Assembly (NCBI GenBank): GCA_000004985.1 | Contig: GG738847.1 | Reading direction: 5' to 3' (one strand) | DNA: 64,000 nt | From: Naegleria gruberi | Lineage: Eukaryota | Part shown: positions 1-64,000 of the stretch, piece by piece | How positions within the stretch are numbered: the first letter of the stretch is position 1 | Layout: every line of letters begins with the position of its first letter | Program-made: the position numbers and the translations under genes | The notes under the pieces: generated by a model | What the model was told of the DNA's origin: nothing | Seen by the model: only the letters and a program-made list of their open reading frames with translations | Database searches by the model: none

Positions 1-1559
1 GAAAAATGCAGAAAAATGAGAATAGACGAATTTGGGCATGAGCAATTGGCAGCTATTGATTATGCTCTGGCCAAACTTTATCTTACAGAATTTAAAAAAT
101 TCAGTCAACTCAAGATTTTACTTAGATCCGAAAATCATCTCTCATTAGATTGTGGTGAGGTATTGTTTAAAGACAATGCTAAGTACCTAGCCTTCTTGTA
201 CTACTCAAAGAACGAGCATAGAAAGGCCTTACAGACTTTGAAAGAGTAAGTAGCAGTAGAATTGTTTTAACTAAAGTTTGGCTTAGATTGGGTGAGAGCA
301 GGTTGAAAGAGACTTCCACACCAACTAATGGAGTGGAAGAATCAATAGAACTTTTATCGGAGTTGGAGGATGAAAATCTTGTTTTGGAATATTCAACCTG
401 GGTTTTTGATATGGATGAGTCTGCAGCAATACAGATACTAACCTCTAAATTAAGGAAAAACCAATTTAACCCTCATCGTATCCTTTCATTTTTATCTGAT
501 TATCCAGCTGATACAGAGAGAGCTTACCTGGAATTCCTTATTGCTGTTGAGAAAAATTTAGAAGAAAAGTTCCACACAAAATTGATAATCAATTATATTG
601 ACACTGTTATTTTATTAAAACCAACCAAGTACCTTCCTTTTGGAGTAAGATTGGAAGCAGGTAAAGAAACTGGATTATTGGGGTTAATAAGAGGAAGATT
701 GATTTTCATGTTGGAGCATACCAATAGCTATAACAAGTACAAAATTTTAAGCAAGCTTCAAAAGACTAGTTTGCACGAGGAAACATTAATATTGTACAGA
801 AAATTACAAAATCACGAGGCTGCTCTCAAACTGTTGGTGCATAGAATCCAAGATTTAGAATGGGCTGAAAGATATTGCATTGATTGTTATAAGCAAATGT
901 TAAATGAACGTTCGAAAGTTGAAGAGAATGAACTTCAAGAAATGATGAGGCAAAGAGTTCTTCAATCTAGTGGCATTCTCGAAGTGTCAGAGGAGAAGGA
1001 AAAACAAACCAACAAGAAAGCCAATGACCTTGACTTACACAACCCACTGTTTGTTTCCTTGTTAAGAATTTGCTTGTACCCAGAGACTGGATTTCCGAAG
1101 AATGAGAATTTTGCTCTCCATATTCTGAAAACTCAAGCTAAGAACATTGACCCAATGAAAATACTTTCGATACTCCCAGAAGATATTAATCTTGCAAAGG
1201 TGTCAGATTTCATACGACAAGCTATGCAGACCTCCATTGATGTTGGAAGACACACTCAAGTGGTTTACAACATGAGCAAGATAAGACATGTGCAAAGTAA
1301 AGTAGATTTGGCAAAGGGAGTTTCAAGAAAGGTTCTTATCAGCGAAGAAGACTGCCGATGTGCAGCCTGTGACAAATCTATTGATGCTTGCTCTGTCTTT
1401 GTTGTACTTCCCGATATGTCAATTGTTCATTTCAAATGTGTGAATAAGCATTCAATTAATACTCATCCAGTAACGGGAAGAAACTTTAAAAATTTCCCAG
1501 TTAATTTTGATGAACAAATATCTGAGGCAACAATTTTGAATCCACCTTATACAATGTAA
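1..1559 (+). CDS. VPS39: Vps39/Vam6-like (HOPS-type) protein, C-terminal part. The gene continues beyond the left edge. Exons are about 1..245 and 287..1559.
   Basis: The frame is open from position 1. ORF 16..249 and ORF 288..1559 are joined in frame by a 41-nt GTAAGT...AG intron (246..286). The C-terminal tail CRCAACDKSIDACSVFVVLPDMSIVHFKCVNKH matches the Cys/His-rich C-terminus of Vps39/Vam6-family proteins. An A-rich clathrin-heavy-chain-repeat-like helical region lies upstream. Confidence 0.55.
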
Positions 1560-1594
1560 AAATAAAAATGTAGTTTTATTACAATTTTCCCAAT

Positions 1595-4500
1595 TTAGTA
1601 CAATTCCTCCAACAAGTCATCTGTACTAAGGAAATTGGTTGATAAATCCTTATCATCTTTCCATGAGGCTTCGAGAACAACGATAGATTCATCAGGAAGG
1701 TAATCTTCCTTAATAAATACAAGTGTATTTTTTCCAAGTGGAATGATTGAGTTCTGAGATTGAAGGTGGTTCCATTCTCCTGATTCAGAAACTCTTGTGG
1801 CACATGGACACATACTCGTACAGAAATATTTAAGCTTGGAGAAAGGGCAGGCTGATTTGTAATAAGTGGTCTTTTGATCATTTACAAGAATAACCTTAAC
1901 CTCTCCATATGGTGAAATGGTGAATTTGCGAAGATCCAACTGAGCAAATTGAGCTGTATACACAAATCTCATAAGTTTTTCTTCGTTTTCTTCACTTTCA
2001 AAATCTAGAGGTCTGATGTTTGTTAAACTTGATAAACCAACCAAAGTCCACTCCCCTTCACAATATACTCTCAAGGTGTCGTAAGTGGCTGAGAAATTTG
2101 AAGGGTGGATCCATTTAAGATCTGAAAAAACATCTCCTCTTTTTGCAATGTTATGACATCCAATACCAGCATTCAAGTATTCTCTACCCATAGGTCTTGT
2201 TCCTGCCGAAACTAATTCCATTGGTGATAAAGTAGCTACAGATGCAGGTGAACGGTTGATTTTGGTTCTTACAACGTTCAATTTTTTCTTATACTCTGTG
2301 TCTTTCTTTTTTCTCAAAGTTTGGGAGGATTTAACCATAATGTTTACAATAGTTTCTTGAACTCTTGAAAGTTGTTCCAAACTTGGATAAGATCCCATTC
2401 CTGAAACTATTGTTTCAATTTTACTCTGTCTTTCATCGTCAAGTTGAATTCCAAATTCTTCAGTAATTCTTTTAACAACTTTTTGTTTAAGCTCATCATT
2501 CATGTCAGCAGGCTTTGGTTTAAGTTCTTTAACCTTATTGTTAATCAATTTGGCTGATTGTTTACCCAAGTCTTCAGATGTTTCTGTCTTTTGGAAAACT
2601 TGCTTCATTTCAGCGGCCTGTTCTTTTTGTTGTTGCTTCATGGAGGTAGCAAGTTCAACTTGAGTTTTTTCCTTCTCACAAATAGGTCCAGTGTATGCAT
2701 TCAAACAGACGCATGTATCAGTATCTGTACATGATCCTTTTCCAGAGCAAACTTTTTCATTAATTGCTTGCATACCAAAACAAACAGGAATGTTTGAACG
2801 TTGTCCAGTCTTGGCCATCTCAGCATAATTTTGCTTGAATTCTTCTTTATCAACGGCAGTGAACCCCTTTGGAATTGCTGTCATGATGGATGAAACAAAA
2901 GTCTTATTACCCATAACATCCAATGCAGTTGACTTGTCGCAAGTTGGCCCTCTGAATCCAAGATGGCATTTGCAAAAATTGTTTTTCACACAATCACCAT
3001 TACCTGAACAAACATTTGGATCTGTGGCGTCAATTTTGAAACATCTGATTGCTAATGATTTTCCACATTGGTTTCCATAATAGCCCTCCTCACATTCACA
3101 AGTATTTTTGCCGGTACAGTTTCCACGACCTGAACAAACTTCTGGAGCATCAGCATTGATTCCAAAACATTTGATGACATTTAATCTTCCACACTGGTCA
3201 CCTATATAACCTTCTTCACATTCACAATTATTTTTAGCAGTGCAATTACCATGTCCAGAACAAACATCTGGTGAAGAAGCCTTAATTCCAAAACATTTGA
3301 TTTCTGATATATCAATACCACAAAATGGTCCAATAAATCCTTCATCACATTTGCATATATTATCCTCAACACACACACCATGCCCAGAGCAAACATGTAT
3401 CGAAGAAGCCTTGATTCCATTACATTTGGCTTCAACTTCTTTGTTACATTGAGAACCAGTAAATCCAGGATCACAAGAGCAATTATTAGGCCCAACACAC
3501 AACCCATTTCCAGAACAAACAAGTGGTGAATCTTCTTCCAATCCAAAACATTTCACTAATTTCTTTGTTCCACAGAATTTTCCAGTGTAACCTTCAACAC
3601 ATTCACAATTATTTGTGGATGTACAATTACCATGTCCATTACAAACCATAGGCGAATCAGCTTCAATGCTATTACATTTTGGTTTTTCCAATTGATCACA
3701 ATTTGAACCAGTGAACCCTTTCTTGCATTGGCATATATCTTTTCCAATACAAGAACCAGATGATGAACAAACCTTATCACTTGTACCTTCAACTCCAAAA
3801 CATACAGGTGTTTGACATTTCTCGTCAGTAAATCCTTCATCACATTTACACATATTATCTCCAACACACAAACCTTGTCCAGAACAAACAAGTGCGGAAT
3901 CTTCTGGTTTTCCAAAACATTTCATTAATTTCTTTGTTTCGCAAAATCTTCCTGTGTATTCTTCAACACATTCACAATTATTTGTGGATGTACAATTACC
4001 ATGTCCATTACAAACAAGTGACGAATCAGCTTCAATATTATCACATTTTGGTTTTTCCAATTGATCACAATTTGAACCAGTGAACCCTTTCTTGCATTGA
4101 CAATCATCTTTTCCAGCACATTTACCATTTCCAGAACAAACCTTATCACTTGTGCCTTCAACTCCAAAACATACAGGTGTTTGACATATCTTACCAGTAA
4201 ATCCTTTTGAACAAACACATTTATCAGTTGATACACACATTCCATTTCCAGAACAAGCAAGTGGGGAATCTTCTGGTTTTCCATAACATTTCATTAATTT
4301 CTTTGTTTCGCAAAATCTTCCTGTGTATTCTTCAACACATTCACAATTTTCAGTTGCAGTACATTTTCCATGTCCATTACAAACGGACGATGAATTTGAT
4401 AAGACTCCATTACATTTAGGGTATTGGCATCTCTCACCACCATACCCGGTATTACAGACACACTTATTAACACCAGAACAAGTTCCTTGTCCTGTGCAAA

Positions 4501-5467
4501 CATTTTTGTCCCCTTGAAGAATACCATAACACTTAGGCTTCTCGCAGTCTATGCCTCCCCATGAGCTAGTTTCACTACATTGACATTTGTTAGGAGAATC
4601 GCATGTACCTCTTCCATTACAAACTGTATTAGCATTCGAAAGAATGGTATTACATTTTGGATATTGACAGAAGTTGCCTCCCCAATTATTTGGTTCGTTA
4701 CAAGTGCAACTATCAATGGAGGTACAGCTACCTCTTGAATTACAGACCTTAGGCGAATCAGCCTCAATGCTATTACATTTTGGTTTTTCCAACTGATCAC
4801 AATTTGAACCAGTGAACCCTTTCTTGCATTGACATATATCTTTTCCAATACAAGAACCAGATGATGAACAAACCTTATCACTTGTACCTTCAACTCCAAA
4901 ACATACAGGTGTTTGACATTTCTCACCAGTAAATCCTGTTGAACAAACACAATTATCAGTTGATCCACATACTCCCCTACCATTACAAACTTTTGGATCG
5001 TTGGAAGGAATATTAAAACATTGCCATTTTTTAGGGATTGCTGATTCAATTTCACTTGGTTGTAGGTTCTGAACTGAATCGATGCTATATGATTTTTGCA
5101 TTGGATTTAGTTCATCATTATTTTCTTTCTCATTCACTAATGTTGTTTCAGACTCATTATTACTTATACTCATTTCTTCATCTTCTTCTCCATCATCTTC
5201 CTCTTCTTTCTTTGCTTTCTTTGTTCTTTTGTTTTTAGGCGAAATGCCTTTTGTTTCCTTTGATTTTGGTTCTTTAGTAAACGGTTTTGAAATAAAATCG
5301 ACTAATTGTTGAGCAACAGTTTTTTTGGTTTTGGTTATTAAACCAAGCCCCTTCTTTTCATTTGTTTTATCTGGTTTAACGGTATTCTTAAAAGCACCAA
5401 AGGCGACTCCTGTAAGAAACAGCAATGATAAAAGGAAAAGAATAAGCACTAATTTTCCCAACCTCAT
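1595..5467 (-). CDS. Secreted giant EGF-like (tenascin/Notch-type) repeat protein of 1290 aa. It has an N-terminal signal peptide, a Lys/Glu-rich spacer, more than 20 Cys-rich EGF-like modules and a C-terminal globular domain of about 400 aa.
   Basis: Single uninterrupted ORF. The N-terminus MRLGKLVLILFLLSLLFLTGVAFG is a classical signal peptide. Repeated CxxxGxCxxxxxCxCxxGFTGxxC modules are present. The C-terminal region (RVYCEGEWTLVGL...) could be fibrinogen-related, but that is unverified. Confidence 0.75.
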   Translation of the reverse strand: MRLGKLVLILFLLSLLFLTGVAFGAFKNTVKPDKTNEKKGLGLITKTKKTVAQQLVDFISKPFTKEPKSKETKGISPKNKRTKKAKKEEEDDGEEDEEMSISNNESETTLVNEKENNDELNPMQKSYSIDSVQNLQPSEIESAIPKKWQCFNIPSNDPKVCNGRGVCGSTDNCVCSTGFTGEKCQTPVCFGVEGTSDKVCSSSGSCIGKDICQCKKGFTGSNCDQLEKPKCNSIEADSPKVCNSRGSCTSIDSCTCNEPNNWGGNFCQYPKCNTILSNANTVCNGRGTCDSPNKCQCSETSSWGGIDCEKPKCYGILQGDKNVCTGQGTCSGVNKCVCNTGYGGERCQYPKCNGVLSNSSSVCNGHGKCTATENCECVEEYTGRFCETKKLMKCYGKPEDSPLACSGNGMCVSTDKCVCSKGFTGKICQTPVCFGVEGTSDKVCSGNGKCAGKDDCQCKKGFTGSNCDQLEKPKCDNIEADSSLVCNGHGNCTSTNNCECVEEYTGRFCETKKLMKCFGKPEDSALVCSGQGLCVGDNMCKCDEGFTDEKCQTPVCFGVEGTSDKVCSSSGSCIGKDICQCKKGFTGSNCDQLEKPKCNSIEADSPMVCNGHGNCTSTNNCECVEGYTGKFCGTKKLVKCFGLEEDSPLVCSGNGLCVGPNNCSCDPGFTGSQCNKEVEAKCNGIKASSIHVCSGHGVCVEDNICKCDEGFIGPFCGIDISEIKCFGIKASSPDVCSGHGNCTAKNNCECEEGYIGDQCGRLNVIKCFGINADAPEVCSGRGNCTGKNTCECEEGYYGNQCGKSLAIRCFKIDATDPNVCSGNGDCVKNNFCKCHLGFRGPTCDKSTALDVMGNKTFVSSIMTAIPKGFTAVDKEEFKQNYAEMAKTGQRSNIPVCFGMQAINEKVCSGKGSCTDTDTCVCLNAYTGPICEKEKTQVELATSMKQQQKEQAAEMKQVFQKTETSEDLGKQSAKLINNKVKELKPKPADMNDELKQKVVKRITEEFGIQLDDERQSKIETIVSGMGSYPSLEQLSRVQETIVNIMVKSSQTLRKKKDTEYKKKLNVVRTKINRSPASVATLSPMELVSAGTRPMGREYLNAGIGCHNIAKRGDVFSDLKWIHPSNFSATYDTLRVYCEGEWTLVGLSSLTNIRPLDFESEENEEKLMRFVYTAQFAQLDLRKFTISPYGEVKVILVNDQKTTYYKSACPFSKLKYFCTSMCPCATRVSESGEWNHLQSQNSIIPLGKNTLVFIKEDYLPDESIVVLEASWKDDKDLSTNFLSTDDLLEELY
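3200..5060 (-). repeat. Intragenic tandem coding repeat with a period of about 369 bp (123 aa, i.e. three EGF modules), in at least 4-5 copies. Some copies are near-identical.
   Basis: Out-of-frame shadow ORFs at 3556..3915, 3925..4284, 4294.. and 4549..5055 start with near-identical peptides spaced exactly 369 nt apart. The protein shows repeating KLMKCYGKPEDS...CQTPVCFGVEGTSDKVCS...CDQLEKPKC...IEADS...VCNGHGNCTSTNNCECVE blocks. Confidence 0.7.
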
Positions 5468-5679
5468 TGCCTAGATTTATAAGTATTGTTGTTGTTGTTA
5501 TTGTTGTTGTCGCTCCTTACTTGTTGTGAAAGAATTTTTGATGTACATAAATCCTCAATGTGGTGGCGTTAACAGTTTCCGTGGTTGTTGTTAAATTTTT
5601 TAAGATGGAAATATTATTTTATGGCTTTTGTATTGTACTGTAGTTAAACGATCCATATTTATTTCCATTGCTAAGGAGG

Positions 5680-7029
5680 TTACTTTTGCTTTTTTTCTTC
5701 ATTTTGAATATTCTTGAGTTGTTCGATCTTTTCAAGTTTTTGCTTCTTGAAGAGATTATTGAGTTCTGATCTATATTCTTTCTTGAATTGCTTGTTCTCT
5801 TGAACAATTTTACGGAGAGATTCAATCATAACATCGCTTGGTTCTTTGTTGCCATACTTATTTCTCATTTCACTCCAATATCTCTTAATACGAGTCATGT
5901 CAAAAATAGCTGTCTTACTAATGTCATTTCCTGTGGTAGATTTAACTTCATTAGCTCTTTGGAAGGCTTCACGATAACATGCTTCAAGCAAAAGGAAGAA
6001 AACTGGTTCCTTTGCTCGTATAGTGGTAGACTTCAAATGGTTTTCATAGAGGTCGTACATCTTGCTATATTCATCGAATTGAAGATATTTCTTCATCAAA
6101 TTTACATATGTTTGATGGTCATAAGTTATTTGTTCATCTTCCATTTGCTTTTTAACAATTTCTGTTTGTTCTAGTGTTTGGCATGATGTTATCATCATAT
6201 TATAAAAGAGGGTCAAAACTTTTGAAGGATTGTTTTCAGCCATATCAGTTCCAGTTGGAATGATTGTATAAACTCTTTCTTTGATGGTATCCATAATCTT
6301 GGCACAATCATCATAGTTTTGAAGGAAAGAATTAACTTTCATCATACATCCATATAATGAGTAATCAACTTTATCTTCTCCGTATGTTGACTTAAATTCC
6401 TCAAAATAGAGATCACATTTTTCCTTGTCCAAAACATTACTCATACTGTTAATTAAATTTGTATATGCTCTAGTAATGATTTCATCTCTATGTGGAATAG
6501 AATCACCTGCTTCTTCATGAATCTTCAACTTTTCCTTGAATTGATTGAAATAGTCAACAGCTCTAACTTCTTCCTTCTTATATTTACAGGCATTAATCAT
6601 ATATACGAGTAAACTAATTGGAATTTGAGTCAGACTATAGTGTTGCATCATCATATCATAGTATTTGTGGGCCTTGTCAGACTTTTGGCTTTTAACCAAA
6701 GCATTAATACATTGGGTATAAACTTCGATTGAAGGAACAGGGACATTATTAATTCTTAAATCTTCAATAATATTTTGAACGGTAGTTTCGACAGTCTCGG
6801 GATTTCTCTTATCGCAAGCAGCTTGTGCTTTACGGAGGTATTTCTTTTCAACAGCTACTCGTTTAGCGTTTGGATTTTCATAAACTTGAGAGTTCAATGA
6901 TGTTGGTGTAACTCTTGTTTTGGCGTTGGTAGCAACACTCAAAATAGAGCTTTGGGTATGATATTGTTGATGTTTGGTAGAAAGGAAGGCAGAGACTGCT
7001 TTTTGGTTCTTTGTGAAGACTCTTCTCAT
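5680..7029 (-). CDS. Hypothetical alpha-helical repeat (PPR/TPR-like) protein of 449 aa, possibly mitochondrial.
   Basis: Single ORF with AAAAATG context. The basic N-terminus MRRVFTKNQKAVSAFLSTKHQQ looks presequence-like. Degenerate roughly 35-aa helical repeats are rich in Y/L/K. No specific family was recognised. Confidence 0.45.
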   Translation of the reverse strand: MRRVFTKNQKAVSAFLSTKHQQYHTQSSILSVATNAKTRVTPTSLNSQVYENPNAKRVAVEKKYLRKAQAACDKRNPETVETTVQNIIEDLRINNVPVPSIEVYTQCINALVKSQKSDKAHKYYDMMMQHYSLTQIPISLLVYMINACKYKKEEVRAVDYFNQFKEKLKIHEEAGDSIPHRDEIITRAYTNLINSMSNVLDKEKCDLYFEEFKSTYGEDKVDYSLYGCMMKVNSFLQNYDDCAKIMDTIKERVYTIIPTGTDMAENNPSKVLTLFYNMMITSCQTLEQTEIVKKQMEDEQITYDHQTYVNLMKKYLQFDEYSKMYDLYENHLKSTTIRAKEPVFFLLLEACYREAFQRANEVKSTTGNDISKTAIFDMTRIKRYWSEMRNKYGNKEPSDVMIESLRKIVQENKQFKKEYRSELNNLFKKQKLEKIEQLKNIQNEEKKQK

Positions 7030-7155
7030 TTTTTTAAAAATTCATCAATAAAAAAATTTAAATTAAAAAATTTATTTTTATTTACAAAAAGTTGAGTGGA
7101 AACCCAGCTAGCAATATATTTAAAGTTGCGATTGATTATTACTCTAACAGTTATT

Positions 7156-8260
7156 ATGAGCACTACCAGCAACATTATACCTAATCTTACAACAGATACA
7201 ACAACAACAGGAACTTCATCACCACAATTAACTGTCCCAAATAGCAGTGGCACACAGTAAGTTTATGACACATTATTTTGGAAAGCAATATTGATTCATA
7301 TTTTCAATAGTACTTCGGAATTTTCACCTTCTGTTGCACCAGGAACAACCGTTATTAATCAGAGAGGATTTGATTCAAGATCGACTTCAAGTAGTTTTAA
7401 TCAATTTTTTGGAGGTGATGATGATAGTATAGCATCGGATGAGGATGAAAACGATATTCTTCTTCCTTTCAGAAATGCTGTTGTTTATAGTAGAACTGAT
7501 AATCATCAAAGGCATTCAAAGAATGTCTTTGAATTTATTGTAATATTGTTATGTCTTGTTCCGACTACAATATTTTCAGTTTCAGCATCGAGTGTCTATG
7601 TAATGATAGATTCATTTGTGAGTGAATATGCACCAAATAATGAAAAATCACTCACTAACTTTCTACAGGCACAATTTTTGTCTGTAATTGTGATTATCAC
7701 ATTTATAGAGTTTGTCAAATTTTTGCTAGTTCTGGTAATTTCAGTACTTTTTGCATTTGTGGTAAAGGTAGGTTATTTGAAAAGCAAAAGGAGTATTTAT
7801 TTCAATTATTATTTCAAAGGTCTACACTTTGGATAGTCATCTTACTGGAGGAGTGAAGAAGAATCACAAATTTTTCCAATATTTTCATGAGAATTTGACA
7901 AATAATCCTTTTTGTTGCTTAATAGGACTCTCTTGTTGTGTATTGACAGGTTACATCACTTTTAATATTGGACTAACTTATTCCATTATTTCACTATTCA
8001 TCTCTAATATTACTCCAGAATTCTCCCATCTCACTAATATTAAGATTGCTACACTCATTAATGTTTTGGATTGGATTTTATTCATTTTCTATTTCCTTGT
8101 CTACTTTAAACTCCAACAAAAGCAAAAAGCTCTTCATGAGCATAACACTGAGAGTGAAGATGAATACTATGACAGTGCTGGTGAACAGAATGTTTTTGAA
8201 TCCATCACCAATACTTTCACTTCAAGCAACAGAGCACCTTCCTCATCCGATAATATTTAA
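7156..8260 (+). CDS. Multi-pass transmembrane protein with three exons: 7156..7256, 7311..7767 and 7820..8260.
   Basis: The ATG at 7156 follows an A/T-rich leader. The GTAAGT...AG introns 7257..7310 and 7768..7819 keep the frame. Several hydrophobic helices are visible (VFEFIVILLCLVPTTIFSV, FLSVIVIITFIEFVKFLLVLVISVLFAFVV, CCLIGLSCCVLTGYITF, ILFIFYFLVYF). Confidence 0.5.
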
Positions 8261-8263
8261 AAA

Positions 8264-8803
8264 ATGCCTAAAGACCAAACAAGACCACACCAACAACAAT
8301 ACAGAAGTAGTGATTCGGGATCTCGTTATCAACCATATAATAACAATAACGTACAACAAAAAACATCCAACCCTAAAAAGGTGGTATCACAAGATAGTAA
8401 TAGGAATACATCAGATAAAAAAATTAATAATTTACCATCAACAAATAGTGGAAAGAAGATAACCAATTTTGAACAACAACCAAATCTTGTAAATAATAAT
8501 TCGGAAAATATTTATCAATCACAAAGAGAAAGAAATACCAGTAAATATGGTAAATCGAACGGTCAATCGACATCTGATGATGAGTTCTCCATTCCTTCAG
8601 TTGAGGAAGATGAAAACTTACAATTAATGAAAAGTCTGGGCTTGCCAACATCATTTGATACTACACATGAAAAACATGTTGCAGGAAAAGCAAATAATCT
8701 GAGTGGAGTTAAAATTACAACTAAACGAAAGGTAAAACAAGTAATGAACCTTAAAGATAAACCAGTCCATACTCACCAATTCACTAATAAACCAAGATAT
8801 TAG
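8264..8803 (+). CDS. Low-complexity N/S/Q/K-rich ORF of 179 aa. It is in the same frame as the upstream membrane-protein ORF and separated from it by a single TAA. It is either a C-terminal extension (readthrough or indel) or a separate small gene.
   Basis: A 540-nt stop-free ORF in AT-rich DNA is very unlikely to be noncoding. Its ATG lies 3 nt after the upstream stop and in the identical frame. Confidence 0.35.
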   Translation: MPKDQTRPHQQQYRSSDSGSRYQPYNNNNVQQKTSNPKKVVSQDSNRNTSDKKINNLPSTNSGKKITNFEQQPNLVNNNSENIYQSQRERNTSKYGKSNGQSTSDDEFSIPSVEEDENLQLMKSLGLPTSFDTTHEKHVAGKANNLSGVKITTKRKVKQVMNLKDKPVHTHQFTNKPRY

Positions 8804-8926
8804 TGACCCAAAGATCGAAGGTATTCTCTTTTGCTTGATCTTGACAGTCACAACATTTTACGCGCTAATTGGTTCTTGTAGTTATCTCCCGCCAAAACAC
8901 AATCCAATAACAAAAATTTAAAAAAA

Positions 8927-11900
8927 ATGGAAAACGATGAAGAAATTGTTCTTCCTTCTAGCAATGACATCTTTCAAAAGATGCTCGAAGAAGAGCTTAG
9001 AAAAGAGGAAGAAAGGATGAAGAATAAATCACAAAAACCAAAAATTTCATCAAACAATTCAGATAAACTATTGAGGCCCCCTTCAGCCTCAACATCTCTC
9101 AATCCTCCACCAGCAAACATATCACCAACAGCATCTGTAGAATTATCAAACTTCCTTATATCAAGCAAAAACATCAATAACTTTATTTCTGATGCACCTC
9201 CTGTAAACATCCCAACCGAAGAAAATAATAACAGCGAAATATCATCACCAACATCTGAAACAATCAAGACTTCTTCATCAACTGTTAAAGAGGAAAAAAA
9301 TAGCAAACCATCAACTCCGGCATCTGATATCAAAGTAGGTACTGTGCCAAAGAAACAAAATCCGATCAACAAACCAAGCCCACAAAATGAACTGAACAAA
9401 TCAATACCAATTCCCGAAAATAATTTAAATGGAGACTCAGCATCTTCATCTCAAGATTCTACAACTCTATTTGAAACCTTGTTGAAGGAAGAATTGGAAC
9501 GATCAAAACAACAATCGGAAGGAGGAGAAGATAAACCTGCTTGGGCAAAGAAAGTAGACGAATTGGATGAATTAATCACAAAATTCAAAACAAAGGATAC
9601 AAACGATAGCATTTTTCAAGATAGTGGTAAGTTTTAATTTTGAACAAATATTACAAAATAATTGATAGAAACTGAATTGACACAAACCCTAAATAATAGA
9701 CACCCAAATATTTTAGAAAAAGGAGTAGAAACCCTATTTCACTATGTTAATAGATACCAAAATGTTCAGAACTCGGCAGAAAAGTTTATCAACCTACTGG
9801 TTGATAAAGGTCTCTCATCAAAGAGCTCCGTGCAACAAAAATCAACGGATATTATCCTATTATATTTTGAAACTTGTGATCCAGCAGCTATTCTTACAGT
9901 TCTCAAAGCATTTTTCAGTAGTAAGAAAGCAAAGGTTCGTTCTCAATGCATTGGAATTGTAAAGTCAGCCGTACAATGTTTTGGTTTTCCCACCATTCCA
10001 CCTAAAATGATTCTTCAAAGTTTACCTACTATTCTTGAAGATGCCAGCTCAAGAGAAGAGTCCCATAAGCTTGCAATAGAAACTTTTAAATGGCTTGGAT
10101 ACGAAACAGTAGAGCCACATCTTAAAGATGTCAAAGGAAGTAAATTAAAAGCACTTAAAGATGAATACGATCTATTACAGGACAAGTCACCTAAACCAAC
10201 CAGATTTTCAAGACTGGCAAGCGTTTATAACTCAACAGCCAGTATTAAGAATTTGGTTACTGCTGCATCAGAAGAGCTGAAAGCTAAACGAGAAATTATA
10301 GACCTTAACGATAAAATAAGAAAGGATTGGTATGATGATGTTACTAACGCCAAGTGGATTATTAAGAGAGATGCTCTTAAAGAGCTCAAACAACTCTTGG
10401 AAACGTTCAATATTAAGAAAGCCGACTATTCTGAAATATTATCTCAGATTAATGTAATTATTCAAAGAGAGAAAAATGTAGTTGTTGTGAAGGAAAGTAT
10501 TGAATGCTTAAGTGCATTCTCTAAAGCCTTAAAAACAGATTTTACATCATCAGCAAAGCCATTTTACGAACGATTACTTACAAAACTGAAAGAAAAAAAT
10601 CTTTCTGATTCGACTATAGAGTGTTTAGTTTCATTTGATGTTAGTTCATTTCCCTTTACAGATATGTTGGAAACTATTTTCTCTGCAATGAACAACAAGA
10701 CAGCCTCTACCTCTGAGAAACTTCAAATATTTACATTCATCGACAAATGCTTCCAAAACAAGAAGAAGAAGGATTTAGAAAAGGCTTTAAAAAATTTGGT
10801 TAATAATTTGCTTTCGTTTTGTGAAGATGCAAGTTCAGAGGTTAGAGATTTGTGTTGCAAAACTTTGGCAAGATTATTATTTATTATTGGGGACACTGAT
10901 TATACAAATTTATTCCTTAAACTCGACTCTTACATGAAGGAAAAGATTGTTCAATATCTGGAATCGTATGGATCACCTCCTTCTGATGGTGTTGGAAAAA
11001 AACTTTCTCAATCCATAGAAAAGAAGACAGCACCTGCAAATATTCCAAAGACAACTAGCTCAGTCACACTTAGGCCTAGCTCAAGAGCAGATACTAACCC
11101 AGTTAGATCTAGTACATCATCTCTCGCTAAGAAGCCTTCTTCGAAGCCATTAGTATCAAAGTCAATATCCCTTAAAAAAACGGAATCAATTCAAAGTTTA
11201 TCTAGTTCTGATGTTATTGAGGAAGCCAATAATTTGTTTGGAGGAAATATTGTTGAACAACTAGCCAACAGTAATTGGAATGATAGAATGCTCTCATTGA
11301 ATCATATTGAATCTGTAATTAGTAGTCTCGACAAGAATGACCTTCAAACAAAGCATGAACACATTATTTCATTATTCCAATACAAACCAGGTACTAAAGA
11401 GTCTAATGCCAAGGTTTTGGAAAAGATATTCGAAATAATAGAACGTGTTCTCTCCTCAACAGAGGGAAAGTTATCAGAGGTTAATATACCACCAACACTT
11501 CAGTGGATGATTGAAAAATTAGCTACACCTAAAGTTGATATAATTATTCAGAAAGCTATGAAGAAAGTGTGCGAGTCAATTAATCCACAATTTGTTTTTA
11601 ATAAGATTTCAGAAACTTTGACTGACAAAATGCCTCCAAAATTGATTGGATCAGTTTTGGAATGGTTAGGAGAGGTTATTACTGAATTCAGTATTGCTTG
11701 CTTTAATAGTTCGGAATTAATTGAATTTTCTAAAAAATATCTTGGGAATAGTAATCCAATTATTAAGAAAGGATGCATCAAAATGTTATGTTCCATGAAG
11801 TTGTTCATGGGAGAGGGCTTGTTGAACTTTTTGGGAGATGTTAAACCAGCTCTTCTAGACATGGTAAAAAAGGATTTTTCAAAAGTTGATTCTAAACCTC

Positions 11901-14524
11901 CTGAACCAACAAGAAAAGTAAAGGGAGAACAACTTAAAGTCAGTAGTGCAATGTATGACACACTTCCAAGATGTGACATTTTACCAAAACTTCACCCAAA
12001 GATTTATCACAGTATGGAAGATAAGAATTGGATGACAAGACTTGAAGCAATTCAAACTGTAGAAAAAATTATCGTAAATGATGCCCACAAAAGAATTTTA
12101 CCAAACATTCTTGAACTGATACATGCATTGAGACAAAGATTGGAAGACAATAATAACAAAGTAGTGATATCTACACTTTTATTGATTGACCTGATCTCAG
12201 AGGCAGTTGGCCCAGAAATGGAAAAGTTTATCAAGATTCTCCTTCCCAGTGTTATTTCGAAATCTATGCACAATAACAAGGCAGTGAGGACATGTGCACT
12301 AGAATCTTTGGAGAAATATTTAAATATAGTTCAGTTTGAGAGTATGCTCAAAATATTCCCTAAATCCATAGCAAGCGACAAAGGAAACCCTGAAGGCAAG
12401 AAGGAAATTATTGAATTTATGCACAAACATATAGTAGAAATGAAAAATAAGAATGTGGATTTATTTACTCCTCTGGTGAAGCCAATACTCGATTACTTAA
12501 CAAAGGCTGGTTCAGATACAAGGAAATTAGCAGAGGCAATATTGGGTGAAATTATTTCTAATGGAGGATATGACTTTGTCTTTAAGAGAATTAGAGAACT
12601 CAAAGCTGCCCATCAAAAAGGTTTCTCACTTCTTCTTCAAAAGTATGCCCCTTCTACTGAGGTGGAATCTCAACCTCCACCTGTTACTCAATCCCTCACA
12701 CTACCAACAACACCTTCCAACTCTATCAGAGGTGATAAGAAAATTACTCTAAGAGATGTTAGTAAATCTCTTAGTGTGGATACTAGACAGACAGAGGAAG
12801 AAGAGGGGTCAAAAGTGCCAAAGACTGTCAAAAAACGGGCCAATATCTCAAAGACTTTGGCAACCTCACCAAACAAATCTCCATCACCCTCCTCACCAAA
12901 GACAAAACCTATTACAAACACCTTTGTTCCAAAATTACAATTCTCCACAGGCATTACAGGCATTGCAACTGTTGACGAATACAAGTTAGATTTGGATAAG
13001 ATTGAAGTGAATCATGACTCTCCAGTAGAAGCAGAAACACCAATGCATGATGTGTACAATTCAGCAAATGGCCCAATGCCAGGAAATATTACACCAAGGA
13101 TGCCAGAGCGATCTCCAGTAAGAGATAATAAGAAGGAAGAGTTAATATCTGGTCATTCTATTGGAGAGCTAGTAAAGGCAATCAATACAAACGACCATGG
13201 ATCTGAGATAGCCATCAATGCTCTGAAGACCCTAGTCTCCATGTTTAAAGATGAGTCTTGCAGACCGGCTATTTTATCATACCTTAAAGAATTGGTCGAG
13301 TCCCTAACAGACAATACGCAGTACTCTTTTGAGAAGGCATCTGCTGGTTTAGTCTCTACAAGAATATGTAAATATCTCCTTTCAACACTTATGCAACTTT
13401 TTAGTAATAGACAAATGGCTGCTTTTGTACCACAAGAGACACTACAAAGAATGATCGACCAACTACTGAGCAGACTGTTGGACGAAAGATTACCTAGTCT
13501 CGACTATGGACAGGAATTATTAAGAGGGTTGAACTCTTTAATGTTGAAAGTTTTGGAAAATTCAAATCGAACCTATTCCTATACCTCACTGATTCACTTG
13601 TTAGAATATTCATATGCAAATACTTCGTTGAAAAAATATACTGAGCTAGTTGTCAAGTGCTTGATCAAATTAACAAAAGCACTCGCTGCAACTATTGACA
13701 GAGTTGATGTTGATATTTTGTTGATGGATCTTCACAGCTTCTTAACTCATAACCCACCAACATTCTTCAAGGACAGGAATGATCTACCACTTAGAACCAT
13801 TAAAACCATCCTTAACGAACTTGTGAAGGTTAAAGGAGAAACTATCAGATCATGTCTTGGACTTATCCCTACCCACAAAAATCCACTAATTATTTCATAT
13901 ATTGAATTGATGGTAAACTCTGCTCAAACAACAGTTTCTTCCAGTACAAACTCACAAGCAACTGTTCCATCCACTACTACCCCTAATATTACAGCACAAA
14001 CGATAAGCAAACCTCCAAGAAATAGTGTTACAGCCAGTCAAATTCAGCAAGCATACCCTCTTCAACAACCATCCACTGTTTCAAATGAAAAGATAGTACA
14101 GGATGAACTCACTGATATTTTCAACTTGATAAGTAATAAGGATAGTACTCATACTGGTCTATACAGACTATATGAATTCAAAAAGAACCATCCAAGTGTT
14201 GGTATCAATAACCACTTGTTAAAATGTAGTGAACCTTTCCAACAATACATTCATAGACAATTGGCCAAGATTGCACAATATGAATCCTCAAAGCAAGAGA
14301 GCTTTGCAGCATCATCCCACAGAGCCCAATCACCAGCATCAAGGCAGAGACAGGCAACAGCAATTACCTCTGTTGACGATATCAGAAGACAATTGAAACT
14401 TCATCAACAAGAATCCAAACAAAAGAATATGGGAAGGTCTTTGACAGTCTCTGACCTAAAGAAGAGAATTCAAAACATTGAAGAAAAGCTTTCTTCTACA
14501 GACAATGAGACCACAGAAGAATAA
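8927..14524 (+). CDS. TOG/HEAT-repeat microtubule-associated protein of the XMAP215/Dis1/CKAP5 family, about 1850 aa. Exons are 8927..9626 and 9669..14524.
   Basis: Exon 1 (a low-complexity 233-aa N-terminal extension) ends at a GTAAGT donor in phase 1, and the acceptor at 9667-9668 restores the frame of ORF 9662..14524. The region ...FGFPTIPPKMILQSLPTILEDASSREESHKLAIETFKWLG...LKALKDEYDLLQDKSPKPTRF parallels the XMAP215 TOG1 motifs (VVPPKRILKMLPELFDH...LTLELCRWIG). Multiple HEAT-like repeats follow, and the middle region is S/T/P-rich and disordered. Confidence 0.6.
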
Positions 14525-14584
14525 ACTACTGAGAATCCACCTTTATTAACAAACAAATCCACTATTCCATTAACACTTTAAAAA

Positions 14585-16060
14585 ATGAAAAGACTTAAAT
14601 CCTCTCTACTCACAAAATCGTCTAAAAAATCGAGTTATTGTTTATTGGAGAATAGAAGCAAACCAAACAAAATTCATGTAATTGGTGGTGTATTACGATT
14701 CCAGTCTATTGATAATAAGAAAACCAATTCCGAACATGATATTGATAAAATCGTTGTAAAACAACATGTTTCATGGTTTGCCCGTGGTGAGAATAATAAG
14801 CTTTCAAAATTAAATATCGAACAAGTGAGAAATATTGATAATATTAAACAAGACAATAACCATCAATCAATAACATTGAACAATCAATCAAAATTTAATT
14901 ATTTATTCAATCATTGGAAGAAGAGAATGATCAGTGTTTTTCTACCAAAGAATTATCCACTCTCAGTCTCTAGTAATTATATTAATTATTGTAAATGGCA
15001 AGCATTGCAATATACAGCTGGAAGTTTTTCAGGAGTATTAACAATGCAATCATTATTGCATGCAGCCGGAATAACCTCACAATTGGCATTAGGAGGAAAT
15101 GAGTACTTTCTTGCTTTTTTAGGAGGTGCTTTAGCTTGGGTAATTAAAGATGGACTTGGTCAATTAGGAGGTATATTATTTGCAAGTAAGGTCAATACTA
15201 ATTTTGATGCAGATCCAAAATTTTGGAGAATGGGAGGAGAATATGCTCTCGTAGCAAGTGCGTTATTAGAAGTAACCACACCAATTACTGGACCATCCTG
15301 GTTTATTGCTCAAGCCAGTTTGGCAAATATTGGAAAGAATGTAAGCTGTTTTGCAGCTAGTGCAACTAGAGCTGCCATGAATCAGTCATTTGCCAAATCT
15401 GACAATTTGGCTGATGTGACTGCTAAGGCAACAAGTCAAGCCCTGGCTTGCTCTCTAATTGGTACTACTTTGGGAATTTTTGTGAGTTCTGCACTTTCAC
15501 TTGGAACTCAATTCGTGTTTGCAAAAGTGTTTCCAATATTTTGCGTACTTTCTGTGATTCAATTATTTTCATTGTACAAGGCTGTTTCAAATGTAAAACT
15601 GAAAGTTTTGAATAAGCAAAGATTTTTGATAGCTTGCTCTCAATACTTGAAGGATAGAGCTGTTTTGGATCCATCAAAGGTTTCTGAAAGAGAAAAATTT
15701 GTTTTGCCATTTTTGGATTCCTATCAGAGCAAAGTGAAAATCAATACAAATATTAAGCAAATTGAGAGTTTAGTTCAAAATTATCATTACAAACAATTGA
15801 TATCAAACAGATTCACAATTATTCAAGATAAGGATTTCATTCATGTATTGTTTGAGGAAAAGGCTCAAACAATGGATGTATTCAAGGCCATGTTTATTGT
15901 TACCAAGATTTTGAGTTCAAATGAAGAAACTGTAAATCATAATAATTTGAATGTTGAACTAGAAACCTTCATGCTCTTGATGAAAGATCAAGGATGGTCC
16001 GTAGACCACGATTTTGTTGAAGATAACAGCCACATGAGAATCTCAATCAAGACTGAATAA
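14585..16060 (+). CDS. DUF647/RUS-family (root UVB sensitive / C16orf58-like) membrane protein of 491 aa.
   Basis: Single ORF with AAAAATG context. The central block YTAGSFSGVLTMQSLLHAAGI...LGGALAWVIKDGLGQLGGILFASK...WRMGGEYALVASALLEVTTP is characteristic of DUF647 proteins. This was recognised by eye only. Confidence 0.45.
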   Translation: MKRLKSSLLTKSSKKSSYCLLENRSKPNKIHVIGGVLRFQSIDNKKTNSEHDIDKIVVKQHVSWFARGENNKLSKLNIEQVRNIDNIKQDNNHQSITLNNQSKFNYLFNHWKKRMISVFLPKNYPLSVSSNYINYCKWQALQYTAGSFSGVLTMQSLLHAAGITSQLALGGNEYFLAFLGGALAWVIKDGLGQLGGILFASKVNTNFDADPKFWRMGGEYALVASALLEVTTPITGPSWFIAQASLANIGKNVSCFAASATRAAMNQSFAKSDNLADVTAKATSQALACSLIGTTLGIFVSSALSLGTQFVFAKVFPIFCVLSVIQLFSLYKAVSNVKLKVLNKQRFLIACSQYLKDRAVLDPSKVSEREKFVLPFLDSYQSKVKINTNIKQIESLVQNYHYKQLISNRFTIIQDKDFIHVLFEEKAQTMDVFKAMFIVTKILSSNEETVNHNNLNVELETFMLLMKDQGWSVDHDFVEDNSHMRISIKTE

Positions 16061-16128
16061 AGTTCTTAACTGAAACATTGATTTTGGTTTAAATTGGTTT
16101 CAAGAATTTATTCACCATAACTTGATAT

Positions 16129-17259
16129 TTAAAAACCACTGGAACCAATTACTTGACCAGTTAAAACCTTTAAACGTTGGAAAAAGTTGGTCTCCCACCC
16201 ACTTTGTACCTTTTCCTTAACGAAATAACCATTAGAATCCTTGTATGGAATACCAACCTGGTCAAGCTTTACGATAGTTTCACCACCTCCTCTATTTTCA
16301 AATGAAATTGTCACAGTGGAATAGTCATTTTCTGGCCAATCTTCAAATCGCCACTTTTGTACAATCTTTTCATTTGGAATAAACTCGATAAATTCACCTC
16401 TAACCTTTCCACCAAAGAGGGAGAATTTACCTCCAGCTCTCTTGTCACTCTCAGCCCGACTTTGAGTGTAATGAGAAATAATATTTGGTTCAGTGAGCAT
16501 TTCAAAAATCTTTGGAAGTGGTGCTCCAACAAATCTTTCAGTAATGTGAATTTCAACCTTCTTCTTTTGATCTTCCTTAACATGAGCACCTCCAATTCCA
16601 ACAATAGATTCAGTTACATTTCTATTACTAGTGGATCCTGATTCAGATAAATTATTTGAACTATTAACTTTCTTTACAATTTCTTGCTCTTGTTGTTCCC
16701 AGAGTTGATATTTTTCTCTAATGTTGGCTCCATCTCTGAGAGTAAGCAAAAACTTATTCACAATTGTTTTGATTGTTTCCAATCCTTTAGTTCTGAGTGT
16801 TTCCTTTATGACTTTATGTTCATTCTTCTTGCAACTAGTGTCCAAATCTACATTAATTTCAAAACTTTCTCCTTGATCAATTTCTTGAGAGAGATAAGGG
16901 ATTTTAATTTTACCCTTTGCCACAATACACTTTTCGGAATCAGTATCAGACAAATCAGAGGCTTCTCCCAATAGAATATAACCACTCCATCCAATTTCAA
17001 CATCCAACTCAAAGATTGAAATTAGTTTACGTTTACGATTCATTACAGAGGCTTCACCTTTTACATGGCTAACAGTTGTTGTGGTAATCTTCATATTACC
17101 TTCAGAGTAACATTCAACCTTCTTCAGGAGTGATTTTAATTGATCCTTACACCAAGGTAAGACATCTTCATCAGTCCAATGCCATCTTCCGACATTTCTA
17201 CCAGTCACACCAAGGTCGTTTACAATCCATCTATCATCACCTTCACCTTCCTTTGCCAT
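16129..17259 (-). CDS. AHSA1: Aha1, the activator of Hsp90 ATPase (376 aa).
   Basis: The N-terminal Aha1 domain is present (RWIVNDLGVTGRNVGRWHWTDEDVLPWCKDQLKSLL..., NNWHW-type motif). The C-terminal AHSA1/SRPBCC domain is also present (KFSLFGGKVRGEFIEFIPNEKIVQKWRFEDWPENDYSTVTISFE). It is a single exon. Confidence 0.8.
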   Translation of the reverse strand: MAKEGEGDDRWIVNDLGVTGRNVGRWHWTDEDVLPWCKDQLKSLLKKVECYSEGNMKITTTTVSHVKGEASVMNRKRKLISIFELDVEIGWSGYILLGEASDLSDTDSEKCIVAKGKIKIPYLSQEIDQGESFEINVDLDTSCKKNEHKVIKETLRTKGLETIKTIVNKFLLTLRDGANIREKYQLWEQQEQEIVKKVNSSNNLSESGSTSNRNVTESIVGIGGAHVKEDQKKKVEIHITERFVGAPLPKIFEMLTEPNIISHYTQSRAESDKRAGGKFSLFGGKVRGEFIEFIPNEKIVQKWRFEDWPENDYSTVTISFENRGGGETIVKLDQVGIPYKDSNGYFVKEKVQSGWETNFFQRLKVLTGQVIGSSGF

Positions 17260-17375
17260 CTTTCTTTTACTATTATAATACTATAATAATTATTACTATT
17301 TTCTATTCCTTTAGGTTGTATTCTCTTTCAACTATTTGGCGTAGCACGGAATGTCTCCACTTGTTGATGCTGAGC

Positions 17376-17401
17376 GAAAATTTGAGAAATTTTTTTCGGA
17401 A
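17376..17401. promoter_or_regulatory. Degenerate heat-shock-element-like array (GAAaaTTTgaGAAatTTTtttcGGAA), about 120-145 bp upstream of the Aha1 ATG.
   Basis: Alternating GAA and TTT(C) units at the 2-nt spacing of nGAAnnTTCn. Aha1 is an Hsp90 co-chaperone that is heat-inducible in other eukaryotes. The match is imperfect (TTT instead of TTC). Confidence 0.2.
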
Positions 17402-17662
17402 TGTGTTTGGCATTTTTTCATCAAACTTCCTTTCATCTTATCTTGCAGCAAATTCCGATATTGTCATCATCAACATATCCCGAAAATTAATCATGATGTT
17501 GAGAGAGTGAAGACAACAAAGCGTTGAGAGAAATAACTATTGAAATAAATACACAACATAATATTGTAAACAAAATACAAATAATAATAAAATTTAATAT
17601 TAGGATATATTAAATAATGGGAGAACTTGGTTGAATAATTTTGAAAGTGTAACACTGAGAAA

Positions 17663-18834
17663 TTACTTTGGCGTAAAGAAATAAACCAACCACACTGCAA
17701 CACCTCCAACAATAACAGTAATAATACTAACAGCCAACATGATTAGACAAATCTTTGTCGATTGATTTGCCAACTTGTTTGCCTTCTCAGTTCTCTCATT
17801 CAAATTCTTCAATCTCTCCAATTCATTATCAACCTTATCCCCAATATTTTCCAATAACTTGTTCTGTTCATCCAATTCAGATCCAATATCATCAGTGATG
17901 TGTTTGAGTTTTTCAATCTTTTTAGAGAAGGCATCCAAACCTTGATCCATTTGCTTCTTATACATTTGTACTTGAGTTAAACTCTCCTCAATATTAATTC
18001 GAGGTAAATTACCATAATCACGAGCATCTTGTGGTAAATCTTCCTCATTGAGTAGGAATTCAGAGATGAGTGGTTTGGATTGTGATGGAGTATTGTCTTC
18101 TTCATTGATGGAGAAGAGTTCCTTTCTTTTGGATGCTTCCTTAGAGTCGAGAGGTTCACCTCCATTTTCAAATCTTCGTTTATCGAGCTTTTCAACTTGT
18201 GTGACGTGAAGATTTAAGAGTTTGAGGTCTTCTTGTTGTTGGGCTAATTCTCTTGGATCTGCTTGTTTTCCAAAGAATTTTTTCTTTTCAAAAGGATTTA
18301 CAAATGGTTTTGTAATGAAATTGTGTGATTCGAATAAATTAAATATATAATTTTAGAAAGAAATAATTTACCTTGGCAGCGTTTTTGTGAATAGATTCCA
18401 AATGTTGATAATCCTTTCTCAGATATCGTAACATTTTCTTGATATTCTGATTCAATTTAATAACACGTGTATTATTCTTATTCTTTTTCATGGCCTCATC
18501 TCTTTCATTGATTTTCTATTTGTTATAACCATCACAATAACATTATCCGAATATTAACGAACATTTTTTACATCATTACCATCAGTATTAGAAATGTTTC
18601 GAATATAAACATGAAAATTTCTCTTCAATATAAAACTTGTAACGATGAAAAATAACGTACTTCTCTTGTCAAGTCTAATTTTCTAACCAATAAAATCTTG
18701 TTAGCTTCAAATACATTCTTTCTAGTTTCATCATCCAATTGATCTTTAATTTGTAATTCCTTTCCTCCAGTTTCTTCATAGACTTTCATGAGTCTACGCA
18801 TAGAATCCAAAACGATCGCATTTCCTGATGCCAT
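17663..18834 (-). CDS. Syntaxin-6/8-like Qc t-SNARE with a C-terminal transmembrane anchor, about 312 aa. Exons are 18661..18834, 18372..18515 and 17663..18283.
   Basis: The SNARE heptad region DDIGSELDEQNKLLENIGDKVDNELERLKNLNERTEKA is followed by a TM helix (ICLIMLAVSIITVIVGGVAVWLVYFF). Two introns (GTACGT...AG of 145 nt, GTAAAT...AG of 88 nt) join three in-frame exons. The ORF track shows only the last 100 codons because no start codon lies upstream in that exon. Confidence 0.55.
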
Positions 18835-19040
18835 TTTTTTAATAAAATTAATTGAGTGATGACATTGAATTTGTCAAGAACAGATTTTTTAACATTAACT
18901 GCAATAAGGCTGCTGATTGAATTTGAAACTATTCTACAAGCAATAATATCAATCACCACGCAAATGTTGATCATTTCAAATAAGAAGAATATCCAGAAAA
19001 AAATCGAAATTAAAAAAAAATAAAAAATCGCTTGATTTTG

Positions 19041-20849
19041 ATGGTGCTGATTCTCGATTTGATATCAAACTCTTTCACGAATAATCATCTGCAGCAATGG
19101 GTTGATTATATTGATGAAAAAAAGATGCTCTCTCATATGGAACTGCAAGCTATTCATCATTTGCTTCAGATGACCTATCGGAATGTTCATGATTTGAGTC
19201 TTTTTAAATTGTTATTGGATGATTATCCTTCATTGATACAATTATTGGACCGTTTGGTGCGAAAATCAGAGTGGCTAGCTCCACTTACAAAGCCTGTAAT
19301 ATCTATGATTTATTTAATATTATACAAGACTTTGTTGGAGAGTGGAGAATTTTCGGATAAGCAGAGGATTATTAATACATGTTTGATGTTGTTGAGGAAT
19401 TGTAATAGAGTGAGAGGTGGAAATAATGGTGAGACTGAATTTGAAATGATGGGAGAAATTAATAATGAACTCATGAAGAATACTCGAGGAGAACAATTTG
19501 AAAAGATATTTTCAAATATGATTAATGAAAGATGTTTTGATATGATTAATAATAATTTTGGATTGGGGATTGAATTGCATATTAATTTTGCAAGATTATG
19601 TTTAGGTTTTTTGGCAATTATGAAAAATGTTACCATTTCTTCACTGATGGAGTATTACTTGAACGAGATGATTTGTAGATTTGATTGGGCGGCTGATAGT
19701 GAAATAATCAATGAATTCAGTATGGAAATTCTTGAATCTAAAATAGTTGCACCACAAAAGAAAGCTATCATTTTACTTAGTAGTGAATCAGTGCTTGTTG
19801 ACAAGTTCTCAAATTGTTTGAATTATTTACTGAAAAATCCATTCAAATCTCCAGAGCTACATGATGATTCAAAACTAATATTGGAGGCTCTTAAAATTAG
19901 GCCATCTCTATCTATGATATTTGAAGGATTTCTCGAATTAATCTACAAGAAAACACAACATCCTAGAGTATTCTTTATTGGAAATTCAATTTTAAAAAAC
20001 CAAAGAAAAATCCCTCTAATTTCCATCCCAAAGAATGAAATGAAAGAGAAAATTGATATTCTCAATCGTACAATTCATAACAAGTGGATTACACACCAGT
20101 ACAAATGCTTCCACATGTTTGTAACGAGCACTGCCAATATGATGTCAAATATCTCTTCAAGGAGAGGAGATGTTGGATCTCTACAATATGATGAATTCTT
20201 CTCCGTTTGCCTAAACTATGTCACCCACTTTATATTTGGGTCGGACCCAACTAAGGATTTGAATTTTTGTAAGGATTCCCTTTTAGTATTTCTTCAAGAT
20301 TTAATGGAATGTAAAGAATTTACTGAGGATCAATTTAAATTCTATCTGAATGGAGAAGAGGAAAAGCTGCAGAGCTTTCCTTTTAATTTTATTGTTCACA
20401 TTTATTTGTGTGCTGTCTTTACTAGAAATGACTCTAAACACTTTTCTTACAATAATGTTATGGATTTAGCCTTCTCAATAATGCAACCCACCCTTGAAAA
20501 TGATCAATACATTGAAATGATCTTGATATTTATTCAGTGGTTGGAACAAATAATTGAAATTTCTGGACATGACACTTTTTCACTGAGACAATTAATTGTC
20601 ATTCTGACCTACCTCAGAGTAATGTCTCATATGAACGATAAGGTTAATCAAACTGATGACTTTGAGTTGAAGGGACACTTTTCAATGCTCTTATCAAGAT
20701 TTAAATTCAAATACTTTGATAACATACAGCAATCAAATATGTTATCCAATGAAAATTTCATGTACTCACAAAACCCAACTAATAATGAGGCCAAACAATC
20801 TCTTATCAACCTCATTGCATCAACCTTTGAGAATCTTTACAATGCCTAA
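19041..20849 (+). CDS. Hypothetical protein of about 600 aa, helical, with no recognised domain.
   Basis: Long single ORF with typical codon usage. The ATG at 19041 follows an A-run, and the track start at 19032 is an alternative TTG. Confidence 0.4.
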   Translation: MVLILDLISNSFTNNHLQQWVDYIDEKKMLSHMELQAIHHLLQMTYRNVHDLSLFKLLLDDYPSLIQLLDRLVRKSEWLAPLTKPVISMIYLILYKTLLESGEFSDKQRIINTCLMLLRNCNRVRGGNNGETEFEMMGEINNELMKNTRGEQFEKIFSNMINERCFDMINNNFGLGIELHINFARLCLGFLAIMKNVTISSLMEYYLNEMICRFDWAADSEIINEFSMEILESKIVAPQKKAIILLSSESVLVDKFSNCLNYLLKNPFKSPELHDDSKLILEALKIRPSLSMIFEGFLELIYKKTQHPRVFFIGNSILKNQRKIPLISIPKNEMKEKIDILNRTIHNKWITHQYKCFHMFVTSTANMMSNISSRRGDVGSLQYDEFFSVCLNYVTHFIFGSDPTKDLNFCKDSLLVFLQDLMECKEFTEDQFKFYLNGEEEKLQSFPFNFIVHIYLCAVFTRNDSKHFSYNNVMDLAFSIMQPTLENDQYIEMILIFIQWLEQIIEISGHDTFSLRQLIVILTYLRVMSHMNDKVNQTDDFELKGHFSMLLSRFKFKYFDNIQQSNMLSNENFMYSQNPTNNEAKQSLINLIASTFENLYNA

Positions 20850-21011
20850 CCATCAACTCCGCAATTTATTACAATAATAATTTCCCCCACATTTTCCCCC
20901 ACATTTCTCCTCCGCAAAATCTTTGGCAACTCCGTATTTTGGAAGAATCCTGCAGTGCAACACAACTTTCGTTTACACTTGGAGATTCACCATCTCTCTT
21001 ACTCAAAAAAA

Positions 21012-22792
21012 ATGCAAACACGACCAACCTTCACACCAAACAAGGGAGTTGCCAACCTCCTTGTTTTATGTAGCACAATGATGCTCCTCGTCATTATGCA
21101 AAGCATGGCGCCTGTCCACTCACATATGTGTGTCTTTAATCCTAGACAGAGAGGAGGTTTGAATATTTCAGACTTTGGTGATCCGACCTGTTTTAAATTT
21201 AAAGGTCCTTGTGGTTCTTTACCAAGTGGTCCAGGTTTGTATTTTGCAAATTATCTTTAACATTTAAATATTTTCTATTTATTTTTTGGATTTGAATAGT
21301 CCAAGCAACTTTCCAAAGAGGTAAAACCTATAATATCGACCTTCAACAAAATTTGAATCACTACAGTGTTGGTCATCCTGGATGGCTTGACGTTTCAGTT
21401 GCCTCAGGTGAAAATCCTGATGACTCTCAATTCACTGTTCAAAGTGTTTTGACTGATTATTTCCCTGTCAGACAATGGACAAGAACCAATTTATCAATTC
21501 CATTATATTTGAATCCACAAGGTACAACTGGTAGACATGTTATCAGAGTTCGTTACAATCCAAACAAGCCAACTGAACCAATTTTCCATCAATGCATTGA
21601 TATCATGATTACTCCTGCATCATCTAAGAGAATTGTTATGGCTAGCCATATTGAAAAGAAGCAAGCAGTTGAATTCCATCCAGAAGGTCAAAAATTCTTT
21701 GCCAAGACTAGATCTATCAAAGCCACTCAAGAAATGGTCTTTGGTGTCGTTCAAAATCAAGATAGCTCTGCATCTTTGGTTGGTATCGATATCTTGTCTG
21801 GTCAAGTTGTTCCTGTATTGAATTGGAATGACCTATCAGTTAGTGATTCTCAATTATACTCTTCTGGTGCTCCAAGAAAAGTTTCTGGTAGAATTATTAA
21901 CTCTGTTACTGCCGTAGATAATTCCAACAAGAGACTCTTCTACTTGTTCAGTGATGATTCGTCTCCAATGCAAACTGATTTGCAAAATTCTCCAGCCAAC
22001 AAAGTCTTTGTCTATGAACATGCTAAACAATCCTATGATATTCTCAAGATTAACATTACCAATGTTCAATTCAATGCTACTGTCGTCATTCCTTCATTGG
22101 TCATTTCTGGATTGTTCTATGAATCCAATACTAATACCCTCTATGCTACTGCATTGTTTGCCCCAGATGTCAATAATAAGTATACTTATTATTTGGGTGT
22201 TTTCAGTTTGACTGCTAATGGAGCATACTTGTCACCAAAACTTGTTGCCTTGTCAGCTCCTTTGGACTCGTATGTTGATTACTTGTGGACTTCATATGAT
22301 GCCTCAACCAAGACTGTTTCAGTTTTGATTAGACATGAAGATGAACCAGTTAAATTGCCACAAAAATTATTCTCAGTTGTTTTGGGTAGTTCTGCCTCCA
22401 TTCAATCCATTGATTTGGATCCAACTCAATTCGTTTACTCTTCAATTCACAGTTATAAGGCTCAATTATTTGCCTTCTCACCAGGTAATGCTCAATCAAG
22501 TCTTCCTTCATCTGGATCAAATACTTGGAGTATGATTGGCGTTGATAGAGCTTCAGCTAATCAAGAAGAAATTAATCAAATGTATGATTATCAAAATTAT
22601 TTGGGAGGTGGAATTACTAGTGCAGTTTCTAATACTGGAAGAGGAATTTACAATATTATGCATTCTACTGATGGCAAGGATCAAATTCTTGTTCGTGTTG
22701 CTCTTAAGGCTATTCCAATTGGTCCAATCAGTGAAATTGCACACATTCCAATTCAAACTAAGGTTTACAATTGGGCAAGAATGGATATTTAA
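21012..22792 (+). CDS. Secreted protein of about 571 aa whose predicted mature N-terminus is His1 (HMCVFNPRQRGG). It is a candidate LPMO-like/histidine-brace copper protein fused to a large beta-rich C-terminal region. Exons are 21012..21234 and 21300..22792.
   Basis: ATG in AAAAAAATG context. The signal peptide LLVLCSTMMLLVIMQSMAPVHS has an AXA-type cleavage site before HM. The GTTTGT...AG intron 21235..21299 joins the frames in phase 1. The pattern H-x3-V-x2-P-x2-R matches the N-termini of AA10/AA15 LPMOs (HGYVxSPxSR). Confidence 0.5.
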
Positions 22793-22868
22793 ATTCTTTT
22801 TGAAATTTAAACTCGAGTTTACAATAATAAATATTAAAATATTAAAAAATTTATTAAATATTAAAAAA

Positions 22869-24047
22869 ATGAGTCAACAGCAACAACCTATTATTTTGAG
22901 AGGACACATTGATGAAGTGACAAGTGTTTATTTTGAAAAATCTACCTCCAACCTATCATCATCATCTTTATTCAGTGGAGATTTAAAGGGAAATTTCAAT
23001 ATTTTCAATTTGGAAACAAGGAGAGTGAAACAATCCATTCCGAACCATCACAATGGTTGCATTCTCGGATTTTATCAAGATGATCATTATTTATATTCAC
23101 AGGGAAGGGAGGGATGTATTAAACGATTGGATTTGAATCAAATTAACATTTCATCATCGTCACCATCTTCATCATCTTTGGAATGGTATTATAATTCGAT
23201 ATTTTCATTTTGTAAATTTGCTCCGTGTCGGATTGGATCGAGTTTGAGTTTCTTTGTGCCGTGTGATAAGGAACAAGTGATGCTGTTGGATTGTAGAGAG
23301 AAACAAACTCTGGATGGATATAAAAGCTCTCTAATGATTGCCCCTCCAGTGAGTCAGTACAGCTCATTGTCAGCTTTTGGAATGTTGACTGGAATGGTTT
23401 GTATTGACCATTCTCAGTATTTATTGTGTTCTTATGAAGGTGGAGTAATTGTAGAGTTTGATGTGAGGAAATTGAGTGAGCCAACTTTTGTGTTGGAGAA
23501 TTTTGAAAAACAAGAAAATTTGGAGGGAGAACAACCAAAATTTTGTAATTATAGAGATTTGATTGGTGTGAGGCATATTTATGATTTACACAATGCTCAG
23601 GATCCAATAATTGCCATTAATTATCAATCAGAATTGGATAAAATCATTATTGGAGCTAGCTCAACCCAGATTCATGTAATGGATCGTGCTAATATTCCAA
23701 CAAACTCTTCAATCGATACCAATAATAATCATTCCTTTACAGGAGAACAAACAAGTTATTCATTTGAAATGAAGAGTGGAGGAGTAAATGATATCTCATG
23801 CTACAATATGAGTGGAGTGGCTAGTACAAGTCAAATGTCCAGATTAATGTTTGCTGGTTGTTGGGATGGCAGTGTTAGGGTTTTTGACTTGAAAAGGAAA
23901 AAGAAGCTGGCAGTGTACAAGTATCATGAAAATGCAATTCGTTCTCTCGATTTTAAGGAGAACAATAAGGAAATTTTACTTGCTGCTGGATGTAAAGACT
24001 CAAAGATATCGATTTGGAATGTGAATTTTGAAACAAAAAGGAAATAA
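22869..24047 (+). CDS. GNB1L: WD40-repeat protein, a GNB1L (G-protein beta subunit-like 1) orthologue of 392 aa.
   Basis: ILRGHIDEVTSVYF...LFSGDLKGNFNIFNLETRRVK...AGCWDGSVRVFDLKRKKKLAVYKYHENAIRSLDF...LLAAGCKDSKISIWNV parallel the human GNB1L blocks (ILRGTQSPVHALHF / LLFSGSQSGLVHIWSLQTRRAV / AGWDHRIRVFHW...LAVLAFHSAAVQCVAF / LLAAGSKDQRISLWSL). The ATG is at 22869, and the track start at 22536 is a spurious upstream extension. Confidence 0.7.
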   Translation: MSQQQQPIILRGHIDEVTSVYFEKSTSNLSSSSLFSGDLKGNFNIFNLETRRVKQSIPNHHNGCILGFYQDDHYLYSQGREGCIKRLDLNQINISSSSPSSSSLEWYYNSIFSFCKFAPCRIGSSLSFFVPCDKEQVMLLDCREKQTLDGYKSSLMIAPPVSQYSSLSAFGMLTGMVCIDHSQYLLCSYEGGVIVEFDVRKLSEPTFVLENFEKQENLEGEQPKFCNYRDLIGVRHIYDLHNAQDPIIAINYQSELDKIIIGASSTQIHVMDRANIPTNSSIDTNNNHSFTGEQTSYSFEMKSGGVNDISCYNMSGVASTSQMSRLMFAGCWDGSVRVFDLKRKKKLAVYKYHENAIRSLDFKENNKEILLAAGCKDSKISIWNVNFETKRK

Positions 24048-24143
24048 ATTATTTAAATATTTTCTTTTATATTCTGTAGATGTTAAAACTTGAACCAATA
24101 ATTTGCATCGTGACATATTTTCCAAAATCACAACATTAGTTAT

Positions 24144-24479
24144 TTACTTTTTAAATGAGAGGAAACGTTTGAGCTTCTTCTTATCACCTTTGCAAACAAC
24201 CAAAACAGTCTTACCCAATCTATTAAGTCTTTTTCTATTCTTTGACCAGGCGTGGTGACGCTTGCCGGCTTGCTTTCGTTTTATCTTACCAGAACCAGTG
24301 ATTCTGAAACGTTTCTTAGCTGATGTTTTAGTCTTGAGACTTTTAACTCCAGTGACGAGCTTGTTGTGACGAACAACTCTTCTGAAACGAACATTGGTTT
24401 GGTTGAAAATTGAAGGACCGAAAGAGAGAGAACTAGCCTTGAGAGCAACAAAAGGATTGGCAGCGAGTGTATTCATCAT
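24144..24479 (-). CDS. MRPL35: Mitochondrial ribosomal protein bL35m (111 aa).
   Basis: The C-terminal KTKTSAKKRFRITGSGKIKRKQAGKRHHAWSKNRKRL is the bL35 signature. The N-terminal 40 aa are presequence-like (MMNTLAANPFVALKASSLSFG..RFRRVVRHNK). Confidence 0.65.
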   Translation of the reverse strand: MMNTLAANPFVALKASSLSFGPSIFNQTNVRFRRVVRHNKLVTGVKSLKTKTSAKKRFRITGSGKIKRKQAGKRHHAWSKNRKRLNRLGKTVLVVCKGDKKKLKRFLSFKK

Positions 24480-24960
24480 GAAAGTATCACTATAACTCTT
24501 GATGATACTTGTTGCTGAACTTCTCTTGGTGATGTTCGCTATATAATAGTATCAAAAGTATGTAATTGTAAATTTCATTATGATGAATTGTTAAATGATG
24601 AAGAATTTGTGTAAAATGATGAAGTGAATTATTGTAGCATATCCGAAAATAATTTTCCACATTTAAAATTCAATATCAATCACAGTACATGATATTACAG
24701 TTGAATTGTTGTTTTCTAATGTTCAATAAGAGTATTACATGTAAAACCTACACCTAGCGAGAATGTGCGAGAAGGAATTGAAGAAGCGTTGCATTTTTTA
24801 TTCGATGATTTTGAAAATTAATTCTTCAATTTATTATTTAATTTATTTAAATTGTGTGATGAAGGACAAGAGGAAAGTCATACAAAGCAACCCGAACCAA
24901 TTCATTAAAATAATTAATTTCTGTATCGTACTTCCTTCTCGGAAATAATTTAAACAAAAT

Positions 24961-25110
24961 GATAAGTGTTGCAGAGTATCGAAGCCGATTAGTGAGGTTC
25001 AGCTCGCAGTCAGCGACGGTATACTAAGCGTTCCTTATATCATCCATATAGAGTAACTACACCTCGGTCGTCCTCAAGGTTTAGCGTCGCAGAAATGAAC
25101 TACTTAAAAG
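24961..25110. ncRNA. Candidate small non-coding RNA locus: a GC-enriched island without an ORF, most likely transcribed on the minus strand.
   Basis: Local GC content is clearly above the flanks (cagctcgcagtcagcgacgg..., cacctcggtcgtcctcaagg..., agcgtcgcag). The complementary hexamers GCGACG (25011-16) and CGTCGC (25086-91) could close a stem. A motif TCCCACAA (minus strand, plus 25171-25178) fits the Dictyostelium upstream sequence element [AT]CCCA[CT]AA, about 60 nt upstream of 25110 on the minus strand. No match to U1/U2/U4/U5/U6/5S was seen by eye. Confidence 0.2.
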
Positions 25111-25278
25111 GTGCAGATTATGTTTTTCATTCTCAATCATCAATAGAGTGTTAAAGAGTAATGATAATAATTGTGGGAATGTTTAATAAAATATTCTAAA
25201 AAATTATGCCTCATTCACTTCTTCTGAGAAAACAATGAGTTATACAGAATTGATATTACATTGTGTATACAGTATTTA

Positions 25279-26517
25279 CTACAGTTTATATTGGTCTGTT
25301 CTTTGTTTTGAAAGTAAGTCGTTGAGTCTCTCTGCAGTTTCGTCCTTTAGAGACATTCTTCTTGTTTTACTGATGGTAGCTACAAATAGTTTGGGAGATG
25401 GTTCAATATCTACTGGTTGAGGGAGTACAAAATCTGCCACTGACTTACTCAAATCTCTCTTCTCTTTAGGGCTTGGAACAAGTCCTATTGTTGGTTGAGG
25501 AAGGTTGGCATTTGGCTTTCTTAGTGGAGGACTGACATTGGATTTTTCTAACAAATCAGCCGAAGGTTGAGGTGTATAGGAATGTCTACGAATTTTGTGA
25601 TTATTAGGCAGTCCCAAACCTCCATGTACAATAATATCTACAAGGGGGCCCATAAAACCAACCTTCTTTTGTTTTGGTGGTTTTTGGCCTAATTGATAAT
25701 TTGTAAAATCTGGAACATTAGCAACTGGAGCTTTCTTTGGAGATTTAGTTCCCATTTTGAATTCTGACAAGTTGTAAGGGTCTTCAGTTTCAGTTGGTGG
25801 TTCAATGATTGGTTTTGGAATTTCGAGAGTAATCTTAGGTTGACGATTGCTTTCTTCTGGAGTTGAAACTGTTATTGATAAATCTGGTGGGAGTAAATTA
25901 TTATTGTCAGAGGTAGGAATGACAGACATTTTTCTTCTACTAACTGCAGAAGAATGCAAATGTCTTTCATGTCTTGATTGTTCATCTGATTTTTCATCCA
26001 ATGAAAAACTTCTCTTATTCTTTTTAGAGAATTCAATTTCTGTTGGTCGGAATGAAATTGGAAGAGATCCAATATGAGGTAAGGGTAAACAAGGAGTGGA
26101 AGAAATATGAGGGCTATACCTAGAACTTGTGCCTAATGTAAACCCAGTAAATAATTGAAAGGAATGTTCTGGAAGAAGTGAGGATGATGAAGAGTCACTA
26201 TCTTGACTACTCTCTTGTGATGAATTGTCATCACCTACATGATGATGGGAAGAGACATCTTTTGCTGAACGAGATGTTCTCGACCGTGAAGTGTCCAATG
26301 AAGTTTTTTGATGTGGGGCCAATTTTCCTTCCTCCTGTTGATGAAATGTTGATGGTTTAAGTTGGAGATTGGTGTTCCTTGTCGCTGTTTCCTGTGGACT
26401 TTCAGTAGGTGTTGTTTCAATGAGAGGTATATTCTTAATACTTCCCAAACTTCCCCTACTCGTTTCAGAGTATAAAAATCCAGGAGTCCTTGAATTTACT
26501 GGTTGAACATATCCCAC
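25279..26517 (-). CDS. Hypothetical Ser/Pro-rich, largely disordered protein of 412 aa. It contains a KKVGF (RVxF-like) motif.
   Basis: Long ORF with coding-like composition. It is low-complexity S/T/P-rich throughout, with a conserved-looking C-terminal block GFMGPLVDIIVHGGLGLPNNHKIRRHSYTPQP. Confidence 0.4.
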   Translation of the reverse strand: MGYVQPVNSRTPGFLYSETSRGSLGSIKNIPLIETTPTESPQETATRNTNLQLKPSTFHQQEEGKLAPHQKTSLDTSRSRTSRSAKDVSSHHHVGDDNSSQESSQDSDSSSSSLLPEHSFQLFTGFTLGTSSRYSPHISSTPCLPLPHIGSLPISFRPTEIEFSKKNKRSFSLDEKSDEQSRHERHLHSSAVSRRKMSVIPTSDNNNLLPPDLSITVSTPEESNRQPKITLEIPKPIIEPPTETEDPYNLSEFKMGTKSPKKAPVANVPDFTNYQLGQKPPKQKKVGFMGPLVDIIVHGGLGLPNNHKIRRHSYTPQPSADLLEKSNVSPPLRKPNANLPQPTIGLVPSPKEKRDLSKSVADFVLPQPVDIEPSPKLFVATISKTRRMSLKDETAERLNDLLSKQRTDQYKL

Positions 26518-27289
26518 CTGTTGGTGATTCTGTTGAGGAATGAGAGGGAAATGAGCCCATCGTGAATTAATTTAAATAAATTATAATAATTAATAAATAG
26601 ATTTCCTGCAATAATTATTATTGTGGTTGAGGTTAGGTGGTTGTGGAGGAGATTAAATAGTACACTTTCAGGGCAGCAGTGTATTGCTTTTTATCATTAT
26701 TATGAAGAATTTTCTCTTCAGATTATGATAAGGGCTGATCAGGTTGGGCACTCTATTTGGAGCTGAAGTTCGGGGAGATTGTTTTTTAAGAAAATTATTA
26801 ACCACTGGTCTCGATGTCTCTCAATTTTGTTATTAATTGATAAGGGATTGGTGTAGACAATCGTGTTCAATTGATGATGAAAATACTTTAATCGACCTCG
26901 TAGATGATACAACAAGTGAGGATGTGAGAGGAGTCTTTTTGTTTTAGAAAGGTTACGACTGTTGATGGAAGAATAGTTTCATGAAATTACAATGATTTTA
27001 GAAAAAATCTCTGTGCATCCTCACCAAGTGGGAAAATTACGTTTAAAATTTGGAAAGAGAGATTTCTCAATGATTACGAAATTAGTTTTATTAAGGATCA
27101 TGTCCAGGGAAAGAAATGGCAGTCCAAATCAAACAATGAACACTTTCCAAAGCTTTGACTGAATATGTTGACATTGTTTTATGTATGGAATTTTTATACC
27201 TATATTTTTACATTTACAGGATCGTTTCGTTATAAAGTTGGTTAGCCATTCGTTATGTTTTTCATTTTTAACAATGTCCACTAGCTTAA

Positions 27290-30058
27290 TTAGGGTTTGC
27301 TATCGAACCTGCTCATAACAACCTCCATGATCTGTCGACACTCCTCCACTACAATACCTTCATCAATGTTATCGAACGGAATCTGTTTTTGTACCCTCTT
27401 GTGAATGGTCTTTTTTACACACTCCACAAAATCTTCGTAAAACATTTCCTTCTTGATAATGACATCAATCCTTCGTCGTCTTAGTTCATCAGGAGTCTCA
27501 TTTGGCTCTGCTGTTACAATGTCTACAAATAAATCTTCAAAAAGCCCAATCACACCAATCATTTTCAGATAAACACCATCAATGATAAGCATGTCCTTCA
27601 CCATTCTCATGAATTGTTTTACGGTAATGGATTGTAGCTTTCGATGTGAATCAACACCATGCCATTCCAACTCTTCTTCGTAAGTTATATAGCCACCTCC
27701 TTCATATCTACAGTAGTAGGAGAAGATTTTGTTAAGGTACTCTGATATGGTTGGCTCAGATATGAGCTTTGAAATACCGCTCTGAAGAATATTGTCTGTA
27801 GTGATTATTTGTGTAGGTAAGGCCAAAGAGTTCTTCGATTCTCCAAACGTTGTTTTCAGTGAACCAGCAAGGCTGGTGCTGTTTGTTGTTGATACTATGT
27901 TGGTAGTTGTCTTTAGGGAGAATACACTCTCACCACTGGCAGATCTTGCAGACACTAACTCTGTTGGAACAAATCCACTCTGTGTAAAGTTAATCTTCTC
28001 GGTGAGAAGAGCCTTGAATCTATCAGCTACACTACTTGTTCCATGATTGATATTTCTATAGAGTTCTGAACTCACTCGTACCAATGCCTCAACAAATTCT
28101 CTGAAACGAATAGTTGAAGTTGACGAGGAAGAAGAATCAGGTCTTGTTTTTCCATTCTTGATCGGTGCCGGTTTTGCTAATTTGATATTTCTAATAGAGT
28201 CGGTAGAGAGGAGCAATTGGCCATCCTCTTGTTTTGCAAGTTTGATATTTCTTTCAGCACTTGATTGAGTGGCCACAAAAATGAAAATTCTGTCAATCAC
28301 AGCAAAGTTAACATTCTCATTAAGAAGCCCAAAATCATGAGCAAACTTCCAAAATTGAACCATTGTAAGCTTGTTATCTTTGGAAAGGAAAATCTTCATT
28401 TCGCTTGCTGTCATTTCTTCTCCACCCCCAGATTCTAATATTCCCTGAATACTTATTCTAGGATTCATATTGATGGAAGCTGTTGCAGCAGCAGTTTTCT
28501 TAATACACAACGGATCAATTCCATATTTACAATAGTGTGCAAAAACATTCTTGAATTTTCTGATATTTCTTTGCACAAGCGAATTGACCTTATTTAATCC
28601 ATCAAACGTTCCGTCAACCTTCAGAAGGAGGTCATTAATATACAATTCAATCATTGGAGAGGTTAAAGTACCACCGGTTGTTGTTTTTGAGGTTGCTGGA
28701 GGAGTTGATTTCTCAGTATTTGTTGTAACAAACTCTAATGGATGAGACAGTTTATCTTCTCTCCAAACTCCTTTTTGTGCAGTACCATTCAAATAGTAAA
28801 ATATGCCATTTCCATGTTTCAAATTTTGATACCACTCTCCAGAGTAGTAAGAACCATCAGCATAATAGAATGTACCTTGACCCTCTCTTTTTCCTTCTGA
28901 AAATGATCCCTCATAATAGTTACATTTCTTTCCAGAGGCTTGTAAATAAGTATGCTTTCCAATACCATCAGGGAGGTCATTAATCCACTGTCCTTCATAT
29001 ACTTCTAAAGGGTCAACCACCCAGTGCATTGTTCCTTGACCTTCTCTCTTGTTGTTTTTCCATTCTCCTTCGTAGTAGTTTCCACTCTTGTAGTGCATAA
29101 GACCAGTGCCATTTCTTTTGTTTTCTGAAAATGTTCCTTCAAATGTTTCATGAGCAGAGTATGTCATAAATCCCTTTCCATGTCTTTTGCCTTCCTTCCA
29201 TTCTCCTTCATATTTAGATTTGTGATCACCTGAAATAAAGACTCCAAATCCATCTCTTAAACCATTTTTAACCTCTCCTTCATAGTAGCTACCATCTTCC
29301 CATGTGATCTTACACTTTCCTTCGAATTGATTATTTTCCACATTTCCCTTATAGGTTGGTCCTTTTGTTTCTGAATATAAAAATTCAAAATATCCATCAC
29401 TATCGTTCATAAATCCTCTTTCAAAGTTTCCTTCATACAAAATTTCATAATTCATTGGATTTGCCTTTGGTTGGGTATGTCTTGGTGTTTCAATTTCAAT
29501 TTGGAATTCATCACCCAATAGAGGAGTTTCTTCGATTATCTTAGTTTCAAGCTTCTTAACGCTTGTTAAACACCCAACACTAGCACTAAGACTTCTCTCC
29601 ATTTTGGGTCTTCCGTTTACTTTTTGTTTAATATCGAGACGAGGCTTGATGCTCAGTGAAATGTGACCCGACCCTTGATAAAAATTGTTAGAGTCTCTAT
29701 CTCCTTGATAATCATAAATGGAGTCTAATAATTTAATATCTACTTTATCTAAATTGAACATTTGATTACTTGATGGACTTGCTGTTGAGCAAGATGATGA
29801 TGGTCTCGAATGTACAGTAATTGTTGTTGTACGTGTCATTGTACCAGTGTTTGGTCTTTTGATTCCTAGTTTTTTGATAATTTTTGCTCTATTTGAAATT
29901 GGATCTTCATTAACATGCTCCAGTATTGGGGAGTGAGCAATACTCCTATCTAATATTGGAGTTGTTGATTCCAAGGTACGTTTTCCATGATCCAATCGCG
30001 AATTTCTGTCCAACACTGCCACCAAGTCGATGGATGGTGAATTATTTCTTGAACTCAT
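27290..30058 (-). CDS. MORN-repeat protein of about 922 aa, with a central array of at least 8 MORN motifs and a large C-terminal domain.
   Basis: Repeated YxGxWxxGxxxGxG units are present (YEGEWKEGKRHGKGFMTYSAHETFEGTFSENKRNGTGLMHYKSGNYYEGEWKNNKREGQGTMHW...YYEGSFSEGKREGQGTFYYADGSYYSGEW). The ATG at about 30058 is in AAAAAAAATG context, and the track start at 30118 is an upstream extension. Confidence 0.65.
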   Translation of the reverse strand: MSSRNNSPSIDLVAVLDRNSRLDHGKRTLESTTPILDRSIAHSPILEHVNEDPISNRAKIIKKLGIKRPNTGTMTRTTTITVHSRPSSSCSTASPSSNQMFNLDKVDIKLLDSIYDYQGDRDSNNFYQGSGHISLSIKPRLDIKQKVNGRPKMERSLSASVGCLTSVKKLETKIIEETPLLGDEFQIEIETPRHTQPKANPMNYEILYEGNFERGFMNDSDGYFEFLYSETKGPTYKGNVENNQFEGKCKITWEDGSYYEGEVKNGLRDGFGVFISGDHKSKYEGEWKEGKRHGKGFMTYSAHETFEGTFSENKRNGTGLMHYKSGNYYEGEWKNNKREGQGTMHWVVDPLEVYEGQWINDLPDGIGKHTYLQASGKKCNYYEGSFSEGKREGQGTFYYADGSYYSGEWYQNLKHGNGIFYYLNGTAQKGVWREDKLSHPLEFVTTNTEKSTPPATSKTTTGGTLTSPMIELYINDLLLKVDGTFDGLNKVNSLVQRNIRKFKNVFAHYCKYGIDPLCIKKTAAATASINMNPRISIQGILESGGGEEMTASEMKIFLSKDNKLTMVQFWKFAHDFGLLNENVNFAVIDRIFIFVATQSSAERNIKLAKQEDGQLLLSTDSIRNIKLAKPAPIKNGKTRPDSSSSSTSTIRFREFVEALVRVSSELYRNINHGTSSVADRFKALLTEKINFTQSGFVPTELVSARSASGESVFSLKTTTNIVSTTNSTSLAGSLKTTFGESKNSLALPTQIITTDNILQSGISKLISEPTISEYLNKIFSYYCRYEGGGYITYEEELEWHGVDSHRKLQSITVKQFMRMVKDMLIIDGVYLKMIGVIGLFEDLFVDIVTAEPNETPDELRRRRIDVIIKKEMFYEDFVECVKKTIHKRVQKQIPFDNIDEGIVVEECRQIMEVVMSRFDSKP

Positions 30059-30375
30059 TTTTTTTAAAATTAAAAATCGTAGTTTATTGAGCGCCAAATA
30101 GTTTTCTGAGCATTTCAATATTAATTTTCATTACTTTTTTTGAAAATTGATAATTATTCTAACTTTTAAATATCTCATTAATTGATTTTTAATAATTTCT
30201 CATTAATTATGCAGCACAACAAGATTGAACTTCCAATAACCAGAAGAAAATTTTCCCGCTAACAAATATAAAAACCGTTTTAAAATAAAATTTCTTTTAA
30301 AAATCAAATAGAAAAAAAAACATTGCACACCTTCACCAACAATACTGAGTGCAAATCTAGGCTAATTTGAAAAAT

Positions 30376-32172
30376 ATGAGTAAACTCGATCGTTGCATAG
30401 CTCCCCTGATGCAGGGAAAAACAATGGACAAAATTACACCTTGTGTTCAAGTAACTGAAGCTCGTTCATCCGGTCAAAAGTTAATTGTTACTATTAGTGA
30501 TGGAATTAATTCTTGTCCTGCTGTTATTATTAAACCTTCTCAACCTGTTGATCAATATGCAGTCATTAAAATTTATGAAAGCTTGAAACACACAAAGGAA
30601 ATTGTTATCATTGTCAAGTATACTGTGGAAGAACGTTTAGATGCAGTGATCGGCAATCCAAAACCATATGCAACTGCTGGCGCAAGTGACACTTCATCAT
30701 CTGACAAGGTAAAGACAACATCAACAAGCAAAAGTAGTAGTTCTAGTGCTTCTACTTCTGTTCAACCAAAGGCTAAAAAGAGTTCTGGTACAACAGCTGC
30801 AGATAATTTCTATGATGATGGTGGAATGAGTAGTATTTTAGATGATGATAAACTTTCTAATGATCAAGCTAAACCAATTTCAAATCTCAATCCATATGAC
30901 AAAGTCTGGGTAATTAAGGCTAGAGTAACACAAAAGAGTGACATGAAACATTGGGACAAAGGAACAAGTAAGGGTTCTCTTTTCTCTATTGAATTATTAG
31001 ACGAATATGGTGGCCAGATTCGTGCTACTTTCTTCAATGATGTTGCCAAGAAATATTATGATGCTATCAAAGAACGTTCAGTTTACTTCTTCTCTGGTGG
31101 TAAATTGAAGGATGCAAATAGAAAGTTTACCACAATTCCACACCCTTATGAAATTACTTTTGACCGTGATACTGTTATTCAAAACGCTAGAGATTCTGAA
31201 ATTCCAACTGACACTTTCAATTGTACTAGATTATGTGACATGACAAATGTTGAAGATAACATGATTTTGGATGTTGCTGGTGTTGTTCAAAATATTGGAG
31301 AAACTAAAGAATTTACTACAAAGAATAATAGAAAGACCAAACGTTGCAATATCTCCTTAATTGATGACTCATCTTCTCCATTTTGTACTGTTGATTTAAC
31401 AATCTGGGGTGATATGTGTGATACTCATGATATGCAACAAGGAGATGTTGTTATTTTGAAAAGTGTAAGAAAGTCAAACTATGGTGGTGTTTCTCTTAAC
31501 ACTATTAATAGTACAAGAATCTTCAAAGATCCTGGAATTCCAATTTATCAACAATTATCTGAATGGTATCAAAATAATGAAGGATCGTTTGATGGTGAAG
31601 GTATCAAGTTGACTCAAAAGCAAGCTGCTGTAAATTCTGAAAGAACTTTCAAGAGAAAGAATGTTATTGCTGACTGTAAAAATATGAGTGTTGACACTGT
31701 TACTGCACCTGATTATCTTACTATTAGAGCTTATGTTTCATATATTAAACATGAGTTGTGGTATGACGCTTGTACAAATAAGGAATGTAACAAGAAAGTT
31801 CAACAAAATGAGGGTATTTACCATTGCTCATCATGTAATCATTCCTCTGATACATGTACCAGAAAGTTTTTGGCTAATTTGGGTATTACTGATTGGACTG
31901 GTAAACAGTATTGCAATGCATTCAATCAAGCTGTAGAGAAACTTTTCAGTGACATGACTGCTGATGATATGTGTGCAAGAGCAGCTGAACCTGAATACAT
32001 GCCATACCTTTTAGGTGAAAAAACATTCACCAGATATGTATTTACTGTTCGTGTTACCACTGAAACAACAAAGGAACCTAAACTCAAATTCACTATTATC
32101 AGAGTTACTCCAATTGACTATGCCAGAGAAGCTAAAAGCATTTTGAGCTTGATTAGAGATTACGATATTTAA
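30376..32172 (+). CDS. RPA1: Replication protein A large subunit (RPA70/RPA1), about 599 aa.
   Basis: An N-terminal OB fold is followed by a Ser/Thr-rich linker, the DBD-A/B OB folds (VWVIKARVTQKSDMKHWDKGTSKGSLFSIELLDEYGGQIRATFFND) and the C4 zinc ribbon of DBD-C (CTNKECNKKVQQNEGIYHCSSCNHS). It is a single exon. Confidence 0.85.
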   Translation: MSKLDRCIAPLMQGKTMDKITPCVQVTEARSSGQKLIVTISDGINSCPAVIIKPSQPVDQYAVIKIYESLKHTKEIVIIVKYTVEERLDAVIGNPKPYATAGASDTSSSDKVKTTSTSKSSSSSASTSVQPKAKKSSGTTAADNFYDDGGMSSILDDDKLSNDQAKPISNLNPYDKVWVIKARVTQKSDMKHWDKGTSKGSLFSIELLDEYGGQIRATFFNDVAKKYYDAIKERSVYFFSGGKLKDANRKFTTIPHPYEITFDRDTVIQNARDSEIPTDTFNCTRLCDMTNVEDNMILDVAGVVQNIGETKEFTTKNNRKTKRCNISLIDDSSSPFCTVDLTIWGDMCDTHDMQQGDVVILKSVRKSNYGGVSLNTINSTRIFKDPGIPIYQQLSEWYQNNEGSFDGEGIKLTQKQAAVNSERTFKRKNVIADCKNMSVDTVTAPDYLTIRAYVSYIKHELWYDACTNKECNKKVQQNEGIYHCSSCNHSSDTCTRKFLANLGITDWTGKQYCNAFNQAVEKLFSDMTADDMCARAAEPEYMPYLLGEKTFTRYVFTVRVTTETTKEPKLKFTIIRVTPIDYAREAKSILSLIRDYDI

Positions 32173-32258
32173 ATTCTTGGTTTTGTTGGCTTGTACCCTT
32201 CAATTCTACAAGAATTTTTTGTACATACACTTCTCTTTTCATTAATAAATTATTCACT

Positions 32259-35200
32259 TCATTTATTTGAGTTGCTTGGTTGGTCGGTTGTTGCCTGAGC
32301 TGGTATGGTTACCAGGTTGGAAGGAGTTGCAACAACAAAACATTCATTAAAGCAACTATCCACTTCATTCATATCGAAATCGTCTGCAATAGCATCTGAC
32401 CATTGTTGGAATTGTTTCGATACTGAAACAACATCTTCCTTTAGGTTTTTGATTGCCCTTCTGCTCAATCCTGTTCTCTGGAGTGATTGTACTCCTGTCT
32501 TCATTCTACTTGAATACATGATAACAATTTTGGTAAAGAGAGACTTTAAATCGTTTGGATGTGTGCTAAGGTATGACTTTAGAACCTTGTACACTGACAA
32601 TAATGCTTTAAGGATAGCTCCAAATGGAGAATCCTTTCTTTGTCCTCCATCCCAATCAAACTTTACAATTTCCTTAGCATGACCTTCTAAAACATCTTTC
32701 ATAATATCAAACAGCTTTTGGAAAATTGATTTCTTGTGTTCTTTTAGATCAGTGAGTAGATTATCAAATTTTGATAATTTTCCTTTCAAATATGAATCTG
32801 CATTTTCGATATAAATTTTAACTTGTGTTAGGAATGCAATTACTGCTCCCAATACTTCATATGTGAGAACTAAATGTTTGGCTGTAATAGTTTTCAAACC
32901 AGATTTTGAGTTGATGGCTCCAGCTTTTAAAATCAAATTTTTTACATCAATATTAAAAGTCTTTGATTATGAATTAGAAAATTATAAGAAGAAAAATCAA
33001 CATACTCCATACAAGTTACATATTCTTGTGCTTAATTCTAAACTGTTAATAAACTTTTGATGTTCTGGTGATAATAGATCTAGGAAATTCTTTGTCATTC
33101 TTACCAAGTGTAAAAAACTGGAACAGATTGGAAATTTCTCGTTGACTATTACTATATATTTGCTCTCAGATGTAGATGATTGAGATTCATCATTGAGGAC
33201 GCTCGTTGTTATGCTATTTACAGTCTCTTGATGTTTTGGCTGAATATTTTCAACCCAAATCCAATTCTCCTTTTCCAAAACTGATTTTATAATATCCAAG
33301 TGTTGCTTATCGAACTCATCCAAAAATGTTTTACCAACTGCTTGAATAGTACTTTTCAAAAAATTAATCTTCTTTCCCATAATTTTTTCACTAGTTTCTA
33401 TAAAAGTGAAACAAATATCCATAAACGTGAGTAATTCTGTTTTTGTGCTATTTTTAACAAGTGTCACTTCTCCTCTCAAAGATACAATCAATGAAAGTCT
33501 ATTATGAATTATTTCTGTAATTGTTGAATTAATCTTCTCAAATTCTCGTAATACGTAGGATGCTTTTGATTTTTCCTTCTCATTAACATCCTCCAATAAG
33601 TGGAATAAAACTACCATAATATCAGCACTCTTTTGGAGAAGGGACAGCCCTACAAAGACTAGATCTCTAATCAGTGATATATACTGATCAGTGGTTATTG
33701 CTCCTAATTGTTGTGTATTTTTGGAACTCAAGTATTTTGAACCACTATTTTCTGTTGAAGAGCTGTTGGAGGTTTTTAAATTTGGTGCATTTCCACCAGC
33801 AGTGTTAGGTTTGGATTGGGAAAGTTTCTTATCAATTGTTGAAGCAAGCCTCTCGTTCAGGAATGCCAGTAATTTTTCTCTGTATTTGTGAATAACAAAC
33901 TGTGTGTCAGTAACAACAATGATTGGTTTTACAATGCTTTCAAACTCTGCTTGTAAATTTTCTCTCGATTGATTATTCTCGGTTAATGTCTTGATAAAAT
34001 CTTGCAAAGATTCATTGGGCTTCTTTGGATCTTCGAATAAGGATATGTATCCTTCTATTAATTTGGAAATAAATAAATTTTGTGCTTTGGATTGAATTTC
34101 TATTGTCTTTTCGTTTAGTTTCTCTGGTAAATTTCTGAAGCACTTCAAGCTAGCAAACTCTGTTTTGATGACCTCTCTTGTTTCATTGATGAGCTCCAAA
34201 GCAGAGAGGAAATCATTGCGTTCAATCAATTCATCAATTATTTCTTGACCTTGTTGAATGGCATAAATTACTTTGTACATTTCTAGAGTTTTTTTAAGAT
34301 TCTTCCTTCTCCTTACAAGGGAAGTGACCTCCAGTGGTGTTTTAGATGATATATTGTCGATATCTTTGATTTTTTGACGTAGCTCCTTCACTAGAGGAAT
34401 AGCTACTTGTAAGTCATCATCTAACTGATTATATTGGAAGAAGGCATCAAAAATCTTTGAGGAACGGAATGTTATGTGTTGAATTAGTAAAATTTCAGTC
34501 TTGTCGAGGTAATGTGAAATTTTTTCTTGAAAAAGTAATGATGTCGACATGGCTTCCTCAGAGAAAATTTCTTGAAAAGTTTTGACATTTCCCAAATCAA
34601 ATCCCTCTTCAAAATATATTGCAGGTATCATTTCTCTATTAATTGCAATATCCATAGCAAAGGTACTTTCTAACTCTGACTCGTAATAGTTTGATTGAAT
34701 ATTTGGTTTGATTTTACTCTTCTCGTAGTTAATGTACAATTCTTCGATTCTGTCCAAGTATGAACTAATGTCTTTATCGGTCAATTCAATATCTGGTAAT
34801 TTAGTTGGTTCTACATATTTTTCCTTGTCACCATATCTATAATAATCTCCAATAGAATCAATCCATGAATAATTTTCCTATTAATGTCAAATTAATTATT
34901 TCCTACTGAAAAATACATACGTCATATTGTTCATTGATTATAGATGAGAAATTCTGACAAAAATTCATCGATTGAATAAACCTCAGCTGTTCCAATTGTG
35001 CTTCCCTAGACAAATTTGGCATTGAATTTGTTTTTTTATGATCACTGTCATCAGAGGGCGTAGCACTCAATGAATATAGATTAGGTACACTCGGAGATCT
35101 AATCCTATCATCAGAAGGTGAAGAAAAGTAGTTATCAAAATTCGGTGATGCAATTTTATCGCATGCTTTGCTGTTTTTCATTTCAAGCTTTGTAGGTATG

Positions 35201-35382
35201 GAATTATCACCATAATCCGATAAAGAATCCTCTCCTTCACTAACAACTTCAATATCCTCATAAAGTGAATCCATTTGCATTTGTATTTCATTACGATCTT
35301 GTTCACTCACAAGTTTTTTCTTTATAATTCCACTTTCCACTTCCGAAAGATGTTGATGATGAGATCCATCATCGTTAGACAT
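32259..35382 (-). CDS. VPS54: Vps54 (GARP complex subunit), about 1011 aa. Exons are 34921..35382, 33006..34877 and 32259..32960.
   Basis: FQEKISHYLDKTEILLIQHITFRSSKIFDAFFQYNQLDDDLQ and FLSALELINETREVIKTEFASLKCFRNL parallel human VPS54 (LQEKLSHYLDIVEVNIAHQISLRSEAFFHAMTSQHELQDYL; FVGALDLIATTQEVLQQELQGIHSFRHL). The two GTATGT...AG introns (43 and 45 nt) join ORFs 34903..35382, 32997..34784 and 32259..32936 in phase 0. Confidence 0.75.
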
Positions 35383-35417
35383 TTTTTTAAACTTGAAGAT
35401 TTTTCAATAAATATTTA

Positions 35418-38192
35418 TTACATCACACAACACTTCCATCGTTTCTTCTTCTTTTTCTTTGATTCTTCGTTTGGTGTATTGTTTGGAGTTGGTGTTGTTT
35501 CGATAAGATACTTGTTTCCTTTTCCATTGTTGGTTGTGTTTTGAGCAGAGACAAACAACTTGTCCTTTGGTTGCTCAATATAGTCAATATCTGTTTTTGG
35601 TTCTCTGCCGGAAGTATTCTCTTCTATTGATTCTGTGTGAGAATTGAGATCCTTAGTGTTGCTGGTTTTCACAGGGTCACTTGACAGAGTGTCAACTAGT
35701 TGAGTATTTGAATTGTTTCTGATTGGGAGTGCTATTTTTTTAGAACTGCTGTACACAACTTTTGGAGTTCTATCAGAGAGTTGAGGTTCGTCTTTAGTTT
35801 CCTCATTTTGATCTACTTGCTCGTGTGTCTGTGACTTGGTTTCAACTACAATAGAGGTGTAAGTCAGAGTTGATCCACTGTTAGGTGTTTCATGGTATCT
35901 AGATGAAATGTTTCCAAAGGTTCTTGCTGATATTGGAGCTTTGTGCTTGTCCTCTATTGGAGTCACCATTGGTGGGACAAAGTAACCCTTCTCGGATAAA
36001 GACCCCTTATCGTATCTAGAGAAAATTAAAGAGTAAATTTTAAATACTTCCTCTTTCTTCAAAGTTTCACAGTTTGCCAAACCTAATTTGCAAATTGACT
36101 TGGTAAATTGAACATCGTCAATGTTACAAATGAAGGCCAATTTTCTTGTCATGTGAATGTTAACTGTTTTGGATACTGAAGATTTGCTCGAGACAGGCCT
36201 ACAAAATTCAAAAAGGGTGTCTCCAAAGGTGTCAAGAAAGGCAGCAAGTTTTCTGCATATTTGAGATGATATCAAACATAGAATCATAAACACAGATTCT
36301 TTAGAAACAGCTCCACAACTCTTTACATCCAAGAAATCAAAAAAGTCCAAACAATTAAACTCACACCAGTGATCCAAGAGGTCGTCTGAATATTTACAAG
36401 CAAGTTGTAGAAAGTATTGAACTATTTCGCAAAAAGCTTCTTCATATATAACACAAGAGTTTGTTTTCAGCTTGGCCAATTCATCTCGTCTTGATTTTTC
36501 ATCAACACTTGAATAAATATCTTCAATTTCCTGTTCTTGTTGTTCACTAATCCACAGACAAAATAATTTGTATAGCTTCTCGCTCTCATACAGAATGCAC
36601 GTATGACTTCTGTCTACCATATTCCAAAATTCTTCTTTGTTTTCTGTTTGTAAAGTGCTTCTTGAAGACTTGGAGAAGCTCTGCTGGAGTGTGGCTATTT
36701 CCTTATCTTCAAAGTTTTTATATTCTTCTATCTCATCATAAATACTGCTTTGTTTCGACCTAGAGGTGGAGAGTGAAGATTCTTCGCTGTGATTTGGTGA
36801 GGTAATTAAGGATGGTTTTGGACTAGTCGATGCTTGTGAGGGAGACCTATTGAAAATAACATCCTCCACTACAGGTCTTGCACTAAGAATTTCTACAGAA
36901 TCAGTAACACTAGGTTTTGTTGGAGTACTGTCTTCGTGATGTTGCTCCAACACAATGTTTGAAGTCCTTGGAGTGGCCTTCTTGGAAGGCCTTGGAAGAG
37001 TTGTTGAGCTTGTTATTCCTCCATGGAGAATATTCGATTTTTTGGTTGATTTTGGGCTGGTGGATGCTGTAGGTCCAGTGATGTTTGTTTTTACAGGTGT
37101 CACAGTCACAATATTTTTCTTAGTAGTGACAACGGGCTCAGATGTGACAGTTCTTACTGGTGGTTTTTTAGGGACATTAAGTGGCACAGTACTTGGAAGC
37201 ATGGGAGGAGTATTATTCGTTATACTACTCAGATTGAGGGTAAGGTTAAACTTTTTGGCAATACTAGAAGATGATGAAGGTGTTGTCGGTTTAGTTTCAG
37301 GAACAATAAAGTCCTCATCGTCATCGTCATCGTAAGTATTGGAGATAAGCAGAGAATTGAATTGAGATGATGTAGAAGAGGTTGAACTCGTACTTCTTGA
37401 CGAAGAGGGTTGTGATGAGCTAAGAGGAACACTACCTATCAGTAAACTATTGGCTGGAGATGGAACAATGTCTTTCACCTTTGTTGATTGAGGCCTAGAA
37501 GAAATTTGTCTGGTTGGAGTGATCGGTGAATGAACTGATACATTACTTCTTGCTGAAAGAGTATTAGAATTTCTGGCACTGTTAAGCAATCCTCTGGCAG
37601 AGGGTGTATTTGTAACAACCTTAGCAGTGGCTTTGCTTGGTGTATAAACTGGGAGACTTTGTTGAGAAGAACTTCTCAGGTTTGGAACTGGTGGTTTTCT
37701 GAAGGATGATTTTGTTGTAGTAGAGGTTGTTGTTGAGGTTTTAGACGATTCTAATTGAGCTGATTTCCTTTGTGATGTCCCTATCGTTGTTCTTGCTGAA
37801 TGAAGGGATGTTGTAGATGTAGTGGAAGCTATTGATGAGGATGAGCCCGAACTTAAAAGAGGTCTACTAATGACTCCATTTTGACTATTGGATGACTTGT
37901 TATTTGAGGTTGTTTTTGTTGTAGTGGAGGAGGTAGTAAGAGTAGATTTTGGAGTTGTTGCTGAATGAGCTGATGAGGTGGATTTTACAAGGGATTTTGG
38001 GGTTACGGATTTCATGGGTGAAGGTTTAATAGATTTTGATTCCATCATTGAAGTATTGGAGAGTAAAACTGATGAAGAGGAAGATTGTTTTGAAATGTTA
38101 TTGCTGTTGTGTACTGGTGTATGATGATGACCAAAAAGCACTTGATAGGGAGGTGGTATACTTGATTGGATTGTTGCAGTCTCCGCCATCAT
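35418..38192 (-). CDS. Hypothetical protein of 924 aa. The N-terminal 450 aa or so are a Ser/Thr-rich mucin-like disordered region. The C-terminal 350 aa or so form a Cys/Trp-containing globular domain of unknown family.
   Basis: Single ORF. The C-terminal block EEFWNMVDRSHTCILYESEKLYKLFCLWISEQ...LDHWCEFNCLDFFDFLDVKSCGAV looks structured. The stop lies only 35 bp upstream of the Vps54 ATG. Confidence 0.45.
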   Translation of the reverse strand: MMAETATIQSSIPPPYQVLFGHHHTPVHNSNNISKQSSSSSVLLSNTSMMESKSIKPSPMKSVTPKSLVKSTSSAHSATTPKSTLTTSSTTTKTTSNNKSSNSQNGVISRPLLSSGSSSSIASTTSTTSLHSARTTIGTSQRKSAQLESSKTSTTTSTTTKSSFRKPPVPNLRSSSQQSLPVYTPSKATAKVVTNTPSARGLLNSARNSNTLSARSNVSVHSPITPTRQISSRPQSTKVKDIVPSPANSLLIGSVPLSSSQPSSSRSTSSTSSTSSQFNSLLISNTYDDDDDEDFIVPETKPTTPSSSSSIAKKFNLTLNLSSITNNTPPMLPSTVPLNVPKKPPVRTVTSEPVVTTKKNIVTVTPVKTNITGPTASTSPKSTKKSNILHGGITSSTTLPRPSKKATPRTSNIVLEQHHEDSTPTKPSVTDSVEILSARPVVEDVIFNRSPSQASTSPKPSLITSPNHSEESSLSTSRSKQSSIYDEIEEYKNFEDKEIATLQQSFSKSSRSTLQTENKEEFWNMVDRSHTCILYESEKLYKLFCLWISEQQEQEIEDIYSSVDEKSRRDELAKLKTNSCVIYEEAFCEIVQYFLQLACKYSDDLLDHWCEFNCLDFFDFLDVKSCGAVSKESVFMILCLISSQICRKLAAFLDTFGDTLFEFCRPVSSKSSVSKTVNIHMTRKLAFICNIDDVQFTKSICKLGLANCETLKKEEVFKIYSLIFSRYDKGSLSEKGYFVPPMVTPIEDKHKAPISARTFGNISSRYHETPNSGSTLTYTSIVVETKSQTHEQVDQNEETKDEPQLSDRTPKVVYSSSKKIALPIRNNSNTQLVDTLSSDPVKTSNTKDLNSHTESIEENTSGREPKTDIDYIEQPKDKLFVSAQNTTNNGKGNKYLIETTPTPNNTPNEESKKKKKKRWKCCVM

Positions 38193-38435
38193 GCCATTTT
38201 TTGAAAGTGCCTAACGTCCCCCAACAACTCAGTTATAATTATTATTTGTAGAGAGAAAATAATCGTAATGGCGCCAAAAAACAATTCTGAACACTAGGGT
38301 GAGCTAATAAGGTTTTGGTACTTTCGTGTTGCTCTCTGCGCTATCTCTCTAGATATAAGAGTTGAGGGTAGTCTTTTTACGAGACGCACTTGAGGTAACG
38401 ATTATGAGACGTAATTTACTAAATTAATGCAATAT

Positions 38436-41400
38436 TTATTCAAAAAGGTTGTCCACATCTGCCTCTTCATGATTCTCTTCCTCAGTGCTACTACTGGCTA
38501 GAACTGTTGGCTTAGATGGTTCCAATGCTGTTTGAGAGGAAGCATCTTCCATCATACTGAAATTCAAAAAGTGATGAGGACGATGGACTTCATGATAAAA
38601 TTCCTTAGGAACTCCAAGAGTTACGCCATATTCCATATTTTCAGTATGACCATAGCCCATAAAGAAGTAATTCCAAGAACCTTCGTCAGGAACCATAAAG
38701 AATCCCATATAAGATTCTGACAAAATAATTTGGACTCCCTCATAGAAAGCAGCATGATTGAATCCTTGTGGTTCATCACTGAAAATATCCTTATTCTTTC
38801 TACCCCAGTCAAAACCTTCTGGTGTTAACTTGTGTGCAGTAAGATTGCATGAACCAGGAGTAATTTGACAGGTAATAGTAATGGTCTTTTCACCATCCCA
38901 AGATTTGTGTTGGTTCATAACTTTGGAGTGGAATGTGACATCTTGAGGGGTGAGTCTGGTATGACTTGCAGAAGCAGGTTGAGTGTGAATCCAACCAAGT
39001 GGTTCCAATCCTGACAAAATGTCATGTTCTGGTAATTGTTTTGGAACAGCTACAGTCTTATGTGATCCTAATTGAGGAACCAAAACGATACAGTGGATTT
39101 CTTTAACCTTAGGATTGTCTTCAGGAGATTTACCATAACAATAACCCATTACTTGAGTTCTCAAATCTGAAATAGAAATAAACTTCTTCAAAATATTCAT
39201 TGGAAGTACAAAGTCATAGGCGCTCTCAGCAATATCTTCTTGTTCAATGAAAATACGTTTTGTTCTGATTTGAAGATTAGGAGCAGCAATAGCTCTCATT
39301 CTCCAATCGGTCTTACTACTGAATGTTTCTTGTTCGTATGGTGTATTGGTAACAGTAATAATCTCTTCACCATATTGGTTAATCTTTTTGGTTGTGATTG
39401 TGGTGAGTTGGGTGGCTTCTTTTGCCTCTTTCTCAATTTCAGCAATTTGTTGTTGTTGAACTGATGGTGGTGCAATATCCATACCAAGAATAATATCACG
39501 AACTTCTGATTGAGTCAATGATGTAACCTTGACATTGTTTCGTTTACCATAATTTGACAAGATTAAATCTTTCAGAGCAACTTCAACTTTCACCCAAGTT
39601 TGATCGTCCAAAGTTGGCCAAACATGGTGAGGTTGTGTGATGGTTGTCTTGCTTGGTCTTAAAATCATCTTTGTCTTATCAGGGTTAACATCAAAGGCAC
39701 GTAAGGTCAAGATCAATCTGAGGAAGGCTGTGTATGAGTTAATTGATTCACGCCAATCATCATAAATATTGAATACCAACATTTTTGGCTCAGTTGCCTT
39801 CATTACCAAGTCATTGAATTTGTCAATCTTGAGAATTGATTGGAATGGTAATTTCAATTCACTTCCCTTGATAACAATATTAGGGAAGTCCAACAAGTGA
39901 ACTTCTAATGGATCAAGCAAACCCTTTCTAGTAACAATAATTTGTTTTGGTTGTTCTTCAACTGGAAGTGATCTAATCAAACTTGTAACTTCTTCAGCAG
40001 TCTTCCATTTGGCCAATTGGCCTTTACGCTTTTGGCCAGCCCATACACTTGTGTGAATAATCTTCAAATACAATTGACCAGTCTTTGGATTGAAAATATA
40101 AATAGCACCATTTACAGGTTTTGAAGTAGAGTTACCTTCACTAGTTTGGTGAATAACTACACGATAAACATCTGAGTCATCAACAAACCAAATGGTTTGA
40201 TTACTAAACAATTCACCATAGTTTTGACTGTTCAAATATGGTTCAGTTGGTTCAGAAGAGTACAATTGCAAACCCTTTCTGATACGTTCTCTGAGGACAT
40301 AAAGAGCAGGATTGGCTTTCATAATTTTAGCCATAGCCTTACGAATGAGAGGCTTGGATCCGTGGAACCAACATCCATAAGCTGACATGTAGTTATAAGC
40401 TAAATCAATACCGATCAAGACACCAGTTGGAGATGGATAGAATGAAAGATTATCATTAGAATATTCCAAGAACTTGGATCTAGAATATCTTTCAATATCA
40501 TGAGAATCAAAATCACCCCATCTCAATTGAACGTCAATCCAATACTTATTAGAACTAGAGTCATAGGTATCGTTTGGATCTGTCAATAGAGAAGGTTTAG
40601 TAATTTGCCACTTGTATGCAGCAAACAATAAAACATCTGCACAAGAAGAGTTCATCTTGTAAGACTTTCTAGGATGGATTGTTTCCTTTTGTACTGTTTG
40701 AATTTGAAGAGTATCAACTTGTTGATCGAATACTTGACAAAGATCCCAAACTACACTTTCATGGATCTTTTGCCACAAGTGAGCTCTGAAGATTTGAATC
40801 AATGAAATCTTGAGGGTTGGAATCTTACCATGCATGAAAATACCTGTCAAATCCAATTGAACTTGGAAACCAACATAGACATTGGCACGGTTAATAGTTG
40901 GAGACCACCACAAGGTAAATCTTCTGTTTGGAATTTGGTTCAAACCTGAACGCTGAGCATTTGTAAGCTTTTTAAACTTCATACTTTCTTCAAACCCACT
41001 TGCACGTTCCCAGAAAAGACCTTCCCAAGTAACAAAGTAAGTACCCTTGAACAAACTGTGTTCCAAAATACATTCTACACCACCAAGGGCTTGAATCATG
41101 TCAGTTCTATAGTTATTCAATGACCAAAGTTTACCATCATGTCTAGTTTGAGTCCACCAGAAAGGATTTTGTTTAAGTACTTGATAAGCCTTGAATTCAT
41201 TTCTGACTCTCCAGCCCTTATCATAGGCGAGAATGTGTCTGTCCTTTTGGAAAAGTGTATTAATTCTAGGAATACCTCTATCCCAAGAATCTTCCAAGTC
41301 TTCAAGTCCTAACTTTCTATTCTTTTCAAGAGCTTCTCTTCTCTTGGCTGCATATTCTGCCCAAACACGTTGAGAGTCAACAAATTCTGATTGCCAAGGT

Positions 41401-44400
41401 TGGAGATATCTATAAAGATTAGGAATGAGTTGACCTTCATCATGACTCATACCAGAACGGAAGTGAGTTATACCTGTATCAGTTTGCTTGGAATATTTGA
41501 GATCAGATTGTGGAATGAGTACGTGACCCATAGAAAGCATACCTAAACCACCCAATTCTTTTGGAGTATAGAATACAACAGGAGGGAATCTGGTAGGCAT
41601 CTTTGAGTTGAGGCCAATCTTGATTCTTGTTTGAATCTTATTTTCACATTTTACGAGAAGGTCAAGCATTTCTTGTGTATTAACAACAGCTTCACGGAAA
41701 TAAGTCATCAATCCAATAACAGCTGTGTTCCACTTGTTAACAATCTTGGTAAAGGTTGTAGAACCAGAAGCCATAAGAATCATTCTAATACGATTTTCAA
41801 ACTTTCTCATAGATTGTTCACTAACCTTCAGGTAGGCTTGGGCTGTTCTTTCCTTTGTGATTTCATTTCTCAAATCCCAAACACCATCCTTTGAGGTAAC
41901 AAATTGTTGAGAAGGAGCACGAATCTTTGGTAATACTCTAATTTCAAATCCAGACATACTGAATAACAAGTTAGGATTATCCTTACTGTAGACAGAGACA
42001 AATGAATCTTGCCATTTCAAAGTAGTGAGAGATTTTGGCAATCTATTAGTAATTTCCCAGAAAACAGCTCTTCCAAGGTTAACATCGTGTTTCATAAGTC
42101 TCATACGACCATCCCTTGGCCAACATTTCTTATTGTTGTATCCAACAATATTTTCATTGTTTGGATCAGGATGTTCAGTGAGGTATTTTTGAATAAGTTC
42201 ACGAGCCTCTTCATGAGTAAATTTGAAAAGTATATGGAACTCATCGATATATCTCGAGTATAATCTTATTGGATTGTTTGATTCTGTTTGTAAGTCCTTG
42301 TATGTAAGGAAAATATTTGGTTCTCTTGCAGGACCAGCTATTTCACTTGCTCTATCCAATCCAAGCATTAAAATATCCAAAATGAGACAATAGTATTGAG
42401 AAATAAAAGATGAAAATTGAAGACCTCTGATCAAACCATACATGTTCACGTGACTCATATCTTTGAATGTTAGAGTAACGTTGTTCTTGGCACACATATA
42501 ATCAGCAATATTACTGTCAACCACAAGTCTCAATAAACGGTTCAATAGAATTGGATCTATCTTTTCCCAAAGTTTATCAAACTTGGCTTGCATCATTACA
42601 ACACATTCACCATTTGAAGTTTCCCAAACATCTGACAGATTGTTAATAGCTTGGCACCACTTGTAAATAAGAAGTGGAGGTGGTTCAGAGTCGGATGGTT
42701 TAATCCAGTTAGGGAATAATCCTCTCTTGTCAGCTTCATACCACAAATATTGATCCAAGTAAGCATCGGTAATCTTTTCCATTGGTTCAACATCATAGAC
42801 AGGAATGAGATGGCTGTACAAATCCATATACTCGATAGACACTTCTTTGAAAGTTCTTTGTAAGAGTAAATGCTTCTTGATTCTAGTCAAGGCCTCATGT
42901 GGATTGTTATAAGCTTGTTCAATTAGACCAAGTTCTTCACGTTGTGAGTGGTTCAATCTACTCTTTACACTGTAAGCTTCTTTCAATCTTTCCAAAGCTA
43001 GAATAAGTAATTTGGTATCGTGCTTGTACGAAAGAGGAGGGAAAGGAATTGGTGCAAACTTTCTGCTTTCCAACCAGTGAACTGTGGCTGTATAGATAGC
43101 AACAGCTTCTTCTGAAGTAACATATGGACCATCTTTCATATAGTTATGTTGTCTCTCTTGTTCATCCTTCAGGTAGAGACGAGTGAGTCTTCCAAGATTC
43201 TTCTTACTGACAGTCTTATCAACAGTTACACCACGTTTAATACGTTCTCTATTATAGTGGGCAACATTGGTCCACCAGTCAGCCTTGGACTTTACATATC
43301 TCAATATCATATTTTCAATTGGAGAAGGAAGACCTGGAACTTTCCAAGGAATATTGGCCTTCCAACAACGCCAAGCTTCACTCAAGTGTTGCAAGACAAC
43401 TCTAGCCTTATTTTCTCTAATACCTTCAGGCATCATATCAAGAATATCATGCAAAACAGCTGCTCTTAACTCAAGATCAAAGTGAGATTCAACACGTTGT
43501 TTTGTGACAGATTTGGCTGTACCCTTATTTTGTCTTCCTTCAAATTGTTTGGCAAGCAAATTACCTAACCATCTTTCAAGAAGTGGTACAATACCACGCA
43601 AGAAGAATAACCAAACCCTCCAAGCAGGAGCCCAGAAACCACATCCAGGACCCTTATCAACTCCACCAGAATTAAATCTATAATAAATTAAGTGTTTCAA
43701 ATCTTTACACATTCTGATTTGTCTCATAAGTCTGTACTTGTAACGATACATGCCTGTAAGTTGGCCTACATGAGTGAAAATGTAATGCAAACCATCAGCA
43801 AGTTGGTATGCTTCAACATTACCCATTCTATATTGTACATGTGAGTCAACAACAAGTTTTGTCAATCTTAAAATTTCACGACAAAGGTGGAAAGCATTAC
43901 CGAATCTAGATTTTTTACGTTCCTTAGTTGTAAGTGTCTTGATTGGTTTCAAGTTAAAGTTATAATCCAAGTGCAAATAATTTAAATTTTTTCTGTGAAT
44001 TAATAAATTGAGCATATTGAAACCTTGTCTACAAACTTGTAAACCAGCTTCAACCCAATCAATCTTAGTAGTTTTGAAAAATTTGGTATTTTTGAGGGAT
44101 TTAAAGAGATTTCTCTTTGTTTGAGCCTTAGAAGGTTGATGATGTAATTCGTTCAATATGTAACATTTGAGAAGTTTTTGATAACTGACTCTAACCTTGA
44201 CAGGATGTTCAGGATTAGCATGTTCACGATACCATGATTTTACGAGAGGAATATCTTGTGCTCTTTTCATCTTTCCTGAACGATGACAGAATGGACTTGG
44301 AGCCCAATACAAATCAATACCTTGTTGAGTATACGGAGTCCAAAGTGGTTCTTCATCTAAAAGAGGAGAAACATCATCTGGAAGTACAAATACATCTCCA

Positions 44401-45706
44401 TCTCCACCAATATCTTCATATTCAAATTCATTATGTTCTTCGTCATATTGAGATTTGTATGATGAAATTGGGTTAATAGAGTGATGGAATTCAAAAACAT
44501 CTGCATCCGGATCTTCTGATTTGTTGAATGTTAAAAGTGGATGTCTATAACTGGAAAGTTCTACCTTTCTTGGTCTGTCATTATAGAGATGAGGGAATGC
44601 AACCTTGTATTCAGTTCTTACTTTTTGTCTGATAATAATTTTGTGAATATCATTAAATTCATTCCAATCCTCATCCTCTGCATCAACATCTCTGAAAAGT
44701 GGTTCAAACTTTGGTCCACCAGGGAGTGCCATATTTAATGCCTTACTAGTTTTGAATGCTTCTTTATCGAATAAATAGAAATAATTTGGATCTACAATGT
44801 CACTTAACAATCTTTCAGATAATCTGTAAAGGTTAGTCAGGATTGGTAAATTGAGTCTCCACTTCTTGTAACTACTTCCATTTACAAAGTTATTAATGTG
44901 TTCAATGAGAGGCTTATTTTGATAAAGCCAATCAAGTACAGCTAATCTTCTTCTGGATCAAGAGTCATTCTGATAGCTTCTTGAGGTTCTACTCCAAGAA
45001 TATTGCCACCATAATCAATTGGTGGTTCTTCGTCATCAAATGGTGGAAATCTCATTCTTCTGAAATGTTTTCTGTCCTTCTTTTCTCTTCTCATTAAAAT
45101 CCACATGGTTGCCCATTGTGCAAGGTAAACAGGTTCTATTACTCTAGGAATTTCATTCACAAAAGTAATGGCACCAGTGACATGATACAATACTTCAACT
45201 TCTCTCTTTTCTTCCCAAGGCATTGGCATATTTTCCAAAAGTTTGAGTACTGCATGTGGAATGTATTTTAATGCTCCAAGATAAACTCTCTTATCTCTTC
45301 TAAATTTTCTATTAGACATATCACCATGTTCCTTGATAATTTCTCTTAAAAGTTCTGGAGGCTCAATCTTGTTAATATTCTTCGCATTCTTTGATAATCC
45401 ACTTGATCCATTTGTTTGATTGATATTTTTAAATCTTCTCTTGTTAAATTTAATCCAAGCTTTTGCCTTTTGTTCTGTTGCTGTTGATGAAGATGTTGAT
45501 GATGAATTCTGAGTATTTACTCCTGGTGGCAAATTAGGAGTAGTACCAGTTGTTGATGGTTGTATTTTAATTCCAGGTGGAAGCTTTACTCCAGGAGGTA
45601 AATTAGGACGGCCTGTGCTACTACCTCTACCAAGAAGATTTTCTTGATTATTATCTTCCTCGTCATCATCATCAAACATCCGAATATGATCGTTGTTTGG
45701 TATCAT
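38436..45706 (-). CDS. PRPF8: Pre-mRNA-processing factor 8 (Prp8, U5 snRNP core), about 2380 aa. It is encoded as two ORFs (45706..44942 and 44810..38436) that abut with a -1 frame offset.
   Basis: Near-identity to human PRPF8 over the whole length ([29 protein letters not shown]..., [54 protein letters not shown], the RNase H-like and Jab1/MPN C-terminus). The N-terminal ORF ends ...RMTLDPEED, then TAG. The other frame continues [12 protein letters not shown]..., matching human ...LDPEEDAPVLDWFYDHQPL, so the gap is 1 nt short of two codons. This is a frameshift, not an intron. Confidence 0.9.
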
Positions 45707-46273
45707 TTTGTTGTTGAATTAAATAACAAGGCTCGTTTTTAAAATTTCCTCTCTACAAAAACAAGCACAATGCTTTTTAATTTTTTTTAAATATTTTTAT
45801 ATTTAATTTTTGATTAAACGCTTTTTCTTCACCTTCAATGTGTATTGATGCAATTTCGACTGGTCTGTTGAAGCTTGAAGAATAATTATGAAGAGTTATT
45901 TCCGATAGAATTTGAAACGTTGAAACTTCCCTGTGAAATTGGATTCCCCTTTGATGGATCCCTTTTTTTTGGAATGTTAAATGTATCTTTCTTAGTTTCT
46001 TCGACCATTGAATAGGCAGTTGATCAAGCTAATTTAATGCTTTTTGCAAACAGAATAAGGATAAACAATAAGGTGGTTGCTATTTTATTTTTTACAGTAA
46101 TAAGGGCTATTATTTACATTGATCAGAATATATTCGAATGCTCCTCGAATGTAGGAGTAGAATAAGTTAACTGATCATTCTCTCGTTTAATTAAACAATC
46201 TCAAAATATTTGATCCTGTTTCATCTCGCATGCTATTATAATTTGTAATTTTCAATTCAATTGAAACAACAAT

Positions 46274-46516
46274 TTAAGGAAGGGCAAATTCATCATCCAT
46301 TAGAAAATCCCTATCTTCTTTCGACTCTACTATTTTACTACTCCAATTCTGTACCATTGATTGAAGTCGTTGTGTATTGTCCATTATTGTGGAGAGAAAA
46401 TCATTGTCTCCAATAATTGAGAAGCCCTCATCCCTACAATCGGATAAATAATAAGAGTCTTCATCGAGTTTTGGTGATGATTTGCTGTCTCTCTTGCCGT
46501 AGTCAGTTGCTCTCAT
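46274..46516 (-). CDS. Small acidic hypothetical protein of about 80 aa.
   Basis: The ATG at about 46516 is in AAAAAAACAAATCAATATG context. The sequence is MRATDYGKRDSKSSPKLDEDSYYLSDCRDEGFSIIGDNDFL...DEFALP. No family was recognised, and it could be an exon of a larger gene. Confidence 0.3.
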   Translation of the reverse strand: MRATDYGKRDSKSSPKLDEDSYYLSDCRDEGFSIIGDNDFLSTIMDNTQRLQSMVQNWSSKIVESKEDRDFLMDDEFALP

Positions 46517-46756
46517 ATTGATTTGTTTTTTTAATGTTTGTTTTTCCAACTCAAAGCCTGGTTCATTGAAATCTTTAAAGAGTTTTCCATATGAATGAAT
46601 TTATTTACATTTTTACAATTTTGGCGCCAAGTGCAAATTGTACAAAGAAGCGGGAGTTGCCAATTCAAGTATTGAATTTACTTTCAACAGGTAGACATGT
46701 GACTAGTTCAATAACTTTATATTTTTTATATACAAATAAATACACTTATTTACAAG

Positions 46757-47926
46757 TTAAATAGCTGTTTTACAAATAGGACATTGATTCCTCATTCTCA
46801 ATGCTTGGAAAACACAATCACGATGATATTTGTGTAAACATGTTGGTAGAGTACAAACTACATCCCCAGATTCATACTTGCTCAAACAAATACAACAAGA
46901 TTCTTCTAAAAGACTTCTTCCTAAATTTTCAGAGCAATAAGGCACAGATGAATCTTGTTCATTGTTTGCACTTGAATTAGCTCCATTGGTAGGAACTCCA
47001 GTGTACAGCTCTGAATCATCATTGGAATGTTCTACAGCTGAAAGCGGAGGTATTCTGTATACTGTTAAACGTGAAAGAGTGTTTTCTGAAACACCTCTAG
47101 GTTCAGCATGATGCCCATCTAATTGTAAAAGAGTATCATAATCATTTGCATTAAAATCTCTATCAATCATCATTAATCTCAATGAATTGACATCCATTCC
47201 ACGGCTCTGTAATAATTCTAAAAGTCGTTGATTTCTTTCAGAAATTTCCTCTCCTTCCCAATCATCATGTTCTCCTTCATAACGAGCAAGTCCATACTTT
47301 AACATGTAATATTTGAGATTTCTGATCAAGGTGGATCTATTATGATTTAAACATAATGCGAGAAGTCTCTTTCCCCACAAACACGTACAACAAAAAGCAA
47401 TGCATGAAAACAAAATTGCATTCGGAATTGTGAGTGTGTAGAGTAAAACAGTTCGAAAACTGTTTGCGTTTGAAGTATCAGAAGAATTTTCCTGTCCACT
47501 ATCGGATGATGATGAGGATGGTTTAACAAAAGCTGCCACAAGTATAAAGTGAATAGCAATAATTATGATAAAAAGAATCGATATTACCATTAACACCACA
47601 ATTCTCCTTCTTAAATTCGGATTTAGATTTGAAAATGGGAATGGAGATCTTGTTTCTGTAGCTTGTTCTGGTGTATCATTAATAGCTGGTGTTGGTGTAT
47701 CGATATTATTAGAATTATTATTACTACTTCTATTCCATGAGAAGAATTGTCGGAGTGATTGAAATCTACTTGAATTGTTGTTATTATTATTTGCGACAAA
47801 AGATTGATATTCATCTTCTTGGGTGTGATTATTATTATCTTGTTCATCATCAGATTCTGTGAGTTGTACTCGAACTCCACGATAGGGATGAACAGGATCA
47901 GCCACACCACCGTTATTTGAGGACAT
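46757..47926 (-). CDS. Transmembrane RING-H2 E3 ubiquitin ligase (389 aa).
   Basis: The C-terminal RING-H2 is CCICLSKYESGDVVCTLPTCLHKYHRDCVFQALRMRNQCPICK. Two hydrophobic helices are present (IVVLMVISILFIIIIAIHFILVAAF; LLYTLTIPNAILFSCIAFCCTCLW). The N-terminal region is Asn-rich. Confidence 0.7.
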   Translation of the reverse strand: MSSNNGGVADPVHPYRGVRVQLTESDDEQDNNNHTQEDEYQSFVANNNNNNSSRFQSLRQFFSWNRSSNNNSNNIDTPTPAINDTPEQATETRSPFPFSNLNPNLRRRIVVLMVISILFIIIIAIHFILVAAFVKPSSSSSDSGQENSSDTSNANSFRTVLLYTLTIPNAILFSCIAFCCTCLWGKRLLALCLNHNRSTLIRNLKYYMLKYGLARYEGEHDDWEGEEISERNQRLLELLQSRGMDVNSLRLMMIDRDFNANDYDTLLQLDGHHAEPRGVSENTLSRLTVYRIPPLSAVEHSNDDSELYTGVPTNGANSSANNEQDSSVPYCSENLGRSLLEESCCICLSKYESGDVVCTLPTCLHKYHRDCVFQALRMRNQCPICKTAI

Positions 47927-48541
47927 TTTTTTGTATTGGAAAGAACTTGCTGATTGGTTGTTTGAAGATATTAATATTTAACGTGAGGTGACTACGATTG
48001 ACCTAGATGGAATCAAACAATGAGTAAAACAACTTGTTTTGATACCAAATGAAACAAAATTTTAAAGATTTTTGAAAGAAAAGTGTTGTCACTTCCATTA
48101 CTCAAAATTTATTCCACAAAACTTAGAAATTTATCCTTATTCACCATTGATTCAAAGTTGTTTGAATTTTTATACTTGAAACAAATGAAATCGAGTAATA
48201 AGTAAAAATAAAACAAGAGGCGATTCTTTCTTGTTTGGATTAGTTTCTAACTTTTTCGAGGATTTCAACAAAAACCAACGTTGAACTTTTTCCACTCAAG
48301 ATTAATTAAAATGCATTTTCAATGATGTAAATTATGAAGGATAGATCTGGAAGACCTGCCTCTTCTGTACAACTAGTAGCAATAGTGATCCCATAAGACG
48401 ATTTGCAATTGTGGCAGAATTCCACCAGAAGGAATTCAATACATCTTCATAAAGAATGAATAAACCATAGTACCAAAAGGCACATCATTGAAAATACTTT
48501 AATTAGCTTGTTTAAAATGAATAATTAAAAACTTTGAAAAA

Positions 48542-49135
48542 ATGTCTTTAAATCAAACAAATAACACAACACTCGTCACTCAACCATTGTTCGGAGGAGC
48601 AATGTGTATTGATTTACCATCAAGCTATTTGGATTCTTCAAATTTTAGAGAAATTCCCGATAATCAGGAAGTTTGGACTGATAACTTGGAAGTGCCTTCA
48701 CAATCATCACAATCATCAAGTTGTCCTTCAGTAATTATTGAAATTCTCGGAAGGTGTGAGGAGCCAAACCAAAGTGTGACATCATTCATGTTCGACGATT
48801 TGGCCACTGCTAACCATGTTGCACCAAATGATCGTTCCTTCTTATTCGAATTTGATGATACTACAATGACAAAATCTACCAATTTCCCAAATGCCGATTT
48901 TGCTGCTGGTGGTATTGGACAAATGAAAGTGGAAAAGAATAGAGATTTGGATTTGGTAACAGTATTTGTTTGGGTTTTAAGATTGAAGGAAATTGATACT
49001 GACATTCTCATCACTCTCAATGATCCTTGTATTCAATATTCTAATGCTCAAGAAGCCACACAATCACCTCGATTCCAATTATTCTCAAAAATTATCAGAT
49101 CCTTAAAGGTTTTGGACTGGGGATTATTTTGTTAA
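48542..49135 (+). CDS. RANGRF: Mog1/RANGRF (Ran guanine nucleotide release factor), 197 aa.
   Basis: PLFGGAMCIDLPSSYLDSSNFREIPDNQEVW parallels human RANGRF ([31 protein letters not shown]). It is a single exon. Confidence 0.7.
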   Translation: MSLNQTNNTTLVTQPLFGGAMCIDLPSSYLDSSNFREIPDNQEVWTDNLEVPSQSSQSSSCPSVIIEILGRCEEPNQSVTSFMFDDLATANHVAPNDRSFLFEFDDTTMTKSTNFPNADFAAGGIGQMKVEKNRDLDLVTVFVWVLRLKEIDTDILITLNDPCIQYSNAQEATQSPRFQLFSKIIRSLKVLDWGLFC

Positions 49136-49281
49136 TCTGATTCATAAAATGTCATCACATCTAGTTCAATTATTTCATCATCCACATAATTGTTTCAATT
49201 AATCATTTGAGAATTTGTGAAATTTAGAATTAAATAATTTGTAAATAATTTTTTTTTAGGATTTTATCAAAATTTAGAAAT

Positions 49282-50487
49282 TTAGAGTTCGTCGTGATCG
49301 GCCTTCTTTTCTTCGACTGGCTTTTCTTCTTGCTTCTTCTTTTCTTCTTCTTCTCTCTTCTTTCTTTCTTCTTCTTCCTTGGCCTTCTTGGCAGATTCAA
49401 TCTTATCGAAAGCTTCCTTTTCCTTCTTGGCACGTTCAACAACCTTTTGAACAGCTTCGTTGGCAACATCCAAATCATCAGTAACCATAATGTTATCAAA
49501 GATAGTACCAGCCTTAACTTGCCAGATTTCAATACCAGCATATTCAATATCGTTATACTTGGCAACATCTTCATCGAAAGCATAATCTGGGTTAGCAATG
49601 AGTGGAGCAGACCATTCACCCTTGTAAGCTGGGTTAGGGATCATTCTAGCCTTCCATTCACCCTTGTATTCTGGGTTTGGAATTTGAGGAGCTTCCCAGG
49701 CACCATCTTCTTCTTCGTCCCAGTTTTCTGGCTTCTTGGCTTCTGGATCAGAAATATACTTTGGTTGATCCCAGTCTTCTGGCTTCTTATCAGTTTCATC
49801 AACAATTTCCTTTTCATCAACCCAATCAGCTGGCTTCTTGGCTTGTGGATCTGGAATATCCTTTGGTGGCAAAAAGTCCCAATCATCATACAAACTTCCG
49901 CTTTCCTTCTTTTGACCATCAATTTGGACTTCATAGGTAGCATCAGGATTGATAATAGCAGTGTAAATGTGAGTGAGTTGATCAGTTTCACATGGAACAG
50001 TCTTCTTCCACAACAAGTTCTTACCCTTGTAGTTGAAGATGAAGTGAATTCTTCTAGTAGCAGAACCACAGATATCAGGACCGAACATAATTCTATATTC
50101 AGTGTCATCCTTGAAGTTTTCTTGGCTAGCACCAGTTGGCAAGAACTTTAAGTAAGCACCACCACAGTCAATGCTTTGTGGATGTTTAGTGGAGAATTGA
50201 ATAACGAGTGGCTTATCACCTCTAGAGACGGCTGGTTTATCGAATCTAGCAGAGATTGAGTAGTGTCTAGCATCTTGACCAGTTTGAAGACCCTTGTCTT
50301 CTTCAGCATCACCGTACCATTCACCGGCAGTGTGTTTCCATTCACCATAGTTATCCTTAGACTTGCTCTTAACCCATCTGGCTTCATATCCAGCATGGAA
50401 AGGTTCATAGAAGAAAGTTTCAGCTGAAACTATAGCAGCTACGCTCAACAAGAGAGCAGCTAACACGATATGTTTAGTTGTAAACAT
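49282..50487 (-). CDS. CALR: Calreticulin (401 aa) with a signal peptide and a C-terminal HDEL ER-retention signal.
   Basis: Signal peptide MFTTKHIVLAALLLSVAAIVSA. Calreticulin family motifs KHEQNIDCGGGYVKL-like (SIDCGGAYLKFLP) and IMFGPDICG are present. The P-domain repeats are PxxIxDPxAxKPEDWDE x3 and GEWxxPxIxNPxYK x3. The acidic C-tail ends HDEL. Confidence 0.9.
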   Translation of the reverse strand: MFTTKHIVLAALLLSVAAIVSAETFFYEPFHAGYEARWVKSKSKDNYGEWKHTAGEWYGDAEEDKGLQTGQDARHYSISARFDKPAVSRGDKPLVIQFSTKHPQSIDCGGAYLKFLPTGASQENFKDDTEYRIMFGPDICGSATRRIHFIFNYKGKNLLWKKTVPCETDQLTHIYTAIINPDATYEVQIDGQKKESGSLYDDWDFLPPKDIPDPQAKKPADWVDEKEIVDETDKKPEDWDQPKYISDPEAKKPENWDEEEDGAWEAPQIPNPEYKGEWKARMIPNPAYKGEWSAPLIANPDYAFDEDVAKYNDIEYAGIEIWQVKAGTIFDNIMVTDDLDVANEAVQKVVERAKKEKEAFDKIESAKKAKEEEERKKREEEEKKKQEEKPVEEKKADHDEL

Positions 50488-50961
50488 TTTTTTTGGCTGT
50501 TGTTTGTGATTGACGCGCTGTGGTGAAAAGCCTTGTAGAATTTATTGTGTTCCTGTGTGGCTTTAAGTTCCCGTTCTCCTTCTCTCTCTTGAACGAACGA
50601 TCTTGCATTAGAAAATGAAAGGGCAAACACGTGTTCGAGCTAACTTTGTTTGGGTAACAAGTTTACAAAACCATCTTCCGAGAGGTTATTCCGATATTTT
50701 GCTGCTTACATGTTATCCACACAATAGCCAATATCAATAAAATGTTTCAATTCAATATCTATGTATTGTCAGATTGAAGAAGTTGCTACTAATAATAACT
50801 ATAAACTTATGATTTATTTGAACAATTAGCCAGATGATCTTCTGCTTTTTTCATAATTTGGTTGATAACCAGCATCCGAACAAGCTCTGTTGTTTGAGTC
50901 ATTGAAAATGATATCCTAAAGTTAATTGATTAATTGATAATGGACAACAATGGGATTGAAA

Positions 50962-51465
50962 CTATTCGTCAAAATCTTCAAAATTATCATCCATATCATT
51001 TTCCACTTGGATTATCAAACTACAATTATTACAATTGATGTTATAGGATTTGAAACATCCACCATCTTGATTTTCATTTGAATCGTTAAGCACATCTTCC
51101 ATATGAATTGTGTACTCTCCACCACACCTACATTTATGAGTACAAACATCCTCATCTTGGTCATATTCCATTTCAGATAACAAAATGTAATCGGAAATAT
51201 TTCCCACCAACTGTTTCTCCAAATTATACTTATTTAAATGATATTCTCTATCGTACTGCCTCTTCTTCTTTGGATCTCTCAATAATTCGTAAGCTTGTTG
51301 AATTTCAATAAATTTCGTTTCTTCTTCATCGAGACCATTATTTTCCGAGAGATTTTTTCTATCGGGATGGTATTTGAGTGCAAGAACTTTATACTGTTGT
51401 TTGATATCATTCAATGATGCTTCGGTTGTTAATCCGAGAGTTGAATAAGGGCATAATTTACTCAT
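50962..51465 (-). CDS. DPH4: Dph4/DNAJC24 (diphthamide biosynthesis protein 4), with a J-domain plus a CSL-type zinc finger, 167 aa.
   Basis: The J-domain carries HPD (YSTLGLTTEASLNDIKQQYKVLALKYHPDRK...YELL). The C-terminal DPH-type metal-binding domain is CTHKCRCGGEYTI...YNINCNNCSLIIQV. Confidence 0.7.
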   Translation of the reverse strand: MSKLCPYSTLGLTTEASLNDIKQQYKVLALKYHPDRKNLSENNGLDEEETKFIEIQQAYELLRDPKKKRQYDREYHLNKYNLEKQLVGNISDYILLSEMEYDQDEDVCTHKCRCGGEYTIHMEDVLNDSNENQDGGCFKSYNINCNNCSLIIQVENDMDDNFEDFDE

Positions 51466-51649
51466 TTTTTATTCTTCAATTTTAAAAAAGAACTTTAATG
51501 ATAAATAATTTAAATATTAATATATTTAAATATTTGTTATATTTCTAATATATTTAAACATTGAAAGTAATTAGTAATTAAAATGTCATACATGTTCAAT
51601 TAGTAATTAAAATGTTATACATGTTCAATTTTATTTAATATTTAAAAAA

Positions 51650-52513
51650 ATGTCATCATCAGCAAATGGAGCAAGTGGTGGAGGTGGAACCATGATGGCT
51701 GCCAAATATGAACGTAATCAGGAGGCTACAATATTTGTGGGAAATTTGGATCAACAAGTTGATGAGGAATTATTATGGGAATTGTTTGTGCAGATGGGAC
51801 CTGTTGTAGATGCTAAAATTCCACGTGATCGTATTACTAATACACACTCTGGTTATGCCTTTGTAGAATTTAAACATGAACATGATGCTAATTATGCCAT
51901 TCAAGTTATGAATCAAATTAAATTATTCGGAAGACCAATGAAATTAAATCGTTACGATCAAGATAAATCAGCAAAGAATTTGGATGTTGGTGCCAATTTG
52001 TGGGTCGGAAATTTGGATCCTGTTGGAGTCAGTGATGAAGGTATTTTGAGAGAATTATTTGGACAATTTGGTGTCATGATACAAAATACACCAAGAATTC
52101 AAAGAGATCCAGAAACAATGGAAAGCAAAGGGTTTGCTTTTGTATCATATGACAATTTCGAGTCTGCAGATGCTGCCAAGATGCATTTGAATGGACAATA
52201 CATTTCTGGTAAGCCAATTATTGTAGAGTATGCCTTTAAACCAAATTCAAGAGAAAGATATGGTAGTGAAGCTGAAAGAGAATTAGCTGCCAAGAGACCA
52301 ATTACTGCTCAACAACAACAAATGAGATTGAATCACATGCAACAACTCCAAGCTCAACAAATGCTTGCATATCAAGCTCAATTACAACAAGTTCAGCAAC
52401 AAGGTGGAGTTGTTCTAATGATTCCAGCCAATCAAGCTGGAGCTGGTTTTCCAGTTGTCCAAGGAGTTATGCCACAAAATATGGGCCATTATTACGGAAA
52501 TATGCAACAATAA
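51650..52513 (+). CDS. SF3B4: Splicing factor 3B subunit 4 (SF3B4/SAP49), with two RRMs and a Q-rich tail, 287 aa.
   Basis: ERNQEATIFVGNLDQQVDEELLWELFVQMGPVVDAKIPRDRITNTHSGYAFVEFKHEHDANYAIQVMNQIKLFGRPMKLN parallels human SF3B4 RRM1. RRM2 is NLDVGANLWVGNLDPVG...SKGFAFVSYDNFESADAA. Confidence 0.85.
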   Translation: MSSSANGASGGGGTMMAAKYERNQEATIFVGNLDQQVDEELLWELFVQMGPVVDAKIPRDRITNTHSGYAFVEFKHEHDANYAIQVMNQIKLFGRPMKLNRYDQDKSAKNLDVGANLWVGNLDPVGVSDEGILRELFGQFGVMIQNTPRIQRDPETMESKGFAFVSYDNFESADAAKMHLNGQYISGKPIIVEYAFKPNSRERYGSEAERELAAKRPITAQQQQMRLNHMQQLQAQQMLAYQAQLQQVQQQGGVVLMIPANQAGAGFPVVQGVMPQNMGHYYGNMQQ

Positions 52514-52662
52514 TGAGTATTTTATGGAATTATTCAAAGCAGAATGTGAATTGTACAATGATTTTCACCCTTTTTGAGAGAACGTGATACAAGTTCATTA
52601 GGTTGTTTGCACTAAAAAGAAATAACATATGCACTTGATGTGAAGCAAAATATGAAATAAAT

Positions 52663-54061
52663 TTATCTTAATGTTACTGGCAACTGTTGTGGAACTGCTT
52701 CTCTCAACTTGAATTGGATTTCATCAATTTCTTCATTGGTCAAACTTCTTTCCATACTTCTGTACATGATACGATAACATTTGCTTCTCTTTCCAGTCTT
52801 TGGATGAGTGAAATCATCAACAATGCTAACATTTTCAGCCAAATCTCCTGCTAATTCTCTGACAATTTCATAGAAATCATTGTCACTATAGTTGGAGTCA
52901 ACCCACATAGAAATATCCTTATAACATCCAGGGAATTTAGAAATTGGTTTGAATTTGGTATTCAATAATAATTTAGGACTATTCACAATTTCTTGTGAGA
53001 ATTGTGAGAGGAATCTAGCATCTTCACTCCAGAAAAGTCTAATATCAGGAATATCGAACAAAATCATTGCCAATCTTTCCAAACCAACACCGAAAGCATA
53101 ACCAGTATATTCGTTAAGGTCATACTTGGCATTAAGCATAATATCCTTCTTAATTAATCCACAACCCAAAACTTCCAACCATTTTCCACGGAAATCAATT
53201 TCCAATTCAATACCTGGATCCACAAATGGGAAATAATCAGAATTCCAACGCATAGTAACATCTCCAAAGAGAGCTCTAGCTAATCCTTCCAAATCATTCT
53301 TCAATTCTTGAATACAATAATTTTCAAATGCAGCTTGAATTTCTTCCGATGATTTTTGAGAAACATCAATCTTTGTTAGTGCATCGGATTGTTTTCCTGT
53401 TACAAAGTCAACCTTTCCACTATTAACCAATTCAATAAAATCCTTCTTACGGAAAATTTTAACACCATCCATTTGATGGAAAACTGGATAGTGAGTAGCA
53501 TCGACATCATCACGTCTATAAACATCACCAGCAACAAGGAAGTGTTCGTGACCCTTTTGTAAAATTTCAACTTGGTGGGCTGTTGTGTGAGTTCTCAATA
53601 AATGTAAGCTATCATAATAGTATGTATCAGTTGGTTGACGAGAAATGTGATCGGAAGGGAAACACAGGCTTTCAAAGTTTTGAACAGTTGTTACTTTTGG
53701 ATGGAATTCATCGAAAATTTGAACCTTTCCATTATCTAATTTTCAATTCAATAAATTTAATTGTTCCAATAAATCACCTACCTTTGGCTGCCTTTTCAAT
53801 AAAGTGATTTTGAATAATTGTCTTGATAATACACAAAGGATGATTATCCTTTCTATATAAATTTCTTCCGATTTTAGCATGGACAGAAGGAGGTATGTTA
53901 GACTCTTTAATTTGAACATAAATTGGAACTTCCGACAAGGTCTTTTGATTTGTATTAAAATTTCTAAAATTCTTATTGATCATCATCAAGGAAGGTGGAG
54001 TCATCACCTTGCTACTATTCTTAACAAGAAGTGAACGAATGGCTTGAGATTGGCGCAACAT
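52663..54061 (-). CDS. FARS2: Mitochondrial phenylalanyl-tRNA synthetase (FARS2-type monomeric PheRS). Exons are about 53782..54061 and 52663..53735.
   Basis: Exon 1 (presequence-like MLRQSQAIRSLLVKNSSKV..., then HPLCIIKTIIQNHFIEKAAKG) ends at a GTAGGT donor in phase 1. A 46-nt intron leads into exon 2, which carries the class II motifs (NFESLCFPSDHISRQPTDTYY...LLRTHTTAHQVEIL; GYAFGVGLERLAMILFDIPDIRLFW). The track ORF 53774..54145 includes an upstream alternative-TTG extension. Confidence 0.75.
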
Positions 54062-54422
54062 TTTTTTAAAATTGAAAATACGATTTTTGTTATCTTTTTT
54101 GTTGGGATAAAATCTATTTGTTTTATTATTGAATTCAATTAACAATTTTGTAATAATTTATATGATTGATTTGGAAATACTTGCATTGTTTTTCATTCTT
54201 GAAATTTGCTTCTATTTTTCTTTGGGATTAATCAAAAACTCTGTCAGAAAGCCAACAAGTTGTCTGGGTTTGTGTTTAAAGTCTAATTACATTTGATTTG
54301 GATTATATTTTGGCAAAATCCCATAGAAAATCTCTTCCTCCAGAGGTGATAGATAATGCATTCTCTGATTCAGAAATTATCTCTTCTGTGAATGCATTGA
54401 CCAATCCGACCAATTATGTCTC

Positions 54423-55397
54423 TTGATGTTTACATCTCTCAACATTTTCACAAGATTTGCAATTGTTCACAAGTTTGCATTGAGGGCAGTTTTAAAGAAT
54501 GAACATTCTGAGAATCACACAACCGAAAAGAAAATGACAATGCTTTTGAATGAATACATACGAAATGTTGAAACAATCAGACAACAGAAGAATAATAAAG
54601 TAAAGAATTTTGTCTATGACGAATTCATGTCAGATACAACAATGAGAAATTCAGGGAAGGTCTTTTCTTTCAGTTCCAATCCTGATGAGAGTGCTCTCTA
54701 TTCAGTGATGAGAGTTGTCTCTGAGAAATCCTCGATGGGAATTGATGAAATGAAACGTAGGTTCTTAAATCCAATTATTCGTCTAAATTTGTTTGAAATT
54801 GAATATTTATTATGAACAGATTTATTACAAATATTTAAGAATGCAAGTTCAGATAAAACAGCTGATGGTCTAATGGACAAAACAAGTTTTTACAATTTCA
54901 TTGATACTTTTGGAATAACATGCTATGTGAAGGAACAATTGTTTAGAGTGTTTGACCAAAACAGAGATGGTTATCTTGATTTGCAGGATTTCTCAATTGG
55001 TTTGAGTATTTATATGAATGGTAAATTTGAAGAAAAGCTAAAATGTAAGTTTACAATATTTGTAATACTCAATTGTGTCTGTTCTCAGTAATTTTCCAAC
55101 TGTTAGATGTTGACAGGAGTTGTAATATTCAAAGAGAAGAAGTTAAAAAAGCATTACGAGTTGTTTTTTCAGCAGGCAAACATAAAATCTCAGATAAGGA
55201 GTGTAAGTCTTATTTATATCATTTTGATTGAAACTAAACTGATGAATCTAGTGGAATGTAAAGTTGAAGCAACCATGAGAACGTGTGATGTTAACGGGGA
55301 TGGTTCAATAGATTTCTTTGAATTTAAATCTGAATTTCAGAAATCCCCACACATGGTCAAACTTTTCAACTATATTTTTGTAAATACTCTTCATTAA
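54423..55397 (+). CDS. EF-hand calcium-binding protein (calcineurin-B/NCS-like) with four exons: about 54423..54756, 54820..55044, 55089 (or 55110)..55202 and 55252..55397.
   Basis: Three EF-hand loops are present (DQNRDGYLDLQDF; DVDRSCNIQREEV; DVNGDGSIDFFEF). The GTAGGT/GTAAGT...AG introns of 45-63 nt restore a single frame across ORFs 54423.., 54873..55091 and 55107..55397. The first exon and the true ATG are uncertain. Confidence 0.55.
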
Positions 55398-55491
55398 ATT
55401 ATTGTAAATATTGTAAATAATTCAATCATAGGATTCAAGATATATCGGAATTAAAATTGATTGACCAAATTTGATTCTTCAATCAAAAAAA

Positions 55492-56037
55492 ATGGAATCA
55501 CAAAACAACTCGTCATCTTCCTCACTCAAACAACCAACTCCTTCAAATCGGAATGAATCAAGAGAATCAAAAAGAAGAATAGAATTTGAATCAGCTGAGG
55601 ATATTAGCAATTTCTATCTGAAAAAGACAGCTTTTCAATTGAATGATATTTTGAAATGTGTGGAAGATACTCACTCCCGATATGAATGCAAAGAACAAAT
55701 CCAAGCTCTCTCAATGAATTTGTATAACTATCGATCAGAAGTGAGCAAATTTGTTGAGAAATCATCACTGCTTACCAATCCGAATAATTTACTCTTTCCA
55801 CCTCAAATATTTTCACCTCCAACAATTGTATATAGAGAATATAAAGGCGATTCCAATAGTCCTGAATCCATTCATACAAGATTTAAATCATTTAGTGACA
55901 ATCGTACTATGAATAATTCAGCTTATAATCCTCATGATGAAAATACACCTTTGAATATGTTTCAATCAGTTGCTGATGGTGTAATCAGAGTTGGAAGTTC
56001 ACTGATTAGAAAAATTATTGGAAGAGGTGAGGATTGA
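55492..56037 (+). CDS. Hypothetical protein of about 181 aa.
   Basis: ATG in AAAAAAAATG context. The sequence is Ser/Asn-rich with a predicted helical segment (FYLKKTAFQLNDILKCVEDTHSRYECKEQIQALSMNLYNYRSEVSKFVEK). No family was recognised. Confidence 0.35.
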   Translation: MESQNNSSSSSLKQPTPSNRNESRESKRRIEFESAEDISNFYLKKTAFQLNDILKCVEDTHSRYECKEQIQALSMNLYNYRSEVSKFVEKSSLLTNPNNLLFPPQIFSPPTIVYREYKGDSNSPESIHTRFKSFSDNRTMNNSAYNPHDENTPLNMFQSVADGVIRVGSSLIRKIIGRGED

Positions 56038-56318
56038 TTTTTTAGCTCTCTGCTTAATTGTCTCACCTCCATCATTTTCAATACTGATGTAATTTTATAA
56101 ATATTAATAAAGCATCACATCAACATTTTGAAATAATTGATTTAGAAGAATGGGTTTATTGAGGTCGGGTTCATCACAAGATTTGTTTAATAATATGAAC
56201 AACAAAAATTCTTACTTGCTCTAACTTCTTTGTGTGACACAAACAAAAACGGAACCAATCTAAAAATAAATAATATTTAAATCTGATTACGAGTTCAAAG
56301 AATACTTTAATTAAAAAA

Positions 56319-57609
56319 ATGCAAATCACCTTCAAGACAGTCCTCAAGAGACAATTTACTCTCGAAGCAAATCCAACAGATACGGTACGTGTTATTTGAT
56401 GAAGGCTTTGAGATTAGACTAACAACATTGTATTTTCTTTTTAATCCATCATCTCTACACCAATATCATTTGTTATACATTATATTTTGAACCAATCAAT
56501 ATCTAAACAATAATTAGATCAAAGTATTGAAACAATCTGTTGAAGATGCCACAGAATACAGTTCTAATGGAATGAAATTAATTTATGGAGGAAAGGAATT
56601 AGCTGATGAACAATCCATTGAATCAGCCAATATTCAATCCAATGTTGCTGTCATTGTCGTTGCCAAGAAGAAGCAACTTGCTGCTCAAGTTAAGAAGAAG
56701 GAAGAAGAAACAACACCACAACCAACCACTACTGAACAACCAAGTTCCGAATCTACTCCAGCCACTACTACTACCACTACTCCTTCAACAACTACTCCAG
56801 TCACTACAACCACTACTACTCCTTCCACCACTCCTACTACTGCTACAACAACAACTACAACAACAGAACAACAAAATATCCCAGGTGGTCCTGGATCTCC
56901 GGAATATGATGAAACAGTGCAACAATTTTTGGAAATGGGCTATGATAGAAATGATATTGATGAGTGTATGAAGGCTTCATTCTATGATAGAGCTACTGCT
57001 GCTGAATTCCTCATTTCTGGTATTCCTGAAAATGTCAAGCAAATGATGCAAGAAAATGGTGGTAATTTACCTACTCCACCACAAGGAGGTAGTCTTGCCT
57101 CTGCTCTTGCTGGAAATCAACAAGGATTCAGCTTGCGTGATTTGTTCACCCTTTCACCACAACTTAACAATTTGAGAAATGCTATCAGACAAAATCCAAC
57201 TTTGTTACGTGAATTCTTGACACACGTATCACAAGTTAGTCCGGAATTGTACCAAATCATTCAATCTAATCCTCGTGAATTTTTGGAAATTATTAATGAA
57301 ACTGGTCCAGTTACTGGAACTACTGGAACTCAACCACAAACTACTCCAACTACTACTACTGGAGGTGAACATCCACCATCTGGTGAGGAACTTCAACAAC
57401 AAGCACCACCAGGAACAATTTTCATTTCTCAAGATGATGAACGAAAGATTAACGAACTTGTTGGTTTAGGATTTACAAAGAATGAAGCCATTCAAGCCTA
57501 TTTGGCCTGTGATAAGAATCAAGAAATGGCTGCTAACTTGCTCTTTGAAAATCGTGATCGTGGTTTTGAGGATGACAGTGATGATGAGCAAGGAATGCAC
57601 GATGAATAA
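56319..57609 (+). CDS. RAD23: Rad23 (UV excision repair/proteasome shuttle), with UBL, UBA1, XPC-binding and UBA2 domains. Exons are 56319..56384 and 56518..57609.
   Basis: Exon 1 MQITFKTVLKRQFTLEANPTDT (UBL start) is followed by a GTACGT donor and a 133-nt intron. Exon 2 continues IKVLKQSVEDATEYSSNGMKLIYGGKEL. UBA1 is YDETVQQFLEMGYDRNDIDECMKAS, the XPC-binding region is LRNAIRQNPTLLREFLTHVSQVSPELYQIIQSNPREFLEIINE, and UBA2 is DERKINELVGLGFTKNEAIQAYLACDKNQEMAANLLF. The linkers are poly-Thr. Confidence 0.85.
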
Positions 57610-57630
57610 ATTTTCTCTATAACTTGTATT

Positions 57631-58941
57631 TTATTTAACAATGACCATTTCAATATTTTCAGCAGACCGTATTTTAACTTTCTTTTTTTTTGATCCTACA
57701 GAGAGGAAATCTTCATCTGATTTCTTATTGACTTGCAATTTAACTTGGCTTCTTTTCTTTTGTTCTTGCCATTTGAGGTGAGGTTTGGATTGGGCTGAAA
57801 CTTCTTTGTCGTCTGGTGTTAGCACTGTAATTTGAACTCCTGAATCATTTTTTTCTTCTGGAGCTATGGGTTTTCTCCTCTTTTTCTTATTCGAAAGAGG
57901 ATTTAATACTAGGAGATTGTTATCTGCAGCAGGCAACGCTTGTTGTTGATTATTTGGATTTTTTTGTACAAGGGTGGATGTTGAGGATTCAGATTCTAAC
58001 AATTTGCTATTAATTTCTTGTCTGTGGTTAGTTCCATTAATAACAACGTTTGAGGTTGTCAAAGTGGGTTGTTGACTTACTTTAGATTCTTCTCTTCTAT
58101 TGGAAGATGATGATGAATTGTCAAATTTAGAGAACTCTAAGTTGGTTCGACTCTTAGACCTACCACTCTCTCCACTATCAGCTTGATTGAGTCCAGTTCT
58201 TGAGCTAGATCTGTTCATTGAAGATGATTGATCAAGACCATTACGAGAGCTTGAACGGTTCATTCCATTGGACTTTCTTTTCGATTCTTCTTTCGAAGCC
58301 TTCGCCTTTTTCATTTGATCCTTAATGATTGAATCCTTATCATCCCTAGGCCCCTTTCTCGTTGATGATGCAACTTTCATTTTGGCTGCAGGCATTCTAT
58401 GTAGAATTTCCTCGTGAGACTTTCCCAATGAGGAGCTCATCAAGATTTGTTTGTAAGCATCTTCTATACTCAAACCGTCCGTAGTTATACTGGCTGGTTT
58501 TTCAATTCCAACTGGAATGTCCAATTGTTTTATACTTGTGGCTGGGACAAGCTCTGATTTTGCCCTTCTTCGACTGATTCGACTATTCATGGAACTCATC
58601 GAGCATGTTTCATCATCTTGATTAGGTTGATCATCATCGTGTGCCAGGGAATGATTACTCCTCAGCTCATCTTCCAATTGTTTAATAGTTGAATCTAGGT
58701 GTTGACTATATCTTCGAGCAGAGAGTCTGAGAGAGGTTGGTGGGCCGTTTTCATCCTTCGGTGTCTCTTCTTGTTTCTTACTTGATGTTGCTGCACTATT
58801 CTTCTTCTTTGATGATGATTTGCTTAATTGTTTGGGCTCAGAGGCAGAGCGTCCTTTTCTGCCATGATCGTAGGAATCTGATAATGACATGGGATTATCA
58901 TCATGGGATGCTTTTTGAGAACGAGAAATAATTCCTCCCAT
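57631..58941 (-). CDS. Hypothetical Ser/Lys-rich disordered protein of 436 aa with an N-terminal myristoylation consensus (MGGIISRS).
   Basis: Single ORF starting MGGIISRSQK (G2, S6). The sequence is highly basic and Ser-rich throughout. It is convergent with Rad23, with 21 bp between the stop codons. Confidence 0.45.
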   Translation of the reverse strand: MGGIISRSQKASHDDNPMSLSDSYDHGRKGRSASEPKQLSKSSSKKKNSAATSSKKQEETPKDENGPPTSLRLSARRYSQHLDSTIKQLEDELRSNHSLAHDDDQPNQDDETCSMSSMNSRISRRRAKSELVPATSIKQLDIPVGIEKPASITTDGLSIEDAYKQILMSSSLGKSHEEILHRMPAAKMKVASSTRKGPRDDKDSIIKDQMKKAKASKEESKRKSNGMNRSSSRNGLDQSSSMNRSSSRTGLNQADSGESGRSKSRTNLEFSKFDNSSSSSNRREESKVSQQPTLTTSNVVINGTNHRQEINSKLLESESSTSTLVQKNPNNQQQALPAADNNLLVLNPLSNKKKRRKPIAPEEKNDSGVQITVLTPDDKEVSAQSKPHLKWQEQKKRSQVKLQVNKKSDEDFLSVGSKKKKVKIRSAENIEMVIVK

Positions 58942-59631
58942 GATTGGTTGTTAGTTTTGTGGTGATGGGGTGTGCTTATTTGTTGTTGGAATAAGATGGA
59001 TTATTTAAATAATTTAGGGAAGGGTGATGATGATGTTATTATTGCTGTTGTGATTAATTATTGAGGCTCCTGCATACGACGAAATCGCTCATGTAGCAAA
59101 TAATTTGATGGTGGTGCTGATAGCAATTCTCAGGGGGTGTGTGGTTGTTATCTGTCTATTGCGTTCTTCACTATATCCAATTACCGTAGATTCTTTCTCT
59201 GGAGAGAATGAGAAGTTACCTGTAGGTCCTTTTTATTCAAAAACTGGTTCGTCATGTTCTGTCAAACTGTTCACAATGAGGTTTTCTCTCTCCCATGTAT
59301 TTGTTTGATGAGAGAGATACTGGTGTACTATCGGCTTATGTAACGACTGCTATCTTGATTGATTGTGTTGTTGTAGATCAGACCAAATAAAGTTGTTAAA
59401 GGATCTCTTGATCACCTTATTAGTGAGATAAGGAGGATACGCATTTGGGGTCAGAATCAAAGAGCTTTTGAATGGTAAATCAAAAGGATCATTATTGGAA
59501 ATAATTAAGGTCAAACTCAGATCGCCAATTCATCTTATATTGGTACAATACCATCAAATAATAAATTATTCAAATCATTGATGATTGTGTTGATTTATTA
59601 TTAGAACTTTCAAATTAAGATTTTAAAAACA

Positions 59632-59985
59632 ATGAAAAAAACAGCATCAAATCGATCTTCTCATAATAATAGCAGAAGAGAACTATTTCAGGGAGTGGAA
59701 AACTATGAATCGGAAATTGCTCTCCATCGTGACCAACAGGATGAAACCACCAAAATGAAGTTGGATTTAAATAAGGGCCTTGATGAAGCATTGTCTAAAT
59801 TGGATTTAATGAGGGAATTGGTTGTCGACATGAAGGAGGATCTTAATGAACAAGAGAAACAAATTGAGGAGGCAGAACGAGAAGTACATATGAATGTGGA
59901 AAAAGTGGCTAAAGCAAACAAACAAGTGGAGAAGGAAACAAGTGGTACCTGGTTTACATCATGGCTTAATAAATTCTTTGAATAA
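59632..59985 (+). CDS. Small coiled-coil protein of 117 aa.
   Basis: ATG in AACAATG context. It has a heptad-rich central segment (KMKLDLNKGLDEALSKLDLMRELVVDMKEDLNEQEKQIEEAEREVHMNVEKVAKANKQVEKE). There is no TM helix and no family was recognised. Confidence 0.35.
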   Translation: MKKTASNRSSHNNSRRELFQGVENYESEIALHRDQQDETTKMKLDLNKGLDEALSKLDLMRELVVDMKEDLNEQEKQIEEAEREVHMNVEKVAKANKQVEKETSGTWFTSWLNKFFE

Positions 59986-59999
59986 ATTGTAAATATTTA

Positions 60000-61397
60000 T
60001 TACATTCTACGCTTATTTGAACTGGATCCAGCTTGAGTACTAAAATTAAAACCAGTACCAGTATTTGCCGTATTGGTGGTTGGTGTTCCAAATGCAAAAC
60101 CTGTGGTGGTTGTTCCTGTTGTGGCAGTATTGGTGAGTCCAAATCCTGTATTTGTTGTTCCCAAGTTAAATCCACTTGTATTAGTGGTAGGTTGAGTTGT
60201 GGTAGAGGTGGTTGGTTGAGTTGTTGGAATATTGAGACCAGGCAGAGAGGAAGAATTCGAAAGTTTTGAATAATTATAAGATGGTTTGGATGTCTTGGAT
60301 GGTTCTTTGAAAGGATCACCTCTAATTTGATAGGTACGAATATATTCATCTCTCAACTCATTAGCCTTTTCATGCAACACAGATAACCTAGCAGCAGCAT
60401 TGAAAAAAGCTTGTTGTTGTGAAACAATTGTTCCTTGAAGTAATTGACCAAATGGTAATTGATAAGCCTCACTGTGTGAAAGAGTTTGAGCGACATCTTC
60501 AATTTGCTTCCAAATTTCTTGCATTCTTTGTTCCAATTTTTGAGCTGTATTGATGAAATAGGTCGATGAATAGTTTGGATCAGTGTTGGTGTAGGCTGAT
60601 CTGAGCTTGTTAAAATTATTTTGAGCTTGTTCTGCATTCTTTGATTCGACCAATACATCATGTTTAATTCTTTCCACATTATCCTTTGCTCGTGTGATAT
60701 TTACTTTAGATGTATTAATTTTCTTTTCAACTCTTTCAATTTGTCTCTTTAACTTGTTCAAATCGCTCGAATTTTCTTGTTGTTTAACAATATCCATAGC
60801 ATTTCTTTTAGTTTCGGTCTTTTCCTTTTCAAATTGTTCCCATTGTTTTTTCATTTGGTCTGGAAGTTTTTGGAATTGTGTTTTTGGAGTGATTGGTTGT
60901 TGTGGTGTGACTGTAGCATTTGTTGTAGTATTATTATTTGTGGTGGTGAGATTGGTAGTATTTGTTGTTGGGGCTGTTGATCCTCCAAAATTAAATCCAG
61001 TTGTAGGAGCTGTTGTTGTGGTATTAGTTGTTGTTCCTGTGGCACCAGTAGTTGTAGGGGCTGTTGTTGTACCACCAAAATTAAAACCTGCTCCTGTTGT
61101 TGGCTGTGTTGTGGTGGTTCCTCCAGTAGTAGAAGGGGTTCCGAATGAAAATCCTCCAGTTCCACCAGTTGTTGTTGTGGCTGTAGTCCCTGTTGTTGTA
61201 GGGTTTGTTGTACCACCAAAATTAAATCCACCAGTAGTTCCACCAGTTGTTGTTGTGGCTGGTTGTGTAGTATTTGCTCCAAAAGAAAATCCTCCTCCTC
61301 CTCCTGTGGTGCCACCAGTAGTTGTTGCAGTTGTTGTTGAAGCAGGTTGTGTAGTTGCACCACCACCTCCACCAAAATTAAAGGTAAAACCTGACAT
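60000..61397 (-). CDS. FG-repeat nucleoporin of the central channel, Nup58/Nup62-like. FG/GFNFG repeats are at both ends and a coiled-coil is in the middle, about 465 aa.
   Basis: The N-terminus MSGFTFNFGGGGG...FSFGANTTQP...GFNFGGTT...GFSFGTPST has Thr/Gly-rich FG repeats. A central helical/coiled-coil domain of about 200 aa follows. The C-terminus has GFNLGTTNTGFGLTN...GFAFGTPTTNTANTGTGFNFS. The ATG at 61397 follows AAAAAAA. Confidence 0.6.
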   Translation of the reverse strand: MSGFTFNFGGGGGATTQPASTTTATTTGGTTGGGGGFSFGANTTQPATTTTGGTTGGFNFGGTTNPTTTGTTATTTTGGTGGFSFGTPSTTGGTTTTQPTTGAGFNFGGTTTAPTTTGATGTTTNTTTTAPTTGFNFGGSTAPTTNTTNLTTTNNNTTTNATVTPQQPITPKTQFQKLPDQMKKQWEQFEKEKTETKRNAMDIVKQQENSSDLNKLKRQIERVEKKINTSKVNITRAKDNVERIKHDVLVESKNAEQAQNNFNKLRSAYTNTDPNYSSTYFINTAQKLEQRMQEIWKQIEDVAQTLSHSEAYQLPFGQLLQGTIVSQQQAFFNAAARLSVLHEKANELRDEYIRTYQIRGDPFKEPSKTSKPSYNYSKLSNSSSLPGLNIPTTQPTTSTTTQPTTNTSGFNLGTTNTGFGLTNTATTGTTTTGFAFGTPTTNTANTGTGFNFSTQAGSSSNKRRM

Positions 61398-61600
61398 TTT
61401 TTTTGATTCGACTAATTGAAATTCTCGTGGAGGGAATTTTATCAAAATTAAAAGGGAGTGTACTCACTGATAATAAGTGTTGTTCCTGTATCATTCCTTG
61501 ATGTGATGATAGATTGCTAATTATTAACTATTAAAAATTATTATTGCAAAGAAAAGTAGAATTAAATTTTGATTTTGAAGAAAATAAATTTAGAAAAAAA

Positions 61601-62774
61601 ATGTTAGAAGAAAAGAATTCATGTTGCTCGGAGGAAGATTGTGCCGAATGCAGGGAGGAGGATGAAGAGGAAAATATTGAACCTTATTTATTGATGGATG
61701 AAGTGAATCAATGTTCTATTTCAAATTGGTATTATTTATATGATGGAAAGACAAATCCACAAATTACACCAAAGAGAATTACAATTCTTTCGAAATTAAT
61801 TTATTTAAATGATGATTTTATTGAATATTTGAAACATGATGGTGTGGTGTTACCGGAATCGATTGATAACATTCAAAAAGTTCCAAATTTTGACAGTGAC
61901 AGCGATGAAGAGGAGGAGAAGTATAAGGAAGTACAAGAAAAGAATGAACAAGATTCGGATGAGGATGATTATCAAGTTCCTGAATTTACGTCTTTACAAA
62001 TGGAAATTGCAAGTGCAATTGAGGAGTATGAAGAAGTTTTCCCTAAAATGAATTGGAGCGCACCAAAAGATGCTCAATGGATGCTCAGTGATTCCAAATT
62101 ACTGAGATGTCAAACAGTTTCTGATGTTTTCCTCGTTTTGAAGAGTTCTTCTTTCGTTACACATGACGTTCAGCAAGCTTACAACAATTGCACTGATTAC
62201 ACCCCTGAAAAGGAGGTCAGAAGAGTATTGGCTTTGAGAAAATGGTATGATGTTAATCCTTCCATGGAATTCAGATGTTTTGTAAAGAATAGAAATTTGA
62301 TTGGTATTTCACAGAGAGATATTTCAAACTTTTACAGCTTCTTGGTTTCAGACAAGGATATGTATAGAGAAAAATTAGTTGGATTTTGGGAAAAGTTTAT
62401 CAAGAATTCATTCCCACTTGAGAATTGTAAGTTACATTATTCGAATATCATTATTAGAATATGCTGCTGATTGAATAATATATTTAACAGATACTGTTGA
62501 TTTATATATTAGTAGAACTGGACCAGTTTTCATTGTCGATTTCAATGTTTATGGCCCTCCAACTAGTCCACTTTTATTTGCCTCTTTCAAGAAGGGTCAT
62601 TTGGCTTCTGATTCTACTGAATTAGAATTTAGAATTATTGAAACAGATGCAGGTGTAATGAGACCTAGTTTCAAGATGTACACTGGTGTTCCAATGGATT
62701 TCTTCTCTGTCGAAAATGCTCAATCCATGCAAGACTTTATTGAAAAGCAACAAAAGTTCCAATCAAACGAATAA
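61601..62774 (+). CDS. CDC123: CDC123 (D123 family, eIF2 assembly factor). There are at least two exons, about 61601..62438 and 62519..62774.
   Basis: The D123 motifs are present (ISNWYYLYDGKT...; FPKMNWSAPKDAQWML...LLRCQTVSDVFLVLKSSSFVTHDV; RRVLALRKWYDVNPSMEFRCFVKNRNLIGISQRD). The downstream exon GPVFIVDFNVYGPPTSPLLFASFKK... lies after a 45-80-nt intron. The exact donor is ambiguous (GTAAGT at about 62437, or a weaker GTTACA). Confidence 0.65.
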
Positions 62775-62859
62775 ATTTCTACGTTTTCATCGACAACTCA
62801 GATGAGCCAATACGTGTTTTCATCAATTATTACAATTAATTTTTTGATTGTTAAAAAAA

Positions 62860-63276
62860 ATGTCTGAAAACGTTGCTTCACTGTTGGAAAAACTTGTTCA
62901 AAAAGAAGCTGAACAAAAACAAAGAATCAGCAACCTCCGACAAGAATTGGATGATTTGGCGGATACTGAAAAAAACTCTACTAAAATCAAATACTTGCAA
63001 TCACAAATAGAAAAGTGTGAGGAAAAAATTAAGAATTTAAATGTGGATATTTCGAAATATAGATGGGAAAATGCCAAGACTGGTATTTTCAGTCTGGTTG
63101 CACTTTTGGCAATTGTTTTATTGGTTTTAGTGATGGGAGATCAATTAGGTTATTTCTCTTTACCAAAACTTATTGAATCATTATTTGAAACTAAGGAAGT
63201 TGATGTTAATGATCAAATTAGAGAAATGATGAGACAACAAAGAGAGGAATTCGAATATGGAATGAAGAATTATTAA
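62860..63276 (+). CDS. Small coiled-coil protein with one transmembrane helix, 139 aa.
   Basis: ATG in AAAAAAAATG context. An N-terminal coiled coil is followed by a TM segment (IFSLVALLAIVLLVLVM). No family was recognised. Confidence 0.4.
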   Translation: MSENVASLLEKLVQKEAEQKQRISNLRQELDDLADTEKNSTKIKYLQSQIEKCEEKIKNLNVDISKYRWENAKTGIFSLVALLAIVLLVLVMGDQLGYFSLPKLIESLFETKEVDVNDQIREMMRQQREEFEYGMKNY

Positions 63277-63345
63277 TAATTGAATTTATTTACCAAAATT
63301 TTGAAAAACTATGAGCAAGGAAATTGTAAATATATAAACTCGAAA

Positions 63346-64000
63346 TTAGTATTTTATTATTGCCATGACCTGAGCTTGATTAGATTGAGGATGGAAGGAT
63401 ATGAAGTTGTCACCCACTGATTTGGCAACACTCTCCACATATAAAAGAGCCTTTTTAGCATATTCAATCACATCTGTAAAAACAAACATTGAGTAAGGTT
63501 TTGCATTGGTAAATAATTCTCTGAAAAAGATTCCATCAGCTTGTTTTGTGAGATGTGATGTTTCATTGCAAACATAACTGAAAAGGAAAATATCATAGTG
63601 TTGAACTCTATCTTTGAGAGCTCTATTCAGAGAATTTTCCAATCCTTTTGTCACGTCACATCTGTTGAAATCCAACCTCAAACTATCTTTGGTGAGCTCC
63701 TGTAAACGAGGAAGATAATTTTTCCAATTCTTTTCCAAATCATACAAATCACATGATATTTCACTTCCCTTCTCGAATATTTTGTTCAACATACTTTCTC
63801 TCAAAACCACAAATGCAGCAGAATCATTTCCAGGTCCACCACCAATCGAAGCAACTCTAAGAAATCTCTTTTTCAAGTCAATTTTCTCTATTGTGAATTC
63901 TCTAGGAATAATAACTGGTTGTTGTTTGTGTGTATTTGTTGAAACTTCCTCGTTTGTGTAATATTCATCATGATATACATCTTCCTCATCAGCAGTCTTA
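63346..64000 (-). CDS. Putative class I SAM-dependent methyltransferase-like protein. It is partial because the gene continues beyond the right edge.
   Basis: The frame is open to the window end. Motif-I-like VASIGGGPGNDSAAFVV and an acidic motif II (CDLYDLE) are present. The assignment is tentative. Confidence 0.35.
   Translation of the reverse strand, partial: KTADEEDVYHDEYYTNEEVSTNTHKQQPVIIPREFTIEKIDLKKRFLRVASIGGGPGNDSAAFVVLRESMLNKIFEKGSEISCDLYDLEKNWKNYLPRLQELTKDSLRLDFNRCDVTKGLENSLNRALKDRVQHYDIFLFSYVCNETSHLTKQADGIFFRELFTNAKPYSMFVFTDVIEYAKKALLYVESVAKSVGDNFISFHPQSNQAQVMAIIKY

Follow-up and report, generated by a model that had tools for sequence, protein, structure and literature searches.

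Two protein-coding genes lie one behind the other on the + strand of the window (the whole 64-kb stretch of Naegleria gruberi DNA that was analysed), with three nucleotides between them (Table 1). The upstream gene encodes a multi-pass membrane protein. Its three exons splice into a coding sequence of 999 nt without an internal stop, giving a product of 332 residues, in which hydropathy analysis placed about four hydrophobic helices (at about 103-133, 148-192, 216-238 and 260-284). The helices in a low-confidence AlphaFold model (5-sequence alignment; mean pLDDT 45, pTM 0.26), which was too poor for a fold search, agree with these segments. The N. lovaniensis orthologue (C9374_012529) is also 332 residues long and is 58% identical. 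Further orthologues occur in N. fowleri, in Willaertia and in a divergent Naegleria species (species X), and the family is restricted to Naegleria and Willaertia. In every species the tail that follows a conserved EYY(D/E)S motif is short and variable (15-26 residues in the orthologues), and the point at which the orthologous proteins end never differs from the N. gruberi TAA by more than a few residues. Both N. lovaniensis and N. fowleri have a gene call for the protein; no counterpart was found among the N. gruberi proteins of the searched database, likely because gene callers dislike a 3-nt spacer.

Table 1. Features of the membrane-protein/SNRNP27 locus, in window coordinates.
Feature	Position	Strand	Description
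Membrane-protein gene, exon 1	7156-7256	+	Start codon at 7156; phase 2 at its end; the spliced CDS aligns with C9374_012529 (N. lovaniensis)
Intron 1, 54 nt	7257-7310	+	GTAAGT...AATAG; exon junction agrees with orthologues (...SG(T/L)(H/Y)(T/S)SEFSPSV)
Exon 2	7311-7767	+	Membrane-protein gene
Intron 2, 52 nt, GT-AG	7768-7819	+	GTAGGT...CAAAG; intron position shared with N. fowleri (...FGIK / VYTFDS)
Exon 3, including stop codon	7820-8260	+	Frame open back to the acceptor at 7820
Junction 18-mer AATATTTAAAAAATGCCT	8252-8269	+	Shared without mismatch by N. gruberi and the divergent species X
TAA	8258-8260	+	Membrane-protein stop codon, and part of the T/A-run start context of SNRNP27
Spacer AAA, 3 nt	8261-8263	+	Separates the membrane-protein stop from the SNRNP27 start
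SNRNP27 (U4/U6.U5 tri-snRNP 27K) orthologue	8264-8803	+	Single exon, 179 aa
Conserved SNRNP27 domain, aa 117-162 (46 residues)	8612-8749	+	Pfam PF08648 match
AATAAA	8786-8791	+	Within Asn-Lys codons, 15 nt ahead of the SNRNP27 stop; only canonical hexamer in 8100-8900, + strand

The first-pass annotation had described the downstream ORF as a low-complexity sequence that was too long to have arisen by chance. The second point was borne out. Given the base composition of the 64-kb window, a run of at least 180 sense codons has a probability of about 2e-6 per start, so that about 0.02 are expected in the six frames, and an ORF of this length is therefore not a chance one. The first point stands for the N-terminal two-thirds, which are rich in N, S, Q and K (12.8% N, 11.7% S, 11.2% K and 8.9% Q for the ORF), and not for the 46 residues towards the C-terminus, which match the Pfam SNRNP27 profile (34.2 bits against a gathering cut-off of 23.1, E = 2.7e-08). 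The ORF is 100% identical, over 100% of the query, to an N. gruberi 'predicted protein' at NCBI, for which, as for its orthologues, PF08648 is precomputed. Hence the organism is N. gruberi, a heterolobosean, and not a dictyostelid as had been supposed; the SNRNP27 ORF is already annotated.

A search of the PDB with the C-terminal 71 residues returned human SNRNP27 as its only match (chain 6qw6_X, residues 97-144, E = 0.0013). Met161 aligns with human Met141, with QYMN opposite QVMN, and the C-terminal motif ...RK(Y/V)(R/K)Q(Y/V)MN... is present. Across five heterolobosean SNRNP27 sequences, M161, N162, R155, K156 and Q159 are invariant. The N. gruberi protein thus resembles human SNRNP27 and C. 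elegans SNRP-27 (PMC6140464, PMC10581693) in having a C-terminal PF08648 domain that includes the equivalent of human M141. It differs from the human protein in its N-terminal two-thirds, which are not RS-rich and are poorly conserved even within Naegleria. No RS-rich N-terminal domain of the human type was found in N. gruberi SNRNP27, which has isolated RS/SR dipeptides only; such an N-terminus belongs to the metazoan protein and not to the Pfam family. On these sequence grounds the ORF is an SNRNP27 orthologue, with predicted membership of the tri-snRNP. A WD40 repeat match from a full-alignment profile search of the PDB was rejected as spurious, as it was built from many sub-threshold stretches. 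A metagenome scan with the SNRNP27 alignment gave 248 pattern matches, none of which (0) was confirmed by tblastn.

The junction between the two genes reads ...TCC GAT AAT ATT TAA AAA ATG CCT AAA GAC..., confirming that TAA, AAA and ATG follow one another in a single frame. The SNRNP27 ATG (8264-8266) is offset by 6 nt from the TAA. Because the spacer is 3 nt long, the two codons are in frame by construction, and their frame relation carries no extra weight as evidence. Ten long ORFs in the 64-kb window start with TA(5-9)TG, and 3/10 of them have an in-frame TAA, in line with the chance expectation of 1/3.

The first-pass annotation had considered read-through of the TAA, a sequencing error or a dicistronic arrangement, and had proposed a search among orthologues for a contiguous ORF. 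Species X is the only relative with the N. gruberi layout, keeping both the 3-nt spacing and the in-frame arrangement; the ORFs are separate in N. lovaniensis, N. fowleri and Willaertia. In N. lovaniensis they are adjacent, with separate locus tags (C9374_012529 and C9374_012530), a spacer of 47 nt, a different frame (+2) and two in-frame stops between the genes. In N. fowleri the spacer is 207 nt, and the 210 nt that lead from the stop codon to the ATG contain seven in-frame stops. The Willaertia SNRNP27 gene stands alone: it is preceded by a gene in the opposite orientation, and about 8 kb separate it from the membrane-protein orthologue, which is likewise encoded on the opposite strand. No protein spanning both halves was found in the searched databases, and no fusion is annotated. 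Together, these frames and stops, the non-adjacency in Willaertia and the lack of a fusion rule out conserved read-through.

Programmed read-through of the TAA, adding SNRNP27 to the membrane protein as a C-terminal extension, is accordingly very improbable, even though N. gruberi and species X both have a single in-frame stop followed by 180 sense codons. SNRNP27 has its own ATG, and exists without the membrane-protein gene beside it. The protein starts with MP(K/R)(D/E) at this ATG in all five heterolobosean orthologues, so the downstream AAAAAATG is a genuine start codon. The leaky contexts UGA-C and UAG-CARYYA are absent, the sequence being UAA-AAA-AUG-CCU; UAA with A as the next base terminates strongly and is not a known read-through context. 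An Rfam scan of 6500-9500, at E up to 1, gave no match to any structure. Finally, it would make little biological sense for a spliceosomal factor of the nucleus to be fused to a multi-pass membrane protein.

The two remaining ways of turning the locus into one gene fare no better. An assembly or sequencing error could have made TAA of a sense codon in one long gene, but nothing other than the in-frame arrangement speaks for this. Two assemblies made independently of each other, L005 (Logan) and L010 (a metagenome contig from ENA), show the same junction in species X, and this rules such an error out; moreover, the membrane-protein orthologues end near this point and the SNRNP27 orthologues all start at this Met. 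We therefore give an error virtually no credence. An intron spanning the TAA, which would join both ORFs in the mature mRNA, is just as remote. The membrane-protein gene does have two short GT-AG introns, but the only possible donors in 8100-8258 are GTGAAG, GTGCTG, GTGAAC and GTTTTT, none of which is like the GTAAGT and GTAGGT donors upstream, and the orthologue comparison speaks against any fusion. The TAA is a genuine stop codon and a normal gene boundary, the two ORFs are two cistrons rather than one, and each protein is made on its own, without any fusion.

The same TAA belongs to the start motif of SNRNP27, since TTTAAAAA(A)ATG, a T-run and an A-run ahead of many start codons, is the usual start context in N. 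gruberi. When TTA(5-9)TG occurred, an ORF of at least 100 codons followed in 9/14 cases, compared with 12.8% for all ATGs. The AAAAAATGCC context is kept among the SNRNP27 orthologues, including the stand-alone gene of Willaertia. As a candidate for an upstream promoter or initiator motif, TTCAA was found at 8/19 A-run starts (21% expected, P = 0.03) and was set aside as too weak. Promoter elements are undefined in Naegleria (PMC13315211), and a search of the literature on Naegleria transcription start sites, 5'UTR lengths and polycistrons found no locus-level or 5'-end data. A scan for bacterial-type promoters and terminators, a method that is uninformative for a eukaryote, gave nothing above the shuffled expectation.

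Spacing elsewhere weakens the earlier argument that a 3-nt spacer between independent transcription units is implausible. Other same-strand stop-to-ATG spacers in the window are 35, 60 and 123 nt long and those in related loci 36-75 nt, so that 35-75 nt is the norm, and convergent stop codons in the window are 21 and 35 nt apart. The N. gruberi genome reportedly measures roughly 41 Mb. As a difference from compacted genomes, local spacers range over 21-207 nt and the 3-nt one is the extreme case; no other spacer of up to 10 nt was seen in the 64-kb window. In N. gruberi the median 3'UTR is 39 nt and AAUAAA lies 15-20 nt ahead of the cleavage site (PMC11529991). It follows that a normal 3' end of the membrane-protein mRNA must fall inside the SNRNP27 gene, and that 3 nt is less than the combined length of a normal UTR and promoter.

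The AAUAAA signal also overlaps 11-13% of N. gruberi stop codons (PMC11529991). SNRNP27 fits this dual-use pattern in carrying AATAAA in its last codons, and SNRNP27 of N. lovaniensis and of N. fowleri has the hexamer too, at -18. The membrane-protein gene does not fit it: neither AATAAA nor ATTAAA occurs in 8100-8785, and so neither lies near its stop. This absence is weak evidence, as AATAAA lies within -6..+20 of the stop at 15/32 ORF ends in the window, and about half of the ends thus lack a canonical hexamer. The hexamer-free stretch up to 8786 also fits a transcript that runs through both genes. No N. gruberi transcript assemblies were found in a database search, which returned one contig only.

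The junction itself is unusually well conserved. The 18-mer AATATTTAAAAAATGCCT is the longest exact match between N. gruberi and species X within both genes (the runner-up is 11 nt), at an overall DNA identity of 64.7%. Sequence conservation of this kind shows that the 18 nt are under constraint, for which a promoter or initiator, a translation start context and stop-start coupling would all be fitting causes. A metagenome scan with the junction pattern ATTTAAAAAATGCCNNNAGANCAA gave four matches, all by chance (two in a bacterial isoleucyl-tRNA-synthetase-like ORF, one in another ORF and one in non-coding sequence).

Stop-start coupling would imply a conserved bicistronic mRNA, transcribed from the membrane-gene promoter, on which SNRNP27 is translated by termination-reinitiation or coupled initiation at UAA-AAA-AUG. 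Termination-reinitiation bicistrons are known from influenza B (M1/BM2, UAAUG) and from caliciviruses (VP1/VP2, with a TURBS), and polycistronic nuclear mRNAs exist in green algae. As in those cases, the first ORF stops a few nucleotides (here 3 nt) from the start of the second on one strand. The spacing and the 18-nt junction are kept in the deeply divergent species X, no canonical poly(A) hexamer occurs from the membrane-protein stop to the AATAAA at 8786, and the pair stays adjacent in four Naegleria species despite a break in N. gruberi synteny just downstream.

Several observations nevertheless make such an mRNA unlikely. The A-run context also precedes genes without a same-strand upstream neighbour, e.g. 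7029(-), 51650(+) and 51465(-), and the stand-alone Willaertia SNRNP27. Unlike in the viral and algal cases, the orthologues tolerate spacers of 47-207 nt (47 nt in N. lovaniensis, 207 nt in N. fowleri), so that tight coupling is not needed for expression. Unless a dedicated element is present, reinitiation after an ORF of 332 codons is as a rule very inefficient. TGGGA, the core of calicivirus TURBS motif 1, is absent from 8140-8258 and from the equivalent 100 nt of L005 and L010, and the start context, unlike that of the viral examples, is generic for the N. gruberi genome. A further point against is that the membrane-protein/SNRNP27 spacer is the sole case of 10 nt or less in the window. 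Same-strand runs in Heterolobosea contain about 2 genes each, and the group is considered monocistronic (bioRxiv 10.64898/2026.07.29.740908). That the 18-nt junction is the coupling element of a bicistronic mRNA in the N. gruberi and species X lineages is, if anything, slightly less likely still. A shared mRNA, if it did exist, would represent a novel way of expressing genes in Heterolobosea, which are sister to the polycistronic Euglenozoa; if it were also coupled, it would be the first heterolobosean nuclear bicistron with stop-start coupling.

What, then, accounts for the 3-nt spacing? The locus very probably consists of two separate same-strand genes that abut in a compact nuclear genome. 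Overlapping transcription units are the likeliest mechanism, given spacers of 21-75 nt nearby and a median 3'UTR of 39 nt. In the N. gruberi lineage the upstream frame extends as far as the T-run/A-run start motif. SNRNP27 would most likely have a transcription start of its own, located at the A-run or a short way upstream of it, and the final codons of the membrane-protein gene would harbour the SNRNP27 core promoter. The mRNA of the membrane gene would most likely terminate either within the coding region of SNRNP27 or at the poly(A) site of that gene. The outcome would be overlapping transcription units, as in other compacted eukaryotic genomes.

Overlapping or abutting transcription units have been described in microsporidia and nucleomorphs, in the work of Williams et al. 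(2005, PNAS) as it is cited in PMC3629993. Two separate genes at the N. gruberi locus would be comparable in having a very short spacer, such that transcripts have to start within the upstream gene, finish within the downstream gene, or both, and in that each ORF would still yield a separate protein. In contrast to those organisms, Naegleria is a free-living amoeba and does not have the reduced genome of a parasite or endosymbiont, and the transcript overlap is here a prediction. As a gene boundary the membrane-protein/SNRNP27 junction matters little, and its practical value lies in annotation: the re-annotation of Naegleria genomes would profit from two signals, the TTTAAAAA(A)ATG start motif and the occurrence of AATAAA at the stop. 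In addition, the locus with its conserved 3-nt spacing is convenient for studying how promoters and poly(A) sites are placed without intergenic DNA in a free-living eukaryote. When a Naegleria tree was rooted to see whether the 3-nt spacer is ancestral, 67% of the bootstrap replicates placed species X at the base and 32% placed it as the sister of N. gruberi.

The in-frame TAA at 8258-8260 marks an ordinary though extreme boundary between two genuine, separately conserved genes of a compact protist genome: a multi-pass membrane-protein gene upstream and SNRNP27, the tri-snRNP 27K orthologue, downstream. The sequence at 8246-8275 reads TCC GAT AAT ATT TAA AAA ATG CCT AAA GAC, which confirms the single in-frame TAA and 3-nt spacing described in the first-pass annotation: one AAA codon lies between stop and ATG, and the frame is shared. 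On its own this in-frame relation is uninformative, because any spacer of 3 nt keeps the frame. The frame upstream of the TAA is open back to 7820, and the downstream frame is open for 179 codons. At a base composition of 31.6% A and 33.8% T, only ~0.02 stop-free runs of that length are expected across the six frames of the 64-kb window, so, as had also been claimed, the downstream ORF is not a chance run. Sister species already have the two genes side by side in their annotation, and SNRNP27 is annotated in N. gruberi; what still deserves attention is the conservation of the 3-nt spacing and of an 18-nt junction, together with an upstream gene that is apparently unannotated in N. gruberi.

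Features at and around the junction (window coordinates)
Feature	Position	Strand	Detail
Membrane gene, exon 1	7156-7256	+	spliced CDS reading
Membrane gene, exon 2	7311-7767	+	spliced CDS reading
Membrane gene, exon 3 (last)	7820-8260	+	spliced CDS reading
Membrane gene, introns		+	54 nt, starts GTAAGT; 52 nt, starts GTAGGT
TTCAA	8221-8225		~37-40 nt upstream of SNRNP27 ATG
SNRNP27 ORF	8264-8803	+	ATG 8264-8266, TAG 8801-8803
First AATAAA after 8100	8786-8791	+	Asn-Lys codons, 15 nt ahead of SNRNP27 stop
T-run/A-run starts, examples	7029(-), 8264, 8927, 14585, 30058(-), 35382(-), 51650, 62860
236-aa ORF	8927-9637	+	24 nt before the TOG-domain ORF
1620-aa ORF	9662-14524	+	TOG domain (XMAP215/CLASP family)
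1290-aa ORF	1595-5467	-	EGF-like repeats

The spliced membrane CDS is 999 nt long with no internal stops, and encodes 332 aa with approximately four hydrophobic helices; helices in a low-confidence structure model agree with these hydrophobic segments. Its closest relative is N. lovaniensis C9374_012529 (332 aa, 58% identity). An exhaustive HMMER search from that orthologue, through 1.84 billion representative proteins, returned five relatives only, all Naegleria-like or Willaertia, and judged by these sequence matches the family does not extend beyond Naegleria and Willaertia. The membrane protein matched no Pfam family. No N. gruberi protein matching the gene was returned, although the searched database includes the N. 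gruberi proteome, so the reference annotation appears to lack it.

An NCBI entry, "predicted protein [Naegleria gruberi]", matches the SNRNP27 ORF at 100% identity over its full length, which places the window in N. gruberi, a heterolobosean amoeba; the dictyostelids first proposed for comparison are thus the wrong group. The description of this ORF as low-complexity holds for the N-terminal two-thirds, which are N/S/Q/K-rich and poorly conserved and gave rise to that impression, but not for the C-terminal part, where the Pfam SNRNP27 domain spans residues 117-162 (34.2 bits; gathering cut-off 23.1). The C-terminal 71 residues have a single PDB match, the human U4/U6.U5 tri-snRNP 27-kDa protein (chain 6qw6_X), in which Met141, a residue with functional studies (PMC6140464), aligns with N. 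gruberi Met161. All five SNRNP27 orthologues, including that of Willaertia magna, share an MP(K/R)(D/E) N-terminus and the DNA start context AAAAAATGCC; ATG 8264 is therefore a conserved initiation codon. The automatic call on an N. fowleri Logan contig (L004, 4328-4960) is a 210-aa SNRNP27 from an upstream ATG (MFQPKKMPRE...), and the NCBI annotation of the same sequence has 204 aa and starts MPRE. The orthologue alignment supports the shorter form.

The locus is syntenic in N. lovaniensis, in N. fowleri (L002, and L004 from a Logan run) and in a second divergent Naegleria, here called species X, with the common order PPR-like gene (minus strand), membrane gene, SNRNP27; the last two are kept together in all four Naegleria species. 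In N. lovaniensis the membrane gene ends at a TGA, the spacer is 47 nt, the ATG lies in another frame, and a second in-frame stop, TAA, stands 8 nt ahead of it. The 207-nt spacer of N. fowleri holds six further in-frame stops. In Willaertia the genes are not adjacent: the upstream neighbour of SNRNP27 is on the other strand, and the membrane-protein orthologue is ~8 kb away on the opposite strand. An orthologue comparison of the kind proposed in the first-pass annotation, made in these relatives, found no contiguous ORF. The tail after the EYY(D/E)S motif is 26 residues in N. gruberi, 21 in species X, 17 in N. fowleri and 15 in N. lovaniensis, so the membrane protein ends at roughly one point in every species, and searches with both proteins returned none long enough to cover the two genes. 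Together, these observations rule out a conserved read-through fusion, the first explanation that had been offered. The stop context was likewise rejected as a read-through signal, since UAA terminates strongly when the next base is A. Splicing across the TAA is unlikely, as the only GTs in 8100-8258 (GTGAAG, GTGCTG, GTGAAC and GTTTTT) are not donor-like. Rfam found no structured RNA around the junction (6500-9500).

Species X also disposes of the suggestion that a sequencing error created the TAA. Its junction, AAC AAT ATT TAA AAA ATG CCT, has the same 3-nt spacer, shared frame and single TAA, and the frame upstream encodes the C-terminus of the membrane protein. It was read from two assemblies, a Logan assembly of SRR636569 (L005) and a 6.2-kb contig of ENA metagenome ERZ27315067 (L010), which differ in sample and assembler and are 98.7% identical. 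Species X and N. gruberi differ by a 45% amino-acid p-distance (426 columns), about as much as N. fowleri and N. gruberi do, and share 64.7% DNA identity over 3 kb. Within both genes the longest exact match between the two species is the 18-mer AATATTTAAAAAATGCCT, against 11 nt for the next-longest, so the junction is under constraint.

Other spacers are also short. The window has same-strand stop-to-ATG distances of 35, 60 and 123 nt, and those at the related loci are 36-75 nt. Convergent stop codons lie 21 nt (57609/57631) and 35 nt (1559/1595) apart in the window, and both stops of the 57609/57631 pair are inside AATAAA (hexamer at -2), so the 3' ends of the two mRNAs must overlap in antisense. 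In N. gruberi 11-13% of stop codons overlap the AAUAAA hexamer (PMC11529991). With a 3-nt spacer, the normal 3' end of the membrane mRNA would fall within the SNRNP27 coding region, and the SNRNP27 promoter would sit in the last codons of the membrane gene. Overlapping transcripts of this kind have been described in compacted genomes such as those of microsporidia (Williams et al. 2005, as cited in PMC3629993), a situation like the one we infer here.

A bicistronic mRNA, in which a transcript from the membrane-gene promoter runs to the SNRNP27 poly(A) site and SNRNP27 is translated by termination-reinitiation, is the main competing explanation, and we consider it improbable. No AATAAA or ATTAAA occurs on the + strand between 8100 and 8785, so such a transcript could reach that site, and the stop-start spacing is conserved in N. 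gruberi and species X. However, AATAAA lies within -6 to +20 of the stop at 15 of the 32 ORF ends in the window, about half likewise being without a canonical hexamer there. A TURBS-like TGGGA is absent upstream of the junction, reinitiation after 332 codons is normally inefficient, and N. fowleri and N. lovaniensis express SNRNP27 despite their longer spacers. We favour overlapping transcription units as the probable arrangement, because SNRNP27 is independent in relatives, its start context is generic, and Heterolobosea, whose same-strand runs hold ~2 genes each, are considered monocistronic (bioRxiv 10.64898/2026.07.29.740908). An AATAAA at -18 from the SNRNP27 stop is kept in N. lovaniensis and N. 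fowleri, with CATAAA in its place in species X. Cleavage of the SNRNP27 mRNA is predicted at or just after the stop codon, with an ultrashort 3'UTR.

What makes the start context generic? At many N. gruberi genes in the window the ATG comes directly after an A-run that is itself preceded by a T-run. Of 14 TTA(5-9)TG occurrences, 9 lead into an ORF of 100 codons or more, compared to 12.8% of all ATGs. TA(5-9)TG opens ten long ORFs, with a TAA in frame with the ATG in three, as expected by chance. Three such starts, 7029(-), 51465(-) and 51650(+), are at divergent promoters without a same-strand neighbour, and the last shares the 13-mer AATATTTAAAAAA with the SNRNP27 start. The TAA is therefore part of SNRNP27's generic start context, and the locus is special only in having an upstream ORF that extends right up to the motif. 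N. lovaniensis likely represents an intermediate state: without its TGA, the frame would continue for 13 codons and end at the equivalent TAA beside the A-run. As a motif, TTA(5-9)TG may be initiator-like or belong to the translation start, and re-annotation could make use of it. Of 19 A-run starts, 8 have TTCAA in the 60 nt before them (21% expected, P = 0.03), and in species X (L005/L010) it also lies ~38 nt ahead of the SNRNP27 ATG; as an initiator or promoter element it is a weak lead.

Beyond the gene pair, synteny is lost directly after SNRNP27 (8804 onwards, against L001 of N. lovaniensis, L002 and L010). A 536-545-aa gene lies 3' of SNRNP27 in N. lovaniensis and N. fowleri, and the species X gene there has, by eye, a similar N-terminus; none of these genes matches anywhere in the window. 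The N. fowleri spacer contains an intron-like stretch of ~125 nt (L002 ~3838-3965, GTAAGGGCC...CATTTCCAG), absent from the N. lovaniensis spacer, which could be a UTR intron. The 1620-aa TOG ORF is without the first ~60 positions of the TOG profile; a short intron probably joins it to the 236-aa ORF in a single gene. The 1290-aa ORF carries many cysteine-rich EGF-like repeats (...C.NGHG.C......C.C..G(F/Y)TG..C...), among which near-identical copies can be made out by eye.

Follow-up and report, generated by a model that had tools for sequence, protein, structure and literature searches.

The gene for Prp8, an essential, single-chain core protein of the spliceosome, lies on the minus strand of the Naegleria gruberi NEG-M reference DNA that we analysed (the window, a single stretch of 64,000 nt), and its coding sequence is interrupted there: an N-terminal open reading frame ends at a stop codon, and the remainder of the protein is encoded in another frame. 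The question raised by this locus is whether the interruption belongs to the cell, in the form of a lesion, an intron, a recoding site or a split protein, or instead to the reference sequence. The features at issue are these:

38436..45706, minus strand: the complete Prp8 gene, 7271 nt in the window and 7272 nt (2423 aa) with one G restored
44944..44945, minus strand: the missing base, a coding-strand G absent between T44945 (the end of GAT) and T44944 (the start of TAG)
44942..44944, minus strand: the premature TAG, which in the intact version is the TA of GTA (Val) together with the G of GCT (Ala)

Read on the minus strand from 44962, the break is ctt gat cca gaa gaa gat tag ctg tac ttg att ggc. 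From its ATG at 45706 the N-terminal Prp8 ORF (45706..44942) extends over 254 codons to ...RMTLDPEED, where it meets the TAG at 44944-44942. A TGA (44960-44958) stands directly before the C-terminal frame, which stays open from 44957 to a stop at 38436 (2173 codons), and the onward reading of Prp8 in this second frame is GCT GTA CTT GAT TGG. The two open frames overlap by 16 nt (44957-44942, TCCAGAAGAAGATTAG), and since they are offset by one position, the event that joins them is confined to that overlap. From the GAT (Asp) to the GTA (Val) there are 5 nt in the window, whereas homologues need 6. The comparison indicates that exactly one nucleotide is absent from the window's Prp8 at this Asp-Val junction, which reads GATTAGCT without the G and GATGTAGCT with it; the TAG at 44944-44942 arises from the absent G, and seen from the plus strand the missing base at 44944..44945 is a C. 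The original prediction had described an N-terminal ORF ending in EED followed by a TAG at 44942-44944, a continuation in the other frame from GCT GTA CTT GAT TGG, and 5 rather than 6 nt between the EED and VLDW codons. The first of these is borne out by the minus-strand read and its translation, the second by translation, and the third by the two residues that homologues keep at this position.

That spacing is conserved among Prp8 proteins. We aligned 13 Prp8 fragments, drawn from oomycetes, fungi, plants, apicomplexans, Perkinsus, fish, a nematode and a myxozoan; after the LDxEE motif, exactly two residues separate the invariant Asp from the Val in every one of the 13. The same spacing holds for 269 of 276 fetched proteins with a locatable motif. 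The human PRPF8 sequence given in the original prediction agrees with two mammalian PRPF8 entries, both of which give ELDPEEDAPVLDWFYD. A protein-guided scan of JGI metagenomes retrieved a further 80 Prp8 loci, from distant eukaryotes only and at most 71% identical; a single tblastn HSP runs over the site in every one of them, and in 79 of the 80 it is gap-free there.

Adding the G to the window gives an unbroken Prp8 ORF of 7272 nt and 2423 aa with zero internal stops, in which the junction is ...LDPEEDVAVLDW... and Val-Ala are residues 255-256. The remainder of the gene had been predicted to be intact, as this stop-free ORF confirms; the continuous length expected beforehand, about 2380 aa, has to be revised to 2423 aa. 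Judged by its encoded domains, the gene is Prp8, with the full series from PRO8NT to PROCT in the usual order (Pfam E-values from 1e-9 to 4e-234, every score above gathering). The N-terminal piece matches PRO8NT over profile positions 5-143 of 152, so that the break falls within this domain; PROCN, RRM_4, U5_2-snRNA_bdg, U6-snRNA_bdg, PRP8_domainIV, JAB and PROCT are all in the C-terminal piece. In the G-containing version PRO8NT is in one piece (profile positions 5-151 of 152). Set beside Prp8/PRPF8, the core U5 snRNP protein, of distant eukaryotes, the N-terminal third of the Naegleria protein is 55-71% identical, and with the G restored the gene shows nothing unusual. Its first 115 residues are lineage-specific low-complexity sequence; a low-complexity N-terminus is common among Prp8 proteins. 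The same 64-kb window also encodes a SNRNP27-domain protein (8264..8803, plus strand; Pfam E = 2.7e-08), and the presence of two U4/U6.U5 tri-snRNP components in one window is probably a coincidence.

Another key observation is that the missing base is present in a close relative. The Illumina-derived MEGAHIT contig k127_522887 (ENA ERZ929261, run ERR1078381, PRJEB11402; 3366 nt; here L001), found through its near-identical copy of the neighbouring RING-finger gene, is 99.1% identical to window positions 48124..44742, with 7 SNPs and 5 indels between them. Relative to the window it carries a single additional G at the junction (GAAGAT-TAGCTGTA in the window against GAAGATGTAGCTGTA in L001), and the placement of the gap is unambiguous because the inserted G sits between two Ts. 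The junction codons of L001 are GAT GTA GCT GTA (D-V-A-V), and its Prp8 ORF, which has the same start as in the window, continues for 322 codons through the junction to the end of the contig. The original prediction of a one-nucleotide deletion is matched by this strain of about 99% identity, which has exactly one more base, the G, at the predicted junction. One extra nucleotide that restores the ORF had also been named as the test of the idea; it is seen here in another strain rather than in NEG-M reads, and this contig, being from a different strain or haplotype that diverges from NEG-M by 0.2-1%, shows the form of the intact gene and not the content of NEG-M DNA. An exact DNA pattern scan of JGI metagenomes for the junction gave zero matches.

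The metagenome also provides a measure of how this lineage varies. Five of its contigs (L001, L002, L003, L085 and L086), from an N. gruberi strain, align with 19,675 nt of the window and are 98.6-99.8% identical to it; over this length NEG-M and the metagenome strain differ by 33 SNPs and 20 indels. Among the indels outside long ORFs, 13 of 14 are not multiples of 3; inside long ORFs, five of six are 3 nt, and the Prp8 G alone breaks a frame. Since the coding indels other than the Prp8 G are all 3 nt, we infer that variation in the lineage is efficiently purged of frameshifts. Over the 4.5 kb of Prp8 coding sequence that could be compared (45706-44742 and 41997-38436), the sole other difference is a synonymous A/G at 44763, and few sequences of the window are as constrained as Prp8. 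Against this background, a real frameshift allele at Prp8 would be an outlier; a consensus error would be indifferent to selection.

Several ways in which the break could be compatible with a working gene, or could be real, have to be weighed. One is splicing: an unusual or very short spliceosomal intron could take out the stop and bring the two frames together. N. gruberi does have introns, and a 52-nt GT-AG intron joins two frames in the same window (7768..7819); that the genome has working introns such as this one we counted in favour of an intact Prp8. Accordingly, every frame-restoring, stop-free removal with GT/GC-AG or AT-AC ends was enumerated at the Prp8 junction. Those below 65 nt are all of the AT-AC type (11, 23, 47 and 59 nt), and each takes out aligned conserved residues; the removals of 11 and 23 nt are far too short for introns. 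The shortest GC-AG removals are 65 nt, and the shortest GT-AG removal, of 68 nt (45009..44942), would cost 22 conserved residues. Both flanks of the junction align gap-free with homologues, and the sister strain needs no splicing at the site. We reject an intron at the junction, as every frame-restoring removal would delete conserved residues; the original prediction had likewise argued against an intron, in agreement with the lack of any GT/GC-AG removal under 65 nt in the enumeration, and we attach practically no weight to this reading. Only marginally more credible is that the break is functional, through programmed recoding (a -1 or +2 frameshift, or correction at the transcript level) or through the production of two polypeptides of 254 and 2098 aa. 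Yeast Prp8 has been reported to tolerate being divided into two polypeptides at certain positions, and Euplotes is known to shift frame at stop codons; our own analysis yielded zero positive pointers to such an arrangement. On the other hand, the strain of about 99% identity has a plain, unbroken Prp8 ORF, so that the shift is not a conserved recoding signal, and when the frame break was tested for the conservation expected of programmed recoding, all 80 of the other Prp8 loci proved to be continuous at the site. The only feature shared with programmed ribosomal frameshifting is an ORF that resumes in another frame beside a stop. Unlike sites of -1 frameshifting, which combine an X XXY YYZ heptamer with downstream structure, Prp8 has neither a heptamer nor significant structure: no X_XXY_YYZ was found in the overlap TCCAGAAGAAGATTAG or in the 30 nt upstream, where the original prediction had also seen no slippery heptamer, and the 120 nt downstream fold unremarkably (-21.7 kcal/mol, z = -1.45; 20 of 200 shuffles are at least as stable). 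A -1 programmed frameshift was rejected for these two reasons. In contrast to +1 frameshifting at stop codons (Euplotes, RF2, antizyme), the +1 frame of Prp8, AGC TGT ACT TGA, is closed after three codons, and the protein carries on in the -1/+2 frame, not the +1 frame; this candidate too was rejected. So was transcriptional slippage, there being no homopolymer at the shift site (none with at least 5 A/T or at least 4 G/C within 60 nt). Furthermore, a two-piece protein whose second part starts at MALPGG would drop 71 highly conserved residues and cut through PRO8NT. It is very improbable that NEG-M Prp8 is without the G in every copy and nevertheless works, by -1/+2 recoding at GAU-UAG or by polypeptides that assemble in trans; if true, NEG-M would provide the first case in nature of a split or recoded Prp8. 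Recoding, a split protein and an intron are highly unlikely even when taken jointly.

A weightier alternative, although one that we consider unlikely, is a real and very recent 1-nt deletion in NEG-M Prp8, present either as a heterozygous null allele caught by the haploid consensus, its partner allele providing the function, or as a lesion fixed in the long-cultured, clonal laboratory strain and masked by a second copy. The deposited NEG-M sequence does carry the break, the pristine remainder of Prp8 fits a very recent lesion as well as it fits an error, and the site has no homopolymer and is hence an untypical context for an indel error. Naegleria is reported to be mainly a heterozygous diploid, with variation in ploidy (PMC9928731), so that a haploid consensus could have caught a real null allele. 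Heterozygous loss-of-function alleles of essential genes, caught in collapsed haploid assemblies of diploid or polyploid clonal organisms, share with this case one lesion, an otherwise intact gene and a host reported as diploid (PMC9928731); the difference is that the coding indels between the strains are otherwise all in-frame. Because the remaining five coding indels are all multiples of 3, frameshift alleles would be rare in the lineage, and a Prp8 with just one synonymous SNP over 4.5 kb must be under very strong constraint. The contig index has no entry for the 254-aa or the 2098-aa product in a second assembly, and nothing in the sequence examined pointed to a second Prp8 copy. We rejected a pseudogene or decaying gene: constraint is strong, the 7272 nt contain a single lesion, and the 4.5 kb compared show otherwise one synonymous SNP. 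A lesion that proved real in NEG-M would make Prp8 a minor curiosity, an essential gene with a null allele in a clonal laboratory strain. We favour the explanation that the NEG-M reference consensus drops one G of Prp8, most likely through a sequencing or assembly error, and this retains the order of the original prediction, which had ranked an assembly or sequencing indel above a recent lesion. The true sequence would most likely be GAT GTA GCT GTA (Asp-Val-Ala-Val), the G being carried by NEG-M DNA itself. Base-calling or consensus building in the draft assembly probably lost this G, leaving GAT TAG with a false stop and a change of frame, and the gene-model pipeline would then have produced EFC49815.1 and EFC49814.1 as two models. 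In the cell, Prp8 is most likely an ordinary single chain of 2423 residues, and no biological mechanism would be needed. Single-base indel errors that split genes in draft genomes have the same signature: one base gone from an otherwise perfect conserved ORF, fragments annotated as same-strand neighbours (EFC49815.1 and EFC49814.1), and an independent sequence of the species that has the base. There are also differences, in that the Prp8 site has no homopolymer and in that we infer the error with an independent sequence from another strain. The non-homopolymer context GATGTAGCT speaks against the error reading to the extent that this is not a classic indel-error site.

Both other ORF pairs of the window that might have been taken for frameshifts are explained otherwise, which leaves the Prp8 break isolated. 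One suspicious pair, 7291..7836 and 7829..8260, is accounted for by the 52-nt intron at 7768..7819 (plus strand; aag/gtaggt...ttcaaag/gtc), which joins the two ORFs in frame; together they look like one multi-pass membrane protein. The other, at 21353..24047 (plus strand), consists of two long same-strand ORFs in different frames with a 256-nt overlap, and we rejected it as a second frameshift since it most likely represents two adjacent genes. The WD40 protein of this pair probably starts with MSQQQQ near 22869, after the stop of the upstream ORF at 22792; that upstream ORF, of 479 aa, has no Pfam match.

Exact matches to N. gruberi proteins in the range EFC49806-EFC49817 were obtained for six complete ORFs of the window; because the window's ORFs are identical to GenBank proteins, the Prp8 break sits in the deposited NEG-M reference. 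The public annotation of the locus is as follows:

44942..45706, minus strand: N-terminal fragment, EFC49815.1 / XP_002682559.1 / D2V0Z6, NAEGRDRAFT_62470, 254 aa, "predicted protein"
38436..44732, minus strand: C-terminal fragment, EFC49814.1 / XP_002682558.1 / D2V0Z5, 2098 aa, "splicing factor Prp8"
44733..44941, minus strand: coding sequence outside both models, which with G44942 makes 70 codons, AVLDW...KALN

EFC49814.1 begins at the first in-frame ATG of the second frame, at 44732 (MALPGG). The stretch at 44733..44941 that precedes it is conserved and aligns gap-free with homologues, and the residues absent from both models number 71, that is, the 70 codons and the broken Val (2423 - 254 - 2098 = 71). 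One missing base has turned a single Prp8 gene into two public gene models. As a consequence, the N. gruberi Prp8 of GenBank, RefSeq, UniProt and EukProt is a protein of 2098 aa without its first 325 residues (D2V0Z5), beside which D2V0Z6 stands as an unexplained 254-aa "predicted protein". Comparisons of spliceosomes that use N. gruberi as the heterolobosean representative inherit both a spurious orphan gene and the shortened Prp8. The two models, EFC49815.1 and EFC49814.1, should be combined into one Prp8 of 2423 aa on the minus strand, 45706..38436. The biological importance of the locus is slight, since the break is most likely a one-base error in a draft reference; biologically there is nothing new, and the practical value, and the useful output of this analysis, is the correction of the annotation.

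The reference annotation may contain a further flawed gene model, EFC49597.1. At 14585..16060 (plus strand) the window has a complete 491-aa ORF with a UVB_sens_prot domain, identical on the ENA contig L003; EFC49597.1, its GenBank model, is marked "partial" and has only 261 aa.

We also noted the positions of other differences between NEG-M and the metagenome strain. In-frame 3-nt indels are found in the RING-finger gene (47783 and 47507), in a 924-aa EF-hand gene (37858 and 37326) and in a 159-aa ORF (35362). Small indels and SNPs are dense at 17474..17518, just upstream of the Aha1 gene; this cluster, outside any long ORF and close to where contig L003 ends, is probably a hypervariable intergenic region rich in T. 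A second metagenome contains a different Naegleria species, represented by a contig (ENA ERZ27315067, k141_2114324; L004) whose calreticulin gene is 86% DNA-identical to window positions 49280..50494 and has the same Mog1-domain neighbour as in the window.
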